A DNA stretch of 29,569 nt from Acidimicrobiia bacterium (GTDB lineage: Bacteria; Actinomycetota; Acidimicrobiia; Spongiisociales; UBA5794). The stretch's first letter is position 1; every line of letters starts with the position of its first letter. A program made the position numbers and the translations under genes. Shown here in pieces: positions 1 to 29,569 of the stretch. The stretch is taken from positions 1 through 29,569 of the forward strand of contig JBHHXA010000001.1 in assembly GCA_046756805.1 (NCBI GenBank), written 5' to 3'. The notes beneath the pieces were generated by a model, which was not told the DNA's origin, ran no database searches, and saw only the letters and a list, made by a program, of their open reading frames with translations.

Positions 1-54
1 TAGCGCGCATCGTTCGGGACGATGAGGTCGCCGGTTCAAATCCGGCCGTCCCGA
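1..54 (+). tRNA. tRNA-Pro(CGG), 5' end cut by the window edge
   Basis: Anticodon arm CATCG-TTCGGGA-CGATG (8-24; anticodon CGG at 15-17), T arm GCCGG-TTCAAAT-CCGGC (30-46), acceptor 3' strand CGTCCCG plus discriminator A (47-54). CCA is not encoded. Confidence 0.95.
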
Positions 55-62
55 CTCATCGG

Positions 63-94
63 AGAGCCGGAGGGCGCATGCCCGCCGGCTCTTT
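63..94. terminator. Probable intrinsic terminator hairpin between the convergent tRNA and SRPBCC gene
   Basis: AGAGCCGG (63-70) pairs with CCGGCTCT (85-92); inner GGGC/GCCC stem with a GCAT loop; short T tract follows. Confidence 0.55.
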
Positions 95-112
95 GCATTG
101 CGAGGGCCCAGC

Positions 113-559
113 TCAAGCGGCGATCGCTCTGCGCAGATCCTCGAGTTCGACCACCAACCGCCTCGTGAAGCTGCGCAACAGGAGCGGCCCCAGCAGCCAT
201 GTGACCACCCTCGTCGACAAGCTGTCCGGACCCGCTTCGATAGTGTTCGTCACCTCGGTTGCCGTCTCCACTTCCCGCAGCTCGATCCGTCCTTCGTAGG
301 CGAACGGGCCCCGGAAGATCCTGCTGGCAAATGAGCGCGGTGGTTCGAACTCCGTCACCTCGATCTCGAGCTCGGACGGCCGCCAGCCCTGGATGTAGTC
401 GAGCACATAGCGGGCGCCCCGGCCCATCTCCTTCGAGACGAGTCGCGCCGCGCGAACTCCCGACATCCATCCCGGCATCTTCTCCACGTCCGTGACGTAC
501 GAGAAGACCTCGCCGATGGGGCGCTCGATCGTGACGGTTGCGGAAGCCTTGCCTCGCAT
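113..559 (-). CDS. SRPBCC (polyketide cyclase/START-like) family protein
   Basis: Typical N-terminus 'ASATVTIERPIGEVFSYVTDVEKMPGW' and C-terminal helix 'ELEDLRRAI'. Start moved to ATG 559, which has GGGAG upstream. Confidence 0.85.
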   Translation of the reverse strand: MRGKASATVTIERPIGEVFSYVTDVEKMPGWMSGVRAARLVSKEMGRGARYVLDYIQGWRPSELEIEVTEFEPPRSFASRIFRGPFAYEGRIELREVETATEVTNTIEAGPDSLSTRVVTWLLGPLLLRSFTRRLVVELEDLRRAIAA

Positions 560-618
560 GACACTCCCTGGCGGAATAACTGCTTTTCTACCACGGGTCC
601 CCGCACAGCTCACGGACC

Positions 619-1641
619 TCAGGAATTGACGAGCTCCGCGAGTTGCACCGCGTTGAGCGCAGCTCCCTTGCGCAGGTTGTCACCCACCGCCCAAAGGCCG
701 ATGCCACCCGGCTCGCCGAGGGTGGGTCGTACCCGGCCGACGAGCACCTCGTCGATACCGGCCGCATCGAGAGGTGTCGGGACCTTTGCGTCGTCCCACA
801 GCTCGATGCCGGGTGCGGCGGAGAGCAGCTCACACGCGGCATCGACGGAAAGGGGGCTCTCGAAGAACATCGTCGCGGAGATGCCGTGTCCGACCATGAC
901 CGGAACGCGCACACAGGTCGGCTCGACCGCCACCCCGGGATCCGCCAGGATCTTGCGCGTCTCGTTGACGAGCTTCCACTCTTCGTCGGTGTAGCCCTGC
1001 TCGGTGAACGACCCGGCGTGCGGGAGCACGTTGTACCCGATGGGTCGGGCATAGAGGTCCGATCCGGGATCGCTCCAGCCCCCGTCTACGAGGGATTCCG
1101 GATCCTTACCCAGCACGTCTAGCTCATGGCTCAGCACCCGCATCCCGGTCTGCCCCGAGCCGGACACCGACTGATACGACGTCGCCGCGAGTCGCTTCAG
1201 CCCGGCGTGCGCGTGGAGCGGCGCAACCGCCATGAGGAGCACCATCGTGGTGCAGTTCGGGTTGGCCACGATCCCGTGATGGCCTGCCACGGCCTCGTTG
1301 TTCACGTCCGCCACGACCAGCGGGACATCGGGATCCATGCGGAATGCGGACGAGTTGTCGATGACGATGGCGCCCGCTGCGACGAATCTGGGAGCGTGCT
1401 CGAGCGATCGGGAGCCACCCGCACTGAAGAGTGCGATCTCGACACCGGTCGGATCCGCCGTGGCGAGATCCTCCACGACCACCGAACCCCACCTCGTTTC
1501 GACCGAACTCCCCGCAGAACGCTCCGAGGCCATGAGACGCAGCTCCGAGATCGGGTAGTCGCGATCGCCGAGGATCGAGCGCATGGCGGTGCCGACGGCT
1601 CCGGTGGCACCCACGACGGCGACCCGACGGCCTTCAGACAC
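619..1641 (-). CDS. asd: Aspartate-semialdehyde dehydrogenase
   Basis: 'VAVVGATGAVG' Rossmann motif, 'IDNSSAFRM', catalytic 'ANPNCTT', 'TCVRVPV', 'DNLRKGAALNAVQ'. GTG start at 1641 with an AGGAG SD, overlapping the ask stop by 8 bp. Confidence 0.97.
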   Translation of the reverse strand: MSEGRRVAVVGATGAVGTAMRSILGDRDYPISELRLMASERSAGSSVETRWGSVVVEDLATADPTGVEIALFSAGGSRSLEHAPRFVAAGAIVIDNSSAFRMDPDVPLVVADVNNEAVAGHHGIVANPNCTTMVLLMAVAPLHAHAGLKRLAATSYQSVSGSGQTGMRVLSHELDVLGKDPESLVDGGWSDPGSDLYARPIGYNVLPHAGSFTEQGYTDEEWKLVNETRKILADPGVAVEPTCVRVPVMVGHGISATMFFESPLSVDAACELLSAAPGIELWDDAKVPTPLDAAGIDEVLVGRVRPTLGEPGGIGLWAVGDNLRKGAALNAVQLAELVNS

Positions 1642-2134
1642 CGGACTCCTCCCTCGGCGCGGTAGCGGGACGGAACCCGGAGTGGAGGGCGGCGACGGCT
1701 GCCGCGGCATCGTCCCCGCGAACCACACATGAGATACGGATCGGGGATGTCGAGATCATCTCGATGTTGATCCCGTGCTCCGAGAGGATGCGGAACATTC
1801 TGCTTGCGATGCCGAGCTCGCTCTTCATCCCCGCCCCCACGAGCGACACTTTGGCGATGTTCTCATCCACATCCACGCCGGCAGCGCCGACCCCTTCGAC
1901 GACCGCTTCGGTGATGGCGCGAGCCCGAGCGGCGTGGGCGCGGGGCACCGTGAAGCTGATATCCGTCACGCCTTCGATCGACACGTTCTGCACGATCATG
2001 TCGACGTTGACACCCTCGTCCGCGAGCGGCTCGAAGATGCGTGCCGCAACACCCGGCTTGTCCGGCACGCCGTGGACCGTGACCTTGGCTTCGGTGGTGT
2101 CGTGTGCCACACCGCGGATGATTGCCTCTTCCAT
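1634..2134 (-). CDS. Aspartate kinase beta subunit from an in-frame internal start
   Basis: In-frame ATG at 2134 ('MEEAIIRGVAHD') preceded by AAGGAG-aacgtg. Matches the known internal beta-subunit start of corynebacterial/mycobacterial aspartokinase. Confidence 0.75.
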   Translation of the reverse strand: MEEAIIRGVAHDTTEAKVTVHGVPDKPGVAARIFEPLADEGVNVDMIVQNVSIEGVTDISFTVPRAHAARARAITEAVVEGVGAAGVDVDENIAKVSLVGAGMKSELGIASRMFRILSEHGINIEMISTSPIRISCVVRGDDAAAAVAALHSGFRPATAPREESGV

Positions 2135-2869
2135 CACGTTCTCCTTCACCCAGGTCCCCTCGCCGTCATGAAACGAAGAACGAACGTGGATCGGTATGCG
2201 GTACCGCCTGCCGAACTCCACCGACCGGGCCATGAGCACCCTCGCGCCTGCACCGGCAAGCTCCAACATCTCCTCGAACCCGACTTCGTCGAGTTTGCGT
2301 GCATCTGGAACAAGCCGCGGGTCGGCTGAGAACACGCCGTCGACATCGGTGTAGATCTCGCAGACATCGGCCTCGAGCGCAGCGGCAAGCGCCACCGCCG
2401 TCGCATCGGAGCCGCCACGGCCCAGCGTCGTGATCTCCTTCGCCACCGGGTCGACGCCCTGGAAGCCCGCGACGATGACGACCTTTCCTTCCTGGAGGCC
2501 GGCGCGCACTCGCTCGGCACGGATGTCGATGATCTCGGCCTCGCCGTGCACAGACGTGGTCAGGATGCCGGCTTGCGATCCCGTCAGGCTCATCGCCGAA
2601 ACGCCGAGATCCTGGATGGCCATCGCACAGAGCGCCATCGAGATGCGCTCGCCGGCCGTGAGCAGCATGTCCATCTCCCTGGGGTGGGAGCTATCGCTGA
2701 CATCTGCGGCGAGCTCGACGAGGTCGTCGGTGGTTGCGCCCATCGCCGAGACGACCACGACCACGTCGTTGCCCTTGTCCTTGCTCTCGACCACCCTCCG
2801 TGCGACGTTGCGGATTCGTGCCGCGTCCGCGACGGACGTTCCGCCGAACTTCTGCACGATGAGAGCCAT
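1634..2869 (-). CDS. ask: Aspartate kinase (alpha subunit, two C-terminal ACT domains)
   Basis: 'MALIVQKFGGTS', 'VVVVSAMG', 'TTLGRGGSD', 'IYTDVDG', ACT repeats. ask-asd order as in other actinobacteria. Confidence 0.97.
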   Translation of the reverse strand: MALIVQKFGGTSVADAARIRNVARRVVESKDKGNDVVVVVSAMGATTDDLVELAADVSDSSHPREMDMLLTAGERISMALCAMAIQDLGVSAMSLTGSQAGILTTSVHGEAEIIDIRAERVRAGLQEGKVVIVAGFQGVDPVAKEITTLGRGGSDATAVALAAALEADVCEIYTDVDGVFSADPRLVPDARKLDEVGFEEMLELAGAGARVLMARSVEFGRRYRIPIHVRSSFHDGEGTWVKENVMEEAIIRGVAHDTTEAKVTVHGVPDKPGVAARIFEPLADEGVNVDMIVQNVSIEGVTDISFTVPRAHAARARAITEAVVEGVGAAGVDVDENIAKVSLVGAGMKSELGIASRMFRILSEHGINIEMISTSPIRISCVVRGDDAAAAVAALHSGFRPATAPREESGV

Positions 2870-2878
2870 GGTCGAGCG

Positions 2879-2884
2879 ATTGTA
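2879..2884 (-). promoter_or_regulatory. -10 element (TACAAT) for a near-leaderless ask transcript
   Basis: TACAAT on the minus strand 9 nt before the ask ATG; no SD present. Confidence 0.55.
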
Positions 2885-3032
2885 CTGCCGGCCCGGGAAC
2901 AGCCCTCTCGGCCGCAGGTGGGAGCGACTGCGAGGCGAGGGCCGGCTTCGTGCGGCGGGCAGCGGCCGCGCCGGTCCCGTTCGTTACCGTGGGAACGTTC
3001 AAAAGGCGTGCGGAGGAAGGGAAACACAGATC

Positions 3033-3824
3033 GTGTCGAACGACTACGGCGACATCGTCTACACCACCGAGGGCGGCCTGGCATGGATCGTCATCAACCG
3101 GCCTGAGCGGTACAACGCCTTCCGGGCCATGACGATCGAAGAGCTGATCCACGCTATGAAACGTGCGTGGGCGGATCCGGAGATCGGCGTCGTCGCATTG
3201 CGAGGCGCCGGGGAGAAGGCGTTCTGCACGGGTGGCGACCAGAAACAGCGCGCCGAGACCGGCGACTACGGGCCGACCAGCAACGGACTGTTCGAGGTCG
3301 AGGCCTTCCACCGGCTCATCCGCGAGATCCCCAAGCCCGTGATAGCGGCCGTGAACGGCTTCGCCATCGGCGGCGGGCACGTCATTCACCTGCTCTGCGA
3401 TCTCACCGTTGCGGCCGACCACGCCCGGTTCGGCCAGACCGGACCCAAAGTGGGGTCGTTCGACGCGGGATTCGGGACCGCCTACATGGCACGCATCCTT
3501 GGCGAGAAGCGGGCCCGGGAAGTCTGGTACACGTGCCGGCAATACGACGCCGCAACGATGAGACAGTGGGGCATGGTCAACGAAGTGGTGCCGATCGCGG
3601 ATCTCGACGATGCCGTGCGGAGCCTGGCCGGTGAGATGCTCGACAAGAGCCCGACCGCGTTGCGCGTGTGCAAGGCGTCGTTCAACGCAGCGTCCGACCA
3701 CATCGGCGGCATCGCCTCGATGGCGTTCACCTCCCTGGACCTCTTCGTAGACACGGACGAGGCCAAGGAAGGCGTCCGCGCCTTCAACGAGAAGCGCAGC
3801 CCCGACTTCGGTGCCTATCGCTGA
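3033..3824 (+). CDS. MenB/BadI-like crotonase-family enzyme (1,4-dihydroxy-2-naphthoyl-CoA synthase-like)
   Basis: 'INRPERYNAF', 'AFCTGGDQ', 'GFAIGGGHV', 'FGQTGPKVGSFD', 'GEKRAREVWY', 'EGVRAFNEKRSPDF'. GTG start at 3033 after a purine-rich SD. Symbol withheld because of a missing catalytic Tyr (see findings). Confidence 0.85.
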   Translation: MSNDYGDIVYTTEGGLAWIVINRPERYNAFRAMTIEELIHAMKRAWADPEIGVVALRGAGEKAFCTGGDQKQRAETGDYGPTSNGLFEVEAFHRLIREIPKPVIAAVNGFAIGGGHVIHLLCDLTVAADHARFGQTGPKVGSFDAGFGTAYMARILGEKRAREVWYTCRQYDAATMRQWGMVNEVVPIADLDDAVRSLAGEMLDKSPTALRVCKASFNAASDHIGGIASMAFTSLDLFVDTDEAKEGVRAFNEKRSPDFGAYR

Positions 3825-3912
3825 CGGGAGGTTCGCCGTCTCCTCCGGCACGGGACGGTCGCAGTCCGTAGGGTGTGCGCCTCACCGATACAAGCGCTGA
3901 ACGGAGGGAGCC

Positions 3913-6756
3913 ATGCAGCGTCGAGTTCGGGCGCGCTCGCGCCGGTCCTCGGAACATCTGGCTCTGCTCCTGCTCCTGGTCGCCGCCGCATGCACGTCGG
4001 CCGACGACGGGATACCCCCAGAACGGGACGCGACACCGTCCGACGTCAGCACCACCTCAGGTTCCGGGACCGGCTCAGCGACGTCAACGCCACCGGGCGG
4101 CGGTGAGGAAGGGCCGATCCCGCCCCGGGTGCTGTTGACACCGTCGTCCCCTGTCGCGGAGCCGGGAGACGTGCTCACTATCGCAGGGGATCCCCAGCTC
4201 GAGGGCACCATCGAGCTCGCCGGATCAGACGGAGCGGTGGCGACGGCGACCATGAGCGGCGGAACGGCCTCGCTCACCCTGCCATCGACCATAGGCACCG
4301 GCACCTATTCGCTCGTCATCGAGGACGTTCCAGCGGGTGCCGCGTACGGCGCGGTGCGGATCGTCGACGGTCCCGGCCTCTGGATCTCGGCGCCGGAGTA
4401 CGTCGTCGCGGATGAGGCGCCAAGGATCACCGTGACGACACATGCGATCCCGACCGGCATGGTCATTGCGCTCGAGGCTCAGGACATCAACCTCACTACC
4501 GAGCGGCTCGTGCCCCACCCCCTCCTCGACTTGGCCCCGGCCACCGGACCATCGCCGGCATCGCTTCCTGCCGGTGTCAGCCGGTTGCGGCTACCCGAAG
4601 GATTCACCGGTGAGGTACGCGTCGTGGCAGACACCGCAACGCACATCGCCGACCTCGACCCGGAGAACGTCTTCGCATTCACCTCCGGCACACACTCGAT
4701 CGCGCGATGCGATGTCGCGACGACGGTGACCGGTGATCTGGGCGTCGCGGGCGTCGTCAGCGCGGTCTCGCCCGGCGGAAGCAGGGTGCGGGCCCGATCC
4801 GTGTCCGCCGACGGCAACTTCTCACTCGAAGTCCGGCCCGGTACGTTGGTCGTGTCCGCCCTCCTCGAGGACGGCCGCCCCACCGCGGCCTCCCCCATGC
4901 TGGTCCGGGCCCGCTGCGGCGATGCCCTGGACCTGGGGAACATGGCCGAGACCATCGACACCGACCCCGCACCCGGGACCTACCTGGGCGGCCTCACGTT
5001 CGATGACCTGCTCCAGTACACCGCCACCCTTGCCGGTGACATCGAGTTCGCCCACGACGGGGCCGCAGACTGCTCCTTGGACGGACGGACCCTCCAGGTG
5101 TCCTTCTCCGACTTCTCGTCCGACCCCTACTTGTACGACCTCGAGGTGCCCGGGTTCTCGGGCACGGGGAGATACGACTCGACGTTCACGATCCTCGACG
5201 TCTTCAGCGACAAGACGTCGGAAGGCGCGGGGGTCGGCGAATTCGAACTGGGGTCGATCGAAGACCTCGACGTGGTCGGTGGCGCCTTCTCCGGTTCCAT
5301 AGAGGGCGAACTCGGAGCCGCAGAGGTGACGACCCGCTTCACCTGCGTGTTGTGGTCCGGGTTCTCGACGAGCGGACCGCCGCTCACGACCGGTTTCGGC
5401 AGCGGGGGGCACGGAGGCATGGCGTCGTCGCTCAGGCTCGGCGGGTGGTCGGCCAGGGGTCAGACGTCCGGAAGTGGCGAGCCGTGTCGCCAGCTGTTCA
5501 TGCAGTTGAGCCAGCCGCCGGATTTCGACGGACGGCTCGGGACGGTCAACGAGCACTGGGCAGCAGGTCTGGCTCCTGCGCTCCCGCGGGTCGACGTGAC
5601 GACACAGAACGATGTCGACAGCCTCCTCTGGCTCATGGGGATGCAACAGCTCCTGGGCTCAGACGAGGATGCCGGAGCCATCTCCGAGGCGGTATCTCAG
5701 GCGGTCGGAGCCGACCTCCTCGTCGCCATCAGGGGAAGGAGATCGGGTGCCGGATGGCGTGTTACGGCAACGGGCTACGACTACGTCGAGGCAACAAAGC
5801 TCTTCGAGTTCAGCGCCGAAGGCGGTACTGCCGATGATGCGGCTGGCGCGATGCTGGACCGCTGGATCGACGCCGTGGAGCCGCTCCAGCGTGCAGGGGT
5901 GTGCGGAAAGGTCTCTCCATCCACCGCCCTCGTGGACATCGGAGAGACGCTGGAGTTCTCCTACGAGGTGACGGATCTCGCAGGTGAAGCACCGGAGAGT
6001 GGTGTCGTGGAGGCTCCGGGCTCCTCGTGCGGGACTTTCGACCCGGATGGTGGACCGATCGTCGGCACGACGTGGACTACGACCTTCGAGGGTGAGACCG
6101 GTGCGTGTCGCGATGAGAGGACCCTCCTCGCCATGGCGCAAGGGACCGCCGGCGAGATCGACACGAGCGCGGACGCAGAGGAGTCCACCATCCGGCTCGA
6201 GGTCGCCGCTCTGTGGGAATTCGAGATGACCGCCGAATTCCGCGAGGGATCGAACCTCGTGCACAGCGAAGCCACGGGCCGCTTCATGATCACCGAGGAC
6301 ACCGGAGAGCTGATCGGTGCAGGAACCGGATCGGTTCGAGTCGAGGCGCCGGACACGCCCTGTGTAGTCATCTCGGAGTCCGGCGTCGATGAGCGGACGC
6401 AGACATTCACGGCGAACGGGGATTACAAGGTCATGGTCTCGGGTGACCTCGCCGCCGGAACCCAGGACGGCGGTGGCACCGTACGGTTCATCCCGAGGGG
6501 CTTCGGTATGGGCCTGGTCGCCTCCTACACCGACCGTGACTGCTTCCCCCCCGGCTCGCAGCGAAACGAGCCCTTTGCGATGATCATCGTCGCTCCGTTC
6601 ACGCTCCAACCGGCCGTGTTCGCACAGCAGGTCCAAGGTTTCGAGGTGTCGATCTCGCCCGCGGGCACCAGGTCCGTGCAGACGTGGCCGCTCGTCACCG
6701 GAGGTTCGATCACCATCGAAGTCGTCAGGCCGGAGCCACCTGCGGCCTCTGGTTGA
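3913..6756 (+). CDS. Large multi-domain hypothetical lipoprotein (947 aa)
   Basis: GGAGGGAG SD; basic N-terminus, hydrophobic stretch and lipobox 'LVAAAC' (Cys27); S/T/G/P linker; several beta-rich modules. Confidence 0.8.
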   Translation: MQRRVRARSRRSSEHLALLLLLVAAACTSADDGIPPERDATPSDVSTTSGSGTGSATSTPPGGGEEGPIPPRVLLTPSSPVAEPGDVLTIAGDPQLEGTIELAGSDGAVATATMSGGTASLTLPSTIGTGTYSLVIEDVPAGAAYGAVRIVDGPGLWISAPEYVVADEAPRITVTTHAIPTGMVIALEAQDINLTTERLVPHPLLDLAPATGPSPASLPAGVSRLRLPEGFTGEVRVVADTATHIADLDPENVFAFTSGTHSIARCDVATTVTGDLGVAGVVSAVSPGGSRVRARSVSADGNFSLEVRPGTLVVSALLEDGRPTAASPMLVRARCGDALDLGNMAETIDTDPAPGTYLGGLTFDDLLQYTATLAGDIEFAHDGAADCSLDGRTLQVSFSDFSSDPYLYDLEVPGFSGTGRYDSTFTILDVFSDKTSEGAGVGEFELGSIEDLDVVGGAFSGSIEGELGAAEVTTRFTCVLWSGFSTSGPPLTTGFGSGGHGGMASSLRLGGWSARGQTSGSGEPCRQLFMQLSQPPDFDGRLGTVNEHWAAGLAPALPRVDVTTQNDVDSLLWLMGMQQLLGSDEDAGAISEAVSQAVGADLLVAIRGRRSGAGWRVTATGYDYVEATKLFEFSAEGGTADDAAGAMLDRWIDAVEPLQRAGVCGKVSPSTALVDIGETLEFSYEVTDLAGEAPESGVVEAPGSSCGTFDPDGGPIVGTTWTTTFEGETGACRDERTLLAMAQGTAGEIDTSADAEESTIRLEVAALWEFEMTAEFREGSNLVHSEATGRFMITEDTGELIGAGTGSVRVEAPDTPCVVISESGVDERTQTFTANGDYKVMVSGDLAAGTQDGGGTVRFIPRGFGMGLVASYTDRDCFPPGSQRNEPFAMIIVAPFTLQPAVFAQQVQGFEVSISPAGTRSVQTWPLVTGGSITIEVVRPEPPAASG

Positions 6757-6801
6757 CCGGAGCGCAGACCGGGCACCTCACGCGCCCTACCATCAGCGTC
6801 C

Positions 6802-7560
6802 TTGGCACCGACCCACGTCACACGACTCTCGGTACTTCTCGCTGCAACGGCGCTCGTCGCCGCGGCGTGCGGCGACGGCGACGCGCCGGCAACGGGCATC
6901 ACGAGCACGACGATCGCCCGCACGACGGTCACCGAGGTTCCGCTGCAACAGCTCCGGCCTCCCGTCGACTATGCCGGGTTCCGCGACCAGCCGACGGCTT
7001 GTGGAGGCTCCCAACCGCAGGAGATCACTCCCCAGTCGTTTGCGGCACCGGACGACGTCGGTCTCGACGCCGCCTCGATGGTGGTGGCCACCATCACCAC
7101 ATCGTGCGGTGACATCGAGGTGGCACTCGACCCGTCGCAAGCACCGGCAACGGTCAACTCGTTCGTCTTCCTCGCCCGCAACGGCTACTTCGACGGGACG
7201 GTGTCGCACCGGATCGCACCGGGGTTCGTCGTCCAGATGGGCGACCCCACGGGCACGGGAAGTGGAGGCCCCGGCTATGCGCTCCCCGACGAGTTTCCGC
7301 CCGCAGGGTTTGCGTTCACCCGTGGCGTCCTTGCCATGGCCAACGCGGGTGCAGGAACGACCGGGTCACAGTTCTTCATCATGCTCGAAGACGCCGGGCT
7401 GTCCCCACAGTTCAGCGTGTTCGGAACCGTCACCGGCGGCCTCGACGTCATCGACCGCATCGCCGCCATTCCCCTCGGAACGAGTGCCCGCGGCGAGCTC
7501 AGCGTGCCGCTCGAGACGCTCTACCTCGAGAGGGTCACCATCACCGCTGAAGGGGGTTGA
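6802..7560 (+). CDS. Cyclophilin-type peptidyl-prolyl isomerase, lipoprotein
   Basis: Lipobox 'LVAAAC'; cyclophilin motifs 'TVNSFVFLA..GYFDG', 'HRIAPGFVVQMGDP', 'LAMAN', 'GSQFFI', 'VFGTV'. TTG start uncertain. Confidence 0.92.
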   Translation: MAPTHVTRLSVLLAATALVAAACGDGDAPATGITSTTIARTTVTEVPLQQLRPPVDYAGFRDQPTACGGSQPQEITPQSFAAPDDVGLDAASMVVATITTSCGDIEVALDPSQAPATVNSFVFLARNGYFDGTVSHRIAPGFVVQMGDPTGTGSGGPGYALPDEFPPAGFAFTRGVLAMANAGAGTTGSQFFIMLEDAGLSPQFSVFGTVTGGLDVIDRIAAIPLGTSARGELSVPLETLYLERVTITAEGG

Positions 7561-7595
7561 CGGACGGCGGGAGCCCGCACCTATCATTCGTGGTG

Positions 7596-7802
7596 ATGGC
7601 GACCGCAAAGCGCGACCGGCAACGCGAGAACCGCGATGCGAAGCGCGCCGCCGAACGGAAGACGGAGCGTCGCCAGACGACCTTCAAGCGCCTCCGCAGG
7701 CTCGTCGTCTGGGGTGTCATCGTCGTCGTCGTCCTGCTGCTCGCCAACTTCGTCTTCGGTGGTAACTCGGATGAGGCGCTGGGTCGACTGATCTCGCTCT
7801 GA
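7596..7802 (+). CDS. Small basic membrane protein (68 aa)
   Basis: Highly basic helix followed by one TM segment 'LVVWGVIVVVVLLLANFVF'. TATCAT -10 lies 8 nt before the ATG; stop is 2 nt before the PHP start. Confidence 0.7.
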   Translation: MATAKRDRQRENRDAKRAAERKTERRQTTFKRLRRLVVWGVIVVVVLLLANFVFGGNSDEALGRLISL

Positions 7803-7804
7803 GC

Positions 7805-8653
7805 GTGGCGGTCGATCTTCACCTTCACTCGACGGCTTCCGACGGCACCGACACCCCCACTCGGGTCGTGCAGCTGGCTGCCGCCGCGGGCCTTACGACC
7901 ATTGCCCTGACCGACCACGACAGGCTCGACGGAATCGCGGAAGCGAGGGCCGCCGCGGCCGATGAAGGCATCGAGATCATCAGCGGCACCGAGCTCTCCG
8001 TGGACTGGGAGTCGAGCGGCGCAGTCCACATGCTCGTGTACTACCTCGAGCCCGGCCCGGGACCACTCCAGAACAGACTCGTCTGGTTGCAAGAGGCACG
8101 ACAGCGCCGCAACCTCGAGATCGTGGACCGCCTCACGGCGCTGGGTCTCGGGCTGACCATCGAGGAAGTCGAAGCCGAAGCGGGAGGAATGGGCGTCGGC
8201 CGGCCCCACTTCGCCGCCGTGCTCATCCGCAAGGGATACGCGGCCAACCTCCCCGAAGCGTTCGACCGATGGCTCGCTGCCGGACGACCCGGGTACGCAG
8301 CGAGGGATCGCCTGCACGCTGCCGACGCCATCCGGCTCGCTCGCGCATCCGATGCCGTGCCGGTCATCGCCCATCCCCACACCATCGGCATCTCGGCAGA
8401 CGAGTACCGCACGACCTTCGAGCGGATGACGGCTCTCGGACTGGGCGGAATCGAGTCCTACTACGCCGAATACCAGCCGAGAGTGCGTGCGCACCTGGCA
8501 ACGCTGTGTGACGATCTCGGCATCGTCGCCACCGGCGGCTCGGACTACCACGGAGGCTTCAAGCCGGAGATCGCGGTCGGAGTCGGGAGAGGCGACCTCT
8601 TGGTACCGGATGAGGCCGTGGAGAAGCTGGCGCACAACAGAGCGGTCGGTTAA
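7805..8653 (+). CDS. PHP-domain metal-dependent phosphoesterase (TrpH/YciV-like)
   Basis: 'DLHLHSTASDG', 'LTDHD', 'GTELS', 'HML', 'RPH', 'IAHP', 'GGSDYHG'. Confidence 0.93.
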   Translation: MAVDLHLHSTASDGTDTPTRVVQLAAAAGLTTIALTDHDRLDGIAEARAAAADEGIEIISGTELSVDWESSGAVHMLVYYLEPGPGPLQNRLVWLQEARQRRNLEIVDRLTALGLGLTIEEVEAEAGGMGVGRPHFAAVLIRKGYAANLPEAFDRWLAAGRPGYAARDRLHAADAIRLARASDAVPVIAHPHTIGISADEYRTTFERMTALGLGGIESYYAEYQPRVRAHLATLCDDLGIVATGGSDYHGGFKPEIAVGVGRGDLLVPDEAVEKLAHNRAVG

Positions 8654-8701
8654 GCGAGACCTCCGTGCCTCCGATAGGAGTGGAGAGGTGCTCGTTATCC
8701 G

Positions 8702-10003
8702 ATGATGATCGAATCCGCGTCGGGCCGCTTCCAGGCGCCGATCTCGTACGTCGATGTCCGCCGCTCGTACAACACCTTCCGCGCGGTCGGAGGCTTTCTG
8801 ATCGCGGTCGTCGCACTCGTCGCCTGGAGTCGGGGCTTCGATGCAGCGCCCTGGATCGCGACCGGCGGAACCGTGATCGTCATCGATGCGATGACGCGTC
8901 TCGATCGGGGGACGAGCACGCTCCCCTTGCTGTTGCTCGACGTGACCGTCATCGGGTCGATGGTCTTGACCGCCGGGCATTCCGCCGTCATCGAGGGCAC
9001 GGCTTTCGTCTACATCCTCACCGCGGCAATGCTCTTGCTGCCGCTCCGTTTCGCCGCCTCGGTGCTCGTATACGCGGCCGCATTCGTGCTGCCCGTCGCA
9101 TGGTGGGCACCCCTCGTCGCCTCGACCGAGGCAACCGAGGGACCGGTCGCGTTCCAGCTCGGCGCCGTCGCCGTGCTCACCGGACTCATCGCCGAGCTGC
9201 TCTACAGCGCGGGCAGGGCTCTCTACGAGGCTGGAGAGCGCCACCGCCACGCTCTCGCCTCGGAACGACGAGCCGTGCAGATCAAGGACGAGTTCGTGTC
9301 CATGGTCAGCCACGAGCTGCGCACGCCGCTCACCTCCATCGCGGGCTTCACCGACACGTTGCGCGAGACGTGGTCGCGTCTCGACCCGAACGAGATCGAG
9401 GAGTTCCTCCACATCATGCGGAGGGAGACGAGCCACCTCGCCAATCTCGTCGAGGACATCCTCGTGATCCCGAGGCTCGAGGCCGGGAGGCTCAAGCTCG
9501 ATCGCGCCGAGATCGATCTCCGACGCCACTCGTTCGAGATCGGTGAGATCGTCTTCCAGGACGGTGAGGCGGAGTTCTCGGTTGCGGTGCCCGGCGGCGT
9601 CATGGTCCACGCCGACCCCGTCCGTCTCAAGCAGATCCTGCGGAACCTCCTCGAGAACGCGAGGAAGTACGGAGGCGACCAGGTCCTCGTCGAAGGGGAG
9701 CAGCAGGGCGACATGTACCTGCTCGTCGTCTCCGACAACGGTCCCGGGGTCGGCGAGCCGGATCGCGATCGCATCTTCGACCACTTCGAGCAGGGTTCCA
9801 AGGGCGACGCCCGATCTGACCAGGGCGTGGGACTGGGCCTACCGATCGCCCGGAAGCTGGCGAGAGCGATGGGCGGAGACCTGTGGTTCGAGCCAAGGTT
9901 CCCGACCGGGTCGCGTTTCTGCGTGACGATCCGGCTGTCGAGAATCGCACAGCTCGCCGGGGTCCGCGAACCGGCAGGCGCAGAGCCCACGACGTCGGCC
10001 TGA
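8702..10003 (+). CDS. Membrane sensor histidine kinase (HisKA + HATPase_c)
   Basis: About 5-6 N-terminal TM segments; H-box 'VSHELRTPLTSI', N-box 'NLLENARKY', G1 'DNGPG', F 'IFDHF', G2 'GVGLGL'. Confidence 0.95.
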   Translation: MMIESASGRFQAPISYVDVRRSYNTFRAVGGFLIAVVALVAWSRGFDAAPWIATGGTVIVIDAMTRLDRGTSTLPLLLLDVTVIGSMVLTAGHSAVIEGTAFVYILTAAMLLLPLRFAASVLVYAAAFVLPVAWWAPLVASTEATEGPVAFQLGAVAVLTGLIAELLYSAGRALYEAGERHRHALASERRAVQIKDEFVSMVSHELRTPLTSIAGFTDTLRETWSRLDPNEIEEFLHIMRRETSHLANLVEDILVIPRLEAGRLKLDRAEIDLRRHSFEIGEIVFQDGEAEFSVAVPGGVMVHADPVRLKQILRNLLENARKYGGDQVLVEGEQQGDMYLLVVSDNGPGVGEPDRDRIFDHFEQGSKGDARSDQGVGLGLPIARKLARAMGGDLWFEPRFPTGSRFCVTIRLSRIAQLAGVREPAGAEPTTSA

Positions 10004-10014
10004 AGCCGGGCGGA

Positions 10015-10251
10015 TCAGGGCCGGGCCCGCTCGTCGCCGGCGTCTTCGTCTCCCCACGACGTCGCGTCGTAGGCACTCGAGGGAAGCGGAGCAGGCTTCT
10101 CGCGGGGACGCCAGGCAAGAACCCAGGCACTTTGTCGCGACGGCGGGTCCGGCGTAGCCCAGGCCGCAGACTCCTCCTCGAGCAGCAGGCCGACCGCGGC
10201 AACGATGGCCGCCGTCTCCCGAGGCCCGGCACCGCCGGTGATCTCGATCAT
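10015..10251 (-). CDS. Acyl-CoA carboxylase epsilon subunit-like protein
   Basis: 'IEITGGAGPRETAAIVAAV ... SAW' resembles the actinobacterial ACC_epsilon pattern (VxGxPxPEExAAlxAv ... SxW). ATGA overlap with mce. Confidence 0.65.
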   Translation of the reverse strand: MIEITGGAGPRETAAIVAAVGLLLEEESAAWATPDPPSRQSAWVLAWRPREKPAPLPSSAYDATSWGDEDAGDERARP

Positions 10252-10661
10252 GCTCGGTGCTCCAGCTCGACGAGTTCCACGAGAGTACCTGCAAACGATC
10301 TGGGGTGGACGAAGGCGATCTTGGCGCCCCTGCCGCCAATCCTCGGGACCTCGTCGATGAGCTCTGCGCCGGTGTCACGCAGCGTCTCGAGCGCCAGACC
10401 GATGTCGGCAACCGCAAAAGCGACGTGATGCAGCCCCTCGCCTCTTCGTGCGATGAATCTGCCGACCGGCGTCTCAGGGTTGATCGGCGAGACGAGCTGC
10501 ACAAAGGAGCCCCCCACAGGGACCATCGCCTCCTCCACACCCTGCTCCTCGACGACACCGCGATGCAACGGCTCCGAGCCGTAGAGCGTGCGGTAGGTCT
10601 CCAGCGAGGCGTCGAGGTCGCGCACGGCGATGGCAACGTGGTCCAGGTTGTACGGAAGCAC
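10248..10661 (-). CDS. mce: Methylmalonyl-CoA epimerase (VOC fold)
   Basis: 'LDHVAIAV', 'EQGVEEA', 'QLVSP', 'FIARRGEGLHHVAF', 'PRIGGRG..IAFVHP', 'GTLVELVE'. Confidence 0.93.
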   Translation of the reverse strand: MLPYNLDHVAIAVRDLDASLETYRTLYGSEPLHRGVVEEQGVEEAMVPVGGSFVQLVSPINPETPVGRFIARRGEGLHHVAFAVADIGLALETLRDTGAELIDEVPRIGGRGAKIAFVHPRSFAGTLVELVELEHRA

Positions 10662-10750
10662 GCCGGAAACGTACTACGGGGCCCGGTTGATGCCGAAGGG
10701 GCATCGTGGCACGACCGGTACCATGTCGCGAAGCAGCACGAGGAGTCCAT

Positions 10751-11935
10751 ATGGCCAACCCGGTGATCGCTGCGATCGCCCGCACCCCGCTCGGTAGGTT
10801 CAACGGCGCCTTCACGCCGCTGACGGCCATGGAGCTCGGCGCCACCGCCATCGCCGGAGCCCTTGAGCGCGCCGGCCTCACGGGTGACCAGCTCGACGAG
10901 GTGCTGTTCGGTCACGTCATCCAGGCAGGCCAGGGCCAGATCACGGCACGTCAGGCAGCGCGCCTCGCCGGTGTCCCGATGACGGTGCCCGCGACCACGA
11001 TCAACAAGGTGTGTCTCTCGGGTATGACGGCCATCGCCGAGGCTTCGCGACACATCAGGCTCGGCGAAGCGACCCTCGTGGTCGCCGGTGGCATGGAGTC
11101 GATGACGAATGCGCCCTACGTCGTGCCCGGTGCGCGCCACGGCCTCCGGATCGGCGACGGGACCATGGTCGACTCGATGCAGCACGACGGGCTGTGGTGC
11201 TCCTTCGACCACTGCACCATGGGAGAGTCGTCGGACAGAAAGAACGCGCTGCTCGGCATCGACCGGGCACAGCAGGACGAGTGGGCCGTCGCCAGCCATG
11301 CCAGAGCCCTCGCTGCCACAGACTCCGGGCTGTTCGACGGTGAGATCGTCGCGGTCGATGTGCCGCAACGGCGGGGAGAGCCGCTTTCGGTGACCCGGGA
11401 CGAGGGAATCCGACCCGGTACGACCATGGAGAGCCTCGGCAAGCTTCGCCCGGCGTTCGTGGCTGATGGCACGATCACTGCGGGCAACGCCTCGCAGATC
11501 TCGGACGGGGCGGCTGCAGTCGTTGTCGCGGATCGTGATGCCGCCGATGCCGCCGGTCTCCCCGTGCTCGCGGAGATCGTCGCTTACGGCCAGACCGCCG
11601 GGCCAGATGCCACCCTGCATGAGAGACCGGCCGAAGCCCTGAGGATCGCACTCAAAAGGGCCGAGCTGTCACCCTCCGACCTCGCCCTCGTCGAGATCAA
11701 CGAAGCGTTCGCCGCCGTCGCGCTGTGGTCGGCGCAACTCCTCGAGATCCCTTCGAAGCGGGTGAACACGGGCGGCGGAGCCGTTGCGCTGGGACACCCG
11801 CTCGGGGCCACGGGAGCGCGCATCGTCGTGACGCTCGTCAACGCGCTCCGGGCGCGAGGCGGCGGATTGGGAGGCGCTGCCCTGTGTGGCGGGGGTGGCC
11901 AGGGAGACGCGCTCGTCCTCAGGGTGGAGGGCTGA
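10751..11935 (+). CDS. Acetyl-CoA C-acetyltransferase (thiolase)
   Basis: Catalytic 'NKVCLSG', 'EINEAFA', 'GHPLGATG', 'ALCGGGGQG'. AGGAG SD before ATG 10751; divergent from mce. Confidence 0.95.
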   Translation: MANPVIAAIARTPLGRFNGAFTPLTAMELGATAIAGALERAGLTGDQLDEVLFGHVIQAGQGQITARQAARLAGVPMTVPATTINKVCLSGMTAIAEASRHIRLGEATLVVAGGMESMTNAPYVVPGARHGLRIGDGTMVDSMQHDGLWCSFDHCTMGESSDRKNALLGIDRAQQDEWAVASHARALAATDSGLFDGEIVAVDVPQRRGEPLSVTRDEGIRPGTTMESLGKLRPAFVADGTITAGNASQISDGAAAVVVADRDAADAAGLPVLAEIVAYGQTAGPDATLHERPAEALRIALKRAELSPSDLALVEINEAFAAVALWSAQLLEIPSKRVNTGGGAVALGHPLGATGARIVVTLVNALRARGGGLGGAALCGGGGQGDALVLRVEG

Positions 11936-12002
11936 CGGGAGACTCACCCGGGTCGGCGCCCACGGCGATAGCATCAGGTCATCGCAAGAAGGAGAACGGC
12001 GC

Positions 12003-12986
12003 ATGCCGGCAGAGCCGGATCGCAATCTGGCCATCGAACTCGTCCGAGTCACCGAGGCGGCCGCGATGGCCGCCGCTCGCCACCAGGGAAGAGGGGACAA
12101 GACCGCCGTCGACCAGGCTGCGGTCGATGCGATGCGCGTCATCCTCTCCACCGTCGACATGGATGGGATCGTGGTGATCGGTGAGGGCGAGAAGGACGAG
12201 GCGCCGATGCTCTACAACGGAGAGCGGGTCGGCAACGGCCAGGCACCCGAGGTCGACGTCGCAGTAGATCCCGTCGACGGGACCAGGCTGACCGCCAGGG
12301 GCATGCCGGGCGCGCTGGCTGTGATCGCCCTCGCGGAGCGAGGCTCCATGTACGCACCGGGAGCGCTCGTCTACATGGACAAGCTGGCCGTCGGTGAGGC
12401 GGCAGCGGGCATGGTCGACATCGCTGCGCCCGTCTCGCACAACCTCCAGCAGGTGGCGAAGGCCAGGTCGAAGGCGGTTTCGGACGTGACGGCGATCATC
12501 CTCGATCGACCCCGGAACGAGGAATACATCCGCCAGGTGCGGGATGCGGGGGCCCGTATCGCCCTCATCGGCGATGGCGACATCTCCGGCGCCATCTCTA
12601 CCGCGAAGTCAGACAGCGGTGTCGACATACTCTTTGGGATCGGCGGCTCTCCGGAGGCGGTGACGGCGGCATGTGCCATGGCCGCCCTCGGGGGAGAGAT
12701 CCAGTGCAAGCTGTGGCCGAGGGACGAGTCCGAACGCGACTATGCGCGTGAGGTCGGGCTCTCCCTCGACGAGGTGCTCACCACCAGGGACCTCGTCAAC
12801 AGCGAGAACACGTTCTTCGCCGCAACGGCGGTGACATCCGGTCAGTTGCTCGAAGGCGTCCACTTCGGCGGCACTTCGGTCACGACGCATTCCCTGGTCA
12901 TGCGATCCCGAACCAGGACGGTGCGGTTCATCGATGCAATGCACAGCTTCGACAGGCTGCGCGAGGTATCGAGCATCGGCTACTGA
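12003..12986 (+). CDS. glpX: Class II fructose-1,6-bisphosphatase
   Basis: 'DRNLAIELVRVTE', 'IGEGEKDEAPMLY', 'VDPVDGT', 'LDRPRN', 'GIGGSPE', 'FAATAVT'. AAGGAG SD. Confidence 0.97.
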   Translation: MPAEPDRNLAIELVRVTEAAAMAAARHQGRGDKTAVDQAAVDAMRVILSTVDMDGIVVIGEGEKDEAPMLYNGERVGNGQAPEVDVAVDPVDGTRLTARGMPGALAVIALAERGSMYAPGALVYMDKLAVGEAAAGMVDIAAPVSHNLQQVAKARSKAVSDVTAIILDRPRNEEYIRQVRDAGARIALIGDGDISGAISTAKSDSGVDILFGIGGSPEAVTAACAMAALGGEIQCKLWPRDESERDYAREVGLSLDEVLTTRDLVNSENTFFAATAVTSGQLLEGVHFGGTSVTTHSLVMRSRTRTVRFIDAMHSFDRLREVSSIGY

Positions 12987-12994
12987 GGCAACGG

Positions 12995-14110
12995 TCACGC
13001 ACCGTCCGCCACGAGCCGCGCCAGACGGTCGTCGTATGCGGGAGCGATGTGCTCCCAGTCGAGGCCGGCGACATGCCGGCGCAGCTCGGCGCCGACCTTC
13101 CTGCATTCCGAGAGGTCGCCGATGGCCAGCTCCAGCCTGCCGCATAGCTCACCATCGGCGTAGAGACACGCTTCGTGATGACGCTCGGGAAGCCTCTCCG
13201 GATACACGAGCCGATCCGGGAGCAGCGGGAAAGCTCCCGCGTACATGGCCTCGGTGATGGCAACACCGAAGAACTCCTGTTCCGCGGTGGAGACGACGAT
13301 GTCCGCCGCAGCGACGAGAGCGCGATACACATCGTCCTCTGCGAAACCGAAGTGCACGAGACGATCACCAAGCACGGCAGGCAAGGCCTCGAACTCCCCC
13401 GGCTGGCCCACGAATCGCTCACCCGTCATGATCACCCGGAAGTCGTGACCGGAGGCCGCGAGGGCCGTGATCGCCTCGGCGAAGGCTGCCGGACCCTTGT
13501 CGTACTCCCAGCGCTGGTTCCACAGGATGACGGGGGCGGTCGCCGCGGCAGGTGCCACACCGTCGAAACGGCGGAGGTCGACGCCGACGGGGAACACTTC
13601 GGCGCGGTCGCGAACCGCGGCCAGCTTCGACGTGTGCTTGTGATCGGGGAACCGGCCGAGGAACGATCCGGCCTCCTCGAAGAACACACGGCGGTGGTAG
13701 CTCGAGTTGAAGATCACGAGATCGGCAACGAGCGCCGACGTCCAGTTGATCATCGCGTACGCCTCGTCCGGTCTGTCCCTGTCCGACAACGGGTAGGTCA
13801 GCTGGCTCTCGTGCAGATAGACCGCCACAGGCGGCACGGGGGTGAGATCACGCACCATCCCCAGGAAGGCGGGGAGGTGGAGCATGCTGCCGGCGAGGAT
13901 CACGTCGTAGGGCCCGGCCCTATCGACGGCAGCGCGAAACGCGTCGGCGAGGGTCACGTGGGCGCCTTGCATCCGCCACTTCCAGAACCGCGCCGGATGG
14001 GAGACGATCTCGACGTCGTGATGCGAGGCGGCCCGGTATCCCTCCGCCCAGGCCTGGTGGGATCCGCCGAGGTAGGGCTCGACCAACGCCACCCGCAGCG
14101 GGCCTCCCAT
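12995..14110 (-). CDS. GT-B glycosyltransferase with DUF3524 (GTDC1/QTMAN-like) N-terminal domain
   Basis: 'EPYLGGSHQAW', 'PARFWKWRM.GA', 'YLHESQLTYP', 'FNSSYH', 'WNQRWEYDKGP', 'EFFG...EA', 'PDRLVYPE'. Confidence 0.85.
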   Translation of the reverse strand: MGGPLRVALVEPYLGGSHQAWAEGYRAASHHDVEIVSHPARFWKWRMQGAHVTLADAFRAAVDRAGPYDVILAGSMLHLPAFLGMVRDLTPVPPVAVYLHESQLTYPLSDRDRPDEAYAMINWTSALVADLVIFNSSYHRRVFFEEAGSFLGRFPDHKHTSKLAAVRDRAEVFPVGVDLRRFDGVAPAAATAPVILWNQRWEYDKGPAAFAEAITALAASGHDFRVIMTGERFVGQPGEFEALPAVLGDRLVHFGFAEDDVYRALVAAADIVVSTAEQEFFGVAITEAMYAGAFPLLPDRLVYPERLPERHHEACLYADGELCGRLELAIGDLSECRKVGAELRRHVAGLDWEHIAPAYDDRLARLVADGA

Positions 14111-14135
14111 CAGAAAGGGAAGGGGCTCCGGCGGC

Positions 14136-14729
14136 TCACAGCTCCAGGCGCCCGGAGAGAGCTCTCCCCAGCGTGATCTCGTCGGCATAGTCGAGATCGC
14201 CACCGACGGGAAGGCCGCTCGCGAGCCGGGTCACGCGCACGCCGTTGGGTTTGAGCAGCCGGGCCAGGTAGAGCGCCGTGGTGTCTCCTTCGACGGTCGG
14301 GTTGGTGGCAACGATGACCTCGCGGACACCTTCATGGTCGATCCGCGCCTCGAGCTCCTTCAAGCGGAGCTGATCCGGTCCCACGCCCTCGATGGGGGAG
14401 ATGGCTCCACCGAGGACGTGATACCGACCAGAGAACTCCTGCGTGCGCTCCAACACGGCGATGTCCTGAGGGTGCTCGACGACACACACCATCTGCGGAT
14501 CCCTCCTGACATCACGACAGATGGCGCACTGGTCCTCCGCCGATACGTTGAAACAGCGCAAGCACTCGCGCACTCCCCGCCGCATGCTGACCACGGCGTC
14601 CGCGAGCCGCACCGCGTCGGCCTCTTCGACATTGAGCAGGTGGAACGCAAGACGTTGTGCGCTCTTCCGACCGATCCCTGGAAGCCGGGCCAGCTCGTCG
14701 ATGAGATGCTGGACCGGAGCCTCGAACAT
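14136..14729 (-). CDS. recR: Recombination mediator RecR
   Basis: HhH '[15 protein letters not shown]', C4 zinc finger, Toprim 'YHVLGG', '[12 protein letters not shown]', '[13 protein letters not shown]'. Confidence 0.98.
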
Positions 14730-15058
14730 CAGCCGGTGAGCCCGCCGAGACCGCCGAGGTCGCCCGTCAGACCTCCGAAGGCATCGCCGGCATCCTCTGC
14801 AACGGCTGCGAGCGCTTGATTGACCGCAGCGACGACGAGATCACCCACCAGCTCCGGGTCCTCGGGGTCCAGCACTTCGGGGTCGATGTCGACGGCGACG
14901 AGCGCTCCGTTGCCCCGCACCGTCGCTTTCACAACACCGCCACCGGACGTACCCTCGTAGGTCTTGTCCGACAGCTCCTGCTGGGCGCGTTGGAGCTCCT
15001 CTTGCATCTTCTGCGCCTGAGCCATCAGCTGGCGCATGTCCTTTGGCATCCGTCCCAT
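14729..15058 (-). CDS. ybaB: YbaB/EbfC nucleoid-associated protein
   Basis: '[12 protein letters not shown]', '[10 protein letters not shown]', 'DLVVAAVN'; lies between dnaX and recR. Start placed at ATG 15058. Confidence 0.93.
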
Positions 15059-15099
15059 GGGCGCCCGAGCGTACACCACGTGCGGATCGGTGAGCTTCG

Positions 15100-16929
15100 T
15101 TACTCGGAGATGACCTCGCCGCCCAGCACGTCCACCACGAGCGCCGTCGCATCGGTGCCGTCCGACCCCTCCTCGAGCAAATCGTCCTTGTCGGGTGCGC
15201 GCTGCGGATCAGCGGGCCTGGTAGACGACTCGCGCGGTGTGTCCGCAGAGACGAACTCGAGCTTCACGTCGCAACCGAAGAGCTGGGTCGCGATCGTGCT
15301 CACGGAGCGCTGAAGCCCGGAATCGGCGCGCAGCTGCTCCAAGTGGAACGGGAGGTGCGCGGGCACCTCCAGGACAACCGTCCCGTTCCGGAGATCGGTG
15401 GGGCGCGCCTCCCGCAGCCAGGCATGCCTCCTGGGACCGGCGTCTTCCCTAACCCTCGCCACGATCGACGGCCAGGCGGTTTGGAACGCGTCGAAATCGA
15501 CGTCTCCCGCAACGTCGCCACCCGGCTCCTGGTTGGCTTCCGACCCGGCATCCGCACCGTCCTTGGGAGCCGCGGCCGGCGCTTGAGGCTCGGTAACCGG
15601 TGCTGAAGCCTCGGTGACCGGTGCGGAAGCCTCGGGATCTGGCGCGGTCGCCGGACGCTCCGCTGCCGCGGAGCGTGACGGAACGTGTGCCGGAGCAGAG
15701 GTCGATCGGGTGTCCGGCCTGGGCCGCGAGTCCTGATCGCTCTCCTCAGAGGACGCAGCGAGCCGTTGGGTCAAGTCGCGCACACGAGCCTCGAGCCGGT
15801 CCATCCTCGAAACGACGGCGCGCACGTCGGCGGCAGTATCGGGCCGCGCCAGCCTGAGGAGGGCCAACTCGACGACGAGGCGTTCCTCCCTGCCCTGTCG
15901 AAGCTGGAGCAACGCCTCAGACAGTTCGTCGACGGCGCGCAGCACATCGGCCGCCGAGAGCACGGAGACGTGACGACGCCACTCCTCCAGAACCTCCTTC
16001 GGCTCATCCGCCACCTCTTCGAGGTTCGGCGCATAGTGGGCAAGGAAGACGCCGCGGAAGAACCCCACCGCTTCTGAGACGAAGCGACGCAGATCTGCGC
16101 CCTGTGACGCCAGCGATGCCACCAACCCGAGCGCCGCGGGTGCATCCTGATCGCGAATCGCAACGGCAAGGGTCGCATAGGCATCCTGATCGGCGAGACC
16201 AAGGGCCCTCGTCACCCAGGCCGCCTCTACCTTGCCGCCGCCGAGGGCAGCCACCTGCTCGAGCAGGCTCAGCGCGTCCCGCACCGACCCTCGCGCATGC
16301 GCAGCAACGAGACCGAGCGTCCCGGGATCGGTCTCGTAGTCCTCCCGCTGTGTGATCACGTCCATGTACGCCGTGAGCGTCTCACTGCCGACGGGGTGGA
16401 AGTCGAAGCGCTGAGCCCGGCTCCGGATCGTGTCGAGCAGCTTGTACGGCTCCGTTGTTGCGAGAACGAAGACGACGTGGTCGGGCGGTTCTTCGAGCGT
16501 CTTCAGCAGCGCGTTGCCTGCGGCGCGCGAGAGCATGTGGGCTTCGTCGAGGATGTAGACGCGGTGAGCCCCGGCAGCCGCCGCGACGGTACCGACGTTG
16601 ATGCGGATCTCACGGATGTCCTCGACCTTGTTGTGGGACGCCGCATCGAGTTCGATCACGTCGAGCGACGTACCGTCTGCGATGGCGCCACAAGAACCGC
16701 ACGTGTTGCAGGGCTCCCCACCGGGCGCACCCTGCTCGCAGTTCAACGCCTTCGCCAGCAACCGTGCCGTCGTGGTCTTCCCCGTCCCTCGGGGACCGGC
16801 GAAGAGGTACGCGTGGGCGATCTTGCCGTCAACCACCTCGCGGAGCAACGTCGCCGTGACGTGCTCCTGACCGACGACCTCGTCGAACCGCTGCGGGCGG
16901 TGTTTGCGGTACAGCGCTTGATAGTCCAC
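15100..16929 (-). CDS. dnaX: DNA polymerase III subunit gamma/tau
   Basis: 'ALYRKHRPQRF', Walker A 'GPRGTGKT', zinc motif 'NC..PCNTCGSC', 'ELDAAS', 'ILDEAH', 'LKTLEEPP', 'GSVRDALSLL'. Confidence 0.98.
   Translation of the reverse strand: MDYQALYRKHRPQRFDEVVGQEHVTATLLREVVDGKIAHAYLFAGPRGTGKTTTARLLAKALNCEQGAPGGEPCNTCGSCGAIADGTSLDVIELDAASHNKVEDIREIRINVGTVAAAAGAHRVYILDEAHMLSRAAGNALLKTLEEPPDHVVFVLATTEPYKLLDTIRSRAQRFDFHPVGSETLTAYMDVITQREDYETDPGTLGLVAAHARGSVRDALSLLEQVAALGGGKVEAAWVTRALGLADQDAYATLAVAIRDQDAPAALGLVASLASQGADLRRFVSEAVGFFRGVFLAHYAPNLEEVADEPKEVLEEWRRHVSVLSAADVLRAVDELSEALLQLRQGREERLVVELALLRLARPDTAADVRAVVSRMDRLEARVRDLTQRLAASSEESDQDSRPRPDTRSTSAPAHVPSRSAAAERPATAPDPEASAPVTEASAPVTEPQAPAAAPKDGADAGSEANQEPGGDVAGDVDFDAFQTAWPSIVARVREDAGPRRHAWLREARPTDLRNGTVVLEVPAHLPFHLEQLRADSGLQRSVSTIATQLFGCDVKLEFVSADTPRESSTRPADPQRAPDKDDLLEEGSDGTDATALVVDVLGGEVISE
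15587..15635. repeat. 21-bp tandem repeat (about 2.3 copies) in the DnaX linker
   Basis: ggctcggtaaccggtgctgaa / gcctcggtgaccggtgcggaa / gcctcgg, encoding EASAPVT-EASAPVT-E. Confidence 0.8.
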
Positions 16930-16972
16930 GACCGCCGATGGTACTCGGGGGCTGTGACGGCGATCGGGAAGC

Positions 16973-17068
16973 GGCGGAGACCACCTAACGGAGAGCCGGG
17001 CTCGGCTGTACCGGTCCCGCGCCGCGCTGGTGGTCCGTCGCCCAGATAGCTACGCGGTGTCTCCGGCC
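16973..17068 (-). ncRNA. Candidate small SRP RNA (ffs)-like rod with non-canonical apical domain
   Basis: About 96-nt hairpin directly upstream of and co-oriented with dnaX, the usual ffs position. CGGAGAC/GTCTCCG plus ACC/GGT closing stem; CTGGGC/GCCCGG inner helix (G-U on this strand). The CAGG-NNN-GNRA-NNN-AGCA motif is absent. Confidence 0.4.
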
Positions 17069-17192
17069 ATCGACGCCGCGGCTACGTCACCGTCCTCAAC
17101 GCATCACCTGGCGCTTTCGTCCTGCGTCCTTGCCAGACGACGCCCATGACTCGGGGATACGCGGCATCAACTGCGCGACGGACCACTAGCGT
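17024..17192. repeat. 169-nt imperfect inverted repeat / long hairpin
   Basis: 17024-17041 pairs with 17175-17192 (18 bp, 2 G-U on +). 17057-17066 pairs with 17151-17160 (10 bp, 3 G-U on +). CTGGC/GCCAG inner stem at 17108-17136. Confidence 0.75.
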
Positions 17193-17200
17193 CGCACCTC

Positions 17201-17752
17201 ATGCGACTCGGCATCGATCTCGACGGCGTTGTCGCCGACTTCAACTCCGGCTGGATGGAGCTGTACAACGACGAGTTCGGAACGGACCTGTCCGCGGATC
17301 AGGTGACGCAGTGGAACGGCATCAACACGCTCACCCACTTCGCATCGATGCGGGCGTTCTGGCATTGGGCGCAGCGCGGCGACGAACCCTCGATCTTCCG
17401 TCACTTCGACACGTTCCCCGGCGCCGTGGAGTCACTCGACACCCTCGCCAGCGATCACGAGATCGTCATCATCACAACGAAGCCGAGGTGGGCCGTGCAC
17501 GACACGTATGCGTGGATAGCGGACAAGCAACTGCCCACCCGCGAGATCCACGTCACCGCAGACAAGTGGCGGATCGGGTGCGACGTCTATCTCGAAGACT
17601 CGCCGTACCAGCTCCCGAAGTTGGTAGAGCACCGTCCTGAGAGCGTCGTCTGCCGTTTCGTCCGCTCTTGGAACAGACCCGTCGCCGGTGCCCGCGATGT
17701 GAGGAGCTGGGAATCGTTCGTCGCCATCGTCCGTGAAGTCTCCGGACGCTGA
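17201..17752 (+). CDS. HAD-family 5'(3')-deoxyribonucleotidase (NT5C-like)
   Basis: HAD motif I 'GIDLDGVVADF', 'PGAVESL', motif II 'IITT', 'K...CDVYLEDSP', 'SWN'. Confidence 0.85.
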   Translation: MRLGIDLDGVVADFNSGWMELYNDEFGTDLSADQVTQWNGINTLTHFASMRAFWHWAQRGDEPSIFRHFDTFPGAVESLDTLASDHEIVIITTKPRWAVHDTYAWIADKQLPTREIHVTADKWRIGCDVYLEDSPYQLPKLVEHRPESVVCRFVRSWNRPVAGARDVRSWESFVAIVREVSGR

Positions 17753-17780
17753 GATCGGGCTCACGGACAGAATTCGCGAG

Positions 17781-17810
17781 CTGACGTTGGCGGCTCGCAG
17801 TCGCTAGCCT
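17781..17810 (+). promoter_or_regulatory. Putative housekeeping-sigma promoter for phnDCE
   Basis: CTGACG (17781-86), 18-nt spacer, TAGCCT (17805-10). The leader contains a GACCGC-TCCG-GCGGTC hairpin (17848-63) and an AGGAG SD. Confidence 0.4.
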
Positions 17811-17895
17811 TCGCATCGCGCGTGCCCTGAGCCGCGCCCCAGGGGAGGACCGCTCCGGCGGTCGAGAGAGACGCCGATCAAGGAGTGCACCACAG

Positions 17896-19074
17896 ATGAC
17901 GATCCGCAAGCTCGCGGCGATCTTTGCCGCGTTTGCCCTCATCGCCGCTGCGTGCGGGGATGACGACGAAGTAACGGCCCCCACGGCCGCCACGACGGCG
18001 GCGCCGACCACAACGGCCGCACCCGTCACCACGACTGCCGCACCCGTCACCACGACGGCGGCACCCACCACCACGACCACCACGGAGGCACCCGCACCGG
18101 GCATCGGCTCCGAGGAGAACCCGATCCAGGTCCTCTTCGTTCCGTCGGTGAGCGCCGAGGAGATCATCGAAGGTGGCGAGTTGATGGCGAAGACGCTCAA
18201 CGAGACCACCGGTCTGTTCTTCGACGTGAGCGTGCCGACCTCGTACGCATCGACCGTCGAGGAGATGTGCGCCTCCCCGGACAACACGATGGGGTTCATC
18301 CCCGCACAGGCGTATGTGCTGGGCAACGAGCTCTGTGGCATCGACGTGGCCCTCAAGTCGTTGCGATTCGGCTACACCGAGTACTGGACGCAGTTCATCG
18401 TCCCGCGTGACAGCGACGTCCAATCGATCGCCGACCTCGCAGGCAAGACGTGGGCCTATCCGGATGCCGGATCCACTTCCGGTTTCCTCGTTCCGAGCGG
18501 TCTGTTGCAGAGCCTGGGCATCGAACCCGGAGACTCGTTCGAGGCGGGCGGTCACAGCGCCACGGCACGGGCCATCTACAACGGTGAGGCCGACTTCGGC
18601 ACGACGTTCTACAGCCCCCAGATCAGCGCCGATCGCGACGTGCTTTGGGACGGGACGGCGGAAGGCGCCGACGTGTCGGACCCCTCTTCGTGTGTCATCG
18701 ACGAGGGCGGCCAGATCCAGTGCGGCGACGAGTTCCCCAGGGATGCCCGCCGCAACATCCGCTCTGAGGCGCCGGACGTGATCCAGAAGGTGAGGATCGT
18801 CACGCTGTCGGATCCGATCCCGAACGACACGCTGAGCTTCGGGCCGGAGTTCCCGGAGGACACGAAGCAGGCCATCCTCGATGCGTTGTTCGACTTCGCA
18901 GCCCTCGTCGCGGACGGTCGTGACGACGGCCTCGAGGCGAGCGCCGGCGAGCTCTTCGAGCAGGCATTCGATGCCTACTCGTGGTCCGGAATCGCGGAGA
19001 CGAGCGATGCCGACTTCGACTTCATCCGTGGGCTCGTCCAGGCCCTCGGGATCACGGTCGGTGACCTCGGGTAG
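17896..19074 (+). CDS. phnD: Phosphate/phosphite/phosphonate ABC transporter substrate-binding lipoprotein (PhnD family)
   Basis: Lipobox 'LIAAAC', Thr/Ala/Pro linker, 'VLFVPS', 'WAYPDAGSTSGFLVP', 'GGH', 'IPND'; followed by phnC and phnE. Confidence 0.88.
   Translation: MTIRKLAAIFAAFALIAAACGDDDEVTAPTAATTAAPTTTAAPVTTTAAPVTTTAAPTTTTTTEAPAPGIGSEENPIQVLFVPSVSAEEIIEGGELMAKTLNETTGLFFDVSVPTSYASTVEEMCASPDNTMGFIPAQAYVLGNELCGIDVALKSLRFGYTEYWTQFIVPRDSDVQSIADLAGKTWAYPDAGSTSGFLVPSGLLQSLGIEPGDSFEAGGHSATARAIYNGEADFGTTFYSPQISADRDVLWDGTAEGADVSDPSSCVIDEGGQIQCGDEFPRDARRNIRSEAPDVIQKVRIVTLSDPIPNDTLSFGPEFPEDTKQAILDALFDFAALVADGRDDGLEASAGELFEQAFDAYSWSGIAETSDADFDFIRGLVQALGITVGDLG
17992..18072. repeat. Degenerate 21-bp tandem repeat (about 4 copies) encoding the TT(T)AAP(V/T) linker
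   Basis: aca acg gcc gca ccc gtc acc / acg act gcc gca ccc gtc acc / acg acg gcg gca ccc acc acc, plus a shorter upstream copy. Confidence 0.85.
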
Positions 19075-19148
19075 CAGCCGCACGTCGTACACATGCACTA
19101 CGGGCGGTCGCTTCAGGAGGGCAGGCTGGCGACAATGACGAGCCGTTC

Positions 19149-19901
19149 ATGCTGAAGGTCGAGCATCTCACCAAGGTCTACGAAGGCGGGACCCAGGCGC
19201 TGACCGACGTCAGCTTCGAGGTGAACGAAGGCGAGTTCCTCGCGGTCATCGGTCTCAGCGGATCGGGCAAGTCGACCCTGCTGCGATGTATCAACCGTCT
19301 CATCGAGCCCACAGAGGGCACGATCACCTGGAACGGTGAAGACGTCACTGCGGCTTCGCAGGAAGACCTGCGGAGGATCCGGCGCAGGATCGGGATGGTC
19401 TTCCAACATTTCAACCTCATCCACCGCTCCAAAGTCATCACCAACGTGCTCGGCGGCAGGCTCGGCTACACCAACCCTGCGCTGTCGCTCATCAACAAGT
19501 TCTCGTCGGACGACGTGGAAAAGGCACTACGTGCCCTGGAGCGGGTCGGTCTCGAGGAGAAAGCGCACCAACGATCCGATGCTCTCTCGGGAGGCCAGCA
19601 GCAACGGGTCGGCGTGGCGAGAGCCCTCATGCAGGACCCCGAGATCATCCTCGCCGACGAGCCCGTCGCCAGCCTCGATCCCGTTCTGGCGCACTCGATC
19701 ATGCAGTACCTCGAACTCATCAACAAGACGGACGGCGTGATGGTGTTGTGCAGCCTCCACTTCCTCGACCTCGTCCACCGCTATGCAGACCGAGTCGTGG
19801 CGCTCAACGAGGGGCAGGTCGTCTTCCAGGGGCTCCCCCAGGAGATCGACGACGAGAAGTTCAAGGAGATCTACGGCAGAGAGGCCGAGCGGGTTGGCTG
19901 A
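19149..19901 (+). CDS. phnC: Phosphonate-type ABC transporter ATP-binding protein
   Basis: Walker A 'GLSGSGKST', 'GMVFQHFNL', 'NVLGGRLG', signature 'LSGGQQQRV', '[10 protein letters not shown]', 'CSLH'. Confidence 0.95.
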
Positions 19902-19923
19902 CACGGGGCAGCGTCCGCCGGAA

Positions 19924-21873
19924 ATGGGCGAACCGCCGGACACGGCAGACGAGCGTGCGTCACGGCGGCGTGGCGGGTTCCGCAGACGATTCATCGTCCT
20001 GCTCGTCGGGATCATCGCCGCGGTCGTCGTCTATGCCTTCGCATTCGAGAAGACCGACGTCGACCTCGAAGAGATCACATCGGAGACCCGCCAGGCATCT
20101 CTCTTCCGCATCCTGCGCGCGCTCGCCCATCCCGACCTCGTGACGTTCTCCACCGAGGAGATCACGGTTTCGACGGACGTCTACCTCCCCTGCAACCCGT
20201 CCGCTCCTGCCGTCGCGGTCCCAACCTCAGGGCCCCGGCTCGTGATGTCGCCGCCGTGCGCAGAGCCGGGGTCGGTCGTCACGATCGAGGGCATCGGATT
20301 CGCCGGCAACGAGACGGGAACGCTCGCCTTCATCCCGGATTCTGAGTTTGCCGTGAGCCTGCGCCTCGAACGCTTTGCGGCAGACGCATCGGGCAACTTC
20401 AGTGTCGAGACCGAGATCCCCGAGAGACCGTCGGAGAACCCGCAGCAGATCGAAGCGGTGACCAGCGTCAACATCGGATCGCTGCGGAACTTCTTCAACC
20501 CGTTCGACGCACCCGACACCGAATGGACCGACGACAACAGCGACGGCATCCAGGACCCGGATGAGCTCGTCGCCTCGCCCCGGTGGTCGACCAACGCGAC
20601 GAGAACATGGGAGCTCATCACCGAGACCGTGATGATGGCCCTCCTTGCCACCACCCTCGGAACGGCTCTCGCCGTACCGCTCTCGTTCTTCGCCGCCAAG
20701 AACCTCATGCGCGACATCTCCACGCCGGTCATCAACCTGGCGATGACGATCATTGCCCTGCCCATCGGGATCTTTCTCGGTGTGATCGGGGCCCGTGCGG
20801 CCCGATCACTGAGCGACCCATTCATCGACAGCGCCTGGATCGAGCTCGTGGGGTTGATCGTGCTGCCCCTCGCGATGTGGCTCTCATTCCGCTGGGCCGT
20901 CCCCGAGACCGAAGACGAACCACCGACGCCGGGCCTCAGGGCGGCTCGCATCGGCGTGCTGCTCGCAGCGGCCGTGGCCGCCATCCTGACACTCATCCTG
21001 CTCAGCGCGTTTGCTCTCGACATCGGCGATGCCATCGACCGCAACGGGGGGGCGCTTGGTTTCCTCGGGAACTTCGTCGCGAGGCTCGGTGAGATCCTCG
21101 ACGTCGTCATCAGCCTGATCGCTTCGTTGCTGGGCGCCGGCATCCTCATGACGTTTGCGGGCCGGTTTGCGTACCTGCTCCGAAGCCGGTTCCCCCGCGA
21201 CGTCACGCGCACCATCTCGCTCTTCCTCGCACCGGTCGCCGGTTTGGTCGTCGGGCTCGGGGTGGGGTTCGCCATCGACTGGTTCGCAGACTTCGAGGGC
21301 TCACTCACCCTGGTCGTCCCTGGCATCATCGGCGCCCTCTTCGGGTTGTACGTCGCACTCCGCAGCTGGAACACCGAGTCCGTGGGTACCGGTCTGGTCG
21401 TGTACTACATGGGAAGAACGCTGTTCAACACGTTGCGCTCGATCGAACCCCTCGTGATGGTGATCGTGTTCGTCGTCTGGATCGGCGTCGGCCCCTTCGC
21501 AGGGTCGCTCGCACTGGCTCTCCACACGACGGCGGCCCTGGCCAAGCTCTACTCGGAGCAGGTCGAGAGCATCATGACCGGGCCGATCGAGGCGATCCGG
21601 GCCACCGGCGCCACACGCATCCAGACGATCGTATATGCGGTGGTTCCCCAGATCGTGCCCCCGTACATCTCGTTCACCATGTATCGCTGGGACATCAACG
21701 TGCGCATGTCCACGATCATCGGGTTCGCTGGCGGCGGAGGCATCGGGTTCCTCCTTCAACAGAACATCAACCTCCTGCAATACCAGTCTGCGGCAGCACA
21801 GATGCTGGCCATCGCGATCGTCGTCGCAACGATGGACTACATCAGCTCCCGGCTGCGGGAACGCTTGGTCTGA
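19924..21873 (+). CDS. phnE: Extended PhnE-family ABC permease (about 649 aa)
   Basis: PhnE core 'ETVMMALLAT.LG', 'LRSIEPLV', 'LAKLYSEQVE', EAA 'EAIRATGA', 'YRWDINVRMST.IG..GGGGIG', plus large insertions. Start placed at ATG 19924, just after the phnC stop. Confidence 0.9.
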   Translation: MGEPPDTADERASRRRGGFRRRFIVLLVGIIAAVVVYAFAFEKTDVDLEEITSETRQASLFRILRALAHPDLVTFSTEEITVSTDVYLPCNPSAPAVAVPTSGPRLVMSPPCAEPGSVVTIEGIGFAGNETGTLAFIPDSEFAVSLRLERFAADASGNFSVETEIPERPSENPQQIEAVTSVNIGSLRNFFNPFDAPDTEWTDDNSDGIQDPDELVASPRWSTNATRTWELITETVMMALLATTLGTALAVPLSFFAAKNLMRDISTPVINLAMTIIALPIGIFLGVIGARAARSLSDPFIDSAWIELVGLIVLPLAMWLSFRWAVPETEDEPPTPGLRAARIGVLLAAAVAAILTLILLSAFALDIGDAIDRNGGALGFLGNFVARLGEILDVVISLIASLLGAGILMTFAGRFAYLLRSRFPRDVTRTISLFLAPVAGLVVGLGVGFAIDWFADFEGSLTLVVPGIIGALFGLYVALRSWNTESVGTGLVVYYMGRTLFNTLRSIEPLVMVIVFVVWIGVGPFAGSLALALHTTAALAKLYSEQVESIMTGPIEAIRATGATRIQTIVYAVVPQIVPPYISFTMYRWDINVRMSTIIGFAGGGGIGFLLQQNINLLQYQSAAAQMLAIAIVVATMDYISSRLRERLV

Positions 21874-21878
21874 TCGCC

Positions 21879-22877
21879 GTGGGCTCCTTCCGTCTCCGGA
21901 CGCGGGCCGATGCGGAGCGCATCGAACGGGAAGCGCTGGCACCTGGAGCCACGTTGTCCGCGGAGAGCAAGGGGAGAGCGGTAGCCGAGGAGCCGGACGA
22001 CCATCGCACCGTCTTCGAGCGCGATCGGGACCGGATCCTGCACTCCAAAGCCTTCAGGAGGCTCAAGCACAAGACCCAGGTCTTCATGAACCCGGAGGAC
22101 GACCACTTCGTCACCAGGCTCACCCACACGCTCAAGGTCGCCCAGATCGGCCGGTCCATCGCCCGCTACCTCTCGCTCAACGAGACCCTTACCGAAGCCG
22201 TGAGTCTGGCCCACGACGTCGGTCACAGCCCGTTCGGACACACGGGCGAGGAAGCGTTGAGCTATTTCGTCGACGGCGAGTGGCGGCACTCGGACCAGAG
22301 CACACGGATCTTCGAAGTTCTCGAGCCGCTCAACCTGACCTGGGAAGTCCGCGACGGGATCCGAGCCCACCCCTGGAAGGTGCCGGTGCCGCCGGCGACG
22401 CCCGAAGGCATGATCGTTCGCTACGCAGACCGCATCGCCTATCTGTCCCACGACGCCGAGGATGCGCTGCGGGCGGGCGTCCTAGCTCGCACCGATTTCC
22501 CCGGGGAGGCCATCGCCGCCTTCGGCGAGCCGGGAAGGCAATGGATCGCATCGATGGTCGATGCGGTGCTCGACGAGTCGCTGGCCAAAGGCGAGATCAG
22601 TATGGAGCCGCAACATCTCGCCGTGATGCACCGGCTGCGGACGTTCATGTTCGAGCGGGTCTACCTCCGCGCCGAGGTCGACGGCCAGCGACGTCGGGCA
22701 CGGGAGATCGTGACGGACCTCGTGTCCTACTTCCTCGACCACCCGGACGAGATACCGTCTTCGTACCGCCACGAGGACGCCGATGTCATCACGCAGGTGA
22801 TCGACTACGTAGCGGGAATGACCGACCGGTTTGCGATCCGCACCCACGACGAACGGTTCCGGCCCCGGTTGTTCTGA
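21879..22877 (+). CDS. dgt: HD-domain dGTP triphosphohydrolase-like protein
   Basis: 'FERDRDRILHSKAFRRLKHKTQVF', 'TRLTHT', 'AHDVGHSPFGHTGE', 'YADRIAYLSHDAED', 'DYVAGMTDRFA'. Confidence 0.92.
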   Translation: MGSFRLRTRADAERIEREALAPGATLSAESKGRAVAEEPDDHRTVFERDRDRILHSKAFRRLKHKTQVFMNPEDDHFVTRLTHTLKVAQIGRSIARYLSLNETLTEAVSLAHDVGHSPFGHTGEEALSYFVDGEWRHSDQSTRIFEVLEPLNLTWEVRDGIRAHPWKVPVPPATPEGMIVRYADRIAYLSHDAEDALRAGVLARTDFPGEAIAAFGEPGRQWIASMVDAVLDESLAKGEISMEPQHLAVMHRLRTFMFERVYLRAEVDGQRRRAREIVTDLVSYFLDHPDEIPSSYRHEDADVITQVIDYVAGMTDRFAIRTHDERFRPRLF

Positions 22878-22892
22878 AAATCGAGCGACCGC

Positions 22893-23528
22893 TCAGCCGG
22901 ACTGCCACCACGGCTCATCCGCCTCCCACGAGGCGTCGCTCCCCCAGCGCTCGGAGTAGACCACGTCGCGAGCAGGTGCCCGCGCTGCGAGACCCCACCG
23001 CCCCAGCGGATAGCCGCAGGTGACGGCCGCGGCATTCGTCCAGCCCTTGTCGCGGGGCACATCGAGCAAGGCAAACAGCTCATCGCTCTTGAACATGCCG
23101 AGAATGGTCGTGAGCGTCGTGCCGACACCCCGGCCTCTCGCCGCGAGCATCAGGTTCCACACCGCGGGATAGATCGAGGCACCGGATGGATCGTTCCTGT
23201 GAAACGCGAGCACGACGAGAGGTACCTCCGCAAAGTGCTCCGCCAGCCACGACGACGAAGACAGGATCCTGCGGTCCTGGTCGTTGGCGGGCTCGACACC
23301 TGCGTAGACCGTGTTCTGGAGGATCTCGAACGCATCGGCGTACAGGGTGCCGAGGCTCTTCATGGTTTCCCGATCGGTGACGGTCAGCCATCGCCAGTTC
23401 TGGGCGTTGGAGCCGGATGGGGCTCGCACCGCAGCATCGAGCATGCACCGCACCACGTCGGCAGGGACGGGGTCGGGCTTCATCCTCCGCATGGCACGGG
23501 TCGTGTACAGCGCTTCGTAGAGATCCAC
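22893..23528 (-). CDS. Nitroreductase family protein
   Basis: 'LYEALYTTRAMRR..PDPVP', 'RAPSGSNAQNW', 'NLMLAARGRGVG', 'CGYP'. Confidence 0.92.
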   Translation of the reverse strand: MDLYEALYTTRAMRRMKPDPVPADVVRCMLDAAVRAPSGSNAQNWRWLTVTDRETMKSLGTLYADAFEILQNTVYAGVEPANDQDRRILSSSSWLAEHFAEVPLVVLAFHRNDPSGASIYPAVWNLMLAARGRGVGTTLTTILGMFKSDELFALLDVPRDKGWTNAAAVTCGYPLGRWGLAARAPARDVVYSERWGSDASWEADEPWWQSG

Positions 23529-23538
23529 GCGAGGGACC

Positions 23539-23850
23539 CTACCCCGGGTCTTCCCGGAGCTTCGCCGTCACCGACTGGATCTTGTCATCCATGGATTGCA
23601 TGCGGTCGACCCGCGTACCGAGGCGCATCGAAGTCGAGATCCGGGGCGCACCCATCTCATGGACGACCTCGTGGCAGCGGCGGACTGCCGCCATCACCCC
23701 GTCCCAATCGCCCTCGATGTTGGTGCCGTACGCATGGAGGCGATGCTCGAGACCGGCCTCGGCGATGACCCGCTCGCAAGCGGCTACGTACTCGGACACG
23801 GAGACACCGACACCGATGGGCACCACGCAGAGATCGACCACGACTCGCAT
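23539..23850 (-). CDS. MTH1187/YkoF-like thiamine-binding protein
   Basis: 'VVPIGVGVSVSEYVA', 'HAYGTNIEGDWD', 'RISTSMRLGTR.D', 'KIQSV'. ATG 23850 has TACGCT 7 nt upstream. Confidence 0.9.
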   Translation of the reverse strand: MRVVVDLCVVPIGVGVSVSEYVAACERVIAEAGLEHRLHAYGTNIEGDWDGVMAAVRRCHEVVHEMGAPRISTSMRLGTRVDRMQSMDDKIQSVTAKLREDPG

Positions 23851-23867
23851 GTGAGGGAGCGTACTCA

Positions 23868-24278
23868 TCAGCCGGCGAGCGAGGCCAGGACGAAGAACCC
23901 GACCAGATTGAGGGCGGTCCAGCCGAGACACAGCCCCACATACCGCCGGGTCCACACCACCCATCCCGCCGACCGGGCCGCGATCGCGCTCCCGACGAGA
24001 TACCACAACGGGAAGCTCGTCAGCGCCCCGACGAAGATGATGGTGAAACGTCCCGCATCGACGAAGTCGAATGCGAAGAGCCACGCCACCGGTTCCGCAA
24101 CCAGCAGGAGGATCGCGCTGAGGAACGCCGCGGCCAGGTCCGCAGAACCTCCGTCCTGGTTGAAGCCCGTGTGCACCGCGAGCACGACGAGGAGCAGCGG
24201 GAAGGTGAGCGCCGCCATCCCGCCGGTGACGCGGGGCAGTCCCACCCGTCTGGTCGAGAAGCTCAGCTCGCCGGTCAC
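23868..24278 (-). CDS. Hypothetical membrane protein (about 4 TM)
   Basis: Hydrophobic ORF filling the gap between annotated genes. TAGCCT -10 lies 7 nt before the GTG. Confidence 0.7.
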   Translation of the reverse strand: MTGELSFSTRRVGLPRVTGGMAALTFPLLLVVLAVHTGFNQDGGSADLAAAFLSAILLLVAEPVAWLFAFDFVDAGRFTIIFVGALTSFPLWYLVGSAIAARSAGWVVWTRRYVGLCLGWTALNLVGFFVLASLAG

Positions 24279-24351
24279 AAGCCAGAGGCTAACGGCGGTG
24301 AGGGCTCCGGTAGCATTCGCAGGCGGTGCGACGACGAGGGAGGCACAGATC

Positions 24352-24570
24352 GTGACGGATTACATCGAACAAGGGGCTGTGAAGGTCGTCGAGCTCATAG
24401 GGATCTCCGACAAGAGCTTCGAGGATGCCGTGCAACAAGCGGTGACGAAGGCCTCAGAGAGCATCAGCGGGATCACCGGCGTCGAAGTCCAGACGCTCAA
24501 CGCCCGTGTCGAGGGAGGTCGGATCTCTCAGTACCGCGCAGCGGTGAAGCTCGCCTTTGCCGTCAAATAG
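24352..24570 (+). CDS. Dodecin-family protein
   Basis: 'KVVELIGISDKSFEDAVQQAV.KAS', 'EGGRISQYR..VKLAF'. GGGAGG SD, TAGCAT -10 at 24311-16. Confidence 0.9.
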   Translation: MTDYIEQGAVKVVELIGISDKSFEDAVQQAVTKASESISGITGVEVQTLNARVEGGRISQYRAAVKLAFAVK

Positions 24571-24600
24571 CGGACGGCCGCCGGCCCGGGACGCACTCTC

Positions 24601-24870
24601 CTAGAGGGGGGCAGGGCCGGGCGCTTCCGAGGCGTCTCCACCGTCGCCGCGCCCCATCGAGGCGGCGATGTAGGCGGTGCGGAGCGACCGATCGGTCTTC
24701 GGCCCGCCGCTGCCGTCGGCGCCCAGGTTGGCCGATCCCTGGAAGGAGCAAACCGCCCCCTCGGTCTTCGAACCGAACACGCCGTCTGCGGTTCCGCAGT
24801 CGTGACCTTCCGCACTGAGCTTGTCCTGTACCTCTCCCACGTCGTCTCCGGTGGACCCTTTTCGCAGCAT
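24601..24870 (-). CDS. Stand-alone peptidoglycan-binding (PG_binding_1) domain protein
   Basis: 'LRKGSTGDDVGEVQDKL', 'ADGVFGSKTEGAV.SFQ', 'LGADG..GPKT'. GGAG SD 6 nt before ATG 24870. Confidence 0.8.
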   Translation of the reverse strand: MLRKGSTGDDVGEVQDKLSAEGHDCGTADGVFGSKTEGAVCSFQGSANLGADGSGGPKTDRSLRTAYIAASMGRGDGGDASEAPGPAPL

Positions 24871-24974
24871 GGAGCGCTCCACTCTCCTCTTCGTTCGAGG
24901 CAGCGGAGCAGGCTCGCCGCCAACCCGCCGGGGGCACGGCGGTGGCACGAGGTCCTTGTGGTTACGCTCCGACG

Positions 24975-25472
24975 ATGCGAGCCACGCTGCGACGCGCCCG
25001 AGCGGCGGACGCCGCCCGGATGACCGCCATCTACAACGAGTACGTCGTCGGATCACACGTGTCTTTCGACATGGAACCGTGGACCATCGAGGAGCGACGG
25101 ATCTGGCTCGCGTCCAAGAACGAGGGCCTTCACCAGGCGTGGGTGGCCGTCATCGACGGCGACGTCGTCGGTTCGGCGTGGAGCGGCCCGTGGCGGGCCA
25201 AGGAGGCCTATGCCCGATCCGTGGAGACGACGGTCGTCCTGGACCCGGCATGGTTGGGCCGCGGGATCGGAGCGCATCTCTATCGCGCCCTGCTCGACGC
25301 CGTCGAGACGGCAGGAGCGCACCGGGCGTATGCGGTCGTCGCGCTCCCCAACGATGCCTCGATAGCCCTCCACCACAAGCTCGGCTTCCGTACGGTCGGC
25401 GTGCTCGACGAGGCCGGAGCGAAGTTGGGCAGCTGGTGGTCTACAGAGCTCCTCGAGCGCAAGCTGGGATGA
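24975..25472 (+). CDS. GNAT N-acetyltransferase (phosphinothricin acetyltransferase/YncA-like)
   Basis: 'AIYNEYV', 'SFD.EP', 'WRAKEAY..SVE', 'GRGIGAHLY', 'PNDASIALHHKLGF', 'G.KLGSWW'. TACGCT 6 nt before the ATG. Confidence 0.92.
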   Translation: MRATLRRARAADAARMTAIYNEYVVGSHVSFDMEPWTIEERRIWLASKNEGLHQAWVAVIDGDVVGSAWSGPWRAKEAYARSVETTVVLDPAWLGRGIGAHLYRALLDAVETAGAHRAYAVVALPNDASIALHHKLGFRTVGVLDEAGAKLGSWWSTELLERKLG

Positions 25473-25530
25473 CGCCGGCACCCCGGCTCGCCCTCGGCGA
25501 AAGGGCGCGTACGGCTAGCGTGCTCGGTGT

Positions 25531-26274
25531 ATGCGCCACACCAGACTGAGATTCGTCGCAGCAGCCTGTGTCCTCGCGCTCGCGGCCGCGTCCTGCTCAG
25601 GAAGCGATGACGAGACGACGTCGTCCACGATCGCTGCCGATCCTGACTCCATCCTCCTCGCCGCGGCAACGGCGATGGGCGAAGTCGACACCGTCCGTTT
25701 CACCATCGAGCGCTCGGGTGAGCCGGTGTTCATCGACCTCGGCGACGAGCTCGGAGATCTCATCGAGTTCCGGGACGCGGAGGGCCGGTTCTCGGGTCCG
25801 AGCTCCGCGGACGCTCTCGTAACCGTCACCGTGACCGACTTCAACACGCAGGTCGGGGCCGTCGCCATCGATGGTGATATCTGGCTGTCGTTCGTCACCG
25901 GCACGTGGCAACGCGCTCCGGAGTCGTTCACCTTCGACCCCGCCACGCTGTTCGACCCGAGCCAGGGATTCCGACAGCTGTTCACGGACGGTCTGACGGA
26001 TGTCACCACGATAGGCCTCGAGGATCGCGACGGCATCGCGACCTACCACATCCGCGGCAACGCAGACGAGGAACGGGTCGAGGTGATCACTGCCCGGCTG
26101 GTTCGCGGCCAGTCGGTGACACTCGACGCCTGGATGGACCGATCCACAGGGCAGCTCGTCGATGCCGCGTTCGATACGCAGGTGACCGGCGGAACCGCTC
26201 ACTGGGAGATGACCTTCCGCGAGTACGGCGAGCCCGTGACGATCGACCCGCCGGATCTCGGAGCCGGTGGCTGA
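25531..26274 (+). CDS. LppX/LprAFG-family lipoprotein
   Basis: Lipobox 'LAAASC', 'AATAM..V.TVRFTI', 'FDPATLFDPSQG', 'EDRDG.ATYHIRG', 'WMDRSTGQL', 'MTFREYGEPVTI.PP'; typical of this LolA-like lipid-carrier family. Confidence 0.85.
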   Translation: MRHTRLRFVAAACVLALAAASCSGSDDETTSSTIAADPDSILLAAATAMGEVDTVRFTIERSGEPVFIDLGDELGDLIEFRDAEGRFSGPSSADALVTVTVTDFNTQVGAVAIDGDIWLSFVTGTWQRAPESFTFDPATLFDPSQGFRQLFTDGLTDVTTIGLEDRDGIATYHIRGNADEERVEVITARLVRGQSVTLDAWMDRSTGQLVDAAFDTQVTGGTAHWEMTFREYGEPVTIDPPDLGAGG

Positions 26275-27808
26275 CACCCGGCGCGAGCCGACACCCAGGG
26301 CCATCCTCGCGGTCGTTGCCTTCGGCGTCTTCGTCGCCGCAGACGACCTCACCGTCGTCACCACGATGCTCCGGCCGATCATCGGTGACCTCGGCATCGT
26401 TCTGCCAGACGGCCTCGACGACGCCGCCTGGATCGTCAACGCCTACCTCATCGCATTCGTCGCCGTCATGCCGTTCATGGGCAGGCTCAGCGACGTCATC
26501 GGGCGGAGACGGGTCTACATCGCAGCGATGGGGCTCTTCCTCGTCGGATCGCTCATCATCCCCATGTCGAATTCGTTGGGACCGTTCCTCGTCGGCCGGG
26601 TGCTGACCGCGCTCGGCGGCGGTGCGATGGTGCCGATCGGCATGGCCGTCGTCGCGGACGTCTACGAGGAACGCAAGCGGGCCAGGGCCCTGGGGATCCT
26701 CGGCGCGGTGGAGACGCTGGGCTGGGTATGGGGACCCCTCTACGGCGCCGTGCTCGTCCGGTTCCTCACCTGGAGGTGGCAGTTCTACCTGAACATCCCG
26801 CTTGCGGTGATCGGCATCGCCCTTGCGTGGTGGGGGCTCGCTGCGTTCGACAAGCGGAATCGACAGACCCGCGTCGACTGGGCGGGCGCCGTCACGCTCA
26901 CGGCCGCGCTCGTGGCGCTCAACCTCGCCCTGCTGGGCAGCGCCGAGATCCAGAGTGTCTCGGGGCTCGAGGAGCTGACGGGATCGGGTGGCGCCGGTCT
27001 GCGATGGTTCTTCCCGGTCGCCGCGATCGCCGCCGTTGCCTTCGCGGTCATCCAGGTACGAAGTGACGACCCCCTCATCGACTTCGGCCTATTCCACGGG
27101 CGAAACCTGACGGTGGCCGTTGCCGTGAACTTCCTCGTCGGTGCAACGCTCGTCATCGCGATGGTCGACGTTCCGCTCTTCGTAAATGTCGTCGAGATAG
27201 ACCTCGAACGCTCCGCTCTCATCTCAGGGGCGGTGCTCAGCGCCCTCACGGCCACGATGGCCGTCACGTCGTACCTGGGCGGCCCGCTCACGGAACGCAC
27301 CTGGTACCGGCCACCCGTCCTTGCCGGGCTCGTCGGCGCAACCGCCGCGTTCCTCCTCATGGGCCTCGGGTGGACCGTGGACACTCCGTACGGCCTGATG
27401 GCGGTGGAGCTCGCTCTCCTCGGAGCTGGTTTCGGTCTGGTCGTCGCTCCCACCGCGGCCGCCGTGGTCGATGCAGCCCCTCCCGACCGTAGGGGCACCG
27501 CGGCGAGCCTGGTCATCGTGCTCCGCCTCATCGGTCTCAGCGTCGGGCTCTCAGGGCTCACGGCCTACGGGCTGGCCCGGTTCAACCAGCTCCGGACCAC
27601 ACTCGAGCTGCCACCCATCACCTCGCCCGATTACGTCGACGCCGTCACCAGGGGACAGGCGGAGTTGACGACCCAAGCCATCGCCGAGACGTTCGTCGCC
27701 GCAGCGGTGGTGGCGGCCCTGGCGCTGCTCGTCGCGTTCTCGATGCGGAGGGTGACGGCAGGTCGGAGCCAGGACGCACGCGACCTCGACTCGCCGCCCA
27801 GGCCCTGA
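26267..27808 (+). CDS. 14-TM DHA2 MFS transporter, P55/Rv1410c-like
   Basis: Motif A 'GRLSDVIGRRRV', 'WIVNAYLIAF..VMP', 'GPLYG', 'MVDVPLF', 'LRLIGLSVG.SGLTAYGLARFNQ'. Overlaps the lipoprotein stop by 8 bp. Confidence 0.9.
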   Translation: MADTRREPTPRAILAVVAFGVFVAADDLTVVTTMLRPIIGDLGIVLPDGLDDAAWIVNAYLIAFVAVMPFMGRLSDVIGRRRVYIAAMGLFLVGSLIIPMSNSLGPFLVGRVLTALGGGAMVPIGMAVVADVYEERKRARALGILGAVETLGWVWGPLYGAVLVRFLTWRWQFYLNIPLAVIGIALAWWGLAAFDKRNRQTRVDWAGAVTLTAALVALNLALLGSAEIQSVSGLEELTGSGGAGLRWFFPVAAIAAVAFAVIQVRSDDPLIDFGLFHGRNLTVAVAVNFLVGATLVIAMVDVPLFVNVVEIDLERSALISGAVLSALTATMAVTSYLGGPLTERTWYRPPVLAGLVGATAAFLLMGLGWTVDTPYGLMAVELALLGAGFGLVVAPTAAAVVDAAPPDRRGTAASLVIVLRLIGLSVGLSGLTAYGLARFNQLRTTLELPPITSPDYVDAVTRGQAELTTQAIAETFVAAAVVAALALLVAFSMRRVTAGRSQDARDLDSPPRP

Positions 27809-27887
27809 TCGGTCTGCGCCGCAGTGCGCACGGCGCAGGTGTCGCTACCTTCTCCTCGTTGCACGCACACACCCCGGGGGTACGGTC

Positions 27888-28559
27888 ATGAAGGATTTCC
27901 TCGAGCGAAACATTCTCGCGGTGCTCGCGGTCCTCGGAGCATTGACGCTGGCGGCGCTGGCACTGTCGATCTTCCTGCTCACCCGGCTCGGGTCCTCGGA
28001 ATCGGACATCGACGCCCTGGAAGCGGAGCTGACCGAGGCGAGAACGGAGGTCGAACAGCTACGCGGGACGCTCGCCCTGTTCTCGACCCAGGCCGCGACC
28101 CTTCAGGGTGCGCTGGGTGATCTGGCTCCCACGGTGGGCGCCGCGCTCGACGAGGCGGTGGCAGGGTTGGAGTCGTTCCGTTCGTCCACGATTGCTTTCG
28201 ACGTCCCGATCGACCAGACGATCCCGATCTCGACGTCGCTCGACCTGAATCGGACCCTCGAGGTCCCGATCAGCACCACGCTGCCGGTCGACGAAGTCAT
28301 CGAGACCACCATCAGGATCAACGGGCCGTTCGGCGTCGACATCCCCCTCGACGTCACTGTGCCGATCCAGCTCGAGTTCCCCATCGACCTCACCGTGCCC
28401 ATCCCGGTGAACGAGCGAGTCCCGATCGAAACCTCCATTCCGGTCAACCTCACTGTGCCGATCTCGATCCCCGTCGCAGGAACGGAGCTGGCCACGCTCG
28501 CCGAGAGCCTCCAGCAAGGGCTCGAATCCCTCGGCGAGGTGCTCACCGGTCTCGGGTGA
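27888..28559 (+). CDS. Hypothetical membrane-anchored protein with coiled coil and Ile/Val/Pro/Thr beta-repeat region
   Basis: N-terminal TM (about aa 8-33), heptad-like helix, about 100 aa of alternating [IV]P[IV]xx[TS]-type repeats, C-terminal amphipathic helix. Confidence 0.75.
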   Translation: MKDFLERNILAVLAVLGALTLAALALSIFLLTRLGSSESDIDALEAELTEARTEVEQLRGTLALFSTQAATLQGALGDLAPTVGAALDEAVAGLESFRSSTIAFDVPIDQTIPISTSLDLNRTLEVPISTTLPVDEVIETTIRINGPFGVDIPLDVTVPIQLEFPIDLTVPIPVNERVPIETSIPVNLTVPISIPVAGTELATLAESLQQGLESLGEVLTGLG

Positions 28560-29562
28560 GCGATCCTTCACGCGGTGCGTCGGCGACCGACTGCGGTGTG
28601 CCCACGTCGAGCGGCCGCTCCGTGCGAAGAAACACGAAGAAGCTCCACGTGGCGAGCGCCGACAGCAGATGCCAGATCGCATGAGCCTGGATGAGCGAAT
28701 CGGGGCGACACCAGGCATGGTCGGCGGTGCCCGTGAGCCAAATCGCATAGGCGACCACGAACGAACCGATCCCGATCCAGAACCAGGGGGCGTAGCTACG
28801 GCGCCCATCGGGAGCGTGACGGGCGAGGATCGCGGGGAGCCAGAAGAACACGACCCACCAGTAGTCGCCCGGGTGAGCCAGCATCTCTGCGGGGGTGATG
28901 CCGAATGCCGCGGCGACCGGGAATCCAACGAGTCCCGAAAGAGGGCGCATCAACGGTGACCACCATCGGTAAAGCACCTCGGAGATGACCCAGATACCTA
29001 TCGACACTCCGAACAGATCGAGCCCGATGCCCAGGTCGGAGCCGAAGACCCAGAAGGCGATTGCATACCCCACCACCACGCCCGCGTAGACGCGGAACAT
29101 CAGGCCCTCTCGCCATCGGCCCAGCGCCGAGAGGTTCACGAGCCACGGGATGAGAATGAAGGTCACCATCGAGACGTTGTCGATCCACGCCCCGAAGAAC
29201 GTGTGGCTGCCGTGCATCACCATCGATCCCGGTCCCAGGAACACCGCCGCCGAGGCGTACAGCAGGGCCGTCGGGGCGTTACCGATGAAGCGGTTCAGAC
29301 GGGGTCGCTCGTTCGCGACGTCGCGCGCCAACGTCGCGAACATGGCCGTGCCTGCAAAGACGAAGCCCAGATTGCCGAGGGTGTTGACCGGCTCCCGCAG
29401 CAGGCCGGATGCAACGCGTTCACACCATCGCGAGATCTCGCCGATCGCCTGCTCGTTGTCCGCAGCAGCCCACCACCCTGCGGCTCCCGCCGCCACGAAC
29501 AGCGCCGCAAACGCCACGAGGCCGCCTGCGACGACACGAAGGGGCGTGTACCTCGAGCGCAT
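28543..29562 (-). CDS. Ceramidase-like (CREST superfamily) membrane hydrolase
   Basis: 'WCER', 'REPVNTLGN', 'GSMVMH' (SxxxH), 'ID', 'HAIWH' (HxxxH), multiple TM segments. Confidence 0.82.
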   Translation of the reverse strand: MRSRYTPLRVVAGGLVAFAALFVAAGAAGWWAAADNEQAIGEISRWCERVASGLLREPVNTLGNLGFVFAGTAMFATLARDVANERPRLNRFIGNAPTALLYASAAVFLGPGSMVMHGSHTFFGAWIDNVSMVTFILIPWLVNLSALGRWREGLMFRVYAGVVVGYAIAFWVFGSDLGIGLDLFGVSIGIWVISEVLYRWWSPLMRPLSGLVGFPVAAAFGITPAEMLAHPGDYWWVVFFWLPAILARHAPDGRRSYAPWFWIGIGSFVVAYAIWLTGTADHAWCRPDSLIQAHAIWHLLSALATWSFFVFLRTERPLDVGTPQSVADAPREGSLTRDR

Positions 29563-29569
29563 AGCGGGA

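Follow-up and report, generated by a model that had tools for sequence, protein, structure and literature searches.

To our knowledge, the exit of lipids from the cytoplasmic membrane and their passage across the wall are unresolved, and for LprG/Rv1410 of M. tuberculosis the step beyond LprG is unknown. The mycobacterial LprG/Rv1410 triacylglyceride-lipoglycan export system consists of two genes (PMC10576003, PMC6519032), and Rv1410 uses its periplasmic extensions of TM11/12 to hand triacylglyceride on to LprG (PMC10576003). The same pair, i.e., a lipoprotein gene as for LprG (Rv1411c) and then an overlapping gene for a DHA2 MFS protein as for Rv1410c (P55) (8PNL, PMC10576003; PMC4709180), is present in the window analyzed here, a stretch of 29,569 nt, upstream of the gene under study. 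The mycobacterial system is without a third component, whereas here a third gene follows, which within the phylum was found, alone or as a fused module, only in this class (Acidimicrobiia by database names) and in none of about 370 genomes outside it. Its product does not belong to the mycobacterial LprG/Rv1410 system as it has been described. The host class is monoderm and lacks a mycomembrane, and therefore the destination of the lipid differs from that in mycobacteria.

The lipoprotein gene (25531-26274, forward strand, like all features below) encodes an LprG-like protein of the LppX_LprAFG family (Pfam PF07161, 2.7e-21); it also matched the SCO4651-family lipoprotein of NCBIfam (7.4e-11, below the cut-off). 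It lies directly upstream of the gene for the Rv1410/P55-type DHA2 MFS lipid exporter (26267-27808; MFS_1, 2.1e-46), overlaps its start by 8 nt and forms one operon with it. The best PDB sequence match of the MFS protein was 8PNL (MHAS2168; 4.5e-45, alignment of residues 10-491), versus 2.6e-24 for the next match, EfpA. The ion lock in the central cavity of MHAS2168 is formed by E157 and R426 (PMC10576003), and this Glu-Arg pair is conserved, i.e., the Glu of AVETLG in the query corresponds to that of AAQELG and the Arg of VLRLIG to that of VARMIG. The GLxRFNQ motif is also conserved, and TM11/12 are long. Judged by its sequence, the MFS protein of the locus belongs to the Rv1410/MHAS2168 lineage and is not a generic DHA2 pump.

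The third gene (27888-28559) starts with ATG and encodes a protein of 223 aa, called the hairpin protein in the following. Its coding frame was confirmed: the GC content by codon position (0.66/0.43/0.85) resembles that of the neighbouring MFS gene (0.70/0.49/0.86), which marks this ORF, and not the long antisense ORFs, as the coding one. The MFS gene is encoded on the same strand and ends at 27808, which leaves 79 nt before the ATG. The spacer (27809-27887) contains a Shine-Dalgarno-like GGGGG run 7 nt before the ATG, and in many relatives its place is taken by an in-frame cytoplasmic linker, which generates a fusion. An own promoter had been suggested for the gene; the hexamer TACCTT is indeed present at 27846-27851, but a consensus scan upstream of the gene found neither a sigma-70-type promoter nor a terminator. 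The stability of an intergenic inverted repeat (27814-27838) was not above that of shuffles (z = 0.49), and no significant RNA structure was found there. The gene is surrounded by chromosomal housekeeping genes, and the locus is non-mobile.

An AlphaFold2 model of the hairpin protein, which was based on a 114-sequence alignment, had a mean pLDDT of 93.6. It consists of a helix (residues 9-98), a β-strand (101-145), a turn (146-150), a second β-strand (151-195) and a C-terminal helix (200-222). This is the architecture that the initial annotation had read from the sequence, i.e., a TM anchor, a helix, two strands of about 45 aa with a turn between them, and a returning helix. The TM segment comprises about residues 9-31 (27912-27980). 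Its orientation is deduced to be N-in/C-out from natural fusions, in which it follows an MFS of 14 TM segments with a cytoplasmic C-terminus. The proposed extracytoplasmic location of the stalk and the hairpin follows from this fusion topology. The stalk helix (residues 32-98, 27981-28181) has a length of about 100 Å and an a/d heptad pattern. β-strand 1 (28188-28322), the hairpin tip G-P-F-G-V (28323-28337) and β-strand 2 (28338-28472) follow, all three being defined by the model together with conservation or co-evolution. The last element is an amphipathic helix (28485-28553; helical hydrophobic moment 1.67), which packs antiparallel on stalk residues of about 75-98 and thereby forms a "neck". 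The model of a natural fusion reproduced the same helix/hairpin/helix module.

The amphipathic character of the hairpin is highly conserved. In the 114 homologues, alternate residues from 102 to 196 are V, I, L, M, F or W in 0.84-1.00 of the sequences. The exceptions are the conserved polar residues E110, T116, R122, T130, E136 and T140, which form polar rungs on the hydrophobic face of β-strand 1, and E176 and T182. The opposite face is polar, and all prolines of the hairpin are found on this non-hydrophobic face with a 6-residue spacing (107, 113, 119, 127 and 133 in strand 1; 153, 159, 165, 171, 173, 179, 185 and 191 in strand 2), with P159 and P165 being invariant. At the tip, conservation reaches about 91% for P147 and G149, and position 148 is hydrophobic. 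The pattern has been kept across hundreds of sequences and is thus not a chance feature. The hydrophobic face described before was recovered as a strict alternation, but it is interrupted by the conserved charged rungs E110, R122-E176 and E136. This break in the face speaks against the explanation favoured below. One in three residues on one face is a proline, which lacks the backbone NH donor; this could weaken an edge-to-edge closure of a barrel and also speaks against that explanation.

Co-evolution analysis confirmed the fold independently of AlphaFold2. The top couplings of a mean-field DCA with 202 sequences were located on i+j = 296, which is the register between the two strands. At R122/E176 a covariation with charge swap was seen (RE 103, ER 15, KE 9, EK 5). 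The DCA also coupled residues 98-209 and 91-216, showing that the C-terminal helix packs on the end of the N-terminal helix. A model with the hairpin turned back to run beside the stalk or on the membrane was considered and rejected, because the stalk varies from 25 to 81 residues while the hairpin is fixed, and because of the contact of the C-terminal helix with the end of the stalk. When a further band of couplings, antiparallel or parallel, was looked for as a sign of strand pairing between protomers, only 296 with 294/298/300 was prominent, a band that fits an isolated hairpin and a barrel with a shear of ±2 per protomer alike; no distinct register between protomers was seen.

The a/d heptad pattern extends over the entire stalk. 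Its hydrophobic positions are 34, 37, 41, 44, 48, 51, 55, 58, 65, 69, 72, 76, 79, 83, 87, 91, 94 and 97. A Fourier analysis gave a peak at a period of 3.5 (power 57.6), with 44.3 at the adjacent period 3.6 and at most 14.7 at 3.0, 3.67 and 4.0. In the family, stalks of 25, 32, 39, 53, 60, 67, 74 and 81 residues were found together with a hairpin of fixed length, and the stalk length modulo 7 was 4 in 161 of the 202 sequences. The 3.5-residue periodicity with a/d positions and the indels in sevens are canonical for a parallel coiled coil. Because the stalk is a heptad-quantised coiled coil, the homo-oligomer that had been suggested for the protein is likely, and on these sequence features the stalk is probably a parallel homo-oligomeric coiled coil. 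Within the monomer, the partner helix covers only the top ~23 residues of the stalk, and each hairpin has about 40 large hydrophobic side chains that require burial. The prediction of a full-length complex with four copies (ipSAE 0.02, partner poorly folded, without controls) speaks neither for nor against an oligomer.

The hydrophobic seam of the stalk is narrow and confined to the a/d positions. A coiled-coil seam of this kind fits a 2-4-mer, and the a/d composition (L/A/V/I at a; L/A/F/V at d) does not discriminate between dimer, trimer and tetramer. Two to four chains suggest a rod of four to eight strands, which would be solid or contain at best a narrow lipocalin-like channel. With this seam, the barrel with a hydrophobic lumen that had been envisaged would hardly be a wide tunnel; the seam points to an oligomer of few chains with a possibly solid β-core. 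Taken together, the fixed hairpin and the a/d stalk that changes in steps of seven argue for a coiled-coil oligomer with a β-rod that reaches about 21-25 nm.

The distribution was analyzed in 301 genomes of the class. The hairpin protein was found in 13 of them and LppX in 28; both were present in 10 genomes, always on the same strand and within 4 kb. In seven of the 13 genomes, the MFS and the hairpin protein are encoded by a single ORF. Among the database hits, every one of the 54 with a length above 391 aa is a fusion to the MFS (421-878 aa, mostly 730-880), and the order LppX-MFS-hairpin protein is kept at 43-51% identity. One family member (P0082) is a full MFS plus hairpin protein, and in one case (P0084) a triple fusion was found, in which a lipobox-containing LppX, an extra TM, the MFS and the hairpin protein follow one another in a topologically coherent way. 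The linker of the modelled fusion is disordered, cytoplasmic and has a length of ~40 residues. Synteny, the frequent fusions and the triple fusion support the proposed functional link to the LppX/MFS pair and clearly contradict the lack of co-occurrence that would have refuted it; the linkage to the MFS is both genetic and physical. The co-occurrence holds for 10 of the 13 genomes of the class, but the family also exists without the pair: genus g29 contains it without LppX and without an Rv1410-type MFS, and relatives with short stalks adjoin genes for exosortase EpsH/EpsI, an ArAE/FUSC exporter, MscL or proteins of unknown function. The family is, therefore, not obligately tied to the exporter. 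A divergent 183-aa neighbour of the short forms was considered as a paralogue and rejected. Conversely, 18 LppX-bearing genomes of the class do not contain the hairpin protein, and none of about 370 further genomes of the phylum, from outside the class, gave a member of the family, showing that the LprG/MFS pair works without it elsewhere.

The family has 65 hits and 574 representative clusters, and its sequences define a new family of single-pass membrane proteins with a stalk, a long β-hairpin and a return helix. Searches of the hairpin protein against Pfam and NCBIfam gave best E values of 0.05-0.08, far below the cut-offs, and no consistent Pfam/NCBIfam family was found for the 114 members; YhdP of Pfam matched one of the 114 (3.5e-4). 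A PDB profile search with the family returned only matches with E >= 0.0065, on the helix, and a VPS13C profile matched with E 0.3 only the helical part. The initial annotation had proposed a Foldseek comparison with RBG/AsmA/MCE/pore-forming folds; Foldseek against the PDB gave noise-level matches only, and nothing above noise was found in the wide VIA alignment, in the VIA re-alignment or in BFVD. The long hairpins of β-tubes, described below, scored at best E 7.6e-4 to 8e-3, with TM values under 0.2 and Z up to 3.3, and the wide VIA list contained mostly unrelated long coiled coils. Aerolysin/lysenin-type toxins matched with Foldseek E 0.016-0.09 and TM 0.10-0.15, and with VIA Z 2.0-2.5 for the hairpin only. 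PADLOC had no match. An Rz-like i-spanin (phrog_214) matched residues 11-74 of the protein of this locus (P0001) with E 0.0011 and neither of two other members; it was judged compositional, and the context consists of chromosomal housekeeping genes instead of a phage lysis cassette.

The hairpin protein is previously undescribed and is probably a missing piece of a lipid exporter that reaches across the cell wall. We favour, with a probability of about 0.4, an extracytoplasmic accessory subunit of the LprG/Rv1410-type lipid exporter, which combines an oligomeric stalk with a lipid-guiding β-rod. In this mechanism, the TM helix would run on into the coiled-coil stalk, and most likely two to four chains would form a parallel homo-oligomer. 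Each chain would add its 45+45-residue amphipathic hairpin, the hydrophobic faces of which would pack together into a β-rod or a narrow β-tube, while the C-terminal helices would fold back and clamp the neck. With the reach given above, the assembly would cross the inner wall zone and the peptidoglycan of a monoderm. The MFS would extract the lipid and pass it to the LprG-like carrier, and the hairpin protein would receive this lipid; this receipt is proposed because the protein is tethered, and often fused, to the MFS. The lipid would then be guided to the cell surface, either along the hydrophobic β-face of the protein or within it. A bolder version, which we regard as unlikely, is an envelope lipid conduit of a class new for monoderms: three to five of the 45+45-residue hairpins, carried by the heptad-tunable coiled-coil stalk, would form a continuous lipocalin-like hydrophobic β-tube of 12-15 nm that leads from the Rv1410-type MFS and the LprG-like carrier through the peptidoglycan to the surface, and that is reused with other exporters in Chloroflexi. 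If true, the conduit would be a β-structured Gram-positive counterpart of the MCE/Lpt bridges.

The same architecture could also serve without any cargo path, as a solid strut or wall tether with a packed hydrophobic core. It would then determine how far a membrane partner lies from the cell wall or where this partner sits with respect to it, or form a surface-exposed spike; the partner would be the lipid exporter here and other membrane proteins elsewhere, and the lipid would still ride on the LprG-like carrier. The variable, heptad-quantised stalk with its fixed head indeed looks like a spacer or ruler, as does Lpp, whose length sets the width of the periplasm (PMC5736177, PMC8824477). A helix-β-helix stalk crossing the wall of Gram-positive bacteria has a precedent in EsaA (10.1101/2020.08.17.254201), whose structural match was only Z 3.7. 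By barrel geometry, a β-core of the 4-8 strands expected from the a/d-only seam would be packed, and members of the family also exist apart from the exporter, in diverse gene surroundings. However, it is not obvious why a pure strut should have been fused 1:1 to one specific lipid exporter again and again, and hydrophobic and polar residues that alternate strictly along both 45-residue strands, together with the conserved polar rungs, are more elaborate than it would require. We consider it somewhat unlikely.

The fusions have a further consequence, i.e., an oligomer of the module would also oligomerise the MFS, and the disordered linker would let the TM segment dock freely. The coiled coil might thus be a scaffold that gathers two to four pumps, with or without their LprG-like carriers, or a regulator that senses the state of the wall and gates the pump, and the hairpin would only be a stabilising or wall-contacting head. 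This is quite improbable, since Rv1410-type pumps function without the module in mycobacteria (PMC10576003), the 18 genomes mentioned above have LppX without it, and the hairpin, not the stalk, is the most conserved and length-invariant part. Finally, the amphipathic hairpin could be membrane-active and lie on, or insert into, a lipid layer, either the cell's own membrane or one farther out, where it would serve as a pore, as a toxin-like stem or as a device for fusion or of the spanin type. Among the weak fold look-alikes are the stems of the pore-forming toxins lysenin, aerolysin and anthrax PA, the hydrophobic residue at the tip is conserved and flanked by G/P on both sides, and the weak spanin match covers the TM and the coiled coil. 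However, a bilayer would need strands of only about a quarter of these 45 residues, the variable stalk with the constant hairpin speaks against folding back on the own membrane, and neither PADLOC, nor PHROG for the two other members, nor the non-mobile locus gave any support; we thus regard a membrane-active element as very improbable.

Whichever of these roles applies, a large unannotated family is repeatedly fused to the LprG/Rv1410-type pump, and its members are hidden in public databases inside proteins named "MFS transporter". The architecture is simple, highly regular and very confidently predicted, and its dimensions match the Gram-positive wall. The 45-residue, Pro-punctuated amphipathic hairpin is without a solved counterpart, and the combination of a stalk that changes by heptads with a head of constant length is a clear natural case of a molecular ruler. 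The fused form is apparently present in cultured Ilumatobacter species, which makes the question directly testable.

Several known systems resemble parts of the hairpin protein. EmrA-type adaptors (EmrAB-TolC) likewise have a single N-terminal TM, are encoded with a DHA2 MFS and extend a long hairpin element away from the membrane to bridge the envelope as an oligomer; for the hairpin protein, both the oligomer and the bridging are predicted. However, the extended hairpin is α in the EmrA type and β here, and there is no relation to the EmrA/HlyD type in sequence or fold, i.e., no HlyD-type Pfam/NCBIfam hit and no lipoyl or β-barrel domains. The EsaA/YueB stalk (7JQE; 10.1101/2020.08.17.254201) is also membrane-anchored and elongated, runs helix up, β tip and helix down, and is a homo-oligomer proposed to cross the Gram-positive peptidoglycan for the type VIIb export machine. 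EsaA, however, is large and has several TM segments, and its stalk is mostly helical with only a small β tip, whereas the β-hairpin is the longer part here; the match was at noise level. The sole look-alikes in the fold searches, all weak, were β-tubes, i.e., the lower collar and tail of phi29/Andhra/P68, the stems of lysenin, aerolysin and anthrax PA, and the FliF collar. They share a two-stranded antiparallel hairpin per protomer with 30-45 residues per strand and are an analogy only, without sequence relation; they are 7-34-mers with polar lumens, whereas the coiled-coil base suggests two to four chains here, with the hydrophobic face inward. Lpp (PMC5736177, PMC8824477) is also a coiled coil in which length changes in heptad units set an envelope distance, but it is a small trimeric, peptidoglycan-linked lipoprotein of diderms without TM or β-hairpin and is unrelated in sequence. 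The likeness to the MCE needles (PqiB, LetB, mycobacterial Mce1) and the Lpt/AsmA bridges is conceptual, a protein-lined hydrophobic path that takes lipids across an aqueous or wall compartment and is anchored in the cytoplasmic membrane; apart from the isolated YhdP and VPS13C matches given above, no homology was found, and the solution of the hairpin protein differs, being a putative bundle of β-hairpins on a coiled coil.

The gene occupies positions 27888-28559 (+), starts with ATG and encodes a protein of 223 amino acids. Its GC content at the three codon positions (0.66/0.43/0.85) was like that of the adjoining genes, and the long antisense ORFs over it were without the codon-position GC pattern of its neighbours. 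A DHA2 MFS gene (26267-27808, +) lies 79 nt upstream in the same direction, as the initial annotation had stated and as the ORF coordinates confirmed, and it is overlapped by the gene for an LppX_LprAFG lipoprotein (25531-26274, +). The spacer behind the MFS gene contains an 8-bp inverted repeat (CTGCGCCG ... CGGCGCAG, 27814-27838), which was not significant, and the folding energy of the spacer was no better than that of shuffled sequences (z = 0.49). The target gene may have a promoter of its own, but a consensus scan revealed neither a sigma-70-type promoter nor a terminator. On the other side, a gene for a ceramidase-like membrane protein (28543-29562, -; PF05875, 9.7e-13) converges on the target gene, with a 17-nt overlap at the 3' end of the latter. 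A link to this gene was not supported by synteny: no homologue was found in the related loci examined, several of which were short, and the adjacency looks incidental.

The target protein matched no Pfam or NCBIfam family, nor was any family consistent across 114 members. A PADLOC search gave no match, a sequence search of the PDB revealed no relative, and PHROGs yielded a weak, member-specific match to Rz-like spanins over the TM helix and the coiled coil. A word-indexed database search retrieved 65 relatives, and an exhaustive phmmer scan of 1.84 billion representatives retrieved 574 clusters with E <= 1e-3, 251 of them with E <= 1e-10. According to the source names, close relatives stem from Acidimicrobiia, Ilumatobacter and Ilumatobacteraceae, and distant short forms from Chloroflexi and Anaerolineae. 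Within the class the family was present in 13 of the 301 genomes, distributed over three families, and it was essentially absent from the rest of the phylum (one marginal match in about 370 genomes). It is thus a large family with neither an annotation nor a solved structural counterpart, and it is firmly new.

The gene order LppX-MFS-target was retained at 43-51% identity. In the class survey LppX_LprAFG was found in 28 genomes, the target in 13 and both in 10, and in all ten the two genes were on one strand within 4 kb. In one of the ten (G266) LppX and target are separated by a pair of unrelated genes that run on the other strand. MFS and target form a single ORF in 7 of the 13 target-bearing genomes, including single-contig genomes. 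All 54 database matches longer than 391 aa were also MFS-target fusions (421-878 aa, mostly 730-880 aa), annotated as 'MFS transporter' and once as 'DHA2 family triacylglyceride efflux pump'. The co-occurrence with LppX/MFS genes on which the initial annotation had staked its proposal was therefore borne out by synteny as well as by repeated fusion.

The best PDB match of the MFS was MHAS2168 (8PNL, 4.5e-45), and EfpA was matched with 2.6e-24. The Glu-Arg ion lock, a hallmark of Rv1410 homologues (Remm et al., PMC10576003), is conserved, and by its sequence the MFS belongs to the Rv1410 lineage. An AlphaFold2 model of a natural fusion, P0240 (pLDDT 78.7), showed the MFS with long TM11 and TM12 helices, joined to the target module by about 40 disordered residues in the cytoplasm. 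The chain of a 14-TM DHA2 pump ends in the cytoplasm and, therefore, the TM helix of the target runs in-to-out. From this fusion topology the stalk, the hairpin and the C-terminal helix are extracytoplasmic, on the same side of the membrane as the LprG-like carrier. In the metagenomic protein P0084 (1056 aa) a lipobox-LppX domain, an additional TM helix (residues ~235-265), the MFS and the target follow one another as a triple fusion. The topology of this fusion is coherent, because the additional helix returns the chain to the cytoplasm, and thus it is probably functional and not an assembly artefact. That this known type of exporter has a third component, which is often fused to it, is firmly new.

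The family also occurs away from the exporter. Three genomes of one genus (g29) have a long-stalk target without LppX, and their best MFS match was 26-27% identical, compared with 64-73% for true orthologues. The target surroundings in this genus comprise DUF6982, pirin, an ABC exporter and a subtilase. In one of its genomes (G098, L025:5524-5982) the gene next to the target is transcribed divergently and encodes a DUF6982 protein (1.1e-22), with the ABC exporter and the subtilase close by. Conversely, 18 genomes of the class have LppX and lack the target. Short-stalk relatives (165-195 aa) were found in varying contexts, i.e., following exosortase EpsH/EpsI, MscL or a 747-aa unknown protein, next to an ArAE/FUSC-type exporter, and in a def-fmt-rpe-rib neighbourhood. 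These occurrences make the module look like a general envelope device that the LprG/Rv1410-type exporter recruited, with fusion of the two on repeated occasions; its link to the exporter is not obligatory.

On a Chloroflexi-type metagenome contig (L005/L006:4373-6561) the short form P0050 directly follows EpsH and EpsI, 31 nt past the latter, which may point to a function alongside another envelope-export system. The short form seen most widely, P0211 (69 contigs; L030-L034:3300-5552), adjoins an ArAE_1/FUSC_2-type exporter gene and a divergent unknown gene of 183-197 aa; the latter was rejected as a paralogue (hhalign probability 0.3). At L009:1-6588 (contig of GCA_964347285.1) a short-stalk member adjoins def-fmt-rpe-ribD-ribE-ribBA, with a 472-aa PhoX-like gene, rather than an MFS, downstream. 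The lprG-Rv1410c pair of M. tuberculosis lies in a similar fmt/rpe/rib neighbourhood, which might point to an ancestral position.

The AlphaFold2 model of the target, based on a 114-sequence alignment, had a mean pLDDT of 93.6 and a pTM of 0.50. It comprises a helix (residues 9-98; TM at about 9-31, followed by a 67-residue stalk), strand 1 (101-145), the five-residue tip GPFGV (146-150, window positions 28323-28337), strand 2 (151-195) and a C-terminal helix (200-222). An independent fold check by mean-field DCA (202 sequences, Meff 176) revealed the strongest couplings at i+j = 296, where 15 pairs exceeded the 97th percentile, with side bands at 294, 298 and 300. Of the helix-helix pairs, the top ones (98-209 and 91-216) place the C-terminal helix antiparallel on the end of the stalk. 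The architecture that had been read by eye was thus confirmed. The alternating hydrophobic and proline pattern also held across the family: between residues 102 and 196 alternate positions are large hydrophobic in 0.84-1.00 of the sequences, and all prolines are on the opposite face with a six-residue period, P159 and P165 being invariant. The alternation is broken by conserved polar 'rungs' (E110, T116, R122, T130, E136, T140, E176, T182). R122 and E176 are diagonal neighbours on the 'hydrophobic' face and show charge-swap covariation (RE 103, ER 15, KE 9, EK 5); a separate inter-protomer register was not seen in the co-evolution analysis. The tip motif G-P-hydrophobic-G is strongly conserved (P147 and G149 ~91%), and an exposed hydrophobic residue there might interact with a partner or a hydrophobic surface layer.

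Among the 202 sequences the hairpin length was nearly invariant (172 sequences with 45 residues in strand 1; 149 with 45 and 43 with 43 in strand 2), and the rare insertions were +6, i.e., one repeat. Stalk lengths, in contrast, fell into discrete classes (25, 32, 39, 53, 60, 67, 74 and 81 residues), with a length mod 7 of 4 in 161 sequences against about 29 by chance, the relatives not being independent. The many classes imply several separate indels, all multiples of seven. Counted back from the hairpin, stalk hydrophobics follow a 3-4 pattern along the full length, the Fourier peak is at 3.5 residues (power 57.6 versus <=14.7 at periods 3.0, 3.67 and 4.0), and polar residues (R/E/Q, Q/D/E) occupy positions e and g. 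Such a sequence pattern is characteristic of canonical left-handed coiled coils. Within a monomer the C-terminal helix can pair with the top ~23 residues only, so that for the other four to eight heptads the partner helices must come from further chains, and a parallel homo-oligomer is the simplest solution. The narrow a/d-only seam of the stalk is what coils of 2-4 strands usually have, in contrast to wide α-barrels, and the a/d composition gave no finer discrimination. Each hairpin carries about 40 large hydrophobic side chains, which demand burial. If n chains shared an axis, their hairpins would make up a β-rod of 2n strands whose even-numbered residues point inward. By standard barrel geometry, six strands would give a packed core, and eight to ten a radius of ~7-9 Å, similar to that of the lipid-holding lipocalins and fatty-acid-binding proteins. 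At 1.5 Å per helical and 2.6-3.3 Å per β residue, the target would reach ~21-25 nm from the membrane.

Taken together, the best explanation is that the target is an extracytoplasmic, homo-oligomeric stalk-and-β-rod subunit of an LprG/Rv1410-type lipid exporter, whose assembly would let the exported lipid cross the wall along a hydrophobic path; we give this whole chain a probability of about 0.4. Its parts differ in strength. In the exporter-linked lineages the target is very probably a physical and functional subunit, the stalk is likely to be a homo-oligomeric coiled coil, and bundling of the hairpins with the hydrophobic face inward is somewhat favoured. Direct guidance of the lipid is doubtful, and a β-structured wall-crossing lipid conduit of monoderms, which would be categorically new, is a still more speculative reading. 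The main rival, a ruler, wall tether or solid strut that has no path for cargo, is somewhat less likely than the best explanation, and both the heptad-tunable stalk and the exporter-independent occurrences fit it well. A scaffold that oligomerizes or regulates the pump is less likely than such a strut, and a membrane-active element is very improbable.

The comparison with known folds that the initial annotation had proposed gave no significant match for the target model with Foldseek on the PDB (best E 7.8e-3, TM below 0.2), VIA-align or BFVD (best hit the lower collar protein of a podovirus, E 7.6e-4). Among the Foldseek candidates VIA-align reached Z <= 5.0, and its wide scan reached Z up to 8.4 solely with unrelated long helices, the noise level of that tool. 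The weak look-alikes are instructive only as analogies: in phage lower collar and tail proteins, lysenin, aerolysin, anthrax PA and the FliF collar long hairpins form homo-oligomeric β-tubes, and EsaA, the T7SSb stalk also found among them, has been proposed to cross the Gram-positive wall (10.1101/2020.08.17.254201).
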